Source: Podarcis vaucheri
Lineage: Eukaryota
Assembly: GCA_965113315.1 (NCBI GenBank)
Contig: OZ220374.1
Reading direction: 5' to 3' (one strand)
Length of the DNA: 64,000 nt
The position numbers and the translations under genes are program-made. The notes beneath the pieces were generated by a model. The model was not told the DNA's origin. It was given only the letters and a program-made list of their open reading frames with translations, and did no database searches. Positions 1 to 64,000 of this stretch are shown here, piece after piece (within the stretch, counting starts at the first letter, position 1; every line of letters begins with the position of its first letter).

Positions 1-85
1 TGGAGCATTATAAAATCAGGTCAAATCAAATTAATGGCAACCATTGGGCTAGAGTTCTGTGAAGAATTACCAAAGGAGGGGGTCA

Positions 86-325
86 GGCTGTGCTTTGGAA
101 GAACAGCTCAGTCTTGCAGGCCCTGCAGAAAGATGTCAAGTCCCACAGGGCCCTAGTCTCTTCTGACAGACCGTTCCACCAGATCAGAGCCACAGCCCAA
201 AAAGCCCTGGCTCTGGTTGAGGCCAGCCTAACCTCTCTGTGGCTTGGGACCTCCAAGATGTTTTTGTTTGAAGACCGTAAGGTCCTTTGCGGGACATACC
301 AGGAGAGGCGGTCCCGTAGGTTCCC
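86..325 (-). mobile_element. L2-like LINE fragment
   Basis: The motif gttccaccagatcagagccacagcccaaaaagccctggctctggttgaggcc resembles the reverse complement of squamate L2 3' ORF sequence. Confidence 0.5.
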
Positions 326-1013
326 TCCCCATGTTGCTCATAATACGTACGTCATGGACTAAAGTGGCACACTCCTGAATTTTTCCACGTGCCCAAATAG
401 ACACAGGTCTTTGTGCCTTTATGGTTTTCATCACGGAAGTGAATAGCCACCATCTCCTTTAAAAATAAGGAATGTTTTGCTACATTTGCTGCTGTCTCAC
501 AAGCCCCTCATATATGCTTGCAATTCAGCAACGGGTGAAACATCTAGTTGGCCTGAGGCTCTGAAAGATAAGTAATGCGGCCTTGGAGAATGGGGATTAA
601 TAATCACCAACTTCCCTTTCCTGAAATAGTTCTGCATGAATACCCTGCTCATGCTAGCTTCCCAGGTAATTAAATCCAGCGCTGGTGCAGTTTATGTGCT
701 CTTTTATCAACACTCTTCATGACCCTGGCTGTTTCCATTAGGCCATTTAAGATCTTGTTTCCCTGTCCTGCCATGAGAAAGCTATCAGCCATTTGCTTGT
801 GCCAGTAAACTTTCAGGCCTCTAATAATGTCGACAGACAAAACCCTGCTAAACATGATGTTGAGATAAAATGGTGATTGACAAGGTTCATATATGCTGGT
901 TTTATAGGGGAGTAATGAACATATCATTTGTCACTAGTGTGCAAAACTCTCTTGCACTCCAGGCATTGGCTGGGCTACTATGACACCATAGCATGTTTAT
1001 GAACATTCACACT

Positions 1014-1191
1014 GGGTGTTAAGGGAGGGGTAGTATCTCTGGTGGAGGACACACCATGCTCCTTCTGGGTACTTTATCCACCTTTGGTCGCCACCCTGCA
1101 CTCAGCTCTCACCTGTGGCTCCTAGAAGCTGTCAGCATGTGACAGCAGCAACACACCAGGAACAGCTCAAGTGGCGGGCTAAACCAGGTGA
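1014..1191 (+). ncRNA. Candidate HDV-like self-cleaving ribozyme (degraded copy) at the element 5' end
   Basis: Element order P1-J1/2-P2-P3-L3(UCC)-P3'-P1'-GG-P4-GCUAA-P2' is discernible. P2 is tcacctg (1109-1115) with caggtga (1185-1191). Confidence 0.6.
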
Positions 1192-1208
1192 TGGGTCTCA
1201 AACCATCT

Positions 1209-1461
1209 GAGCCAGTGTGGTGTAGTGGTTAAGAGCAGTAGACTCGTAATCTGGTGAACCGGGTTTGTGTCTCCGCTCCTCCACATGCAGCTGCTGGGCT
1301 AGTCCTTGGGCCAGTCACACTTCTTTGAAGTCTCTCAGCCCCACTCACCTCACAGAGTGTTTGTTGTGGGGGAGGAAGGGAAAGGAGAATGTTAGCCACT
1401 TTGAGACTCCTTCGGGTAGTGATAAAGCGGGATATCAAATCCAAACTCTTCTTGTCTTCTT
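1209..1461 (+). mobile_element. tRNA-derived SINE (Squam2-like)
   Basis: Head gagccagtgtggtgtagtggttaagagc with A box, degenerate B box, body ccttgggccagtcac, and (TCT)n tail. Confidence 0.8.
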
Positions 1462-1505
<44 letters not shown>

Positions 1506-1780
1506 TTATTTATACCCCACCCATCTGGCTGGGTTTCTTCCCACAGAATATTAATAATAATAAAAAAGCAATAAAACATCAAGCATTAAAAACTTTCCTA
1601 AACAGGACTGCCTTCAGATGTCATCTAAAAGTCTGGTAGTTGTTGTTCTCTTTGACATCTGGTGGGAGGGCATTCCACAGGGCGGGCGCCACTACCGAGA
1701 AGGCCCTCTGCCTGGTTCCCTGTAGCTTCACTTCTCGCAGTGAAGGAACCACCAGAAGGCCCTCGGAGCTGGACCTCAGT
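1462..1780 (-). mobile_element. 5'-truncated L2 LINE 3' end with (TTA)n tail
   Basis: Reverse strand encodes RAFSVVAPALWNALP, typical of the L2 ORF2 C-terminus. (AAT)n run at about 1463-1505. Confidence 0.85.
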
Positions 1781-2177
1781 GACTTCCCCTGCATGTGAAG
1801 ACAGGCTCCAGTGGATTGAACAGATGAGACCCATAGTCTAACAGTCAAGAAGGTGCTTTCTGCACGTGCTGTAGAGGGAACTGAGGGGCAGAGGGGACTC
1901 ATCCACCTGGAAAGGTAGCCCATCTAGGAGAAGGGAAACTCTGATCCTAAACCTCTGCTGCCTTGTGGGGTACATTCGGGAGAAGAATAGGCTAAGGAGT
2001 AAAACCTGCACAAATCCAGACTGGAGTCCCCAAGACTGTTGGATGGCATTTTGTATGCCTCCTTCTGGCAACTTCTGCAGCCAAGTTGGTGCCAAGTATA
2101 TTGCTCTGCTTTCCATTAGACCACATCAGCAAGACCGAGAGGGGGGTCTTGTTGTCTGAGCAGCCCAGGACCTCCAT

Positions 2178-2499
2178 GAAGGAGCGTCTCCACCCCCATC
2201 GTTCTACCCGGACACTGAGGTCCAGCACCGAGGGCCTTCTGGCGGTTCCCTCACTGTGAGAAGCCAAGTTACAGGGAACCAGGCAGAGGGCCTTCTCGGT
2301 AGTGGCGCCCGCCCTGTGGAACGCCCTCCCACCAGATGTCAAAGAGAACAACAACTACCAGGCTTTTAGAAGACATCTGAAGGCAGCCCTGTTTCGGGAA
2401 GCTTTTAATGTTTGATGTATTATAGTATTTTAATATTCTTTTGGAAGCCGCCCAGAGTGGCTGGGGAAGCCCAGCCAGATGTGTGGGGTATAAATAATA

Positions 2500-2540
<41 letters not shown>
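2178..2540 (+). mobile_element. 5'-truncated L2 LINE 3' end with (TTA)n tail
   Basis: Same family as 1462-1780 but opposite orientation. Confidence 0.85.
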
Positions 2541-2542
<2 letters not shown>

Positions 2543-2855
2543 CACATTGCCCAGGCTTGTGCCCTGGGGAAGTCACTTTTGTGCTGCTAACGCAGCAGTT
2601 TGACTTTGCGCCTGGAGACGCACTCCATTGTGTCTCGAAACAGACAGGTGCCAACAACAGCAAGAAAACTGCCAAAGAGGAAGGTTCAATCACATAGCAG
2701 GGGCGGCCTGTGCTCATCCTGCTTCCTTACACCATTATGATTTTCAGCGCCAGAGAGGGGGCACGTTATAGGGTCAGGCTTCAGCAAGCTCTTCAACGCA
2801 ACGTTCCTCTGGCCACCCTCAGCTGATCTTCATGGGGGAAGGCGCAAGTCCAATC

Positions 2856-3043
2856 CATGGCTGTCAACCTTCCCTTTTTTTGCGGGAAATCCCCTTATTC
2901 CAGCGCCGTTTCCCGCTGCTTCCCGCTGCTATCCCAGATTGTTAGATATCCCATAGACTGTCCCCGGGACAGGTGAGGCTGCTGGTCCCTTATTTTCGAG
3001 GCTGCTGGTCCCTTATTTTCAAATCTGAAAGTTAACAGCTATG
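2856..3043. mobile_element. hAT-type MITE inserted in an old tRNA-SINE
   Basis: TIRs catggctgtcaac / gttaacagctatg. 8-bp TSD gtccaatc / gtccagtc (7 of 8 match). Confidence 0.8.
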
Positions 3044-3155
3044 GTCCAGTCCCTGGCTTCTCCTGATATGGTAGGAAATGCTTCTATCTGAAACCCTGGA
3101 GAACCACTGCCTAGATGTATCAGTGGCCTGATTCAGGATAAGGCAGCTTCCTATG
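3044..3155 (+). mobile_element. Old tRNA-derived SINE body and tail
   Basis: gaaaccctggagaaccactgcc...ggcctgattcaggataaggcagcttcctatg, a common squamate SINE tail. Confidence 0.5.
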
Positions 3156-4354
3156 GAGGTGACATAAGACATTTAGTCCCTGGCCTTGGCAAGGAGGCAA
3201 TGAACACCGAGAATCCGTGCTGGAACCGGCCAAGTTTCTTACTCTGATCTGAATTATTAACAGAACCAACATTTTAGCTCCAGGCTTCTAATGTATATAT
3301 CAATAAGCACACAGACGCACAAATAGAAAGTTCTGCCGATTCAGACTCTCCATCTGTGCACAGAATACAGATGGATTGTTTTCCGTCGCAGTTTCCTGTC
3401 AGAGCTGCCGCTACTTCAAAAAGGCTCTGGGAATGGCTGAGGTCCAGATGAAGCCTCGCGTTTCAGGGCAAAATGCTGTTTGGAGATCTCCAGGGCAGAT
3501 CTCGAATCCGGCTTCTTGTGTTCTTACATGCTTGCTGGGCCTCTCAGGCCTGCGGGGGGATGCGAGGGCGTGTTGTCGAGCTCAGCGCATTGTTCCAAGA
3601 ACAGAATGTTACCTTGCAGCAGTCTGCCCTACAAAAGGATGCAGAGCCGGAGGAATCCCAGCCTCACGCAGCTCATTTAGATGGGCTAAGATAAAGCAAA
3701 GGCATCTGATCCTTGAGCCAATGTGAAGCTATACAACTTAGGGCATAGGTCCCCCATCCAATGAAATGGGATTGGCTTTGGAGAATACTCAGCGTATTGA
3801 CTGGTACTGTTTCCATACTTCTGCTGAGATGCAACTTTCATGTCTGAAGCACACCCAGGCTAGGCGCCTAACTTGGGAGACAGGACAGCAGCCTTCAAAG
3901 GATCCCACAGATGAGAAGAATCAAGTTCAGGGGTAAACATGCATGCTCTCTTTAGCCGATTGTGCCTTAAAATGCTGAGGAAGGGATATAGCTCAGTGGC
4001 AGAACTCTTGCAGGAAAGAGCCTGTGTCTTTAATTGCCCCCCAAAACTGTGCTTGGCCTTCAGTGTCAAGTGCAAGACTATGCTGAGTGCTGCTAGAGCT
4101 CCGTGTGCAAAATGGAGGCAGAGATGCTTCTCCTTCACAATTGCAAACAGCTGTTGGTTATTTTACCAATACAGATATTTGGCTAATAAACAGCCCAGTA
4201 GGTGTCTGCCTATGTTGGCAGCAAGAGCCTGCAACTTACACAATTCACCGGTAGTGTGAAGCTAAAGGAGCCTAATATTCATCATGTATCAGATGCCTGG
4301 GTACATGGGTAGCAGTGGGAGCTGCACAGGTCAACATCAAGCCGCCCTCCCCAC

Positions 4355-4592
4355 CATAGCTGTCAACTTACAGATTTGGAAATAAGGGAACAGCAGCCTC
4401 GAAAATAAGGGATCAGCAGCCAAAATAAGGGATTTTCCGGGCACAGGTATGTTCAACTTCTGAGCCCCTCCAAGCCAAAGGCAGAAAGCCCAGCCAGCAG
4501 CCAAACGAAGCCTCATCAATAAGGGACAGCAGCGGGACATGGCACTGGGGTAAGGGACTGTCCCGCCAAATAAGGGACGCTTGACAGCTATG
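4355..4592. mobile_element. hAT-type MITE related to 2856-3043
   Basis: TIRs catagctgtcaa / ttgacagctatg. Perfect 8-bp TSD ctccccac. Repeated aataaggga subterminal motifs. Confidence 0.88.
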
Positions 4593-7500
4593 CTCCCCAC
4601 CCAAAAAACCCCAAAACCCTATATTTTTGATAGTGTACTGCATTGTCCCATTTCAGAGTGAGAAATGCCGGTTTGCTTAGGGTTGGAATTCCACACTGAG
4701 CAGGAAATCCGAGTCACTGTGAACAGCTACTGTGAGACTTTAAGGGCGAAGTGAGCTTTGTGTGGCTGCCAACGTTGCGAAAGTCTCGATAGTGGAAATT
4801 AATTGCCAGCTGTTACTGGAAGCTCATCATCACCTCTTTCACCTTCACGGTCCTCACCTCCTATTTTCTCCAGCGCTTTCCCTTGCACTCTCCAGACATC
4901 TTCTTGGACGTCACCTACAAGCAGCCCTCGGAACAAGCAAATATTTTACAGCCCAGCAAGCAAGTGTCAAGAGCTGCAGCTCATCCAGACTCCGCCGTCT
5001 TCAGGTCTGGAGATGTCAATGCCTGTGTCGGGTTTTTTGCATTAAATATAGCGCCGGTCAAGGTTTTCTTAGGAGCAAACTCCAGAGTCGTCGGCCGAGA
5101 GGCTGGAACATATTTTGCCACACAACACAACCCCTTTCTAAGCAGCCAGACTAACACTGTGCACACACCATACATTTAAGGAAATCTCTCCCTGCCCCAA
5201 AGAAAAAAATCACAGGAAGTGTAGTTTCCGAAGGGTGCTGAGAATTGTTGCTCTGTGGTGGGTGAACTACTGTTCCCAGAATTCTCAGTAGGGGTGCTTT
5301 AAAAGTATGGTGTGTGAGGAGTCTAAGAGTGAGTGGGCCACAGTCTAAGCATATCCACACTACAGATGTGACAGTCACTCTCTCTTCTGAGGGCATCTTT
5401 GGAACTGTGATTCTGTGAAGGGGCTAGAGGTCTCCTGGAGGAGACTCTCTTTTGGGGGGTGGGAAATGGTATAAAATCAATCTAAGTCTGTAGGCCTAGA
5501 TGCACATCAGAGTTCTTCTGATGCAGAACTGATGCCCTGCCAAAATGCCCCCGCCCAGATAGGGGGGAAAACCCAGCTGCGTAACCAAAAGAGGGAATCT
5601 TTAAATTCCAACACATTTCCGATGCTACTCTTCCTTAGGGCAAGAAGAATTGCTTCACCAATAAGCAAGGCAGTTGGCTCCCACTTATCCATTTGATAAA
5701 CTGCAAAGGCCTGTTTTACATGTAACTTGAGTGTCGCTGCTTAACCAAGTGATTCCTTTGCAGGTACCTGCTAAAGAGAAAAACAGTTTACAGGCAGTAG
5801 GGGAGCCTGAAGTATCAAGGACAATTTCTGATGAGGCAGTGAACGAACCACATACAAAAAGACCCCATTAGCCAGTCCTTAACTTTCGGAAGTTACAATG
5901 GCTGCAACAGGTGTTCCGTGGCAAAAGGAGCCTGGGACATACAAGCGAGAGCAGCCCACATCATTGGCTGATACCAGCTATTTCCCAGAACCCTTTTTCT
6001 TCAGCGGCCATTCAGCCTACTCATCATTAAACCTTGCTGTGCCTTTATGAGGCATCAGGGCCCCAAACCTCCCTTGTTGGCCTGTTCCCTCACCATTCCG
6101 TCTTCCGCTTTTGTATCACATCTATTAAAGCCTACAGGCAAGGACTGTGTTGTTTTCTTAAGCACCTAGAAAAGTCTTAAGCACAATCACGATCATAATA
6201 ATGACATAATGGAGCAGGGTGCTTTTTTTCAAAATAAAAATAAAAGCCGGGGCCTGAGCATGCTACAGGCATAGCAGCGCACAAAGGAGCACAAGTTCTG
6301 ACGGGTTAGGCACAGCTGCTGCTTCCAATACTGCTGCTGGCTAGATTTTTTAGGAAATTACCCTGGTTAGGGAGTAACAGAGCAAGAACTTGGCAGAGCA
6401 GGCAGCCAGGGACGATACTGGGCCTTAGGTTTACAGGGCAGTGTTTAATGAACTTTGAGAGTCAAGTGAGGATATCAAGGCCCGAGGCCTAAAGCACAGG
6501 CTTCACAAAATAAATAAAACACTTCACGTACAGCCTCATCAGCTGCCTCTTGTGCATTCTTTAGCCAGGTTAAAGAAAGTGTTGCGTTTGTGTTGAAATT
6601 CTCCCTCTGTTCACTTCAGCGCAGGGGTGTCATTGCGAACAATTAGCAAAGAAGAAACCTGCAAATATTCCCAGCCTATTTGTGGCCCACTGCTCTTGGT
6701 GTCTGTCGTGGTTTTGTGGACGGTTGTTTTGCTGAGGAAGTTAGGGACCATGGACGAAGAGTATCCTTTGAAAGGGACCGGCCAGTTTACTTGAAGGATG
6801 TCCTTAGCACATATAGGCTCGATGTGAAACTGGTGCCACAAAATGGGTGCCTTTTAGCTAAGTTTTACTCAGAGTAGGACCATTGAAATGCATGAACATG
6901 CCTAAGGTCCATTAATGTCAATGTGTCAACTCTGAGTCGATCTTAGGCCCAGTCACTCCATTGAAGGAAGGTGAGGACAGGTGACCTCACCTAGGCCCGA
7001 AGTCACCCCCCCACCAAAGCAGGCTCAAAGCTTCTCAAAGCTTTTCAAAATCATTTCCTCAGCAGCTAAGCATCAGAAACATTCCGCTTGCTGTAACTAA
7101 AAAGATTGCAACAAGGTAGAGAACAGAGCCCATTGTCTTCTCAGGCCTTTCTCAGAACCACATTGCAACTTGCTTTCTCTCCGGGAACCATGCCAAAGCA
7201 CAAGAATGAAACAACGGGAACACTCTGAAAACCCCCTCACCCCCTTTCCTGCCAAGAGTCCACAATAGTCCCAAGACAGCTTTCTGTACATGCTCAGGAA
7301 CCTCAACATGGGGCAGGACTCCTGAGGGAGGAGAAAGGGGGAGGGAACTGGAAAGGGGTATATATGCTTGTGCAAATGACTGTGAACTTCGTGCATGCTT
7401 TTTGTGACTTATCACACTTGCTCCTTCTACCAGTTCATGGATGGTAGAAATAAAAAGCCTTTTCTCCAAAACTATTCCTTGAGTGTCTGTTGACTCCCAC

Positions 7501-8115
7501 TTCCCTTTCCCAGGCGCAATGTTTTTCCCACCTGAGGGCAAAGCCTCATAAGGCTACACCATGTTTAAAGCATTCCGACAACACTTTAAACACTTCCTCA
7601 TACCCTGCAGCTGTCCCAGTGGGACATCGTGCCAGATCATGGTGGCCATTTTGGGCACTGTGATTTCGGCCCCAATAAAAGCACATCTTTTGGGTTCTTG
7701 TGCAGGTCACGTGACTTGTGCCAGAAGCAGAGCCAAGAAGACGGGACATCCCGGTTTGGGGACTCAGCGCGTTGGAGGGTATACTTCCTGCAAAGCATTA
7801 TGGGAGTTGCAGTTTGCTATGGGTGCCAAGAGTTCTTAGGAGACCTGTTCTCCTCTCAGAGCTATAACTCCAAGAGTTCTCTGTGAAAAGTGGGTTGTCA
7901 AACCACTCTCTGGAAACATGCAATTCACAGAAATCTTTGGGGAAAGCCACGACTGTTTAAAGTGGCATCATAGTGCTTTAAATGTATGGCATGAATGTGT
8001 CCTACGCTGAATTCTACCCAGTGTTCTTTCTGCTGTTGTGAGACACCAATCTTCAGTGCGGCGGCAGCTATTTTCTCTGGAATTCTCTGCCTATTAATAT
8101 TTGTCAGGAGTGTAT

Positions 8116-8723
8116 GGGGTGTTAGGGAATGGGTAATATCTCTGATGGGAGATATCTTGGTGCTCCTCCTGGGGCAGTTTGTCCACCTTTGGTCCCCACC
8201 CTGCACTCAGCTCTCACCTGTGGTTCCCAGAAGCTATCTAGCTTTTGACAGTGGCCACATCCCAGGAAACGGATCTGATTGGGCAGCCGATGGGTCTCAA
8301 ACCCTCAGTGAGTTATGGACTTCCCCTGCATGTGAAGCCAGGCTCTGGCGGATGTAGCAGTGGGTCCAATGATCAAGAAGGCAGTTTCTGTATGTGCTGC
8401 AGAGGGAAGGAAGTGAGGGCCAGATGGGGCCCATCAATCTGGGAATGTTGCCCATCAGAAAACTCTGACACTAAACTTCCACCGCCTTGCAGCTGCACTC
8501 GTCCTTTCTAAAGGCTTTGGGAGTAAGCCCTGAGGAAAAATTCGTACCCACTGCCTTGTAGGACACCTTCAGGAGAAGAAAAGGTTAAGACGCACGCTCT
8601 ACACACATCTGGAACAGTGTCCCTAAGACGGTTGGGTGATGCCTTGTGATTCTTCCACAATTTGACTTCATCCCCATAGGCCCACTCCATTGTATCTCAA
8701 GACAGACAGATGGCAACAACAAC
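8116..8723 (+). mobile_element. Non-autonomous RTE-derived element, copy 2 (internal deletions)
   Basis: Aligns with copy 1 from its first base (ggggtgttaggga). Ends cactccattgtatctcaagacagacagatggcaacaacaac. Confidence 0.75.
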
Positions 8724-9392
8724 ATTAGTCAGAAACCTTCACTGTACAGTTATTGATGCCTGCTTAAAAAAACAAAACACTTTTTGCTTAGGTAAACCAT
8801 GTAATTTTATTATGTACATTTTAAACATGTCTGATTTTATCTATGTTTTAATAAGCTGATTGTGTCTACAATTTTAATGTCTGTTTTTATCCCTTTTTTA
8901 AAACAACCACACAATAGCTTGTATTATTTTATGTAAACCCCTTCATGAAAGACGTTAAAGTATCTCATTGTTCAGTATGTTGTTTGGTTTTCTGGGCAAT
9001 TTTTCTCCTATAATCCATGGCTTATATTAGGTTTGGGGAGGGGTTACATTATATTACTGTATTCTATGCCTTTTAACATTCCGTAAACTTTGAAGTTTTA
9101 GTAAGCTGCCTTGAGGTTTAGGAAAGGGTACAGCATTATTTTAAAAGTAAAAGTTACAGCATGTTTTCTTGGTTGTTTTCAAGGTAAGCGTTGATTGAGG
9201 CATGTTCTCATGCAAAGCATCTGTCTTGACAGAGCAAAAATTACGAATGAATGAAAGCAAGTGCATTGTTCTGATGATGCCTTAAAGGCACATAAATCCT
9301 AACCCTATTCACATTTTAGCCTCATAGACAAATAATCTGTAAATGTAGTCTTATACTTAAACACTCACGCTTTTTTCCTTGTATGTCTTGCC

Positions 9393-9406
9393 CTGCCCTC
9401 TAGTGG
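9393..9406 (-). promoter_or_regulatory. Candidate CTCF site (CCACTAGAGGGCAG)
   Basis: Close match to the CTCF core consensus; motif only. Confidence 0.5.
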
Positions 9407-9781
9407 AATTTAACACTAAGAGCACCTTATTGTGTGAAACTATTCTCACACACCATGGTTTGACACAAGAAAAGGTTGCTTGAGATCAAAACAGGGAAGA
9501 AGAAACAGTGAATGAACAGCAGAGTGAACTTGGCTTTCCAAGGAAGGAAGGAAGCACAGCTGCGAAACAGCTGAGATCAAGAAGGCTGACCGTCAGCACA
9601 TTTAAGAAAACCCTCATACATGTCAAGTATTTTCAGAAATCTTCCACGGATAAGAGGTATCTCGGAGGCAGAAAAGCAATATGCTGACATATAGTTAAGT
9701 GGAATCGAGGTGCATCTGATGAAAGCAGAGCGAAAGCAGGCACATATACTTGTATACACAACTCAGAGAGACACACACACT

Positions 9782-9930
9782 GGAGGGCAGTTGGTTAGAG
9801 CGTAGTGCTGATAATACCAAGGTCGCAGGTTCGATTCCCGTAAGAGACAGCTGCATATTCCTGCATATTTGCAGGGCATTGGACTAGGTGATCCTCTGGG
9901 TCCCTTCCAACTCTACAATTCTAGGATTCT
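9782..9930 (+). mobile_element. tRNA-derived SINE with CR1-type tail (Squam3-like)
   Basis: cagttggttagagcg A box, ggttcgattccc B box, tail ggtcccttccaactctacaattctaggattct. Confidence 0.8.
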
Positions 9931-11159
9931 GTGATCCAGAAGGCACTTGGGAGAATTTCCTCAACAACCCATTCTAACAGAACTCGCCTTAAACTCCCAT
10001 GAGGTTGCAAATGAGTTGGTGGAGAACTGCGTGAAGGGAAACAGAAATATGACACTCCAGGCCCTTGGGACTTTCTCAGACCATACCCCTTACCAGCACT
10101 GCTCTGCATCTTCATCAAGTTTGCCTAGAAGATGTCCCTGAATTGGGATAACGCCCCTTGTTTGCCTGGATGGAGAGGTAGGTATGTGCACATGTATAAA
10201 CCCCTGACTTTCGTGTGGCCCAAATCTAGCCTAGTGTACATAGCAAACATCAATTTCGTCCTCCCAATGTTGTTTATGGACATTGGCCGGAAAAGGTTCC
10301 TATCTGGAAGTTTCTGCGTCTCGGCTGGGATGTCCTGCATTTCTCCACCAGCGGCAGTCAGTGACACAGAGCTCTGTCTGGATCAAAGCTGTTGTGAAGA
10401 TGGGACTCTTCTCTGGAGCTGCCTAAAGTTTTGCAGGTGTTCAGATTTAGGATCCGTGTGCACTTTCCCTTCCTAGTGGTGCATTACCCTTAAAACACCC
10501 AGCCACAAAACCAGGCAGCCTGGATTTGTTGAGCAGAAACACAAGACACCAGGGACTGACGGCTGACTGGGTCTATAGGCAAGCACAGCGCTAACGACAG
10601 ATGTTGTGTCAACTTCGCAGCGCAGGCCTGCCAATGGATTTGCTATTCTAGAAGCGGGCACAAGCAGCCATGCCAAATTTCCTGCGGTTTAGTGATATGA
10701 AGCAGGTTATGAAGCATCAAAACCAGACAGGCTTCCTAATTCAATTCAGTGTGATGGAAATCGGGCTCAGGAGTGGGATGACTTAAGGCTCTAGCCTTAA
10801 GCAAAGATCCTTTCCGGTTCCCCCATAGACTCTTCTCGGTTAACTCATTTTCCTCTTCGTGTGTTCCCATATTCTAATCGAGATATGGATGCTATTCTGT
10901 ATCAAGGATGAATATGGTGCCCTCCAGCTGTTTTTGGACTGCAGCTCGTATCAGCCTCAGGTAGCACGGCCAGCGGTGGTGGAGGAAGTTGACGTTCATC
11001 AATATATGGAGGTCAGCACGATGAGCACCCCTGTTCTGGACTGTAAACCTCTCAAAGGGATGGAGATTCTTATCCACCCCCACTTAACCTCACAGTAAAA
11101 GGAGAATGGCACAGATTCAACCCAATGGCATCTCCAGCTAAAGGATCCCAGAAAGGCTG

Positions 11160-11160
<1 letters not shown>

Positions 11161-11208
<48 letters not shown>

Positions 11209-11307
11209 TTATTTATACCCCGCCCATCTGGCTGAGTTTCCCCAGCCACTCTGGGCAGCTCCCAATCAACTGTTAAAAACAATACAGCATTAAATATTAA
11301 AAACTTA
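11161..11307 (-). mobile_element. L2 3' end with (AAT)n microsatellite, inserted in an older SINE
   Basis: ttatttataccccgcccatctggctgagtttccccagccactctggg, the same terminus as 1462-1780. Confidence 0.8.
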
Positions 11308-14010
11308 AAGACGTCTCTGTCCAAGATGTTGGAGAATCACCACCAGTTATAGGAGGCAGAACTGGTTCAGCGGCTTGAACCTATCTGTGTTCCTTTTGTG
11401 ATAATTTTGTGTGTGGGTGTTATTGATTTGTTTTGTTTTTGTTGTTTTTATTATGGTTGGTTTTTTGTTTGTTTGTTCCTATCTTGTATTTTTATGCTGT
11501 GAACTACCCTGAGATCTATGGATGAAGGGTGGTATATAAATTAATAAAATAAGATAGAAAGGGAGTGATGGCTTTAAGCCACTCAAGCACTGCTACAAAT
11601 CTGCTTTAGTCCCCTCTTCAGCCCCTGAGCCAATGGACACCATCTGCCTTGTGAGAAGGAAGAAGAGAAGTGAGGCAACATCAAAACCTGCAATCTGGAC
11701 CTGCTTCATTCCCTCCCCACCAGGACCCATTCCAGATCATGCCATTTATTGTACTACTTTAAAACAGCACACCACTTTGCATGCCGATCTTAAAGCTCGC
11801 ACAAATTCCCAGAGGATATGTCTACCAACGCCTGTTGGCCACAATGGCTATTTTCTATCTCCATTGCTGGAGGCAGCATGGCCCTGATTACCAGTTGCTT
11901 GGAATCACAAATGGGGAGATCGCTTTGATCCAGAAGCACTCTTCTTGTGGGTTTATGATGCATCTTGGCTGCGAGTCCTGGAGGTCCTGCTCCCTGCCTT
12001 GCAGGTCATTTTCTACCTGGTCTTGGAGGGCAGGACTGACTCCAGCTGCAAAAGCTGCGGCTGCTGAACAGACTGTGGCTGGGGTATTGTTTGGAGTTTT
12101 TTGTTGGGATGGGAGTTGTTGCTGGGTTGGTTTTTGCTTTGTATATTTTGGATCTTGTGGAAATTGTTCTGTTTTACTTACTGTTTATGACTACTTTTGT
12201 TATATTGTAGGTATGTATTTTTTTTCATGCCTTGTGCATAATTTGAACTGTGGAAAGGTAGCATACACATAAAACAATATATGAATGTATGTATGTAAAT
12301 ATAACCCAGCCATCTGTCTAGGCTTGCTAAAGTCCAGCATATGAGAAAAGCTTTTGCAATGTTATGTGTGGGCTGAAAATATTAGAATGTAATTACATAT
12401 AACTCTGTTCACCTCTGGCCCTGAATTATTCCTTCACTGCCCTTCAGTGCTCTCATCTTAATACAGCTACAGAGACCAATCATGAAAAAACTCTTCCTTG
12501 CTTATGAGCCATTCGTGGTCAAATGTGTGACCCAGTCATTCCTTTGTTAATCCTGTTATGTTACTGACATAATTATCTCCATAAGAATCCTCTTTCAAAG
12601 ATTACTGCTTACAGGTTGGAGTCCAGGAAACTTCCTTTTCCAGGCCTTCAAATATACATTGGAGTTGGAACTTTTCTCACTTCCTAAAACATGCCTCCTC
12701 CCCCATGGCTCTATTGCCACATTTTGTCAGCAAACTGCAGACTATCGTGCAGCCTAAAAATCATCAAGCTTTCTTAAGCAAAGGAATTTCTAAGCAAGCA
12801 AAATAACAAGAGACTTGGCCTTTGTCTCATTCTCACCAGACCGGATTGGCCTTTTGCCCTTGGGACAGTGGTGGCTGTTATTCATTGCAGAAGGGACACC
12901 GCAAGTGGATGGAGCCGGAACCAAAAGCAGGCAGAACCAACACTTTCTAGTTTTGTTCCCCTCCTCCTCCTCAACCAGTTCTACAAGGGCAACACATATG
13001 CTAAGGAGGAAGAAGCTTACAGCTAGTCTCACCCCCAGGACTGGTTGTAAGTAATGATGTAGGCAGGTGGGGGCTGGTTGAGCAGAGACTAAGGTTAGTG
13101 GGGCAATGCCTCGTTTGCTCACATGGCCCAGCCTCCACTACCTTGGCACTGTGATCTTACCTGGACTTGCATCTTCCAAGGAACCCAACTATATCAACAG
13201 CTGCCACCTTCAAGCTGGTACATAACATGGTGCTCTTTCTCCATTTGCAAAAATTAGAACCAAGACATACAAAAATAAGGACTGTGTAAGAGCTCAGCTG
13301 TACAGTAACAGATCACAGAAAGAAAGCCACACCACATCTGATTAATTCCATCATCTCTCTGGTTTACACAGCAAGTACACCAAAATTCCAAATTCCCTTT
13401 TCTTTGTGGATTAGCAGCAGCCTTGTATTGTGCTATACGTCTTCCTCTGAGATTGGTTCCATTAAAAAAAAACCTTTGTTTTCCTTGGCTTCTGATAAGT
13501 TATGCTGCAAAGGTGCAGATAACATTTTGACAAAGCTAGATAAGAAATTAAAATCAGATTAAACCTTATTCCATCATTTCACTTTTAAATAGCAAAGTGC
13601 ACCTTCTCTGGGGATGTTGTCTTAGCCTGTGAGAAAGCCAAACATTAAACAATGTAGTTATATTAACTTATTTACCATCCCCGCTTGCTGGCCTTTCTTT
13701 TGTTTGAAGAAGCACACAGAATGTCAGAAAGTGGGAACTTAATATATTAGTAGTCTTACAGTAGAATACCATTCAGAAAGGCAAACTGACAAACCCCAGC
13801 TATAAATTGAGTACTGTGCCAATATTTATAATTCTGTACCCCAACATGCTGAATTTTGCAACCTGCATAAATTTTGCAAATAAAACATACCTGAATCCTT
13901 TGTTGTGGGTATTCTGCTCACGGAGGTGGGGAGAAGAGGCCACACCACTGGCTTCTCTTATTTCAGCCAGCATCACAGATATGTACATCTTTTCAGCTAT
14001 AAGGACTAGG

Positions 14011-14150
14011 ACAATCTTTCCCAACCTGATGCTCAATGGATGTTTCGACCTAGAACTCCCATCAGGCCTGACCATTGGCTTTGCTGGCTGGGGCTGATGG
14101 GAGTTTAAGTTCAAAAAATTAGGGGGGGGCTCATCAGTGAGAAAGGCTGG
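14011..14150. mobile_element. Degenerate palindromic hAT-like MITE
   Basis: Arms aactcccatcag...ctgatgggagtt; same family as 37459 and 42244. Confidence 0.6.
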
Positions 14151-16079
14151 ACCAGGAACTTGCTTTTTTTCAAAATGAAATTGGAGATTCTTAAGATGCT
14201 GAATCTCCCCTCCCAATATCGTATATTGCATATTTGCTTTGCTTCCCTCGTGCCTGCCCATCCACACAAACAAAGCACCCTGGTTACAACACTTATTTAG
14301 ATGTCCATAGCACGGCCTGCTGCAGTCACCCTGGCCAACCTTTCACAGCACTAGTAAGTATATTCAAGAATCAACCCTTTAATTTTCGTTTGCTGGTGGA
14401 TAAATCCTTATGAGACAGCTTGGCTGTCCACCACCCCATTAAGTGGGGCTATTTTATAGCAGTGCAACCACTGTACTGCTACGTGCAGGGTCCATTTTGC
14501 ACAAAACTTTTAATCAGCAGATGGTGCTTATATATCAAGAAAGTCTGGCTTTATGTTTAATATTGTTTATGGAGCATGATTACTGTTTTAAAACATAATC
14601 ACTTCCACCTTTGTTTAGGTACAGTCACAGGGGACCACGATCTTCCCATTGCCACTATACCACATCGAACCCCTACTCTGCCTGCAATACAGCCTCTTCA
14701 ACTTTTAAGAATTACACACAAGGGACTTCCATATAATTTGGAGTTGGTACAGTGGTGTTAAGAAACCTGACCATGTCAGTATCTGCACATTTCCCAATAG
14801 CCCTTATGGTTCCGGAGTGGCTAGACACCTGCCTGTAGATTCCCCGGGCTGTTTCGGGTTCTTCCTCTCAAGCCTACATTACGTCCTCTTAAACAGAAAG
14901 AAAGAGGAGCAACATGGTGTTCCGTTTTCAATTCCATTTTCATGCTCGCAAGGATTCTTCTGTGAGAAATGTTTAACTCCAATAACTTAATATGCCAGGC
15001 CTCGCCTGTGCTGCCTGACAAACCCATAGCATAAGGCCTTCAAGATGCTATTGATGACAATTTTGCAAGAATATTTCAGGAAGGATGTTAACTATGCAAG
15101 ATGTTTCCATAGCAATCCTAACACTTCATTTTTATATGAACGCGACAATCTTTGGATCACTTGTCAATCTTGACTTCAGCTTATTGTAAGCTGTATCCCT
15201 TATTTCTGCTCAGCCTGTAGAGTGTTTCGTGATACTCGGAGGACTGTTGTATCAAAATAAATTGTACTGAATCTATGTTTTGACTCGTTTCTTTAAGCAA
15301 AGAAAAATCAATTTAACGTAACACTGGGGAAACAAGCCACATGGAGGATGTTCATAACCTGTGTAGCAAGATGCAATTAAAGATTTGCTTGCACAGAATA
15401 GGGTACGAAATGGAAACGTACAAATACCTGTCAAAGCCACTTTTAAGTTACACACTTCAAAATGTAGGGTGCATTTTGTAACACAGAGAAGTCCCATTTC
15501 CTACAGCTAACTTGGCTTTCTTCCTGCCAGCCATGGCTACAACTTTTTCAGACCCAGGAACCACCTTGAACGCAAACATGCCATATCTTAAATTTTTAAC
15601 CATATATTTTTATGATGGTAGGGTTCCTGTTGTGACCCACCTTAGATCAGGCCATGACCCCATCAGCTGAGGACCATTGAAAATGACAGCTCCGCATCTC
15701 ATTCTTGCATTCTTATCTGTAACGTCTAGAAATATGCAAAATGTGATTAACCTCAAGCTGTGAATTTTCCTGACCCATAAGCAACAGCTAGTTAGTGGAA
15801 CCGTGGTAATGAATATCACTGTGTTGTTTCTAAATGTTATAGATAAGGAGGAAAAGGACCCATAGGCTTGTTCCTTCAGCAGCAGCCCCTTGTGTCTGAA
15901 CATCTAGTTCCAATTCAAGGAGCAGAAGAAATGGGGGGGGGAGAGATTCACCTGAAATATATTGGGGGAAATTCCACTTGGCTGCTTTCACTTAGGACAT
16001 AGAGAGCAAGGTGAGACTTGCACAAATCAGGTCATTTAGAGCTTATTAAAAACACACATTCAGAAACAATGCTGAATGA

Positions 16080-16085
16080 TTTAAT
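16080..16085 (-). terminator. Candidate polyadenylation signal ATTAAA
   Basis: tttaat on the + strand. On the minus strand it is followed about 25-40 nt later by a GU/U-rich tract (GAATGTGTGTTTTT). Confidence 0.55.
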
Positions 16086-18773
16086 GGCATTTTCAAATTG
16101 CAACAAAGACACACATTGAACATCTAAAAAAACACAATCAAATCACCAGAATATCAGTAAACAAAAAAACAAGTGGTTCTACACTGACATACAAGTACAG
16201 GATTTTCTTCCTCTGCGGAAGTTGGTTTTCAAAGACTTAGGCATCAAAATAAGATTCTTCCGATTTCTGAAATAGGTACAGATGTTTTCATTTTCAAAAA
16301 AATGATGTGCACTGTTTGAAGACCACATATACACAGAGAAAGACAGACAGACACAGGTCTTTGTGATTTGCCCAGTGATACAGCGATCTTATGCAAAACT
16401 AAGTTTCAATACTGAAAATATGTAACAGTCACTTTCCTTCTATGTGAAATGCAAGACATAATTAAATCAATACTCACAGCAGTTATTAGAACACCTGTTC
16501 ATTATCATGTGAAGACCAGAAAATGTGAAATGTATAATTGTTTTCACTGCTACCATTCATCTACTGTTGGGACAGGCACCTGTTGCCTCAACACAACACT
16601 TAACTAACTTGCTCCTTTCAATGAAGCCAAGACATGTGGCTGAGTGGGAACAAGCATGTAGATACCTCTGCTACAGGAGGGTGGTCCTTTGGTGATATAT
16701 AAAGCTCAGTGACAGCGGGCATCAATTTCAGCGGGCTCCACTGTTGTTATTTAATATGTATTTTTAAAATGTAAAGACTCCATTTATATGAACTGTCCAT
16801 GCAACTGGCACCCATCATCTCTCACTGAAGGTGGAGAGCTATGAGCCCAAGCCACTCAATGGGTGATTCCCAAGTCAATGAAACCACTGAGAACCCAAGC
16901 TCTACCCTAAGGCAGGTCTAGACATTCTAAAGGAGTTTGCTGCATTCAACCGAAATGCCCGCAACACCCATTAGCTAGGGAGCATGTAGGCAAAACATTG
17001 TCTTTTAACAATGATAAATAAAGGAGTGATGTGGCAAGATTGCTTCTCTCTACACTGCTTCCCCATCCAGTCACTCTGTGACAAGACCCAAATAGAAGCA
17101 CATGCTGCAAAATGATATAATAAAACATGCAATAAAGCCATCCACAACTCATTTGAGTTTTGCCATCGAGTATGGGTAGAGGATGACATGGATTAGGGAA
17201 GCGAAAAGCGGTATCACTTATGGATTTTAAATCAAATTCCAAGTCGTCATCATTTACTTATCATTATACATTTGATAATATAATCACAAGCCTCAGTCAT
17301 TTACTCGTTCCAGGCTTTAGTGCTACATAGCCACTTAAGCTTTGGGATCACAGATCCTTTTGCCCACAGATCAAGCTATTCACTTATTATATGCTTCTTG
17401 CATTAATTATCTTCTCCATAAACTACTTTAACTTGTATATGACATGCTATAACGTTATGCCTCAACTTGCTATGATTTCAGCACTCTCATAAATGGTGCC
17501 TCCATTCTCTCCCCTAGAGTCAGCTTCTTAAATTCCTATTGGACAGTGCTATGGAACACAATAACTGGAGGAGGAAGAGGAGAACTGATCAAGGAAGTGT
17601 AACTCAAAGTAATGTAGGGGAATTAATTTTAAACCTTTTACAAGCAACCTACATTACCACTTTGATTAATTTGGCTCCAACCCTGAGATGTGGACAGACA
17701 GTTTAGAGAAGCACTGCCTGCCCTCAGCTGCAAATACAACATCTATGAAGGAGTCCTAATGTACGGTCTCATTAACCTTCTTCAAGACAGTTGGCTACCA
17801 GAAATGCTTGGGAATATTAATCGCACACATCAAGCTAACAACACAACTCAGGAAGAGCAAAACCCATCTAAGGACCGCCTGTCGAATGGTGTGAAACAAC
17901 ACAAGGACCTTCCTTCCAAGTTAACAAGTTATGTCTTGACAAAGTACAAGCTTGAAATTTGGTATGATTGTCTTCTACTCTTTATGACAGCACATTGGAA
18001 TGAGACCCAAAGTGTGTTATCAAGGTTAAACAGCAAGATTCATAGTAGCCCCACATTCATTTTTGAGGTAGCACACATAGTTGCAATGGCCAGGATCCAA
18101 AGAACAATGTTAGCATGACCAAGGGTTGGGGCATGTCCAACGAGCTGCCTTACTTTTGTCTTTGAACAGCAGACCCGCTCCCAAGCACAATGCCATATTA
18201 CAATCTGCTTCTGACAGGCCACTTAATTTCAAAAGTGGCTTGCCACGTTTATTGGCATGTACAACTAGTCTGATCTTTTGGATCTCTGGCATAGTGTTGT
18301 TGGCCCAAAAACAGAACATTGATGGGAGAGGTCCCATTTTGAAATATGTTAAACACAGGTGCATTCTTTTAAAAAACAACAACCCAAAAATCCTCAAGAT
18401 TTATTCTCTTTTTTATAATAAAAAAACTTCACAAAATGTAGCAATGTAAATCCTTCTTAGATATAGGCCTCACATTCTCTAGGAAATTTCATCTGCCGCT
18501 TGTGGTTTATAACAGCTGCTATAAACTAAAGTGCTTAAAAACTTGCTCAGATTGCCGTGATTATACTATTTTGTAGTTTGCAGTTATGTAAAATACCAAA
18601 ACACAGAATGGTGGCTCCAGCCAACAGGGTAAGGGTGAAACAGTTAGTTCTTGAAATGTATAGGAATATATTCAACATGGCAAACCAACATTCCATGCCC
18701 AATGCTTTAAAAAAAACTGTATTTTTTCCCTTAAATTGGGAATTGAAATAAATACTCCAATAAATAAATACAT

Positions 18774-18838
18774 TGGAGTGCTCAAATCAGACTCAAATAC
18801 TACACTGGAGTGCTCAAATCAGCAGGAGTGCTCAAATA
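18774..18838. repeat. Three copies of ggagtgctcaaat inside the putative 3'UTR
   Basis: Direct repeats visible in the sequence. Confidence 0.8.
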
Positions 18839-19321
18839 TAGATGGGAGGGGAAATCTCCACCATACTTCTGAAATTCACCCTTCATCTTAAGTTTAGCCC
18901 TATACGCTCCTTAATCACAAGGCAGATATGTAAAATGATGAGGGAAAGGCAGACTATATATTATTCACAATAAGTACACAGAATTCACATTTAAGTCAAA
19001 CATAATGCCCTACTGTTCATCTAGGCTGAATAACTTATGAACACTTATATGCTCCATAGGAAAGCCATATATCCTTCTACTCACCAGTGGATGCCAAGTT
19101 ATAAAAGTCCATATGCAAGAATCTAGCTTCTTTGAAAAGGTCACATATTTTTTCTGTACATTTCATGCAAACTGTGCACAATGTGGTAACAACATTTGCA
19201 ACACACTCCCTTTCAAGGTGCACCTTTTATGTTAACAGCAGACCAGCTTACAGGAAAGTCTGCACAAAAAAAGTCTATGGCAACAAAACTGAGGGGTCCG
19301 GGGAAGAATTCTTTCAGCATC

Positions 19322-19453
19322 TCATTTTTCCTGAAGCAAGGCAGGAATATTGATGTTCCACCCAATGGCCTGCCGATCAAATCCACAAGTGAACAGATTA
19401 CAGATCGGGTGGTCTTCACTCCATGCTGAACAGCAAACCATTCTTCTATGCCC
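19322..19453 (-). CDS. WDR37: WDR37 last coding exon ([16 protein letters not shown]...IPALLQEK*, 132 nt)
   Basis: Translated by hand. Acceptor CACAG; TGA at 19324-19322. All exons sum to 1488 nt (495 aa plus stop). Confidence 0.97.
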
Positions 19454-20190
19454 CTGTGACAACAGAAATGGCTGCGTTAGAATATTGGCTCCCCTACCTG
19501 TCCCTGTCTCAAATCAGCCACTTCCCCTTTCCACCTCCAACATTTCAGAATGAAAAGGAGAAGTGCAGGGAGGTTCTGAAAGTTCTTCATGATCCTTTTT
19601 CACTCCTTGACATCTCCAACTCTGGGGGTGCAAAAGAGGTGGGGGAGGGAAAGGCTTCCAAAGTTTCCCTGCACTTCTCCTTTCCACCCTCAAGGTTGGA
19701 GGTGGGAAGGGAAAACAGGGACTTACGGTGAGTTACAACCCCTCCCTGTGTAGAAGCCCAGATTCCAGTTTATCTGAGGGAAGTACTGGAATGGAAAACA
19801 TTCATTTGCTTCTGAAATAAGAACCTGAAGGCCATGGTTCATTTCTGCGGGCCAATGGCCCCAATCGAAAAGAAGGTTCTTATTGGTACTGTGAAGTCGC
19901 ATTGTGAAATCATACTGAGATGTTCCTAGGAAGCAGTTCATAATGAAATGAATAATAGTCCTGCTTTAAAGGACAAGACTTTGAATTGGGCTCAGAAACA
20001 GGCTTAATCCAAGGCAGTTGTTTTACACTGACAACCTCTGTTCAATATATGCAACTTGACGACTGTTAAAGACATTATCTTCGGATCAGGTATTCTGCTA
20101 TCAATATTTCTAATTATGCATACACACAGAGAGAGAAAAGAGGTTGGGAGCAGGGATCTTTCTTACATATAGAACTCAAAATTCTGGTAC

Positions 20191-20305
20191 CTGTCTGTTG
20201 CTGCGAGGGAGCCGTGCTAATCGCACTCCAGACATGTCAAATAATCTAACCTGCCGGTTGTCATGTGGAAGGGCAATGATTCTTTGACCGACACAAACAT
20301 TAATC
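20191..20305 (-). CDS. WDR37: WDR37 coding exon 12 ([19 protein letters not shown]...RSNRQ, 115 nt)
   Basis: Lies within ORF 20176..20373. Acceptor TGCAG, donor GTACCA. Confidence 0.97.
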
Positions 20306-21281
20306 CTGCACAGGAGAGATAAAAATAAGCTAGGGAGCTTGACAAATGAGAACCGACAGTTGTTCAAGTTCACTGAAAATGATTTAATTGGAGGTTTATC
20401 TTGTACACATTTCCCGCAAATACATATTACTTTATTTTTACAACAAAATCAAGTACTGGAAAAGCACTTGTTTCTAAAGATGACGATGATCAAAATTCAC
20501 ACTGCCGCTGCCACCACACACAGCAATGTAGCAAGAACGTCACTGCAAGGCTTTCCTCATGCACACATGAATTTTCTTGGGTTCCCATCACCACCAAGAA
20601 CTAAGGAACATTTCAGAAGGTCATACATCCAAATAAAATGCTTTAGCTGAATGAATGAGAATCTTTGGATCAAGCCTTTGGACTTAGGCCTGTTACATAA
20701 ATTCAGTTAATTGTTCCTGCAAATTCAAATATTTTCAGTCATGCAAAACAGTTAAAAAACAAAAACAAAAATTCTAAGGTGCACCAGACTAAGAGGCCTG
20801 AAATTGGTTTTGCTTTGATGCCCACAGAATGGTCCAAAGACATATGATAGCTTTAGATCTAGAACCAAGCTCTCCACTCAAATAGGTAATGCTTCAGAGC
20901 AGCATACTCTCTTTGGGATACAAAATCAGGAACTAGTCTGTCCAACCCAGAATGCATGTGGGATCCCCACGAAGAATTTGTAACTGATTTGCACGCAATA
21001 TTCCACCTCTCTAGAATTCTCTCTCTTTGAAGAGCCCAACTCTCATGGGCACCATTCTGAACATGCTATAATAGTTTCTACAAAAACTAGGCCCCATGAC
21101 TAAAACAGTACCACTGAGATGTCTAATCAGAGTTGTTACTCTGCTGTACATGTACATCATTAATCCCAAAGACACAGCACCCATTGTGCCTAGTCTAGCA
21201 TTAGCAAAAGAAAAATAATAATAATTCATGAAAACCAAACCAATACCTCCTATATTTAACCAACTGGACTGTTTGGGCTTA

Positions 21282-21437
<156 letters not shown>

Positions 21438-23158
21438 TTAGAGCCATATTTAGCATTATTACCTAAAATAGACATGCCATTTTTCACTTTTACAATACAA
21501 CACTATTCGGCAGGGGGGGGGAGGACAGAAGCAAACTTTAAATCCAATGATTTTAAAACCCTAACAAGTGGATTACTACTGGAAACACAAAGTTTGTAGC
21601 TAAAAGTTGCAGAGCACTGAGATCAATCAACAGCATCCCTTATCAAACAAGAAGTTTAATATTTTTAACATACAAGTACATGTTAAAATAAGGCAACTGA
21701 TCTCTTTGACAAGAAATGAGACTTCATAAGACATATAAAAATCACCCTTCAGTCATAAGGAAAAAGTGGATGTCATGTTTCTATGTTATGCCTACCCTAA
21801 ATCAAGATTTTTTAAAAAAATAAAAATGCCATGTTTGAATTACTATTAGCAAATCAAGGATCAGAAGATAAAAATATGTAACCCGAGAAACCAGGAGCAT
21901 GTTATCTATTACATCTGAAAGGACAAAGACCGAGGTTTTAAGGTATTGCTTTAATTCTAGTCTACAAAGCCTTGAGCTTGTTTCCACCTACACAGCACGC
22001 TAACAAAGCCTTTCTTTCCCTCCCCTGGTTCATTACAGTGTGCTTCTTAGCTCAATTTCTATGGATCGCATTTAATGACCTATCCTGTATAGCTTGAGGG
22101 TCATGCACATCAATTGCTCAGATTTTAGTAATTTTAATTTAAGGTGTCAAGTTGCTCCTGTCACTTCTATTGTACTGTGAGAATTTGATTTCATGTCCTA
22201 GTCAGCCTACTGATTGAGATTAGTATTACCCAAGTCACAATGGACTAGTATGTGCAGGCCCTCTTAATTTAAATTGACATCAAATTAAAGTCTAATTAGA
22301 TCCAAACACCATTATGTCAGTGGTACGAAGTTTTTTAATGCTGTATCAGAGTGCCACAGGGTAATTATGTGGCAAGAACTAAAGGTCTTCACTTGAGCTT
22401 TCCGAGCCCAATACCCAATTACAGATGCCTATGCGCCTGACCTACTGTGGAGGCACAAGCAATTAAGAACAGCCACAGAATCTATGGAAGATCGCCACTT
22501 ACCATACACATTCACAGCCAGGAGAACGTCTTCGTCTCCCAAACTATATGCATTACACACGGAAATAGTCGCGCAAGCGGAGCATTTCACTGTTCCACAA
22601 CGTATGACAATAGATTTGATTCTTTCATCATGCATTAAAATTATTCATCTAGTTAAGATTTAAAAGCTTGTATTTTCGAGAAACCATTCCAAGCTCTCTG
22701 CTTTTCAACTTCTTCTGCCCAAGGACCTGAACACTTCCCCCCCCCCCCCCCCGCTTGTTTAAATTTGCATCTCAAACTGCATCCCAAAAGGTTACAGTAT
22801 AGGTTGCATGTGGTGTTGTTGTTGTTTGAAAAAGACAGAAAATACCAGAGATTAACTCTTTACTAGCAGCACCCTTATCTTATGAATGCTAGATAACCGA
22901 GAAGATCAAACACAGCTAGTATAAAGATTTCGCGCAGAAGAAGTAGATTTTTAAAACATGTAAGATTGCATTATATCACAAGTCCATTTAATCCAGCACT
23001 GCATGCTCCATCTGACAGGGGGTCTCTCCAAGGTCTACGAAAGAAGCTTTCCCCATTTTTGCTCTCTGAGGCCCTGTTTATCCAGAGATGCCAAGGACTG
23101 AACCTTGTGCATGCTAGAATGGATGACTGCCATAATTCAGTGATTTTCTCAAATGTCT

Positions 23159-23290
23159 TGTATGTATGTATGTATGTATGTATGTTTATTCAGTAAGATT
23201 TCTAACCCACCCTTCACCCTAAGGATCTTGAGTGGGTTACAACAATAGAATATGCAATTATAAAAATAACTAAAACCATTACAATTATAA
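23159..23290 (-). mobile_element. (TATG)n microsatellite plus L2-type 3' end
   Basis: tgtatgtatg... followed by atttctaacccacccttcaccctaaggatc. Confidence 0.55.
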
Positions 23291-24591
23291 TGCACATCAA
23301 ACCCCTTCCAAACGGAATGGAACGGAACAGCTGAATTGGATCTAATCAGATTTCTGTTCTATTTAAACCCCCTCTATTTCCAATTTGTGCTTGCCACTCT
23401 CCACCCGCTATTTTCCTGAAATTTTCCATTGGGCAAATGTACAACAATCATTTGAACCTCTCAGCAGCTTTGGATATCCCCTTTGGTCATATCACGGAGT
23501 GAAGTGCTGGAGTGTCATTCAAATGCAAATTACACTCTGCTCTACCACTTATTCTCAACATCTGATCCCAGGGAGGCAGTAGAGATGACAACCCAATGTC
23601 TGGCATTAGTTCAAAGTGGATTGGTGTGAACAAGAGGGAGATGCCGCTATTCAAGAGTGCTTAGAATCTGTAAGGGTTATGTGGCCTATTTTAAGTAAGG
23701 CTGCATTCGCCTTAAAGGTCTGGGTGGTTGGTTTGGGTGCTCCTTGGTGCAATAATTTCCTCACATATTCAGGTGAAGAAGACTGCCTTTTGCCAACTGG
23801 TTTACAAGCCGTAACCATTTCTAGAGGAGACAGGCCTGGCCTCAGTTATCGAAGCTAGATTACTGCAATACTATTGATGTGCAACTGCCTTTAAAAGATA
23901 GTCTGGAAACTTCATGTGATGCAAACCTCTTTACAGTAACATACTAAAACCTATTAACAAATAGGCACATGGCTGACTTTCATTTCAAAGTTAAGAGAAT
24001 GCAGTTACATTGATTTCAGATACCAGAGTAAAGTCTCAAGAATATTTATTCACCATAAATACCATGTCTTAAGCTAGGTGTGATGTGTGTATGTTGATTT
24101 GGCTGTAAATGTGTGTGTCTACTGTACATTAAAGGGTCTCATTTTGAAAAGGGGGCTCTCAATAAGTGTAATGGTCTGTTAATAATTATTACTAAAAGCT
24201 GAATAACCTTGAAGGATGTACACTTTGTATTTCTATGTAAAAGAAATACTTCCCAAAGCATTCCCAAATCTTCATGTATGAGCTTTCCTTTATCCAAAAA
24301 CTGAACACCAAGAAAATCTGTTTTCCTTGCAAGCACTTTGGAATAAATATAGTCTTTAAGAATAATAAGAGTAAAAAGCTGTAACAGGAAAATCAAAGTT
24401 TCTTATGGATCTTAAAGACTAACTCAATGCACTAATGCAATTTCTTTTAACTAGAGAGCTGGATTGGTTAAGTCATTAGAAAGATAATAACGCCACATGT
24501 GGTATCATGGAAGCTGATCTGTAACCAGCAAGAGCTGACTGTTTTTTGTCTTATAGCTCTGGACATGCTGACTCCTAGTGACTTGACTCCT

Positions 24592-24796
24592 AGGTGTCAT
24601 GGGCTTTGAAGACACTCGAACTCTGGACGCAAGGGAGAAATGTGCTAAGAGGAAGGCAAATCCACACCGTGATCAACTCCCACCAGGAAACCAATGTCCC
24701 CACTATGGAAGGACGTGTGGGTCCAGAATTGGCCTCCACAGTCACTTACGGAATCAATTGTTAAAACCGTGTTTATGGAAGACAATCTTACTTGGC
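24592..24796 (+). mobile_element. RTE-clade LINE 3' fragment (ORF C-terminus), running into the gap
   Basis: Encodes CPHYGRTCGSRIGLHSHLR, the RTE C-terminal C2H2-like motif with one Cys changed to Tyr. Confidence 0.8.
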
Positions 24797-24935
24797 NNNN
24801 NNNNNNNNNNNNNNNNNNNNNNNNNNNNNNNNNNNNNNNNNNNNNNNNNNNNNNNNNNNNNNNNNNNNNNNNNNNNNNNNNNNNNNNNNNNNNNNNNNNN
24901 NNNNNNNNNNNNNNNNNNNNNNNNNNNNNNNNNNN
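24797..24935. other. Assembly gap (139 N)
   Basis: Run of N. Confidence 1.
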
Positions 24936-25082
24936 TTAGGCTCTAATGCTTCTGAATACCAGCTGATGGAGACCAAAGGGGGGAAAGTGTTCTTGGGCTT
25001 GGGTCCTACTTGAGAGGCCATAAGAACAGGATAGCGGACTAGTTGGCCATTGGCTTGATCCAACAGGCTCTTGTTATGTTTA
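24936..25082 (+). mobile_element. CR1 LINE 3'UTR fragment
   Basis: Tail ggactagttggccattggcttgatccaacaggctcttgttatgtt. Confidence 0.65.
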
Positions 25083-25182
25083 TTTCAATTGATTGGATGG
25101 CTGCGTGGGTAGCATAAGAATATGTCCATTTTAAACCTCACTCACCTAATAAGAGTCGCCACTACCACTTCCCTGTTGACTT

Positions 25183-25262
25183 CATGCGTCTAATGAAGTG
25201 GGCTCCTGCCTACAAAAGCTTATGAACCAATAGATTTGTTAGCCGTTAAGGTTCCAGCGGAC
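25183..25262 (+). mobile_element. Penelope-like element terminal fragment with degenerate hammerhead motif
   Basis: tctaatgaagtgggctcctgcctacaaaagcttatg...atttgttagccgttaaggt. Confidence 0.65.
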
Positions 25263-27807
25263 ACTTGGCTTTAAAAAAATTAAAATTGTATATACTCATG
25301 CACGCAAAAACCTGCCATGAATTATTTCAGTGAGCAGGAAACATCCTCACAGATTGTTCACTAACTGCATAAAGACATCTAAGCAACCCTTTAATTACCA
25401 TGCTCCTTTATAAGCAGTCTGTCAATTGAGGTCCTCCACAAATGGCACCTCATGGCACAACAACACAATAGGAACCATTATTTCTTGTCCCAAACCTATT
25501 ACACCTTTCAGCTAGTTTAACAGGTAGCTTTCTTTGACACTGGACTACAAGATCGCCGTTCCTGCAACAAACAATACAGGAGCAAGGCCAACTTTTATAC
25601 ATGTGGACAGAATTGGAGGCTTGAACTCTAAAGTCAATGGAAAGCAGGGGGTTAAGTAAAGCACTTGATTTAATGTGTGGGGGCTTATTGACAAAACACA
25701 TACTGCCCAAAGCTCGATCTTTGCCGAATCTGGAACATTTAAATACAGAATTGGGGGAACAGAGGGTAAATTAAGATTTCCCCCACTTTCTTCTCACTCA
25801 ATGCTGGGTTCTCTAGCAACCGTGGCCAACTTAAAACGGTGGTTAACATCCCCTCGGCTAAATTAACGAAAAATGTCAACAAAGGATCATTAAGACTCTG
25901 TGTTAATGGAACGCTAAAAGGCATTAGGCTTTTCATAACTCACGAGTGGGTGACAGGCATCTTTGGGCATAAAAAAAAAAAGTTGGCAAAGAGACAGTAA
26001 TCTTACGACACCCTTAAACTGTGGGTCCCCCACAGGGAACTTGGTGTGCTACTACCATTCTCTGGAAAAACTTCAGACTCTGCCAAGCCCCGGCAAAACT
26101 CATTTATCTTGTCGTAGAGAGCAGCCGAGCATACACTTCCAGCTGACAGAGTGGCACTTTTTCACCACACACCACTGCCTGATCTGGAACATTCTGCTCC
26201 CTCCGTGGGTCTCAATCAAGGGAAATACTGTAATGCTAGCATTCCTCATTAGGACTAACAGCTGTCTCCCCAGTCACACAGAGACACAAAACTGTTTTGC
26301 ATAACAATCTGCTGAAATTTCACACTCATGGGGGGAAAAAAATATGATGCAGAAAATGGTGGACCATGAAATGCTGATGCGGTGTGCTGTTTGGAACCGC
26401 TTCAAAAAAATTAACACTGCAGTGCCCATTTCACTCACACAGCATGATATTTCAGAGAGGGTTGCCGGTGCATTGTGGGGGGGTGGGGGTGGGGGGTGGA
26501 GAGAGAACCGGATAAATCCATTACATTCTGGGAAGAGGTATGCCCGCTGCAAAATGCTAACGTGTCGAGGCAGAGATTGCAACTGGTTTAAATGGTAGTT
26601 TGTGAATAATTACCATTTCCCTAGCATGAAGTAATCCTTATTTATCAAATGGCAAATGTTAGCAAAGTTAGCCATTCAGAAACGTAATGCTAATGGTGAA
26701 GAATATGTGCAGAAACATTTGGCGGGCGGGCGGGAGAAACATGAGGACGAGCTCTGAGTGGATGTCTAAGAAGCCCAGTGCTTAGGCATCAAGGAACATC
26801 AAAGCTAAGAATGGTAGGGCTTGCTTAAAGTAGGGGGAAAGGAACAATAAGGTATGTTGTACTGGGGCCTGGGGGAAAGTCAGCCTGACCAAGTTGCCAA
26901 CCATCAGAATATATACCCCCACCCCACCCCCAAATCATCGTTAAAATGAATGGGGGCTTTTGAAAACAAGAAGCTCCTATGTAAGTTGGCTATATTCTGT
27001 TATCAAAGGACGCAGTAATGGTGAGGAATGCACAGGGCTATGCCATCGCTGATGAAGCATTCTAGGCAGATTGGTAGATGTGGACACATATGCCCTATAT
27101 CTGACACAGCATATGTAGAGAACCAGTAACACGAGGCCTACTGTCACCTATTCCATGGAAGTGAAATCAGACTGGGTGGGAAGAGATGTGGACCACTGCC
27201 CTGGCCTCCCACTGCTCCAGATCCTTCTGTGGCCAGTTAGGACTGTTAGGTGAATACATGTGTACACGTGTCAAAGCACATCCAAAGCCTTGCTGTTGTT
27301 ATATGCATGGATACAGAGGAAGAAATGGGATTTAAATGTTGAATATCTACCTCCGCATAAATTTAAGCCAAAGGGTTTTCTTTCCAAGAATCTAAGAAAT
27401 GCCAAGGTTCCCAAAGTCTCATTGGGATTTTACTTACAAGCTACTATACCATACAGACCAGGCAACTGTTCAAGATAAACTGAAACATGTATGTGCCATT
27501 AAGGAAAAACACCATTCTTCCCTAACTACTCCTATCACAGAAAAGTCTTAAATATAGATTTTTCACCCCACAGATAAAGATGAGTAACTCACATTTTGTG
27601 GGGAGGTCACTGCTTTCAAACAATAATTCAGTCTTGAGTACACATGCACTTATGTATTAGAGTATTCAGTGAGACCAAGTGATTATACCCAAGATCAGGG
27701 CATCAATCTTGCATTTCTCTACAGTGTACAAGCTTCCTGGCCTACAAACGAATGTTAAAATGTTTGCAGAAGCTTATGTATGAATTTTCCTTTTCAAAGC
27801 AACTAAG

Positions 27808-27896
27808 CCTGCAATCATAACCACACTTAACTGGAAATAAGCCCCACTGAATTCAATAGGACTTACTTCTGATTAGAAATGTTTAGGATTGCAATG
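27808..27896. mobile_element. Short palindromic MITE family. Further copies at about 55833-55922, 56153-56244, 45270-45405, and a related one at 6858-6946.
   Basis: tgcaatc...agccccactgaattcaataggacttacttc...ggattgca recurs in both orientations. Confidence 0.6.
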
Positions 27897-28459
27897 CAAG
27901 TTCTGATTCCAGTTTTGGTTCTTTCTTAGTAAACATGCATTAGTAAGATGTATTTTTGAAAAAAACAAATCTCATTCTGGTACCCTTATTTTCTAGCAAG
28001 AATAAACACAGCTGAATTTTCTTAGCCTTAGTCACACTCTCCCTTGCAAACACCCTCTTCTTATCCAGTGTTGAAAAACTTGCCATGTCAAGCCTTGTTT
28101 TATATTTTAATCCTGAAGTACTACATACACCAGTATCATGTGGAAGTTTCCAACCATCATTTTCTTACATCAAGTGTCACCAAGCCACAGAAGCAAACAT
28201 TTTCTACCTGCACTTAATCCTTCATGCTGATCTTTCTTCTCTAGAGGGAAAAAAATATGTGTTTCTAAAACACACAAATTTAAGCTAAGGCACCCGAAAA
28301 ATCCTACTGAAAAAAACTATGTAACTTAAATTTTTAAAAACTAAACCGCAAACTGCTTTGTTTTATAGTCTACATAGCTAAGCTTCCCATTCTTTATAGA
28401 AACTGCGTATGCCTGAAATGTTAAATATAGTGTTTTTCAGGTTTAAAAACAGAATTAAG

Positions 28460-28473
28460 GCGCCATCTGCTGG
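28460..28473 (-). promoter_or_regulatory. Candidate CTCF site (CCAGCAGATGGCGC)
   Basis: Near-perfect core consensus with the CpG retained; motif only. Confidence 0.55.
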
Positions 28474-30312
28474 AACACATCCAGATTATTCAACACAAAT
28501 TGGTTAACTAATTTTTAACCACAGCTGTAGAAGCATAGCTTGCATCTGTTAATCAAAAGTTTAAAATTTTGCAGTTGCCCACTTGTCTGGGGCAGCAAAC
28601 TTGCCAACCCTATCTTTCAGAACAAAGAAAACTGCACAATTTCACAGAAGAAACTGGATGAAAGCACCTAAGGGTGCCATAGATCACTTAGGTTATTATT
28701 TGTTTAATGTACCAAACGTTTTTTGTGTTTTCTGCTTTTTTACAACAGAAAATATATATGCACACACATTAAAATGGAGTAAATAGGCACAGAATCATCA
28801 GACTGGATCCAAAGAACTGTGAGGAAGCAAAAGCTCCTCTGCAAATACTCAACACTAGGCTTCACAGTGCAACATTGACACAGGCAAGTTCAGCTTCCAC
28901 TTGTGCTAGATTCTTTGTCTTTAGTTTTACTTTTCTACATGAGGGATCTAATCAATTAGAGATATAGCTATATCCAATATATGTAAAAACCGATAGATCT
29001 TTACTATCTAACGGAACTATCCCTTTAGAATCAAGAGATGCATCTTTAATTAAAAGGATGTTCTTTCATTATAAAAACTTTTAAAAGAGTTACAACTAAT
29101 TTCATAAATTCAGTTTGAAAATAGAGACCTATTGAATGTGCTGTATTATTGCACCCTGGAGAGGCTCAAAGACAACTTATGAACCTGTCTTCTATATAGC
29201 ATCTTTGGGTGTGAATCAACTACCACGTAGCACGTAAACATAAGCCAGCTCAGTTGTTACTTGACCCTGGATTCTGCCTGGGATGAGAGCAAGCCTCAAG
29301 TGTACATGTTCCAGCCATCATGGGAGGAAATAACTCAACTAGGCAATCTAGTGTTTATTTCCACCGAAGGTCTTCCTGACCCCAAGAGCTAAATCTTGTT
29401 ACAAAAGTTTTTCAGAGTGCCTACGTACACACTGAGCTGTACAAAATCAAGTGATAACAGATGAAGAGATAGATATACATGAGGATGTACATCTGAATCA
29501 TGAGGATGATGTGTAGGACTTTTCGCTTGTAGACTAACATGACTACTCCCTGTTTAAAGGCAAATTTCTAATTCGTTGATATAGTGGGCTACAGATAAAG
29601 AAGCAGACAGCCATGAACAAAATGGAAGAATGTTGTCTGGAGATAAATGATCACTAAAGTTACTGTCAAACTATTCCTTCGGGCGATACCAAATATCGCT
29701 AGGCTGCCAATCCATAAAAAGTGTTTGTCCTGTATACATCTAGTATCTTGATCATGCATACAATACAAATTGTTTCATCGGTAGCTTCCACTTTACTGGA
29801 ATCACTGGAGGGAATTTTGACGTTACTAGCTCAAAAAATGCGACAAGCTGTGCTTTTCAAGTAGAAATTTCATCTGATCGGGGCAGGGGGGAGAGAACAC
29901 TTTTGGGGCACCGACATAATCACTTGCCTGTAATCACTTGTAGCTTCTAAGGAAACCAACTTTTGAGTCTTTGGTACAAATGTTATTTTCCACCTTCACA
30001 TGCTAAATCTCATTTTTAGCTTGCCACTTCTAGAGAACCTTAAAGAGTTAACCTGGGTGGTTTCTGAAGACAGTACACACAGCGCACAACTCATTACTCT
30101 CACAGTCCCTCTCCCAAGCCATGTAGATAAAATATCCTAGACAGAAAGTTTAAAGCACTGACATTAATAGTCTTCACAGCACACAAAGCCAAAGTAGGCA
30201 ACGCAAGTAGGCTGTTGTAAGAGAGGTGGAGAGCTTTGATAAATTTGAAAGTTAGGCACAAAGACACTTGTTAGCATAAAACTTCATTTCTACTAATGGA
30301 AGTATTCACAAA

Positions 30313-30381
30313 ATTATAGAATTGTAGAGTTGGAAGGGACACTGAGGGTCATCAAGTCCAACCCCCTGCAATGCAGGAATC
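30313..30381 (-). mobile_element. Squam3-like SINE 3' fragment
   Basis: Reverse-complement match to the 9860-9925 tail. Confidence 0.7.
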
Positions 30382-32938
30382 CTACCAACCTGTTAACATA
30401 CTAAGACCTTTTTTATTGAGTATTCTCGATTATGTTTACAGGAATTCCCCTTAGAAGCCACAAAAACTGGAAAACCATGTTTACAATTAAACGGAGCATT
30501 AGAATCCTTGTCACAAGTTCAGGAAAATGCCCTAACCACTGTTGGTTCTTTCAGGTGAAGAGGCTAGGTCTTCAATGGTCTTCTGATTAAAGATCAAGTC
30601 CATGCTCCCCAGAACTTCACCAAAGGTAGACTGGGTCTGAAGAATCAAGGCAAAGAGGACAACTCTCTGTAGGTTCTTAAGGTTCTGTTAAGGAGTCTTC
30701 CGGGACCATATGCTGGTCTCAATCAACAACATTGTCTATAGTGTCCTAAATAATGGTTTGATGCCCACGATCCCCAGCTACCTCAGAACACAAGGGACAT
30801 TTCACTGACACCAAGGATATTATCCTCCTTCCCAGTACTCATGGTGACCCTTGCCAAAGTGTCAAACAGTAAACTGACCCCAGACAGACCTTCCAAATAA
30901 GGGCCAATGCTATGTTTTGACTATCCCAAACTCCACTTTACAGATAACCACTGTACAAATAACTTGTGGGTTGGATATTCAGCACTGATCAGTGGATGCC
31001 TCCCTCACTACAAGCAAAAATCCACATTGGCTAGATGATGTGGCTAACTAAAAAGAAAAAGAAATTATGTATATGGAGATCTGCAGTGTTCCTTACTTAT
31101 GGGTAGACCTGCTAGGAAACTCTAGCACATTTGTGGGATGCTAATAGACTGGTAATAGACAGAAAATTATGAGAGAAAGGGGTTGTTTTTAATGCGTTCA
31201 CCTCTATTTCTTGGTGTCAAAAGTTGCCATTATGGAATTCAATTTGTCCGAAAGGTAATTACAGAGCTAATTACAGTGCTAACAAAGCAGCTTTTTAATT
31301 TAAGCAGCACTAAAAACTACAGTTTGGGGGGGAAAACCTAGCTTTTCATCTAAAGCAGATGCCTAGAAATGTTGACACCTCTCATTCCTTAAACTATTTA
31401 TTATTATTCAGTAAGCTTAAATGCCATACTACAGCAAGGCTGACAGTTTACAGGAACATACAATTATATATTACGTACAAAATAAAAACAATTAACAGGA
31501 ATATGGGACTCTAGCGCATAACCCAATTCAGCTAAAAGCTTGTTGAAACAAAGTGTCCACCTGTCACTTGAAGGTCATTAAGACAGGGGAGTTGGTGAAA
31601 CTTCCTAGAAATATATGTTGGGCACCACCACCAAGAAGGGTCCTGCATGGCCAGGCACCACAGTTCAGATTGCAGAGAGAATTTATCTGGACAATCTGTG
31701 GCAGTTATGGCAGTTGGTACAGTTATGGCACTTAGGAGAACAGTCTTAACAGTCAGAGCAACTTAAGAAACATCCACCTGCACTGTATATTTAATCTGCA
31801 ACTGCAAGCACACTTTAAAAGAGAGTGTGGTTTTTATGGGAGAGAAAAAGAGAACTAGTTAAAGGGTGAAACGGCCCAGGGCTGTCTTCCGCATACTCTC
31901 CAAATGGAAACTAAGCTGTGTAGGGTCAAAAACAGCCCTTTGAACTGAGCCTAAAATCAAAAAGGTAATTACTGTAGATCTTTCAGCACCAGTTCTTTAA
32001 TGCTGCCTGCACAAAGTAATATTCTTGCTACAACTTGTACAGTGCCTGTATAGAAGACCAGTGGGAGACCCAGGCAAGCTCATCTGAACTCTCTAAAGGA
32101 AAAGCAGGACATAAGATTAGTCAATTACTTGTGCTGACCTGTGGCATGCTGAGAGTCAATGGGTGGATCCCACACTTCTAAGGTTTATGCTTCTGAATGT
32201 TACCTCCTTTATGGACTTTGAAGAACACTGCAGGACATGTGATTCTACTGCCTTTACTTCTAGTCTTCCTGCCAACCGCCCCATTGTAAGTGAGCCCTGG
32301 CAACTCACTTGACATTTAACCTCAATCCTTTGTTGCTACTACTGTGAATAATTATTGCAGGGCTTTTGCATGTCATGTGCTCTTTGTTTTGATAGTATCT
32401 TCCAGCTGAAATTTGAGCAGTTCCAACACTTTCCTCTTTTTTATATCTGGGGAGGATCATTATGATCTTCAAAAAAATGTTTTTAATATGCTTATGACTG
32501 CTTGCTACATGGTAACCTGAACCTAAGTCGCAGCACACACTGCAACATTAAGATTGCCACACTATCCCTTGGAAATTGAGTAAGACTCATGTAGATCTGT
32601 CCCCGTTGCCTCTATCTGAGGGACTGCCAAAATCCAAGATAAGCACTCATCAGCAGATTATGGCAGCTGACCTAGGAAAACACCATTTGACCTTTAAAGG
32701 AGTCCAGAAATCCCTACTTCCGCACAAATCTAGGATTGAGTGAGGGGGGGTATATTGAGCAGAATCCTATTTTGATGTTTTATATACTGTATTTTGTTTT
32801 GTAAACTGCTGTGCAATCTTTTGAAATGAAAAGCAGAATATAAATACTTGAAACAAGATCAACTACATATGAGCATCCCTAGTCTCTACTAAACCTTCTG
32901 TTAAATCCTCCTGCTAAAACACTGGATAGGCCCTAGGA

Positions 32939-33076
32939 CAGGAATGGAAAACCTATGGACCTCCAGATGTTGTTCATCTGCAACTGCCATCGTCCATGAC
33001 CACAGGCCATGCTGGCTGAAACTATTAAGATTCACAGTCCAACAACATCTGAAGAGCCATAGATTCCCAAGTTCTG
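32939..33076. mobile_element. Degenerate hAT-like palindromic MITE
   Basis: Arms cagatgttgtt...aacaacatctg. Approximate TSD ccctagga / cgctagaa. Confidence 0.6.
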
Positions 33077-33872
33077 CGCTAGAAGAACAGGGCTGCTCCA
33101 ACATCCCCCAATGGGGATGGCCGCAGGTTCCTCACACCTGTCCTGGGGTGGCAGGACTTTTCCAGCAGCCTTCAAGGTGCAATGGGGGCTGCTGTTGGAA
33201 AACCAGCCCATTGTCTAATGGTGCTATCCTTTTCCATAATGCAGCATAGCTACAATTTTTTAATGCAGCCTCTTGAAGTCTCATTCTCTGCAATAAGAAG
33301 ATGGGTATCTTATCTTAATTCTCCTTGGCACTAACGAAGTTTTAATTGGGGTGGGAGAAAAGAGTTTTGATAAGAGAACATCTCAAAATGATTACTGTTA
33401 AAACCTGAAGAGGTCTGAAAGTATTTGGTACAAGTTCATCCAGATAAACACTGCAAAGAACTGAACAATGGAAGATAGTAGCTCTCTCAGCACACCAGGT
33501 CTGGAACAAATATATATATGAAGGACTACACACATGAACTGGATTTTATATTTATAAGACGTAACACAGGTGCTGTTTGTAAGGAGGAAAAAGCTGGAAG
33601 AAAAAGCTGGAAGAATGGCTTAATGGCAAGTGAAGGATGACAACTGGATACTGAATAAGAAATGATGCAGCTATGGGAAGAAATGATGGACATATGTTTG
33701 CAACAGGAGAGGGAAACCTGATTTTAAGAAACTGCATTAAAGTAATTCGGTTCGATTTGAAATAATTTGGAAAAATAATAAATATAATTATAAAAAAGAA
33801 AAAGTATCTTGTACAAGTAGCCCAGCGCAACCAGCCTCCCGCTTAAAAACTTTAAGAAACTGCTGTCACTTA

Positions 33873-34106
<234 letters not shown>

Positions 34107-34187
34107 TTATGCTTTGGTGGCAAAAAGGTGGGTTAGAATTTTACTACCTACTCCAGATTCCTGGGCCATCATCGCTAACATAGATTA

Positions 34188-34356
34188 CCGTATTTTTCAC
34201 TCTATAACACGCACTCAACCATAACACGCACGTAGTTTTTAGAGGAGGAAAATCCGTAGGCATGCCACCCGTAGGCATTCCCTCCATAACACGCACAGAC
34301 ATTTCCCCTTACTTTTTAGGAGGAAAAAAGTGAGTGTTATGGTGCAAAAAATACGG
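34188..34356. mobile_element. Tc1/mariner (pogo-like) MITE
   Basis: TIRs ccgtatttttcac / gtgcaaaaaatacgg flanked by a TA duplication. Internal ataacacgcac repeats. Confidence 0.85.
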
Positions 34357-35743
34357 TAGACTCTTCGTTTCATCTAAAGGAATGCATTTAAGAGCGTATA
34401 GATCCAAGATTTTACCATTCCTCGGCAATACTGAATACAGTTTACTCTACAAAGATCTGCTAAGCACCAAAACAAAAACAGACAGCCTGACTCCTTGATT
34501 AACCATGCAGAGATAAGAAGGGCCAGGAAGGTACTCTGAATGGGGAAATACCACCTGGCCAACAAGCCGCTAAACTATCTTGGTGTGCCTTTTTCAAAAG
34601 TTCAGGGTTCATGTTTGAGGCATATACACTAGAAAATTCTGCATCTAAAGTAGTGCCTGACTTGTTGAAAAGCTGTGACCAGAAATGTCAGACAAGTTAG
34701 TCTGCTCTTTGCTTGTTGACTTATTTGTGGCTTAGACAAATTGTCGTCAAAGCTGATTTGCAGCAGCTGTTTACATTGACTGAATATAAAATTTAAGGCC
34801 TATGCTTAGAGCTGCAAAATCACAGGGCTGCAAGGAGCCGCAAATCATCTAGTTCATCCCTCTACTTTAGGTACACACTGCAGTTTAATCTCCTACTAAT
34901 TAACACACTACTGCCACATTATAGCTTGCCACTGGCGACAGAGCAGCTGCACACAAGTTATACCATGCCAAGTGCCTACAGACACAAAATAGTTTAGGAA
35001 AAGCAATCTAGATGTCATTGCTCTATAGGGTGAAAGTGGTGAAAAACCCCCGACTAGGTAACTTGGTAATATGACCATATGTAGGAAAGAACCTCTTAAT
35101 TAAAACTGAACCAAATTCCACAAAACTCTTCATTGGGCAGAAACTGGCCCAATAATCATAACCACATTACACGTTTCATTTCTTATGTCTAGTTAATTGA
35201 AGGCTTTGGTTGCACATCTGATGATAATCCATGATATATTAAGCTTCTGTGGCTAGTATAGCAGGTGGAAAATAGCTATAGGAGAAAGCTACATAAGCAG
35301 AATGGCCATCTTGGTCCATGTTTTGTGACAAAGATCTCATTTAAAATTTTTAACTGATATACATTTTGTATGAATAAAGCAACAATCTGGCCACTTCTGC
35401 TTCACATATCTGTTATTAAAGGCAACTAAGCTGTCTGATCACAACAGAAAAGCAACCCCTTTGTAAACAGTTAAACTGCTAGAAATATATTCTACACCCC
35501 CTTGGGAGTCTGTTTTCAGATTGCACACTGACCCTTTGGGAGAAGAGGAACATGGAAGTTCAAAGAAGAAACGGGGCGACACAGAATACAGAGGAATCTC
35601 ACATTCATAATAAACAATGGGGGTTACTCTTCCTTGCCCGGAAGTTTGAATTTCTAAGTGCCACATTAACAGTGGCAGCCTAGAACCCACAATCAGCCTC
35701 TGAAACAAAAGGACAAAAATGAAACTTCTACACAAAGAGGTAC

Positions 35744-35981
35744 CTGTCAGAGAGTGCACCAGTTCAGATGTCTCCACATCATACAGGTTTGCTGTTCTAT
35801 CCCATGAAGCTGTCACAGCTTGCTTCCCTCCAACTAGCCAATCAGCTGCTATGACTACACCTTGGTGGCTTTTTAGGAAAGTTAAAGGAGCCCGGATGGT
35901 GGGACAATCACTAGAACCATCTCCATCTCCTTCAGGTTCATCTTTATCAGAGAACTCAACTTCATCTTCTCCAGACATTTG
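35744..35981 (-). CDS. WDR37: WDR37 coding exon 9 ([15 protein letters not shown]...ELVHSLT, 238 nt)
   Basis: Overlaps ORF 35439..35978; acidic loop plus WD40 repeat. Acceptor AACAG, donor GTACCT. Confidence 0.96.
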
Positions 35982-36287
35982 CTGTTAATTTTGAAAATAT
36001 TTAACATGTATTAAAACTGCTCAAGTTGAAAGTGGCTTCCATGATCCGTAATGCGGGATTAATCTATCACAAACACAAGGGTTTCTGCTATCGGGATTCC
36101 CACTGTGCAATATAATGCCCAAAGCAGGTAATCTGGGAGAGAGCTAGTGAGTCAGATTCCATGAGGCAAAGGATAGCTGAGCTGTTGAGAGTGTCCCTAT
36201 TAGCATAGTCTCAACAACAAAAGAGGAGGAGATACTTAAAGAAGACATGGGATATAGGAAGTAAAGTTCAATGATGAGTGATATTTA

Positions 36288-36631
36288 AAGGTAAAGGGAC
36301 CCCTGAGCATTAGGTCCAGTCGTGACCGATTCTGGGGTTGCGGCGCTCATCTCGGTTTATTGGCCGAGGGAGCCAGCATACAGCTTCCAGGTCATGTGGC
36401 CAGCATGACTAAGCTGCTTCTGGCGAACCAGAGCAGCACATGGAAACACCGTTTACCTTCCCGCCGGAGCGGTACCTATTTATCTACTTGCACTTTGATG
36501 TGCTTTCGAACTGCTAGGTTGACAGGGACCAAGCAACAGGAGTTCACCCCGTCGCGGGGATTCGAACTGCCCACCTTCTGATCTGCAAGTCCTAGGCTCT
36601 GTGGTTTAACCCACAGCGCCACCCACGTCCC
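36288..36631 (-). mobile_element. Sauria SINE (Squam1), full length
   Basis: tRNA head gggacgtgggtggcgctgtggg and (acctt)-type tail. 12-bp TSD gagtgatattta at 36276-36287 and 36634-36645. Confidence 0.92.
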
Positions 36632-37310
36632 TCGAGTGATATTTACTCCCACGTAAATAAATGAAAATATTCTCTCTTTTCAGATTGTCAATTTGTTTGG
36701 GGCCTTTTGAGATAAATTTGCACAACAGCAGTAGGGTTTTTTAAAATGTCTTCTGAAGTAGGTATGAGGAAGCTGTGGCCCTCTTGGTGTTGTCAACATA
36801 TTTTCCTTGAAGATCTTATGCAAATCTTGATTAAACATTGTTTTCATACAGTCATGCCCTGCAGTAGTATAGTGATGGGCATGTCCACCTCTGCTGCATG
36901 AGAAACTGACTGCAAGCAACATAGATGGTGGATGAACTACAGAGTGGCTGTGAATGCTAAGGGAGCATTATCAACAGTGCCTGTTAGTAGGGTTAACGCC
37001 GAGTTTCTAGTGGCAGAGATAACATGCCAACTAGCTTCCACTGAAGCTATCATTAACAGCCACCTGAGCAGAGCTGCAGGGTGAGGCCAAAGGACTTTAT
37101 GACACAGTCCACCTAGACGATGGTGCACCAAAAACATGTAACAGCAGTGGAAAATGTAATCAGCAAAATGCTAAGTGGGGAAAAAATAATCACAAATTGT
37201 TTTAAAAGGTGCATATTCTCAAATAGATTAATATACTATTGCAAAGTTTTAAAATGCAGCATAAAACTTTTCTTCAATATCCAGCATCAAATTGGAGTTA
37301 AATCACTTAC

Positions 37311-37387
37311 ATTACAGTCTGCGGTAGGCTGAGGTGTGGGCAACTGCACCATGTACCTCCAGATATGAGCTGTCTGATCTCCTGAAG
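37311..37387 (-). CDS. WDR37: WDR37 coding exon 8 ([26 protein letters not shown], 77 nt)
   Basis: Translated by hand. Acceptor CTGCAG, donor GTAAGT. Confidence 0.96.
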
Positions 37388-37458
37388 CTGCAGAGAAAGT
37401 TGAAAGAATATGGAAATATAGTAGATAATTCAGATGTCACACTCCCGATACTCTAAAC

Positions 37459-37596
37459 TAGCCTTTCTCAACCTGTGGGTCCCCAGATGTTATTGAACTA
37501 CAACTCCCATCACCCCTAGCTAGCAAGGCCAGAGCTCAGGGATGATGGGAGTTGTAGTCCAACAACATCTGGGGACCCAAAGGTTGAGAACCGCTG
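37459..37596. mobile_element. Palindromic hAT (Charlie-like) MITE
   Basis: Long inverted arms; perfect 8-bp TSD ctctaaac. Confidence 0.88.
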
Positions 37597-38119
37597 CTCT
37601 AAACTATGGTACAGAGGATTTGGAACAAGTTGTGAGTTAGAGTGCTTCCTGTCCCACCAGTCTCCTTTCCTTTTCTGCAGTCCTTGATGCAAAACCTCTT
37701 GGTTTCCTCAAACCATGGTTTACCCTAATGTATGAACAGGCAAACAGTTTTAAGCAATCTCTCCAAACTGAAGTTTTAAACAATGGTTTGATCCTAGTTT
37801 ACAAAACTGGCTTGCTCAAACTATAATTTGCTGGTTTGCACATCAAGGTCAAATGGTGTTTGAGGAACCCAGGTAAGAGGTGGGAGAAGGAAAGTTTGAA
37901 CTTGTTCTCACTGCTTCAAACCAAAGAGGATCAGTGTTAAGGTCATTGCATTTTTACCATTTTGGCTCAAATGCCTAAGTTACTTATGCATAAATAATAC
38001 TTACTTTTGAACAAATACTGCTGCTGACCACTTAGTTAACATTCAGCCTAAATTAAATGTTTCATTATTTGGGGACTATACAATGTTCAATTAAGCAAAG
38101 AGAATGAAGCCAGCATGTT

Positions 38120-38126
<7 letters not shown>

Positions 38127-38154
<28 letters not shown>
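38127..38154. repeat. (CA)n microsatellite
   Basis: Seen directly. Confidence 0.95.
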
Positions 38155-38155
<1 letters not shown>

Positions 38156-38824
38156 TTTAACATCTAGTCATACATATAAATAATTTGCACTTATTGAGAG
38201 GATTTTTTGGTAAACCACTTGGAAGTTTTATTTACAGTTAAGAGGCTATACAAGTTTTATATAAACAAACAAATAAACATTCACCCCCTCCTCAGTATCA
38301 GTCTTTCTTGCTGCTGCATCCCAATGCAAGTTTTAATGTGTGTGCAAGTTCAGGAAAGCTTCCAACATCCCTTCCCTCCCTCCTTAATGGCATTGTAAAC
38401 AATTTTATGTCGTCTATGTGGTCAAGAAATAATTGCATCACTCCCTAGGAGGTAGGGTACGGGATGACCTGTAAATGCCTATAATACACACAGATTACAG
38501 AATTTTCCTTTTTGACCCCAAAGTTAATTACCTTTAAGTCAACAGATAAAACTGCAAGCACCCCATCTCTCATACACAGGCTTATTTAAATAGAGCATGG
38601 CCAAAGAAAAGAGAAATAAAACCTTTTTAAGGTGAGTGAGTCAGGACAACAGAAGCTCTGGAGAAGATGCTCAGAAGTAGAGCACACATTTTTATTCCCA
38701 GGTACAATCTCAGACATCTCCAAGCAGGATGGGGAAAAATTTCTGTTTGTAACCCAGAGAGCCAACGATATTCCATGCAGAGTAGACAACAATGAGTTAG
38801 GTGAACTGATGAAGCGGAATGGAG

Positions 38825-39125
38825 GGGGGATTCGGTAAAGACAATACATCTTCACATGGCACAAAGCTAAACTGTGGGATTCGCTGCAATGAGACATGGT
38901 GACAGCCACCAAGTTAGATGGCTTTAAAGGGAATTAGACAAATTCATGGAGGACCAGGCCATCAATAGCTAATAGTCATGATAGCTATATGCTACCTACA
39001 AAATCACAAGCACTGGAAAGGGCTATTGTCCTCATGCCCCACTTGTGGGCTTCCCGGCACTCTGGGAACAAGCTACTGGGTTAAATAGGCCTTTAGTGTT
39101 ATCCAACAGGGCTGCTCTTAGGATG
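38825..39125 (+). mobile_element. CR1 LINE 3' fragment
   Basis: gatggctttaaagggaattagacaaattcatggagga and a CR1-type 3' tail. Confidence 0.75.
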
Positions 39126-39277
39126 TGAATAGTCCGACTTGGTATTAGGCAGCTTCCTATACAGTACTAACCTGACAGAGGTAATCAGCAAACACACACA
39201 TGAAGCAAGTGGTAAACGACTATTCATTCCTAAGGGTATTGTGAATATTATTCTGTGAGCCCAAGATAATTACATAC

Positions 39278-39322
39278 CTGTAAGAGCCACTTGTTCCGTC
39301 GGATGAAACTTTATGGAATTTA
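39278..39322 (-). CDS. WDR37: WDR37 coding exon 7 (VNSIKFHPTEQVALT, 45 nt)
   Basis: Translated by hand. Acceptor AACAG, donor GTATGT. Confidence 0.96.
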
Positions 39323-40271
39323 CTGTTTTTAAGAAAAACAACACCACAATTATTATGACCAACCAATCCACAGGACGGCCACACTGTACATGTAGCTAAA
39401 CTTAGGGGCAGGGGGCACATCTGGACCTCCACTGTGATTTAAGATCTGTTCAGTGGTTTGTGGGAGGGCTGGGATGTACTGTAGTCATTTCAGAACCTAG
39501 GAGTTAAAATACATGCTTGCAGTTTGATCAGTGTCTAGTGTCATTGTGGGGTGAGGAATAACTTAAAGATAGAACTCTGGTGATTCTAGTGATATCCCAG
39601 AAGCAAGAGGACTAATGGTGGGGAATGTTCTTGTAGAAAATTCCAGAGAAAAGATTTCCAGCAAGAAGAATGGTGCATGTCAGATCCAGTAAGAGGTATT
39701 CTACAAACTATGCAAACTGAGTTAGCACAATTCCAGATTTTTCTGCTTCAACACTGCAAGGGAAGGAGAGGGGAAATGATCCCTCATGCAAAAAAATGCA
39801 ACAACAGAAAAAGAACTCCCCATATCCAATTTAGCTAGCACATTAATGGAAACAGACTGAGTGCACTAGCTCACTATAAGCAGTGACTTTTTTACATGGA
39901 GCATTCAGAAACCTGATGTCTCCCACTTGCATTCTGAAGTGGTTCTGTTCAGAATTCTATCATCTCAGTCTGTGTAATGGGTAAAATAAATATGATTGTG
40001 AGAATTTCAATAGAGTTACACAAGAACTATCAAGTTTGAAATCTGAAAGCACATTTAGCAACCAAACATTTATATTGTTATTTCTTGCTTGCTCCATTGC
40101 ATTTTATGGAAATGTTCAAATTATAACCACTGTGTTTCACGTTTTTCCTTTGACTACTAATATGCTTCTCTTTGATTCAAACCATCTTAAGAAACTAGGT
40201 TGAATCCCACGGTGCACTTACATTCATCAAAGGGACACCTTCACCAATGAAAGAGGAGGAAATGTTCCTCA

Positions 40272-40703
<432 letters not shown>

Positions 40704-41439
40704 TTAGGCAACGGAGGCTCTGCAGAATTATAGTGACAGGTAACAAAGCATACGGCTACCGGTGAGACACGTGCTAGCAAAGTATGCCCCTGTATGTTGA
40801 GCTTGACAACAAAGGGAGTTGGAAGTTGTACATACAGTTATAAGTCAAAGAAAATGCATTTCAGGGGAGTCCTGTTCCTGTGGCTCTCAGTAGGAAGAAA
40901 ACCTCTACATTGAATGGAGGCAGTTTGTAGTTCAGGCTCGTTCACACACGCATGCCCATTATTTGATTTCTCCTTGCCTCAATACTCACAGCAGAATGCC
41001 TACTGGCTGCACAGAAAAACACTGATTTTGAAGTGTCCTAACTTCCCTGTGCTGTTCTACCTATGATGGCTTATTCACACATGAAAAGCCGTACTCGGGG
41101 TTTCCAATTACACAGAAAGCCTTAAGTACAGCAGGATCTCTGCTGCACACATTCATTCCCCAATGTCTGGGACACTAGAAGACTGCAAGTATGGTAAAGG
41201 GGGCATGTGGAAGAGGAAGGGGACGTTTCCCTCCCTGCTCATGGGGGCTGGGGGGGGGGGGAGAGAAAAAACAAAGGCCTGAACCACCACCCAATTCTGC
41301 AGTCATCAAGTGATGAGCATGCATGTCTGAAGCAGCCTTAGTGAATTCGGAGGTGTTGGCGAGGAAGTTAGCTGTACTTTCTTGACCAAGTGCAGGTCTC
41401 CAATTTCTCTGAATCATACCCTCCTGCTCTCTTTGATGT

Positions 41440-41453
41440 CCAGCAGGTGGTGC
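41440..41453 (+). promoter_or_regulatory. Candidate CTCF site (CCAGCAGGTGGTGC)
   Basis: Close match to the core consensus; motif only. Confidence 0.5.
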
Positions 41454-41903
41454 TAGCGTATCTCAAATTCCTCATTTATCCTCTCTTTCAAAGATAAAAA
41501 GTTATATTGCCCTTATATGCACGTTTACGGCCCCTGGCTCAAATAGCTGCCAGCATATTTCAAATTCTATGGGATTATCACTAGTCCCAATACAAGAAGT
41601 GTCCTTAGCAGGATAAACTTTCAGCAATGGAAGCACAGATAAGTCTTAAAACGGATAACAGAAATTAGGTCATATTTCTAAAGTTTGGTTTGGGGTCAAT
41701 AGTGGGTAGGCAAAGAAAAGGAGCTGGAAGAAATAAAGAAGAGAATGTAACAAGAGGAACCTGACACCTGCATAGCATCTGCATTTAGATGTCCACTACC
41801 ACTTCCTACTGTTCCCACTTAAAACCTGAGTTACACTATTTTTGTGATATTTTGCTTAGCCTAATAAAGATACTGTCCCAGGGTATGACTTGAAGTCACT
41901 TGA

Positions 41904-42039
41904 GGCCACCACCTTGCTGAAGCTAAGCAGGTCTGAGTCTGGTTAGTGCCTGGATGGGAGACCTCCTGGGAATGACGCTGCTTGCTACCCTGGGTTGCAT
42001 GATGGAAGAAAGGTGGGATGTCAGAATGTAAAATAAATA
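41904..42039 (+). mobile_element. 5S rRNA-derived SINE (SINE3-type) or 5S pseudogene with L2-like tail
   Basis: gaagctaagcagg...ctggttagtgcctggatgggagacctcctgggaat matches the 5S internal control region. Tail gaaaggtgggat...aaataaata. Confidence 0.75.
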
Positions 42040-42243
42040 CAGATTTTTAAAATGGGGCAAAGCAGCTACCTTTACTTTTTGTGTAAATGTTCTCAGTAAA
42101 ACCACACTTAAGAGAGATGAATAGCAAAACAAAAAAGTATAAATGCAACAAAAAAAACAGATCAAAACCATAATGGGGCCATATATAGGATTTGATTAAC
42201 ACAAAAGTCAAATGCTAGTCTGAAAGCATGCCCTGATTTGGAA

Positions 42244-42379
42244 CAGTGTTTCCCAAACTTGGGTCTCCAGCTGTTTTTGGACTACAACTCCCATCATTCC
42301 TAGATAGCAGGACCAGTGGTCAGGGATGCTGGGAATTGTAGTCCAAAAACAGCTGGAGGCCCAAGTTTGGGAAACACTG
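42244..42379. mobile_element. Palindromic hAT-like MITE
   Basis: TIRs cagtgtttcccaaacttggg / cccaagtttgggaaacactg, with near-perfect arms. Confidence 0.85.
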
Positions 42380-42698
42380 GTTTAGAGTAATGAGAGCGGT
42401 CTCTTTCAGTCTTGGGGGGGGGGGGACACCAAAGCTAGGGTGGTGGTGAGAGTTTCTCCACATGTGTACAGTTTGGTTGGAGAAGATCTGGCCCCACTGA
42501 CTGAAGAATCCAATAGGTAACCCTCTGAATCACAAACATGCTGGTTTGCATCTGATATAGGCAGGGCTAAGGGTCTAAATATGGGGCAGGACCTGAGGCC
42601 ACCCATGAGTCATTAGTTGGCCATGTTTGGTTTAGTGCGCCCTTTAAGATAGTACACCCTCATAAATAGCAATGGAGACAAAAAATAAAGAGTATTAC

Positions 42699-42834
42699 CG
42701 GCAGATGCTGTCCCCAGCACCAATGGCTGAGTTTTCGTGACACTGACATCCCAAATCCCATCCCGATGACCAATATACTCTTTCACCAGCTGGCAAATGG
42801 CTCTAGACGTCGTAGTTTTGAAACTAGATACAAT
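42699..42834 (-). CDS. WDR37: WDR37 coding exon 5 ([30 protein letters not shown]...GTASA, 136 nt)
   Basis: Translated by hand; contains the first WD40 GH motif. Acceptor CTTAG, donor GTAATA. Confidence 0.97.
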
Positions 42835-45800
42835 CTAAGGAGAGCAAGAGCAGATATGAGACAAGAAGAGAAGTACAATTGTTTATTATCCGGCTCACAA
42901 ATGCACAACATAAAAGCCATTAATACATTTAACTGTAGCACATTTTATGGATGCATAAGCTCTAGGATGTTCTCTCCTAAAAAATAATGGGACCAAATTT
43001 GTCCTGTGTCAAATCAGGACACTGTACTGTGCGCGCCAGAGCAGAATTTGGCCCAGTGTAAGCATTTTAGGAGGTCATAATGCAGCAAACTCTCAGATTT
43101 TCCTTTCATCTCTCCTGATAAACAGGTCGGTATAATCTGAGGAGCACTTAGCTTTTCTTCCGTCTATGTTTTATATATGCCATACAAGTCTGTTTCTTAA
43201 ATTCAGCTGGCCAAAAATGGGTAAGGTGCGGGAGAAGGAAAGAGCTGTGTAAAGATCTAAAGCTAAGAGCCATTTGAAATGGCAAAATAAAGAGATAAAT
43301 CAGCTGGTTTTAACAGTACACTGGAAATAACAATTAACCTGGAAGCACAGCCCAGTTCCTTTTGCATGTTAATGAAACATCCTTCCCAAGAAACAAAACA
43401 AAAAGGAAAAATTGACAACACAAGGGAAAACTAGGTGGGGGGGAGGGAAGCAACTAATGTTTAGAGATGAATCCCTCTGCTTGCCTGTTCTGATTAAATG
43501 CCTTTGGGGGGGAATGGTGAAAAACTTTTTTGAATTTCAATTGCTACATTAAAAAACAGTGAAGAGGAAAAAAGGAAATAATAGTTCACCACCCCACCCA
43601 CCCCCAACCTGTGGGCAGAGAATTTTTGGTACTATTTGTATCAAAGAAAGAGCTATGTGCTTAAACGCATAATTATGTGTCTTGATTTTAGTAAATGCTG
43701 GGAGTTCGGGTCAAAGGTAGAAGAAGCCACAGGAGACAGAAAGGAAAGTACAGAAATATGTATTGGACCAGAGGCCTAGGGACTTTGTCATACCCTTTTA
43801 AAAGGTTCCTAGCATGGCCTGCAGCTCCCCAACCACTTTTCACAGGAGTTGCTGAACCATAATTCAGGGTCAGGAAGCAATGCCCCCAAGATACAAAGGC
43901 TGGTCCACCAATGGCTGCCCCTGCATAGCAGCACAGCATGAGACTCTCCTGGAGTTAATTTAAACCCACAGAGCAGGCTTCAAGAAGTGTGGTGTGTGTG
44001 TCAAATGTGCAGGTCTGCTTGTTTGCAGCTAAGGGGGAGAGGAATGGATTAGGGAGAAGACCTGGACAAGGATGTGACTGACAGAACGGGAGGGAGTGGC
44101 AGCTGCTTTGACAAGCAAGAGGACTTTGGGAGGTCCTCAGTGACATACGGGGAAGGGAACTTATATGGAGCAGAGTTAGGGATGAACGGGGTGCTGATGA
44201 AGGGGCTGCGGCAGAGGAGATGTGAAGGATAGCACGCTGGGGTTTGATGGCAAGATGTACTTACAGACCCTACTTTTGCACCCATGCACATTAAAACTAA
44301 TGATTTTGCGAAAAGTTTTAAGGGTGTTCAGTACCCCTGGCGGAAGATAAAAGCCTAAATGAAGATCCCATGATGCCGATTGAAGTCTCTGATGTCTAAA
44401 AAGGTTGGTTTATGTTACACTAATACTTCTAATATTCCCCACCAACAAACTACACCTGCTGCAAAGCAGGGATAGGAAGCAGGCTTGGATTTCCAAAATA
44501 AATAGCAATATCTACTCAAGATGTCAGCTTTCGGGAGGAAACATACCCAGTGCTTTAAACTGGAAAGTATTTCATAGGACTTGGGTTTCCTGATCTCTCA
44601 CCATCCTGCTCTTCCTTCTCTGGGCAGTGCCCTCCTTAAAATGTTGCTCCCAGAACTGGACACAGCCTGAGCAGTGCAGAATTTAGCTGGGAGCAGGAGC
44701 ACAATCGGCGGGCAAGAGTGGGCACTTGCTTCCAATGGAGGGTAAGTAGGCAGGCTGACTGCACTGCCAGACAACTGAGAGAAGTGGAGAGGGAAGCTAA
44801 GAAGGGAAGCACCTCACCTGGTGCAGCCTACCTCCTTTTCTCATTCACACATTGTGGACACAACACCTGCACAGTGGCTTCTAGCAACAGTGCAGCAAAG
44901 AGCATCATATACATAGCTTCTACTATTCCCCCATGAATTATTTAACCTGCTTGGATGTGTTCATATTATTAGACTGGTTTTTGTGGGGGGTTGTTTGATC
45001 TAGTTCTGTTTTATTGCGTATTATTTTGGGGGGTGTTATCTGAACCATTCTGGGATCTTCTATATTTAAAAGAAGCCTCCACTGTTGCGCTAAACCATGG
45101 TTTAGCTTAGCATTACGTGCAAACTTAGGTCAATGTTTTTAGGTGCATTTCTAAGAGCTGTTTTCAAACAGAAAGAAAACATGGCAAGCAAGCGTTTCAA
45201 AACATGTGAGTTATTCCAGTATACTTGGAAAGTTGGACTCCTTACTGAGGATATAATATATTCAAAGAGGTGAGCTCCCTTCTGAGCATAGGTTTGTTTA
45301 TTGCTACACTCATGTATTTTCCTCAACAGGAAATTTACAGTGAAGCCAGTTCTATCCATGTCTAAGCCAGAGTTCAATGGAACCTACCATCAGGGAAGTG
45401 TATATACTATTTATTATGTATATACGCCTTCTGAACTATTTCAGATTATTAAAATCATTAAGAGAATTAAAATGCATGATGGGAGGCTACTATATTAAAC
45501 TTTTTAATTAAAAAAAATAAGAACTCCAGAAGCAGTCTTAAAATTACAAGTAGTTATATAAAGTATTTGGTAATCAGAGTCTAGTTAAGCCAAAATCCTG
45601 GATGCAACATGTACCATCTTGTAAGCAAGAGGTCGATTATTTCCAATTCTGTTATTACAAATAAGGCCCTAAGCTTGTTCAGTGATTAAAAAACAAAAGA
45701 AAAAGATGTTCTAACCATATACTAAATTAAATTCAGGGGGGAAAGAAAACAGGAAGGACTAGAAGAAGACTGCAATGCTATGGGTAGTGAAAGTATTCCA

Positions 45801-48800
45801 TTTTTTCCCCTCTTTATTAATCTTTATAATGATGAAATGAGACCTAGATGGAATCATAATTAAGTGGTTAATGAGCAGAATTGTTTCAAAGCAAGTAGAA
45901 GCAATAATTACTATGGATGCATTGAAAAGGAAACAGGTTAATTCTTGCAGAACTAGGTAAAGATTAGTACTTGAACCATAGTGTGGAATTAATCATAAAA
46001 TTTTCAAGGCAGTATTAAAATGCAGTTGTCAGACTTAATAAATGTCTTCAAACAAAATGGAGTTACGCATGAGAAGTGGAACAGTAGAATTACAGCAACA
46101 GGACTCCGATACCTCTCAACTGTTAAATAAGAAGTGGGGAAGAGTCCAACTAGGCTCCTGCACCCACCTCACCTCACAGAAGGAAATGAATTATGGGAAG
46201 ATTTCATAAGTTCTTTAAACTTCTGAGGAAACTAAATATTCTAACGCTTTTGAATTCTAAGAAGCAAAAGTACTCAAGCATACATATAACCTCACAGCTT
46301 GTTATATATATATTTTTTGGGGGGGAGACATTTACATTATTTCTTCCTGCCTTTTTGGCTGCTTTATTTCAGTTGGGAGAGTCCTCCTGCCCTACTCTAC
46401 AGAATTCTACTAATCTGTTACGGATATGGAAAGTATGCTAAGCTAGAAAGGCAATTTATTTTCAAATCCGATCCATTAAAGTGAAGTACAACCAAAAGAA
46501 AGAAACAAAAACCTGGTACAGTATTGGGATGACTGCAGGTCCTCATATAAGGAGTAGGGTCTATCTCCAATTGATACTCCTTGTCTGAGGATCCTGCCCT
46601 TTGCTTTCCTGCAAACCTACCCTGCTACTCAGTAGCACGTGCCACCAGCAGTTGTTCTAACGGCTGCTAGCCTCAGTAAGAGCATGTATTCCCATTTGTT
46701 TCCATGTCTGTTATGCATGGCAATCACGTTCCAAGCATAGATGTCCGTTTCCTTCTCCCAGACCACCCAGCGTATTGATTAGCAATCATTTCTTACTACT
46801 TATGCTGCTGTATGCCCCACCCAGGTGTCAGTGGAGCAGGACATATCGCTCCCAAGCACTGCAGAACTGGCCCAAGGCCACAGCACATGGGATCACCTTC
46901 TATGGAGTGCTAGTTAGTCAGTTGCTAGGCAGGCTTCCAGTTTAGTAGCATGGGATGTACTATCGCTGCCTGCCAGTTAGTAATGGGCTTGGTTCTCATG
47001 CAGACAGATGGGACAAGAGAGGGAATGGTTGAGCCATCCCGATTATGGCAGATGTGGCATCTATTGTGGTGAGAGCAAAATAAAATAATGAATCATGTGG
47101 AATATTAGGTGAAGAGCAGTTCTAGTTGCGGCTCTTATGGGATCTTCAGTAGCAATCAGCAGTGCTTGCGAAGGGGGAACCAACTCATCCTAGTCCCACT
47201 GCTGCCATAAGCGTCTTTGGCTGGCATACCTTTCCCCTGTTATCCCCATCGTGGCAACGAGCCGATAATGTGATTTAAATCTTCCTGCCCATCACTGTAC
47301 TGTGGATTAATATATCTCCCTTTCCACTGCATTATGGGGTCTGTAACTGCCTGCACAGGTATCGGTTGAAGCATCTACTTTTTACTTCAGCCCCATCTGC
47401 TTTAGGCAAGCAGCTCCCAGAGTGTTTGCTTGCAGGGCTATGCAGCCCTTGAGCAGAAAAAAATAAAATAAAATCCCCCGCCTCCCCCCCCCATGTTTTG
47501 CAGATTGTATTTGAGATTAAGGTCCCTTTTGCCAGCGCTGGTGAGATTGCTTCTAGAGAAAAGTTCTGCATCACTGACAGGACAGAAACCCCATGAACTG
47601 TTGAGATAATGCCTAGAACAGAAACAATCTAACACAGATTCTCCCACCTAGCATGTTAGGGCAAGAAGAATCTATTATGATGTGAGTGTTACCTAGAAAC
47701 AAGTTTCACTCAATGTCCAGCTTATGTAATTAAGGCATGGCTTATTAAGCCAGAAAATGCTTAGACCTTATATACGCACATGCAGCCCCTTAGCTTCTTC
47801 CTTCACACCAGCAGGGAAGGAAACCAGAACACTGCAAGTTCCCATTACGTGCAAGCTGGGAACTATGGCTTGTGGCTTCCAAACAAGCCAGGATGCAAAA
47901 GTCAGCACTGAACTAGTTAACTGCGCTTTCTTGGGCTTTTCTACCCCCCCCCCCACTCAACTGATGCAGGAGCAGAAGGGGTGCTTGCAAATGAACTAAG
48001 CGGCTGCATGTCCTGGCTTATGAAGTGAGGACTCGGTTACACAATTGTAGTCAATGCATTTTCTGTGTTGCTATCACACAAAAAAGAGTAGGGTACGCAT
48101 TTGCTTAAATAAACTTCCCAGTCATTAAAAGACAAAATCTTCTTAAAGGAATGTCCAAGGAAAAGACTATATCTTTTATAATTTTCCATTCGTTAATGTT
48201 ATTCTCGCTGCTTAATACATTGCATATGAGCTATTGTGAGGTTTCGAACTTTGCTTGATTTTAGTTCCAGCTGCAGCAGTCCTGAATTAGTCCTTTACTA
48301 AGTAGTCCAAGATTTTCTGCAGCATCTTCATAAGAAAATGAACACCAGTCTTTTTGCTACTTGTTCTCTGCAATACGGCATATGCTGAATCCTAGGTACA
48401 CTTGATAAGCTCCCCACCTACCCACTGGCTTCAAAACCCCTAAAAACCAAGAAAAGCAGTGTGGAGAATTATACTGAATTTATTCAGTTTAATAAAGAAA
48501 GTAATGTCCTAGTTTGTTTTAACTGGGATGAACTCATCAGTCTGTATTAATCCAGACTGGTGCTAACACCTTCATCAAATGTAGCAAAGGAATGTGATGA
48601 GGGGAAAGCTGCTTTTGGTTTTCAGAGTCTGACCTCATCAATTAGTATCCAAAAGCAAAAGCAAGAAATTGTTAAGGATGGGTGGCACAAGGTCCTCCAA
48701 GAGGGCACAGTTGACAGATATGATATCCATAGAAGAAAACTGGTTAAGATGGCATTCTGCATGTTCCACCGCTCACTACTGTTTAGCTGGGCATGCATAC

Positions 48801-50379
48801 TAGCACACTGGGAAGCAAAGCAGTTACCCAGGAGTCTCCACCCCATATTTCCCAGCTTCCCACGTTGAAGTTGCGAGGTCCACCTGATTTGCCTGGGAAA
48901 GAATTTGAACGCTACATAGCAAGTAAGAAGAGATAGGTATTCAGCACTTTCTTTAAAAGAAAAACAATTTATAACACACACACACTTAATAATAAATGTC
49001 TTTATTTTAATGACTATTTAAGAAAGTGAACTGCTGTTCATAATTAATAGATTAATAATACATTAATGCAAAATGGAGGAGATATTTACATCCCACAACA
49101 TTCATATTGACATTGCAAACTATGTAGAAAGACAAATAAAAATGAAAATTAAACTGAAAATGAACACTAAACACAATTCATTATCAAATTTAAGCATCTC
49201 GGCATTTTCTCATAGGTTTGCACATTCAAATTACATCTGATCGATTACCAACTTTTTCATCTATTGACTGTATTTGCCTAATAAGCGTGCATTAAAAAGT
49301 ACGATCAAAAGTAAGCTTAAAAAAAAACTACCCTGAAGTATTCTGTACTGAAGAGTGCTCCACACACTTTCTTCAGCTCATTCCTGGCCCAATCCAAATG
49401 GGGGGGCGGGGCCTTCAAATTTGAAATCAAAGTCCTTTTCTAATTCCCAGTATGGCCACCTCTCTAAGTAGCAATGGTTTGGGCAACATTCAGCATAGAC
49501 TCAGCAGTGGAGATGGGAGTATAAGCTACAAGCCCTGCTGGATTGCAACAGCTTTCTGAGTTTCCTAGAAAGAAGAAAGGCTGACCAACTCCAAACTTTG
49601 TTTATGCAGAAAAAAACACATGAGGTGGGAAAGTGGTCTTGACCTTAGCTGTTCCGGAAACCAGCCAGAAAGCAAAATATGTAAATAGGGGCAGCTAGCA
49701 AACCCAATGTAATTTAATGATCAACACTGGGTAAGGGTGATGTGTCTGATCCTATATTTGACACTGCCACCATAGGAATTTATAATATTTATTTAGCTCT
49801 GTTCACAGCAGACACCAAAAGTTTACATTTGAACCTAAAAAGCAATATATTTTGAAAGCCCTGTGGAAGATAACAGCATGAACGGTTTGTATGTGACTTT
49901 CTGAGTAATACTTCCACGAGGCAAGAACACACTATTGATCGAAGTATCGATCAGGTCACTGGTAACTGCAATCAGAAGATGCATCTGTTCTATGAATCTA
50001 CATTTTGAACGAGGACACAACAAAAGTGATGTCCATGAATTAGTAAAATTCATGGGGGAAATGGATGTAACATCTATTTAACTTAACTACATTCCTATAG
50101 AATTCCTCACAATCAAAATGCTATTAGTTTCTATCTTCTATTAACAGGTTTTTTAAAACCCTGTCACAGCTCTCCCTTGCTACAAACCTCCTTTCCTTTC
50201 CAATGCGTTCATTACATTATTTTGAAGCAACAATTCAGAGGAGCGGAAAACAGACGCCAACGATTTTGCTAGCCTTCACTAAGCATATCTACAAATAGAA
50301 AGTACTTAACAGAAAACTGCCAAATTTAGGCCAGCAAGTAAATATTGCAGGGAAATAAAAGGTTCAGTGTGTTTCATAC

Positions 50380-50444
50380 CTTGCTGGTAGATGCCTTGTA
50401 AGTAGTCTTTAATTTCTGAGACAGCTGACTGGTACTATGACTGG
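50380..50444 (-). CDS. WDR37: WDR37 coding exon 4 (ASHSTSQLSQKLKTTYKASTSK, 65 nt)
   Basis: Translated by hand. Acceptor TAACAG, donor GTATGA. Confidence 0.97.
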
Positions 50445-50546
50445 CTGTTAAGACAAATAAATTTAAAGGGAGTGAGTTTTTAAAGGCTGTTTCATTATTT
50501 TATTTGAACATTTGTGATAACACCCTTCCAACAAATCACCAACTTA

Positions 50547-50768
<222 letters not shown>

Positions 50769-51691
50769 CTATATCCAAGGTCTCAACTGTGCAGCCTAGT
50801 AATCTCCAGTTTCCATCTACCAAAAGGGCTTTTTGCATCTGCGGTTTATCTGTATACCACAAGTAGTAAGCGTAATCTTAAACCAGCAGCCATCAGATTC
50901 AGACATAATTTCACAGCAGGCTTTGCCATGAGTAAGTTGCTTCAAAACTACGATTCCAACGGGAATAACTCTGATGCAAAAGAGCCATTAGTAAATGCAA
51001 ATAAAAATTCAGGAAGGAAAGACCGCTATCTCTCTTCCACAATCAGCAAGTCACCGCTTGCCAAAGAGCTTGTTCCTGCATGTAATTCCACTCCAGATTG
51101 GAAGACAATGAACCCAGCATTAGAGCTTAACATATTTTTGCCAAGTTTAAAAAGAGAGAGCATCCAGTCTAGATATCTGGCACAGCAATTTTGAATCAAT
51201 AAACACAAGTAATGATAATAATGGAGAATTTTATATATTATACAGCCCTAAAAAGTAGACATAATTCTTCACAAATTCCAAGAAGCCATGGAAGTTAGCC
51301 CCCCACGCTGGCTCTGTCCTCAACATCCCCTCCAGACATCAAGAAAACCATCACAAGAAGAATGGGGGAGTTGAAAGGGAGAGCCTATGTACATTCAGCC
51401 AAGAACATGTAGATTCCCCCTTTCAGGATTTGTGTTCAATGTGCAAAGGTCTGGAGATGAAGTCAGCAGGGGTGGAGATGAACTCAAGGATGGAGGTGGG
51501 GGTAAAGCAGGCAGCTCTACATATTCTGTAGAGGGCTTATATAGCAAACATATTATGCCTTGCTATGCATAGTTACATTTTTATGCTGCCTTATGATTAA
51601 ACTGCTGTGGCTTTAAAATATTGAAGCGTAGCTGATACTTAGTTAAATAAAGAATTAAACAGGAAGTCATATCAGACATCCAAATGCTGTT

Positions 51692-51692
<1 letters not shown>

Positions 51693-51732
<40 letters not shown>
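51693..51732. repeat. (CTAT)n microsatellite
   Basis: Seen directly. Confidence 0.95.
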
Positions 51733-51999
51733 ATACCTGCATACTGAACATGACAGACTGTACGGATCAAGTTAAAAGGAATTAGAAAATGCAAGTGCTA
51801 GGACCTCAAACACATGTGATACGTGGATATGTAACTTGGGAAATGTAAGTGTCCATTCAGAGTTGTTACTAAGCTGTTAATTCACAATCATGTATGGGGG
51901 CAGGGGACCAGAATAATTAGCTGAAATATAATGCATCTAGTATATTTTCCATGCCTTTCCATGCCCTTTCAACTTTTCAAACATTTTTCCAATACATTA

Positions 52000-52152
<153 letters not shown>

Positions 52153-52824
52153 TTATATTGCTTTAGTGCATTTTTGACCCTTAATGCCAATTCTGTAATT
52201 TTACTCCAAAATCTATCCTGAAATAATTTTCCCATTATACCAAAGAAGAGTTCAAATTTAAATCATACTTCAATCTCCACTGTTGTGTTGATTTGGGGGG
52301 GGGGGACTATTAGTAAGTCACAGAACACTGCTAGATGAAGTGAGTGCTATTTTGACCATGATTCAATCATAAACCAAGTAGCATGGAATGGTGGGTGCCT
52401 CAATAATGAGGATGCCTTAACTGTCTGAGCCGAGGCACAGGCTTGATTCTCTGTTCAGCAGTGAAGACCAATGACGTGGCTTTGAGCACCTCCCCGCCCC
52501 CCCTCGTTTCACCTGAACATTCACAAAAGGATGTGTTGAGGATAAATGAGGTGAAGGACTGAATGCTTAGGCATTCCCAAGTTTTAAACTAGGAGTTATA
52601 GCCTTTTACATTTCACCACTCCTCACAGTATGGAAACCCTCCATGCACCCTTGGCAAGTTTTGTTTTGTTTTGTTTTTGATAAAAAGATATTTTGTTTTT
52701 TGGAATTATATGGAATTAGTCTTGCTGCTCAATAGATTGTTATCAAGCTATTGTAACTTGCCTTAATAGGATTAAGTAGAGAATTTAAACAAACATAAGA
52801 CACACAAATTCCAGCCAAATTTAC

Positions 52825-52962
52825 CTGGCCTTCCAACATCTCTCTCTGCAATCCTGATCGCTCCTGTTCAGAACTGTTTGTTCTTCGTATAGAAAGACTG
52901 TGAGATTTGCGTTTCTGCTTGGCTTGGCGAGCAGTGGCACAACTTCCACTTTCTGTGGGCAT
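52825..52962 (-). CDS. WDR37: WDR37 coding exon 1 (MPTESGSC...MLEGQ, 138 nt)
   Basis: Translation matches the WDR37 N-terminus as I recall it. ATG at 52962; donor CAG|GTAAAT. A likely acceptor at 52993-52994 leaves about 30 nt of 5'UTR in this exon. Confidence 0.97.
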
Positions 52963-55163
52963 TACTTCAAAAAAATAACTTCCCAGAAGTTCCTAAGATA
53001 AACTAAAACCAAGTGTTAAATATTAGAATTTGCCTTATATAATGAGTTAGTCTTAGAAGAAATAATTGTAATGGAAAAATTTAAGCCTGCAAAATTCTTA
53101 AATCATTTTTAGGGAAGGGATATTTTGTCTGAGGAAAAAGAGCTGCTTTTAGTTAAGATTACTTAATTCTGATTCTATTTAAAAAATAATGCTGCGGATA
53201 TATGAAAACAGGAGAATTGAGACCACATTATCTGCCATTAATTGTTAGCTAAAAAGCCACCGTATAAATAAAAAAAATCATCCTCTAGGCTAGGGGCCTA
53301 CTAAGTGCCTTCGAAATGCAAACCTAGTGAGAATTCCAAAATGCTTCCAGCAAACAATCAAACACCTACTGCAGTTCAATGAAATGCATGCAAAGTCATA
53401 AACCCAGCTGTAAGTAAAGGAAGATGATGTTTGAAGGGTGGAGTCAGGTAATATTTAGTAGAATATTTAGTAAAATGTTGCAGCAGTTTACTAACTTGTT
53501 CTTTCATAAAACACCTTACACAAAGATTGTGCTATAATCAAATTAAAGTCTTTAAAAAGTTAATTCATTTAACATCTAATGCTACTAAGAATATTAAAAC
53601 GGATTTGCAAATGTATCTTTTTTTAACATTTGCTCTATTCGAAAATCATCACTCTGCATTTCAAAAGTCATCTGAACTGTGTTTAAATTACCTGACAGTA
53701 CCTTCAACCATACTTGCCCATGCATGAACCATACTGCTCCCATAAGAAAATCAAGTTGTGCTTCATTTAGGGAACAGTGTCCAAGAAACTACACTGTATC
53801 CAAATCTTTTCACAATTAATATGAATCTATTAAGCAAGAAACATTTTCCATTTCCTCCCCTCCTCAAATTCCATTTTAACAAGAGCTGAAGCATTTCGTC
53901 AATTAAAAACCTTTCAGTTAAGAAGATGGCCACTGTTCATCTAACAGCAGAATTTGTTCTAGTACAAGAACTTACATAAACATGGGAGGCAGACAACACT
54001 TTAACAGAGGTATTCCTCCTCTCCCCCATGGGAAAGAATGCCTCTTCTAAAATGGTGTCTTATTCATGTGTCAATAATCTAAAAACAAATAATACTGTTC
54101 AGAATTATAATTCTATTTGTATACCATTTTAAACAATTATAGCTCATAGTTAATCAATTAAATTTTCTTTAATTGGTGCCAGCTCTGATTTTAACATGTG
54201 AGTTTTTAGCTTCAATAACAGAACAATGGCTAATTGTTACTTTGAAACCAAGGTTAAAAGACTATCAACTCAGAAGGCAACATTCATTTTCCCCACCCGA
54301 AAAAGAATTCCAAAACAATGACAGTCCAGGAAAGAGACCCAGGAACTTGCAGAACAAAGAAGAAAGCAATAAAGTTAAGCAAAGAAGTTTGAGCAGCATT
54401 TAAAACAACTGTGTGGAAATCCCTGATGTAGGGAGATTTGACAATACACCAACTCTCAAATTAGGAATGAGAACTGTTATATACATCTAACTAGAAGACT
54501 GTTGGGGTTTGAAAAATCTAGGTTATGAAATCTACAGCCAAAAACAAATGCATGTTTTGCAAATTGCAAGGCAATGTAGTGTAAATAATACTTGAAATTA
54601 ACACAGAAAAATACTCTGTTGACTCTGTTTAATTAGACTTACTAATTAAGGCTGAGGATACTGCATGTTTTGGTACATGGATATGAGCAAGGAGCATTCC
54701 TCTGAAACAACCTTTCCTACAAGCTAAAGACCCTTTTCACATGTACTTTTCTTGTGACTAGCAACCAACAGAAATTGTATCAGCAGTTTGGAAGATGTCT
54801 CCAAAAAGGTCAACCTGTTAGTGAGAATTTCCCTCCACTAGTCATTATTAAAATTCTTAAGCTCAAAGCAGACCCAAGGGGACTTAGATTTTCCTCATCT
54901 TTGTGTTAGCTCTGGCTAAAAGATGTACTACACTCATAGAACAGCTGAACTTAAATAATGTATTTTAATCTGATGGTGCAATTTAACCTTCCCTTTTAAT
55001 CATGGTCAAACGTTATGCAAAATGAACACTTTATTTAAGCCATTTTTCACAGCATCAGGAAAACAACCGGCTGTTTAGATACAGGCCCTTTTTATCATTT
55101 CCAACAAGAAAGGAAGAGCCACAATTAAAGTGATACAAACCAAATTGGGGAGATGGAAGAAAT

Positions 55164-55220
55164 CATTTTAATATTTATTCATATTTATTCTTCATTTTAA
55201 TATTTATTCATATTTATTCT
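55164..55220. repeat. Tandem duplication of a ~29-bp unit (cattttaatatttattcatatttattct)
   Basis: Seen directly. Confidence 0.85.
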
Positions 55221-56730
55221 AAATCATGCACCTACATCTACAAGGTGCTAAACAAAACACAGGAAAAAGTCAGGCCCCTGCCCAATGCAGTTTCCAGTGC
55301 AATTTAGACAAAACTAAAAACCTTCAAAAACTGGAAGAGAAGGACAAACATAATAAAGCACCGTCAAAACCTTTGAGGGGGAAAAATACAATTTTAGAAC
55401 TAGAGAAGTTATTTGCTCATAAAATGTTAACAGCTTAGTCAGTTGGACATCATCAATCTGCATTTCATTATACTAATGATCCTTTGCACATCTTCATGCA
55501 CCAGAATGACTGCAAAATTCATGCATTATTCAGGAAAAAGACATGCTTAAATGCAAGCCCTCCTCCAGATCTTGCAAGAAGTTACACCTAAAGCTGAGGA
55601 GGCAGCAAGCAAACACACACACACACGGAAGACGGGGAAAAGGAGAAATTAACAAGCAGGGTTCAAGGGCCCACTGACACGTGATATTTCTCCTACACCA
55701 ACCACTGTTGTGTGCAATAAACATGTACACCACTGTATGTGACAACAGAGTATATTTATCATTATTAACACACACATCATGAAGCCAGCGTAGGAAAAAA
55801 TTCATGTGCAGCAGCTCCAAGTGTACTTTAAGGCTGCAATCCAATGCTAACATACATAAAGGTAATCCCCAATGAACTCAATGGGGCTTACTTCCAAGAA
55901 GATATATATAGCATTGTACTGTAAAACTATCCAAAAGACCGAACAGCCTTTAGCTTTGAAAGAGAGATTACTGAACCTTAAAAGGGAGGGGGGAATATTA
56001 TCCTTTAAGCTTTGGTAGCAAATCACTTAAGTTGGAAAGGTGATTTCTGTCAAGATCAATTGCCCTTTCACCACAAAAATCTTACAAATTTAATGTAAGA
56101 AATGGAATTAACTGAACAAGTCCTTAGCAAAACAGTATGGCACATGGAGATACACAGCACAATCCTATACATGTTTACACAGAAGTAAATCTCATTGAGT
56201 TCAATGGGATGTACTCCCAGATAAATGAGTATAGGATTGCAGCCACAAGAGGGGATCATTGCTGGCAGTTACCTGGATTCACCCTATTAAATTAGGTTTT
56301 CAAAATAATGGAAATTACCTGTCCAGTATATCAGTGTCATGTTAAATATCCTATGAAAACCATATTAAATATTGATTAGTGAAACAATACAAAAATTAGT
56401 CAAAAAGACTTTCACATTTTAAGTCAATTACTGCTGAAGCATGCAAAACTACCACCTATACTTTAATCTTCCTGCTATCATGCATGTTAAGGGCCACAAT
56501 GAGAACATTAGTGAGAAATGAAAAAATCCACAGTTCAGATGTTGCAGTTTACGTTCAGTATGAGCTGACAGGTACGCTTACTGCACCATCATAAGGCTAC
56601 TTCTTGAAAGCATATTCCATTTGTTTCCATGAGATTTAATATCAGTAGAATTGTTTTAGAGTAAAGCCTTATTCAGGTGTTCAGCCTCCCAGGAGGGATG
56701 AGTGGTGCCCTGCTATGCCCCCCCCCCATG

Positions 56731-56897
56731 CTATCCACACATTAGGGGCATGGCAGCAGCAGGACAGCTTTCCAAATACACACTGGCTAGCCCCATAAAC
56801 TATGACCCTGAGCATTCAGGGTTGCAGCTCATGGAGACAGGCAACACACATTTGGCAAGTTGCCCCACTGCAGACATGCCCCCAATGTATGGATAGT
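56731..56897. mobile_element. MITE-like inverted repeat
   Basis: ctatccacacattaggggcatg / catgcccccaatgtatggatag. Confidence 0.55.
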
Positions 56898-56915
56898 ACT
56901 ACGCAGGAAATAGTA

Positions 56916-57388
56916 CCTGCATGCAAAGACAGGCTCTAGTAAATTGAGTGGACAAGACCAATAGTGGGTCTGATGGTCAAGAAGGCAGCTTCTGGGAAGT
57001 GAGAGGTTGGTAGAGCTCATCAGCCAAGGAAGGTAGCCCATCTAGGAGAAGCAAAACTCTGCTCCCAAACTCGTGCTGCCTTGGGAGATATCCTTGGTAG
57101 AAGAAAATGCTAAGGAGCAAATCCTTGCCAAATCTGGAGTGCAGTTCCTAAAGCAGTTGGGTGGCATCTTGTATGCCTCCTTCCCACAACTTCTGCAGCC
57201 AAGCTGGTGCCGAACGTATTGCTCGACTTTCCATCAGCAAGGGCCAGGGGGTCTTGCCATCTGGGAAGTCCAAGACCTCCATACTCACTGCCCAGGCTTC
57301 TTCCCCAGGAAGGTCAATTTGGTGCTGCTAATGCAGCAGTTTGACTTCACCCCTGGAGATGTACTCCATAGTCTCTCGAGACAGATGA
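56916..57388 (+). mobile_element. Non-autonomous RTE-derived element, copy 3 (5'-truncated; in the WDR37 intron upstream of the first coding exon, antisense)
   Basis: Colinear with 1788-2177 plus 2541-2650, without the L2 insertion. Ends actccatagtctctcgagacagatg. Confidence 0.75.
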
Positions 57389-59167
57389 GTGAGAACCAGA
57401 GAAGGGCCATAGCAGAGCACAGAGACATACGCAATGTGGATGCACCCAGCCCCACCTCAATTGATTATAGACCTGTGAGGATAAATACACAAGTACAGAT
57501 GTAGTTGTAATCCAAAGTATGCACATTCACTTGCAGGTAAGCATAGCGTGAACTGGATACATGGGATCTCTCTGCACCCCACTAGCTAGGCCATACTGAT
57601 CAAAATACAGTGTCAAAAGAACATAATCAGATGATTCAAGACAATAGGTAAATGTTAACTATAATATTACATTGTAGACAGGAATCTGCAGGAATCTATA
57701 CAAACATCCCTGTGCGCATAAGTGAAAATCACAAAAGGGGGAACACCCTCTAAACACCCATTTTTTCCTGCTCTCTAGCTCTCTTCAATCCAGACCGAAA
57801 TATCTACAGTGAAGCTCTGGGGCTGGCTGGAAGGTGTGCACTTCAGCTGTTAGGTGTGGAGGCTGAGCAACCTAAACAAAGCCTTGCTGTGCCTCTGGTC
57901 TTTTGGGGGCTTTCTGTGCCCCCAATGACATCCTCTTCTGGCTCCAGGGAGAGTCTCCTTGCAAGCCCTGAGGACTTTCCCCCATTTCCTGGTACGTACG
58001 TATGTATTTCCCAGTGCCATGCAGTCGCACACAAGTCAACTGTGCATTAAGTGGGATGACGCCTGTACTCAAGTTCTGTTGGGAGTACTCTCACATTCAT
58101 AGGCCAAAAGCTGCAATTGTAGCCTTTCCATGGCAACATATGAAACTATCAGGTCACCTAACATAGGTCTGGTTTCTGTAAACCACTGTTGATGAACTTG
58201 ATTGTGTTTTTTAATGTCCCCTTCATGTGTTGCAACTGTTTTGCATGAGGAAGTCAGATCAAGGTTTGACTACACATTTCAACTATATTCATTTGAACCA
58301 GTGTTGCACAAATGATATTTTTAAAGCTATTTGCTAATATAATGGGGCAGCAACTGATGACTCAAACTCAAAACGGCATTATGGCAAAGGTAACATTACA
58401 CTTGAGTATATAAGAACTAGTTTGCTAAGTTGCAAACAATGCTCCCTTAAATGCCCCAAGCATAAAATTTTGCAACAGTGATAAATCAGGTCCACAGCAG
58501 AAAAATGACTTGCCTTAAGTTATTCACATCCTAACAAATTATCCAATAAAAGGTGGGAGAGATATAAACTATTCTACAATGGCAAAGAGACAACTATACA
58601 ATTTTTTAATACTATTATTCTAGTATCCGAATTATCCTTTACAGAGCATGTTTTATACCTTTAAATAAAACACACAACATCTACTTTTTATTGAATGTAT
58701 CAGATTATTTCTGATTATTTATTTCTGGAAGATAAAATGTAAAACAAATTATCATTTAATTGTCAAAGATGAAACAAGAATAGCAAGCATAAAAGATCAG
58801 GCAACAATGTTACAAGGTCCCCCCAATAAGTCACCTACTTTAGCAATAGTTGGTATTCCTAATATGCTTACTTGTCTGATCTTAAGCAATCAAGACGAGT
58901 TGTGTAATGAAAGAAAAAAATCCCTCGGGCATTCATGTTTCTGAAAGCCAAGAGACAATATCTCTTTCAGGAAATATCAGAATGTGGAAAGAATTACTAA
59001 AGCAGTGTGCTTCCTTTTTTGTCCATTTAAAATGACTTAGGTTTGAGGGAGGGAGACTGGCAGAGCAAGTATAAATGCAAAAGCAAGCTCCCCACCCCTT
59101 TCTGCTCTTTCTTCTTTTTAACAAACACACACACAGAGAAGTTAACAGTTAAGATTTTCAGAGGGCT

Positions 59168-59251
59168 AGGCATGTTAATCTGTTGCAGAAGGAACAACAA
59201 TAAAGAGTTTTGTTGCACCTTAAAGACTACAACATTTATTGCAGCATAAGC
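59168..59251 (-). mobile_element. Penelope-like terminal fragment
   Basis: Reverse complement reads gcttatgctgcaataaatgttgtagtctttaaggtgc, related to 25218-25255. Confidence 0.6.
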
Positions 59252-59735
59252 AATTAGTTAAGATTGCAGAATAAAATTAAGCCTTGTTTAGCAGAGCAGG
59301 GATTTTCAAGCTGTGTTCCAAGGCAACTAAGAATTCTTCAAAAATTCGTTGCATTTCCCACATACACAAAAATAGTAATGGTAGTCAATCTTTCCTAAAT
59401 GATGGCTTGCTCACAACCAGTGTTAGATAACCAGTGTTATATAAGCTAATCACCACATGGCACCTTAAACCCAGGTTATGGGTGCCACCTCTGTCTAGTC
59501 ACTTTCTTATGTGGTGGGGTTTATTATTATTATTCATTTCTATACCCCTCTAAAGAATCAAATGAAACAATCCAGAATAAAACAGCAACAAGACATTTCC
59601 ACAAACTGGCTGGCTGGCTGGTGCGCAGCTGCTTCTTTTGGTGCTTGGGCACACAACAGAAAATACTGCTGCGTACTAGCCATGTGATGGAGATGTCAGT
59701 CCCCAAAAACGTTTTGAACTAAAACTCCCATTGAA

Positions 59736-60084
59736 GGGACGCGGGTGGCACTGTGGGTTAAACCACAGAGCCTAGGTCTTGCCAATCAGAAGGTCGGCGG
59801 TTCGAATCCCCGCGACGGGGTGAGCTCCTGTTGCTCGGTCCCAGCTCCTGCCAACCTAGCAGTTCGAAAGCACGTCAAAGTGCAAGTAGATAAATAGGTA
59901 CTGCTCCGGCGGGAAGGTAAACGGCGTTTCCATGCACTGCTCTGGTTCGCCAGAAGTGGCTTAGTCATGTTGGCCACATGACCCGGAAGCTGTACGGTGG
60001 CTCCCTTGGCCAATAAAGTGAGATGAGCGCCGCAACCCCAGAGTCGGTCACGAGTGGACCTAATCGTCAGGGGTCCCTTTACCT
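59736..60084 (+). mobile_element. Sauria SINE (Squam1), full length, inserted into a palindromic MITE (~59680-60180)
   Basis: Head gggacgcgggtggc, B box ggttcgaatccc, tail ccctttacctt. 13-bp TSD taaaactcccatt at 59720-59732 and 60085-60097. Confidence 0.92.
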
Positions 60085-63000
60085 TAAAACTCCCATTATT
60101 CCTGACCATTGGCCATATTGGCTGAGGATGATGAGAGTTGCAACCCAAAACTTCTGGAGGGCACCATGTTGAATGGCATTGGTCTAGACCAGTACTTTAA
60201 CTAGGGGTGGAGGCCTGAGCAGCACTCCATATGAATTCAGAGCACATTCATGAAAATTCCCTGGAATCCTTTATAAATTTCAGATAGTCATCAGAAAGAC
60301 AAGTAAACAAATCTGCAATATTATGACAATTCTGACCACCAAAATCAGCAGCCATGATTCAGGGAAGCAGACAGTTCTGTTTATCCAGAAGATCTCTTCA
60401 CTTTTCCTGGTGTCAGTGTCCCAGAGGACAATTCTTCAGTCTTTATATAAGATTTGCCAAACCAGTTTGCATTAGGAACAGGAGTGGAAGGGCAGTATTA
60501 AAATAGAAGGTTGGGACAGGATCATAACAAAGAATATTAAGCCAGGAATGGACCCAGTGGGTCAGTCAGTTAACTGAGGAAAGCCAGCAGATACAGGAAG
60601 GGAAGAAAACAAGCAACAGGAAACCCAGTTCTAATATGTTCTGGTAAAAAACTGCTGAGACACTGAGGCAGGAAGGAAACAGATTGAAACAGGATGCCAT
60701 GTGGAAAGGTTGGTACATGCAGATCACCTGACTCGAGCACTGAAGTTCTCAAACAGCGGCTACAGAAAAAATGAGCCTCGTCTAAATTTGGCATTATGCA
60801 TCTACCTATACCCAGCCACTAGCAAATGGTGGCCCAAAGAATTTGACTGTGATGACCTGACAACAGAGTTCTTCTCACACACTATCCACAATGCAGTCTG
60901 CTTTTTAAATCAGGAGTTCTGTGGCACAGCATGGGAAGCAGATGATTGGGTGGATAGGCCTGTTAGATGGGTTAATGACAACAGGCATATATGAAACAGT
61001 CCTCTGGCCTAACAGCTAAAATGTCCAACCAAATTACATGATTCTTTTCAACCAGTAATTTCCTGCAGTGGATTTTCACTTGCTGTTGAAATAACCTAAT
61101 CGCTGAGTTCTTTCATAGCTTCCAAACCTCTGCTAATTTTCATGAGCAAAACCAGCAATTTCCTTAGTTCACATCATTGTTCACTTTCCTTATCATAAAC
61201 ACACCTGGCTGAAGTGTGTGCTTTAAAGCCATATCTAATCTCCATTTACTTTGCATAAACCCAGATATTTATCTGCACATTTCATTATTCCATTAACAAT
61301 ATTATCTCATTCTGTTACACGTCTCTCTTAATTCCGAGCTTGCACAGTGTTGTTAAAAAGCCCTGACCAAATACAAAATTTCTTCACATGTTGCTGGAAT
61401 CCAATGATTTTTATAACAGCAGAGATGTGGTCTTGCTTTCCTCAAAATTAATAAAGCTTTATTCTTGTATATTCACAGTATACTCCAAAAGTTTCTGCTT
61501 ATTTTAATATTTTGTAAAATAATAATGTTCATAAAATATAAATATTAGTAAGAAAATATGACAATTTGATTTGAACTTGAAGTCTACAGGCACTTGGAAA
61601 ACACTCAGTCGTTTTCCTGATTAACAGCTAAATAGGAGGAAAGCACCTCCATCACTGGCTAATAACTGCATTTTTAAATTCATCATTATGGGAGTTTGGT
61701 GGCTATTCAAACAATACCAACAATTAATCCAAAATGAAATTAACCATGGTCACATTATATAGCATATATGCTGAGTACTAAAATTCATCCTCTGAAGATT
61801 ATACAATAACATAAAGTACATGTTGCTAATTAAAAAATGAGCAAGAATGCTTCCAAAGATTCCACATAGTTCAGAATATAAGAAAAATTCAAAGCCTACT
61901 TTGAGGTATTTTTCCAATCAAGCCATGTATAAATTTTATAAAATAAATAAAATAATGAAACTGAACAAAATTGTCAAATCTAGCAATCCCACTGTCATTT
62001 TTGCAACCTAGGGGATGTGCCAAAACTTGCCATTCTAACCTAGTAATGCTGAAACTATCTGAGCTTTTTAATCACATACTCAGTAATACAATCTTATCTC
62101 AGCCATCCAGTCAGGAATGAGATTGTTCATGTCATACATGCACTGCCCAAGATATCCTCTGCAGCACTACTTTTTGAAATAAATTCTGCCTGTTCTATTC
62201 TTTTAAATACTTTCCACCTTCCCCTTTTTCACCTTGCTGACAAATAGCATAAGGTAAAGAAAATTAGAATTCAACTAACCAGTGACAAAAGGGTTTTGAA
62301 AATTATTATTTTACCACTTTAATGCAAATGTGGGAGGATTATGTTTCAAGGGATATTGGAAATAGTTATTTCTTCCATAATCAAAGCTTGAGAATTAATA
62401 GCAACATGGGAAGCTGCCTGGTAACAAGTAAGACCAACCAACCACTCATCTCTCTCAGTATTGCCAAAACGGACCTGCAGGAAGTCTCCAGTGATTCAGA
62501 AAGGAATCTTCAAACTCCTACTTGGACATGATGGGAACCTTTTGCAGACAATGAATGTGCTTCACCTATTGAGTTGGAATGCCTCTCCCAAATTTCTATG
62601 TCAATATGTGATTTTTTTTTATGCTACAGTATTTTTAATTTTGTTGTGATATATATTTTTATTTGGAAGCCATGTCACATTTGATTTTATCACAGAATAG
62701 GAGGATATAAATGCCCGAATAAACAATCACCACTGTACACAGAAACATAACCTGGAAACATTCCAGCAGCACAGTAACCTGGGCATTCAAAATTTCTTGC
62801 TACTTCATTAGAAACAGTATTTCAGTGTGAGATTCTATCAACAGTCCATCAAGATCAGCATTATTTTAAAATGGGTAGCCAAAGGCTACAGGGTGATTTA
62901 TATGAACAGCAGAATGGCAATACCTATGTCTCATTAGTCCTCACAAACTGACAACCTACTGCCTGCATCACTTTTAAAGTGGGTTGGTTATTTCTGCATG

Positions 63001-64000
63001 TAGCATTAGTACCTTAAGAATCTGTGATGCAGATGAAAGGCATGCTAATATTCTATGGACAGGGACAAGTGATCAAGTTTAAACATTATGTTACACATAA
63101 TGTAAACATTAAACATCATGGGCAACACCCACATGGGTATGATGTTTTTATACACTAAATGTTACTTCTTCTTGGGCCTAATATCTGGAACGTACCATCT
63201 TTCAACACAATGAGTAGCAGTAACTAACCTATTGATCCTGCATCAATTTATCAATTCTTTTCAGCCATGGAGAGGTTGTGGCCTTCATGAAACCTTAAGA
63301 AAATAAATCCCAAAGGATGTGACATTCCATAGGTTTTGTGTTATATTAAATGTTTTCTTTAGCTTAGTTATCACAGACAACACTTATCTCCAGTCTATAT
63401 ATTTCAGCAAGAGGCACCAAGAAACTTTATGTTTCTTGGGGACAGCTATTTTTCTTCTTAAGATCATCTCATTTCTAAACCTAAAGGAGATGCATCCCAA
63501 CAACATTTATATATAGCCTGCAGGTTTATCAGAGAGGCTCTCTTTTGTTTTGGTTCAGGCAAACAGCATTAATCACTTGTTCAAAGAAAACAAATGCAAG
63601 TGAAGGCTTTTCTGCCATGAAATCATTAACCACATCACTGTTACAGAAAAGGTCTAACCAAACTAGGTGGCCTCAAGTAACCACTCTGTTTGAGCTCCCA
63701 CTGCATAATAAGTGAATAATATTAATTTACCATAATTGGACAACATAAAGATTACTGAGAATTAATTTGAAGTGGTCTGAATACTTAAAAATGATATGTA
63801 AGTGATTACTACTGTTGGAAATACATATATGTGCTATGTGAATGCTTATTTTCATTAATAATACAGAGTTACAACAGATGCAACACTGTTTCAATTCACT
63901 TGATGTGAAACTCACAAACACCGCAAGCCCTATAGAATGCAGCCTAAGCTATTTCCAAACCTACAGAAAAAGAGCTGTTATTTTATTACAGAGAATGTGT

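Follow-up and report, generated by a model that had tools for sequence, protein, structure and literature searches.

Known HDV-like ribozymes vary in J1/2 and in P4, while L3, the loop from which the active site is built, is taken to have an invariant length of 7–8 bases. In the genomic HDV ribozyme the eighth L3 base is flipped out and dispensable. [quoted passage not shown] In retrotransposons, cleavage by HDV-like ribozymes is described, in the portions of two accounts available to us, as releasing the element RNA from the host co-transcript (PMC6765202, PMC3774820). As far as the accessible parts of the respective reports go, the ribozymes of the R2, L1Tc/NARTc, and SIDER elements resemble the predicted one discussed below in being 5'-terminal, in having the cleavage site at the element end, in having a conserved U and G in L3, and in being used by internally deleted, non-autonomous derivatives (PMC3774820, PMC4035085, PMC3185411); they differ in L3, for which the same partially available sources report spacing variants, in R2 of the jewel wasp, and no helix (PMC3774820, PMC4035085). 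Like the element studied here, the bipartite non-autonomous RTE LINEs of Kojima (2018) are non-coding, carry the RTE 5'-UTR domain, are short in their 3' part, and end in a microsatellite, according to the available portion of that paper; such LINEs usually retain the original 5' end, and several RTEs are predicted there to bear ribozymes (PMC5786205). The same portion gives no ribozyme structure, and the ribozyme motifs for which we searched are absent from its supplement.

The window analyzed here is a stretch of 64,000 nucleotides from Podarcis vaucheri (contig OZ220374.1 of assembly GCA_965113315.1), read on one strand. We consider it highly probable that its first kilobases preserve a conserved side helix, inserted in L3 of a predicted HDV-like ribozyme that heads an RTE-type retroelement, and that the copy in question is a decayed, likely inactive member of its family. 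A natural, covarying L3 helix would mean a third tolerated branch point in HDV-like ribozymes, and, if this reading is true, descriptors of fixed length as well as the Rfam models miss retrotransposon ribozymes common to several deep endonuclease-reverse transcriptase (RT) lineages.

The predicted ribozyme and its L3 hairpin in the window and the genome family

The region forms the start of an interspersed repeat, for which a first look at the 1.6-Gb genome gave 3082 candidates. Uninterrupted copies measure about 670–730 nt, lack coding capacity, and terminate in (CAA)n, with 5' truncation being frequent; the copies in the window are given in Table 1 together with the parts of the ribozyme, and copy 1 is split by later insertions at about 1205–1781 and 2179–2540. 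Directly behind the ribozyme, at 1205–1462, lies a SINE with a tRNA-like head, whose start resembles by eye that of SINE2-2_ACar in the accessible part of the PMC5786205 supplement, a hint of a squamate-like genome, and a repeat with a (TAA)n end occupies 1463–1781, 2213–2540, and 11157–11306, two insertions of opposite orientation (222-nt arms, 91% complementary) lying in copy 1. MITE-like short elements with terminal inverted arms of 58–70 nt, 20 nt apart, are found at 37448–37607 and 42244–42379, and several related copies exist. On the minus strand, at 35439–35978, there is an exon-like stretch of a WD40-repeat gene, presumably WDR37, which has weak Pfam matches and lies on the strand opposite to the element copies.

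Table 1. Coordinates of the element copies and of the predicted ribozyme parts in the window
Feature	Positions	Strand	Remarks
Copy 1 (non-autonomous RTE-type retroelement)	1013–2662	+	5'-truncated by ~9 nt; (CAA)n tail
Second GGGGTGT repeat	1013–1019	+	T in place of the first G in this copy; predicted to form the base of the J1/2 helix, a mere stand-in for the P1 5' strand
Peripheral domain in J1/2, predicted to form a long, branched, P1.2-like stem	1013–1105	+	sequences folded singly; in 23 loci, z between +0.5 and −4.3
P2 5' strand	1108–1116	+	family alignment, two-sided changes
P3 5' strand GGC	1117–1119	+	fixed by the descriptor, so a covariation test is impossible
L3 core UCCUAGA + A	1120–1127	+	equivalents of U20, C21–C22 (P1.1 5' side), and G25 at canonical spacing
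Inserted hairpin	1128–1146	+	6-bp family stem 1128–1133/1141–1146; seventh pair 1134–1140 through CpG decay only
P3 3' strand	1148–1150	+	GCC in the family (C in 49/54 copies), GCA in the window copy: one broken pair
P1 3' strand	1151–1157	+	ACACCCC in the family; A at 1155 in the window copy
P1.1 3' side	1158–1159	+	ancestrally GG; 1158 is A in the window copy via CpG decay
P4 hairpin	1163–1177	+	damaged in the window copy, 3/5 pairs
J4/2 GCUAA	1178–1182	+	C1179 is the C75 equivalent
P2 3' strand	1183–1191	+	one bulged C; followed by a ~12-nt deletion in the window copy
Conserved RTE 5'-UTR domain	1912–1951	+	likeness judged by eye against the available part of the PMC5786205 supplement
Copy 2	8107–8724	+	begins at the first repeat; probable target-site duplication; J4/2 and P2 3' strand deleted
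Copy 3	56916–57390	+	5'-truncated; without the ribozyme part

The family alignment consists of 54 copies, obtained from 84 fetched loci and the window after removal of duplicates and of matches that did not span the region; most of them were picked because they resembled either the window copy or locus L016 (loci are designated by L and a number), so that the counts given below are biased. The copies diverge on average by 7.6% from their majority outside CpG sites, the CpGs themselves being heavily decayed, and no young copies were found, the best non-self matches being 90–91% identical among the best 40 of about 3000 candidates scored per search, with 30 fetched.

In the column majority of this alignment all elements of an HDV-like ribozyme are present, and in order. 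The equivalents of U20, G25, and C75 are kept in 52, 52, and 53 of the 54 copies, respectively, none of which had been chosen by the descriptor introduced below, and the window copy has all three. P3 and P1.1 are complementary in the family majority if CpG decay is allowed for (in the metagenome loci these strands are fixed by the descriptor), and P1.1 is intact in 12 of the 54 copies. The sequence-only reading had put forward a putative HDV-like ribozyme at this place, and the computation supports it as a prediction through the presence of P2, P4, an upstream P1 partner, and the U20, G25, and C75 equivalents. Where this fold departs from the canonical one is L3, which has 28 nt in the window and 26–29 nt (a 7-nt core plus 19–22 nt) in 25 metagenome matches that form P2, as opposed to 7–8 unpaired bases; this excludes the canonical HDV descriptor, but not the HDV mechanism. 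The Rfam models gave no gathering match in the window, no HDV-type match at E ≤ 10 in positions 900–1300, and 13 relative loci likewise stayed without one at E ≤ 1. An intact core, with the second repeat scored as P1, is found in 6 of the 54 genome copies. The window copy keeps 5/7 pairs of P1, 2/3 of P3, 1/2 of P1.1, and 3/5 of P4, and has lost G1; because its true P1 5' strand is missing and P3, P1, and P1.1 are broken, it is probably an inactive fossil.

The stem that had been claimed inside L3, GCTGTCA (1128–1134) with TGACAGC (1140–1146), is borne out, the arms being exact reverse complements around a 5-nt loop, and the span between the P3 strands, put at about 28 nt, indeed amounts to 28 nt (1120–1147), between GGC at 1117–1119 and the P3 3' position at 1148–1150. 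Both the MFE and the centroid fold of 1005–1210 include the stem, with a pair probability of 0.74 in the window copy, while this 206-nt region as a whole folds no better than shuffles (z 0.17). Taken alone, apart from its relatives, the stem is weak evidence; a perfect 7-bp hairpin is present in 25 of the 2279 (1.1%) non-overlapping 28-nt stretches of the window. The seven pairs are there in the window copy, but the stem of the family has six, closing a 7-nt loop, AGCAUGC, which holds a self-complementary hexamer; the seventh pair, A1134–U1140, occurs in 27 of the 54 copies and is a product of CpG decay, since the dinucleotide at 1140/1141 shows the pattern of a decayed CpG (TG in 25 copies, CA in 14, CG in 8, AG in 4, others in 3). 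Copy 2, in which the hairpin had been called degraded, is indeed damaged, but mainly through the loss of J4/2 and of the P2 3' strand, and retains 5/6 hairpin pairs (arms 8233–8238 and 8247–8252). Nor is the hairpin missing from the family consensus, as 5 or 6 of its 6 pairs are kept in 45 of the 54 copies; its covariation within the genome family is not above that of shuffles (48 copies; 63/500 shuffles).

One could therefore read the hairpin as a chance palindrome of this locus or of this family, structurally meaningless, a view to which the frequency of such stems in the window, the lack of covariation among the genome copies, and the origin of the seventh pair in decay would all lend themselves. 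We hold it to be extremely improbable, as it is contradicted by the metagenome relatives, in which each of the 25 P2-forming matches has such a hairpin while the sequences of the arms differ.

Metagenome relatives, covariation, and competing folds

These relatives were sought with a descriptor whose only fixed parts were the two strands of P3, a portion of the L3 core, the P1 3' strand, P1.1, and J4/2; it left the insert free at 12–40 nt and specified neither P2, nor the upstream P1 strand, nor the hairpin. Conservation of P3, the P1 3' strand, P1.1, and J4/2 in the loci so found is thus circular, and hairpin-less relatives were excluded, an insert of at least 12 bases being required. The search gave 41 matches in 40 loci. 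P2 forms with 6–12 pairs in 25 of the 41 (24 loci); 21 of these 25 have a P1 partner of 6–7 pairs upstream, and all 25 have an insert hairpin of 5–7 bp, flanked in 23 by exactly one base on either side. The remaining 16 matches have at most four hairpin pairs; L100, L101, L109, and L122 are damaged family members, and the other 12 look like chance. One of these 12 chance-like loci scored E 0.009 with the covariance model, because the descriptor words are in it. A relaxed descriptor found 1 viral and 8 prokaryotic matches, none of them supported by the model (best E 0.21), and the phage records gave no match.

Some features of individual relatives may be recorded here. A bulged base beside the top P2 pair (1183–1185 in the window) occurs in 23 of the 25 P2-forming metagenome matches and is absent in L095 and L120. 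In L100 (3987–4073), a single copy, the place of the hairpin is taken by a direct 12-nt duplicate of the P3 3'–P1 3'–GG segment, and in L117 (3533–4168) two ribozyme-bearing element copies stand head to head, in opposite orientation, on one contig, where an assembly artefact is possible.

For the analysis of covariation near-duplicates were dropped, leaving 21 sequences, namely 3 genome copies and 18 metagenome loci. Over the whole fold 93.3% of the cells are paired, and two-sided changes occur at 18 of 26 pairs (0/500 shuffles; slid controls 28–44%), the shuffle control ignoring the relatedness among the sequences; P2 has such changes at 10 of 11 pairs and P4 at 4 of 5. The hairpin alone is paired in 92.4% of the cells and has two-sided changes at 4 of 5 pairs, in 22 cells, the number of double-changed pairs not being above shuffles (249/500). 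On a rough tree these changes correspond to about three or four independent events, parsimony placing 2–4 changes on either side of each of the four variable pairs; alignment A2 places the hairpin of L111 one column off, which lowers the counts. The insert follows the seven canonical L3 bases, with A and G flanking it, and its pairing is kept through two-sided changes; in pseudoknot-free ensembles the hairpin has a probability below 0.5 in 6 of the 18 relatives.

The chief alternative to the fold with the inserted hairpin is a register with a canonical 8-nt L3, in which P3 would be closed by the hairpin bases 1128–1130, the extra bases would lie between P3 and P1, the hairpin would be inactive or transient, and the two registers would form a switch. 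This register does pair in 60 of 63 cells (95.2%; 21 sequences), and eight is the length of L3 in genomic HDV according to the available part of 10.1101/2022.09.22.508989; yet it has no two-sided change and many wobbles, it breaks in L111 and L122, where the hairpin persists (with 7 bp in L111 and with only the 3 outer pairs in L122), it sacrifices a stem whose predicted energy is −3 to −9 kcal/mol, and it separates P3 from P1 by about 20 nt, whereas in known examples, Agam-2-1 among them, no bases intervene. We judge this alternative to be distinctly improbable, and the 8-nt register may be a relic of the origin of the insert or a folding intermediate. A further register, shifted by +3 so that the 5' arm of the hairpin lies over the P3 3' strand, was rejected as the main fold: it pairs in 81.9% of the cells, has no two-sided change, and has a probability of at most 0.04 in 17 of 18 relatives and of 0.30 in L099.

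A more radical possibility is the helix of UGUGGC with GCCACA, a fold without a pseudoknot that the sequence-only reading had itself raised against its proposal; the RNA would then not be a ribozyme, and the conserved 5' end would be a promoter or a protein-binding signal. In L041, L096, L104, and L115 an extended form of this helix reaches pair probabilities of 0.6–0.9 under pseudoknot-free folding, and the L1Tc 5' end is described, in the part of the source available, as promoter and ribozyme both (PMC3383444). The helix has no two-sided change, however, in set opposition to P2, with which it competes and which covaries at 10 of its 11 pairs; its outer pairs are broken in 9 and 6 of the 21 sequences, and the ends of the element coincide with the predicted cut site. 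On the computational evidence, we regard this reading as very unlikely and retain the pseudoknotted fold with the inserted hairpin.

The retroelement, its 5' end, and a proposed mode of action

That the element is of RTE type had been guessed at the outset, and the guess fits both the endonuclease-RT ORFs downstream in relatives and the likeness to the RTE 5'-UTR domain. Such an ORF is matched downstream in 13 of the 28 family loci, 3 of which are the queries themselves, and 9 of the other 15 loci have no more than 506 bases downstream. The ORFs form four groups that are about 27–31% identical to one another in pairwise comparison; those of L104, L086, and L096 (1017–1096 aa; 3/3 scanned) matched only Exo_endo_phos, Exo_endo_phos_2, and RVT_1, with no RNase H among the matches, and the RT ORFs have weak PDB matches to L1 and R2 proteins. 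The 3' tail of the genome copies is (CAA)n; L086 and L096 end in (GATA)n and (GAA)n. The window element is best read, on these sequence features, as an internally deleted, non-autonomous RTE-type LINE. An autonomous partner was not found, the two RT-coding families of the genome (20 fetched stretches) being without the ribozyme or the tail. L138–L149 represent a broken RT-coding family of greater age, which shares about 50% identity with the L104 RT and has (GAA)n tails, and are not the partner of the window element; L150–L157 represent a young RT-coding family, which we take to be BovB-like, with intact 1036-aa ORFs, a sharp 5' end, and no match to the ribozyme model.

The 5' end of the element lies beyond that of the window copy. 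Homology sets in with a first GGGGTGTAT repeat, 9 nt upstream of 1013; of the 54 genome copies, 32 have a G at −9 and 2 have one at −10. Where a tail could be located, the candidate target-site duplications of five copies end at −9 and those of two at −8, and the others end elsewhere or do not convince. The second repeat is predicted, in many relatives, to pair into the base of the long J1/2 helix. Because homology and duplications end at the first repeat and the second pairs into J1/2, the first is likely the P1 5' strand with the cleavage site, which would be expected at 1004–1012 and is absent from the window copy. In L086, a full-length element, an 11-nt target-site duplication ends exactly at the predicted G1 of P1, and in L096 a degenerate one ends one base earlier; in L104 a duplication was looked for and none was seen. 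The doubled GGGGTGT(AT) 5' end is found in the region corresponding to 1004–1019 of the window and in L092, L104, L113, L115, L118, and L119, and in copies truncated at the 5' end the second repeat could stand in as a spare P1 strand; L010 appears to start at it.

RNA reads (three raw runs and one contig set), compared with L021 at 82% likeness, gave a low depth that came from other copies and no accumulation of read starts, which says nothing either way, as these libraries do not mark 5'-OH ends. At L021:1489–1704 first mates fell on the plus strand about 3–4 times as often as on the minus strand in two bulk runs, these reads, too, coming from other copies; if the libraries were stranded as usual, the transcribed copies would be mostly antisense, and selection against intronic sense self-cleavers could underlie this.

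In the mode of action that we propose, the element RNA would be transcribed from upstream host promoters, and the nested double pseudoknot would cut immediately ahead of the G that opens the first GGGGUGU repeat, thereby defining the RNA's 5' terminus; the RNA, once freed, would be copied in trans by the RTE endonuclease-reverse transcriptase. The insert would zip early into its own stem, returning the P3 3' strand beside the L3 core and keeping P3 adjacent to P1, and would point outward, off the active site, where genomic HDV has its eighth L3 base. It is likely tolerated by catalysis rather than required, and may have been retained because it helps folding or offers a docking surface; the retention of the hairpin across deep lineages suggests a role in folding or binding. 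A more specific version, in which the hairpin is a docking module that gates self-cleavage, either through a kissing loop between RNAs or through an RTE protein, seems to us rather unlikely. Self-complementary loop hexamers are indeed present, namely GCAUGC in the window family and L104, GUGCAC in L086, L111, and L122, and CACGUG in L119; they are absent in one lineage (L095, L096, L099, L118), and the palindrome test, made post hoc on related sequences, without L052, and with no stem-loop split for L111 and L115, gave a P of about 0.01. The intact relatives and the known hairpin-less comparator provide usable test constructs, and the insertion site beside the active site may be of interest for engineered switches, as may the 5' module for retrotransposon-based gene writing.

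Comparison with described ribozymes

The L3 hairpin was not found described in the text of the literature searched on HDV-like variants and on Vingi, drawn structures being outside the scope of that search. Vingi-type 5' ends may carry a similar insert. We think it doubtful, although by no means far-fetched, that the hairpin has already been drawn in an earlier publication. Our verdict, reached from sequence comparison, is that it is probably a new structural variant of HDV-like ribozymes, real and family-wide, and seen here in a fossil copy.

The fungal HDV variants of Li and Breaker (2017) are a parallel in that they are active and escaped earlier descriptors by breaking a structural rule; they differ in the rules concerned, since in them P4 has a loop E motif, the cut site is formed with a C-G pair, and an extra base separates P2 from P3, and the accessible part of that report has no L3 hairpin (PMC5640933). 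The CPEB3 ribozyme likewise has a self-complementary stretch in the L3 region that is able to pair two molecules, but there, according to the available part of the source, it is a 4-nt palindrome within the 7-nt loop itself, competing with P1.1 (10.1101/2022.09.22.508989), whereas here the palindrome belongs to the loop of the additional hairpin and is confined to some lineages.

With drz-Agam-2-1, as presented in the portion of the paper at hand, the family shares a long structured J1/2 and an extended P2 (12 bp there, 10–12 in most relatives here), as well as the core words, that is, UCCACG in L3, GG-UAAC after P1, and GCUAA in J4/2 (Webb et al. 2016, PMC4908430), which by-eye comparison finds nearly unchanged in L097, L099, L104, and L118. 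As drz-Agam-2-1 is fast and has this layout without the insert, the hairpin would appear to be dispensable for this chemistry in general. The mosquito ribozyme differs, within the same portion, in its plain 7-nt L3 and its very long P4 (PMC4908430); the window family has instead an L3 insert of 19–22 nt, built as A, hairpin, and G, a short P4 of 5 bp, and a bulge at the top of P2, and several of its members also have the doubled GGGGUGU at the 5' end.

What the first reader, a model, noticed from the sequence alone, without database searches (positions are those of the whole stretch)
1014..1191. Candidate HDV-like self-cleaving ribozyme at the 5' end of a lizard RTE-derived element
Seen in sequence: copies 1 and 2 together give the full HDV topology in the correct order. 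P1 5' GGGGUGU (8116-8122; copy 1 GGGUGU 1014-1019) pairs with ACAUCCC (8257-8263), 7 bp with one G-U. A ~90-nt J1/2 follows, itself a hairpin (AGGG/CCCU, GGUGGA/UCCACC). P2 is UCACCUG (1109-1115) with CAGGUGA (1185-1191). P3 is GGC/GGU with GCC (8254-8256). L3 opens with UCC (1120-1122), which could form P1.1 with the GG just after P1'. A short, degraded P4 (1163-1177) is followed by J4/2 GCUAA, with the putative catalytic C at 1179. Established: HDV-like ribozymes process the 5' ends of R2, RTE and L1Tc/ingi retrotransposon RNAs. Inference: this family carries such a ribozyme. Both copies here are mutated (several changes look like CpG decay) and are probably inactive.
Basis: partly seen in the sequence, partly recalled or inferred. 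Interest (0 to 1): 0.85.

Follow-up and report, generated by a model that had tools for sequence, protein, structure and literature searches.

The report
Decayed HDV-like ribozyme in lizard retroposon
Two worn-out copies of a roughly 614-bp, high-copy lizard retroposon carry the remains of a hepatitis-delta-type self-cleaving RNA fold; the family's majority sequence, recovered from sequencing reads, restores every helix of that fold, but with an unusual hairpin inside the catalytic loop L3, and cleavage itself has not been tested.

Summary
Neither copy alone passes an HDV descriptor, and Rfam finds nothing.

The main new result comes from WGS reads and contigs of four runs.
- The family has roughly 250-2300 copies by depth.
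- Its majority sequence has P1 GGGGUGU/ACACCCC, P2 UCACCUG/CAGGUGA, P3 GGC/GCC, P1.1 CC/GG, P4 CGGC/GCCG, L3 starting UCCUAG, and J4/2 CUAA. That is 23 of 23 Watson-Crick core pairs.
- A relaxed descriptor hits 4 of 40,000 dinucleotide shuffles, and none is as good as the observed match. It hits nothing in the 128 kb of natural window sequence.

Four points count against it.
- L3 is 28 nt and contains a 6-bp hairpin.
- The cleavage-site pair is G-C, not G.U.
- Family homology starts about 6 nt upstream of G1.
- There is no covariation, RNA or cleavage data.

RTE origin is untested; Vingi is equally possible.

My estimates: about 0.85 that the fold is not chance, and about 0.55 that master copies self-cleaved. 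Both window copies are dead. First-stage notes flag HDV-like candidates on two other pieces of this genome; whether they are this family is not known.

The parts
1014..1191 (+). Copy 1, HDV-like region (decayed). P1 5' strand 1014-1019; J1/2 1020-1108; P2 5' strand 1109-1115; P3 5' strand 1117-1119; L3 1120-1147 with hairpin 1128-1146; P3' 1148-1150 (GCA, was GCC); P1' 1151-1157 (ACACACC, was ACACCCC); P1.1 partners 1158-1159 (AG, was GG); P4 1163-1177; J4/2 1178-1184 with the putative catalytic C at 1179; P2' 1185-1191.
   Evidence: Sequence, alignment, pair-by-pair table (18 of 23 core pairs intact).
1192..1210 (+). Copy 1: element sequence immediately 3' of the ribozyme-like region, up to the SINE insertion point.
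1211..1780 (.). Two SINE insertions that interrupt copy 1. One is tRNA-derived, about 1211-1500 on the + strand. The second is about 1501-1780 on the - strand.
   Evidence: Weak tRNA-like Rfam match at 1219-1283. BLAST matches to other SINE copies at 11165-11306. Sequence.
1781..2120 (+). Copy 1, middle part of the element.
   Evidence: BLAST and nhmmer matches to 8318-8638.
2121..2540 (+). Third SINE insertion in copy 1.
2541..2663 (+). Copy 1, 3' part, ending in a CAA-type tail.
   Evidence: matches 8656-8725.
8099..8109 (+). Probable target-site duplication of copy 2, left copy (ATTTGTCAGGA).
   Evidence: Matches 8724-8734 at 9 of 11 positions. My estimate of chance is about 0.03.
8110..8723 (+). 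Copy 2, an uninterrupted 614-bp ORF-less element. It begins with a 6-nt leader (GTGTAT, 8110-8115) ahead of the proposed cleavage site.
   Evidence: Other family members' alignments start at 8105-8114, mostly at 8110, and the depth in bin 8090-8114 fits a start near 8110.
8116..8290 (+). Copy 2, HDV-like region (decayed). P1 5' strand 8116-8122; P2 5' strand 8214-8220; P3 5' strand 8222-8224 (GGT); L3 8225-8253; P3' 8254-8256; P1' 8257-8263 (ACATCCC); AGG 8264-8266; the P4/J4/2 region is partly deleted; P2' remnant CAGCCGA at 8284-8290.
8724..8734 (+). Probable target-site duplication of copy 2, right copy (ATTAGTCAGAA).
56914..57404 (+). Copy 3 of the family. It lacks the first roughly 200 nt, so it has no ribozyme-like region.
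   Evidence: nhmmer, sequence.

Best explanation
The region is the 5' end of an old, high-copy, ORF-less non-autonomous non-LTR retroposon of about 614 bp. The element has a defined 5' end, a CAA-type tail and an 11-bp target-site duplication. Its founder sequence encoded an HDV-like nested double-pseudoknot ribozyme.

In the family majority sequence the order is as follows:
- P1 GGGGUGU, with a U at position -1.
- A 91-nt J1/2 that folds into its own long hairpin abutting P1.
- P2 UCACCUG, then one nucleotide, then P3 GGC.
- L3 = UCCUAGAA + 6-bp hairpin (GCUGUC-AGCAUGC-GACAGC) + G.
- P3' GCC, then P1' ACACCCC.
- GG, pairing with the CC of L3 to form P1.1.
- GAA, then P4 CGGC-UUUGACUG-GCCG.
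- J4/2 G-CUAA-AC, carrying the putative general-acid C.
- P2' CAGGUGA.

Inferred mechanism, as in R2, RTE and L1Tc elements: the ribozyme cuts immediately 5' of G1. This frees the element RNA from read-through or host co-transcripts and leaves a structured 5' end.

Shown here: the fold is present, complete and statistically unlikely by chance in the majority sequence, and the two window copies are mutated beyond function.

Inferred, not shown: catalysis, the role in 5' processing, and tolerance of the L3 hairpin. On tolerance, the hairpin lies at the 3' end of L3, after the position I equate with G25, which I recall from the HDV crystal structures as solvent-exposed; no tool checked this.
For: Family majority sequence.
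- In one search the loose-end consensus strings were identical in all four runs. They give GCC-ACACCCC-GGG and CGGCTTTGACTGGCCGGCTAAACCAGGTGA.
- The majority calls 8224 T>C and 8228 C>T restore GGC and UCCU.
- there is one unique descriptor solution, with 23 of 23 core pairs Watson-Crick and 6 of 6 pairs in the L3 hairpin.
- U at L3 position 1, G at L3 position 6, the J4/2 C and the two As are all present.

Statistics.
- 4 of 40,000 shuffles hit the relaxed descriptor, and 0 of 40,000 match as well as observed.
- 0 hits in 128 kb of natural sequence.
- no alternative register exists.
- the reversed and reverse-complement sequences give no hit.

Structure prediction.
- P2 has a predicted pairing probability of 0.69-0.99. 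When P1 is enforced, J1/2 folds as a self-contained hairpin.

Context from the literature.
- ORF-less bipartite non-autonomous LINEs are reported only for RTE, Ingi, Vingi and R2, and RTE, Ingi and R2 carry 5' ribozymes (PMC5786205).
- J1/2 of 216-498 nt and a dispensable P4 occur in active R2 ribozymes, and the active Nasonia R2 ribozyme has non-standard L3 spacing (PMC3774820).
- A structured J1/2 activates the Agam-2 ribozymes, which I recall to be RTE-associated, about 1000-fold (PMC4908430).
- U at -1 is the fastest leader nucleotide in HDV (PMC1874588). Both copies have T at -1.
Against: - A 28-nt L3 with a hairpin is not reported for any HDV-like ribozyme I know of, or in the papers I read.
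- The cleavage-site pair is G1-C, whereas the G1.U37 wobble is described as required or essential (PMC1874588, PMC8495972). From memory, Cerrone-Szakal et al. 2008 found G-C tolerated, but that paper is not held.
- J4/2 has two extra nucleotides, unless P2 is drawn with a bulged C.
- Family homology begins about 6 nt upstream of G1 and lies inside the TSD of copy 2. A leader should not be inherited if cleaved RNA were the usual template.
- Rfam finds no HDV-like family even at E<=10.
- Nested-fold thermodynamics are no better than shuffles (z = -0.6). The 5' G-run prefers a partner inside J1/2, so the predicted P1 probability is 0.
- There are no compensatory changes (only two copies), no RNA ends and no cleavage assay.
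- I wrote the descriptor after seeing the candidate.
Confidence: 0.55

Rival explanations
1. Relic ribozyme. The fold descends from a real HDV-like ribozyme of the parent LINE, but the founder of this non-autonomous family was already catalytically dead or very slow. The cause would be the hairpin insertion in L3 and/or the G-C at the cleavage site. The element then spread as uncleaved RNA from its own or a host promoter.
For: This explains why a conserved 6-nt leader upstream of G1 is inherited by most copies (TSD). The L3 length and G1-C deviations fall at positions called essential in HDV (PMC1874588, PMC8495972). The helices would still be perfect in the consensus if amplification quickly followed inactivation.
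Against: All 23 core pairs, the conserved U/G/C/A positions and the hairpin itself are flawless in the majority sequence. That is more easily explained by selection in the master lineage. Copy 1 starts at G1 (within 1 nt), as a cleaved template would. Active natural ribozymes tolerate large deviations (PMC3774820).
Confidence: 0.22
2. Chance resemblance. The element's G-run/C-run-rich 5' region contains many possible helices, and the HDV-like arrangement is a coincidence, or a structured 5' UTR with some other role such as promoter or RT recognition.
For: Several results give no independent support for a ribozyme.
- No Rfam hit.
- MFE z-scores are near zero: -0.6 for the whole region, -0.24 for J1/2 and -1.75 for the 3' domain.
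- An alternative partner for the 5' G-run lies inside J1/2 at -10.1 kcal/mol, against -11.8 for P1.
- I designed the descriptor post hoc.
- No covariation is available.
Against: 4 of 40,000 shuffles match the relaxed descriptor and none matches as well as observed. There are 0 hits in 128 kb of natural sequence. It improved P1, P1.1, P3 and P4 and confirmed P2. All conserved core nucleotides except U37 are present. The motif sits where known retroposon ribozymes sit.
Confidence: 0.18
3. The repeat is not a retroposon 5' end at all (a solo LTR, a MITE or a local segmental duplication), so a 5'-processing ribozyme would make no sense.
For: Only three copies lie in the window, and no partner LINE was identified. 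About 350 reads per run continue past 8718 into a different conserved sequence.
Against: The evidence fits an interspersed retroposon and none of the three alternatives.
- Depth of hundreds to thousands at about 1x coverage shows an interspersed high-copy family.
- There are no terminal inverted repeats.
- A TG...CA reading gives no matching 4-6-bp TSD.
- The element has an 11-bp TSD and a microsatellite-like CAA tail.
- Copy 3 lacks the first roughly 200 nt, which fits 5' truncation during reverse transcription.
Confidence: 0.05

Closest known systems
drz-Agam-2 family of HDV-like ribozymes of Anopheles gambiae (RTE association per Ruminski et al. 2011, not held; Webb et al. 2016, PMC4908430)
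   Same: Both sit at the 5' end of a non-LTR element. Both have the nested double pseudoknot. Both have a large structured J1/2 (P1.2) domain that abuts P1 and brings P1 and P2 together.
   Different: The host is a lizard. L3 carries a 6-bp hairpin (28 nt in total). The cleavage-site pair is G-C. Activity is untested. A 6-nt conserved leader precedes G1.
R2 retrotransposon ribozymes (Eickbush & Eickbush 2010; Eickbush et al. 2013, PMC3774820)
   Same: It is the same fold with the same proposed role of releasing element RNA from a co-transcript. Very long J1/2 loops (216-498 nt), a variable or absent P4, and an unusual L3 spacing in an active example (Nasonia) show that the family tolerates comparable deviations.
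   Different: R2 is rDNA-specific and autonomous, and cleavage is at or upstream of the 5' junction. Here the element is dispersed and ORF-less, and the putative site is 6 nt inside the element.
L1TcRz/Pr77 of the L1Tc/ingi clade and its non-autonomous NARTc/RIME/SIDER derivatives (PMC3185411, PMC3383444, PMC4035085)
   Same: An HDV-like ribozyme sits in the first nucleotides of an element that spawns ORF-less bipartite derivatives. The dual promoter-plus-ribozyme arrangement of Pr77 offers a way to reconcile a short inherited leader with cleavage.
   Different: L1TcRz is about 77 nt and compact, and it cleaves at +1 of the element. There is no sequence similarity. Whether the lizard element belongs to the related Vingi clade is unknown.
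Mammalian CPEB3 ribozyme and HDV genomic/antigenomic ribozymes
   Same: They share the core architecture and conserved positions: the L3 pattern U-C-C-U-x-G compares with HDV UCCUCG, J4/2 is C-N-A-A, P1 is 7 bp starting with G, and P3 is 3 bp.
   Different: Those ribozymes are 68-85 nt with a 7-8-nt L3 and a G.U cleavage-site pair. They are single-copy intronic or viral, not retroposon-borne. Rfam models of these families do not score the lizard copies.

Membership tests
HDV-like self-cleaving ribozymes | Nested double pseudoknot with P1, P2, P3, P1.1 and P4 in the canonical 5'-to-3' order | tested here: met
   Met in the family majority sequence with 23 of 23 Watson-Crick pairs and one unique solution. 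Not met by either actual window copy.
HDV-like self-cleaving ribozymes | Catalytic C in J4/2 followed by N-A-A just before the 3' strand of P2 | tested here: met
   GCUAAAC in the majority sequence and in copy 1 (C at 1179). Deleted in copy 2. There are two extra nt before P2', unless P2 is drawn with a bulged C.
HDV-like self-cleaving ribozymes | L3 with U at position 1, CC (the P1.1 strand) at positions 2-3 and G at position 6 (the U20/G25 equivalents) | tested here: met
   UCCUAG in the majority sequence, UCCUAG in copy 1 and UCCCAG in copy 2, so positions 1, 2, 3 and 6 are kept in all three.
HDV-like self-cleaving ribozymes | Short L3 (7-8 nt) | tested here: not met
   L3 is 28 nt with an internal 6-bp hairpin. 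I found no precedent. The only non-standard L3 spacing in the papers I read is the Nasonia R2 ribozyme (PMC3774820).
HDV-like self-cleaving ribozymes | G1.U37 wobble pair at the cleavage site | tested here: not met
   G1 pairs with C (ACACCCC followed by GGG) in the majority sequence and in both copies. The wobble is called required or essential in PMC1874588 and PMC8495972. Tolerance of G-C is from my own recollection only.
HDV-like self-cleaving ribozymes | Site-specific Mg2+-dependent self-cleavage 5' of G1, abolished by mutating the J4/2 C | not testable with these tools
   No RNA runs were obtained (one search listed DNA runs only). No wet-lab assay.
HDV-like self-cleaving ribozymes | Covariation supporting the helices | tested here: inconclusive
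   Only two copies carry the region. All differences from the majority are disruptive, as expected for neutral decay, and none is compensatory.
HDV-like self-cleaving ribozymes | Recognition by curated Rfam covariance models (HDV, CPEB3, drz-Agam and others) | tested here: not met
   No hit at gathering score or at E<=10 on either copy. This is expected given the decay plus the long J1/2 and L3, so the weight is low.
Ribozyme-terminated non-LTR retroposons (R2, RTE, L1Tc type) | Cleavage site coincides with, or lies upstream of, the element's 5' boundary | tested here: inconclusive
   Copy 1 begins at G1 (within 1 nt). Copy 2 and most family members begin about 6 nt upstream: contig starts are at 8105-8114, the bin depth fits a start near 8110, and the TSD lies at 8099-8109.
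RTE-clade non-autonomous element | 5' and 3' ends homologous to an autonomous RTE LINE | not testable with these tools
   No LINE ORF in the window and no repeat library available. Vingi is an equally possible parent (PMC5786205).

The most novel reading that the evidence does not exclude
A vertebrate retroposon family with thousands of copies used an HDV-like ribozyme of a new architecture. It would have an extra helix inserted at the 3' side of L3 and a Watson-Crick G-C at the cleavage site, and it would be pinched by a 91-nt J1/2 hairpin. It might work together with an internal promoter that starts 6 nt upstream, in a Pr77-like dual system. That would show that the catalytic loop of the HDV fold tolerates a domain insertion, and that current descriptors and covariance models miss a class of such ribozymes in vertebrate genomes.
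Probability: 0.35. Interest if true: 0.72.

Novelty: new variant of a known kind. Interest (0 to 1): 0.55.

Why it matters
HDV-like ribozymes at retroposon 5' ends are established in insects, nematodes, trypanosomes and some chordates. I found no report for squamates, or for Vingi or RTE derivatives of lizards, in the library searched.

If active, this family would do three things:
- It would add a high-copy vertebrate example.
- It would show that L3, the most constrained loop of the fold, can host a helix. That would explain why descriptor and covariance-model searches miss it.
- It would support the proposed link between 5' ribozymes and the birth of ORF-less bipartite LINE derivatives (PMC5786205).

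If inactive, it is a clean example of a ribozyme fossil that is recoverable only from a family consensus.

Tried and rejected
Searches that found nothing:
- Rfam at gathering score on the whole window, and at E<=10 on both copies. There was no HDV-like hit, only noise.
- A protein route to further copies: translating 8115-8354 and searching the protein collection gave no candidate.
- Exact-pattern scans of metagenome contigs (23-mer and 20-mer) and of prokaryotic genome contigs (20-mer) for host contamination gave 0 hits.
- The scan's own findings searched by sequence gave nothing. Searches by place or words returned only unchecked first-reader titles.

Analyses that were uninformative:
- Thermodynamics. 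The MFE of the 182-nt majority RNA, of J1/2 and of the 3' domain are not clearly better than shuffles, so energy gives no support either way.
- Alternative P1 registers, or a cleavage site at the element's true 5' end (8110). There is no solution.

Readings rejected:
- Solo LTR, MITE or segmental duplication. These are rejected on copy number, absence of TIRs, the 11-bp TSD, the CAA tail and a copy lacking its 5' part.
- A search for a partner LINE in the window. There is no ORF of 150 aa or more with LINE character.

Papers not held, so their content is cited from memory or second hand only: Ruminski 2011, Webb 2009, Perrotta & Been 1996, Cerrone-Szakal 2008 and Kojima 2011.

Consensus step. 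A 201-nt majority sequence of the non-coding 5' part was assembled inside scripts, by applying the variant calls to window copies. It is kept in scratch only. No full-length or coding consensus was built. The element is a non-viral, ORF-less retroposon.

Full report
**What is in the window**

The finding covers the first roughly 180 nt of a repeated element present three times in the window.
- Copy 2 (8110-8723) is uninterrupted.
- Copy 1 is the same element split by three SINE insertions: 1014-1210, 1781-2120 and 2541-2663.
- Copy 3 (56914-57404) lacks the first roughly 200 nt.

Copies 1 and 2 are 81% identical over the region of interest. The element has no long ORF and ends in a CAA-type tail. 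In copy 2 it is flanked by an 11-bp direct repeat, ATTTGTCAGGA at 8099-8109 and ATTAGTCAGAA at 8724-8734. This repeat matches at 9 of 11 positions; my estimate of chance is about 0.03. There are no terminal inverted repeats, and no LTR-type short TSD.

It therefore looks like an ORF-less 'bipartite' non-autonomous non-LTR retroposon. Such elements have been reported only for the RTE, Ingi, Vingi and R2 clades (PMC5786205). Vingi is an equally good candidate.

**Check of the observation**

The model is, however, a chimera of two copies.
- Copy 1 keeps 18 of the 23 core pairs.
- Copy 2 has lost P4, the J4/2 cytosine and two P2 pairs.

Neither copy passes an HDV descriptor even when it is loosened. 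Rfam reports no HDV-like family at gathering score or at E<=10.

**Family-level evidence**

I laid WGS reads and contigs of four runs, from at least three species labels, on 8040-8780 at 80% likeness.
- The family is high-copy. Depth at about 1x sampling is about 250 at the 5' end and up to about 2300 in the core at 8165-8239.
- Where copy 2 is too diverged to align, the loose-end consensus strings give the family sequence, and they are identical in all four runs.
- Behind 8235 the string contains GCC-ACACCCC-GGG.
- Before 8281 the string reads CGGCTTTGACTGGCCGGCTAAACCAGGTGA.
- The majority calls 8224 T>C and 8228 C>T turn GGT into GGC and TCCC into TCCT.

Most differences between the two window copies and this majority are CpG decay.

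Applying these calls to the window copies gives a 201-nt majority sequence.
- P1 GGGGUGU/ACACCCC
- P2 UCACCUG/CAGGUGA
- P3 GGC/GCC
- P1.1 CC/GG
- P4 CGGC/GCCG
- the L3 hairpin, 6 of 6 pairs

L3 begins UCCUAG, which compares with HDV UCCUCG and has the U and G at positions 1 and 6. J4/2 is CUAA. Position -1 is U in both copies, the fastest leader nucleotide for HDV (PMC1874588).

**Is this chance?**

I wrote a deliberately relaxed descriptor with these requirements:
- P1 of 7 bp starting with G, at most one G.U
- J1/2 up to 110 nt
- P2 of at least 6 bp
- 0-1 nt between P2 and P3
- P3 of 3 Watson-Crick pairs
- L3 of 7-40 nt
- P1.1 of 2 Watson-Crick pairs from L3 positions 2-3
- P4 of at least 3 bp
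- J4/2 of CNAA plus 0-2 nt

Results:
- It finds exactly one solution in the majority sequence.
- It finds none in the reversed or reverse-complement sequence.
- It finds none in any other register.
- It finds none on either strand of the 64-kb window.
- Among 40,000 dinucleotide shuffles of the majority sequence, 4 hit anywhere, 2 hit with P1 starting in the first 11 nt, and none was as good as observed.

The descriptor was written after seeing the candidate. However, its relaxations (long L3, long J1/2) are included in the null. I put the probability that the fold is a coincidence at roughly 0.15-0.2.

**What does not fit**

(i) L3 is 28 nt, against 7-8 in known members. The insertion is a 6-bp hairpin placed after the position I equate with G25. 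From memory of the HDV crystal structures, which no tool checked, that end of L3 is solvent-exposed and varies in length between the genomic and antigenomic ribozymes. The active Nasonia R2 ribozyme also has non-standard L3 spacing (PMC3774820).

(ii) G1 pairs with C. The G1.U37 wobble is described as required or essential (PMC1874588, PMC8495972). My recollection of Cerrone-Szakal et al. 2008 is that G-C is tolerated and occurs in natural isolates, but the paper is not held.

(iii) J4/2 has two extra nucleotides, unless P2 is drawn as 8 bp with one bulged C.

(iv) Family homology starts about 6 nt upstream of G1.
- Contig alignments begin at 8105-8114, with all four listed contigs of run X15 starting at exactly 8110; three of these continue upstream, so their start is informative.
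- The depth of bin 8090-8114 is what a start near 8110 predicts.
- These 6 nt lie inside copy 2's TSD.

A leader upstream of the cut should not be inherited if cleaved RNA is the usual template. Known retroposon ribozymes cut at or upstream of the 5' junction (PMC3774820). Copy 1, by contrast, starts at G1 (within 1 nt).

(v) Nested-fold thermodynamics are neutral. The whole region has z = -0.6. P2 has a predicted pairing probability of 0.69-0.99, whereas P1 has 0 because the 5' G-run has a competing partner inside J1/2.

(vi) There is no covariation, no RNA-end data and no assay.

**Features that fit known biology**

With P1 enforced, the 91-nt J1/2 folds as one long hairpin abutting P1. This resembles the P1.2 peripheral domain that accelerates the Agam-2 ribozymes by about three orders of magnitude (PMC4908430). 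J1/2 loops of 216-498 nt occur in active silkmoth R2 ribozymes, where P4 is dispensable (PMC3774820). The L1Tc Pr77 region is both an internal promoter and a ribozyme (PMC3383444). A similar dual arrangement, with transcription starting 6 nt upstream, would reconcile the leader with cleavage, but this is speculation.

**Verdict**

- Most likely (0.55), the founder and master copies of this family carried a working HDV-like ribozyme of unusual architecture, and the copies in this window are dead fossils.
- The main rival (0.22) is that the fold is a genuine HDV-like relic already inactivated in the founder by the L3 insertion and/or the G-C pair. This best explains the inherited leader.
- Chance, or another kind of structured 5' UTR, gets about 0.18.
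- A non-retroposon identity gets about 0.05.

I found no paper on HDV-like ribozymes in lizards or Vingi elements. I file it as a new variant of a known kind, of moderate interest, pending a cleavage assay and a genome-wide census of 5' ends.

First-stage notes flag HDV-like candidates at the heads of 'RTE' elements on two other pieces of this genome (s1-851473, s1-854144). Whether they are this family is not known. None of those notes has been followed up, and I give them no evidential weight.

**Limits**

- Only one read-laying run was allowed. Its output lists the best-supported rows only, so the minority variants and the loose ends at 8110 are not visible.
- The majority sequence is a per-position majority, not linked haplotypes.

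Noticed in passing
window 8661-8718 and beyond 8718: About 350 reads per raw-read run leave copy 2 after 8718 and continue with a well-conserved 30-mer (TTAAAAAACTATTTGAAAGAATTTTATTTC, agreement 0.91-0.95) instead of the CAA tail. A related and apparently younger repeat shares the 3' module 8661-8718 but has a different continuation.
   Followed up: no
window 8165-8239 versus 8115-8164: Depth is about 2300x in the core (the 3' half of J1/2 through the start of L3) but only about 250-350x in the first 50 nt. Part of this is due to copy 2's divergence. It may also mean that the core module is shared with other repeat families, such as SINEs whose bodies derive from LINE 5' UTRs, as described in PMC5786205.
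   Followed up: partly
window 8235-8290: Several contigs and reads join about 8191-8236 directly to 8281-8290. These are deletion variants of the family that lack L3, P1', P4 and J4/2. One variant carries a different 40-nt filler that still contains a GCTAA-like motif (tables 5 and 5c).
   Followed up: no
window 8281-8290 versus 1185-1200: The loose-end consensus ending in CAGGTGA abuts 8281 (GGGCAGCCGATGGG), not 8291. The family majority may therefore carry about 10 nt between P2' and TGGGTCTC that copy 1 lacks. This lies outside the ribozyme model.
   Followed up: no
window 1211-1780, 2121-2540, 11165-11306: Copy 1 is interrupted by three SINE insertions. One is tRNA-derived with an (AAT)n tail (weak tRNA match at 1219-1283). 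Two belong to another family, in opposite orientations. A further copy of that family lies at about 11165-11306.
   Followed up: partly
window 35439-35978 (- strand): A 179-aa ORF whose N-terminal part looks to me like a WD-repeat protein fragment. It is probably a host-gene exon read through into an intron. It was not searched.
   Followed up: no
window 24797-24935: A run of 139 N, an assembly gap or masked stretch.
   Followed up: no
window 7900-8900, orthologous locus: Contigs from runs labelled as different organisms (A and E) match the unique flanks of copy 2 with 0-3 differences. The insertion is therefore shared by closely related species and predates their split.
   Followed up: no
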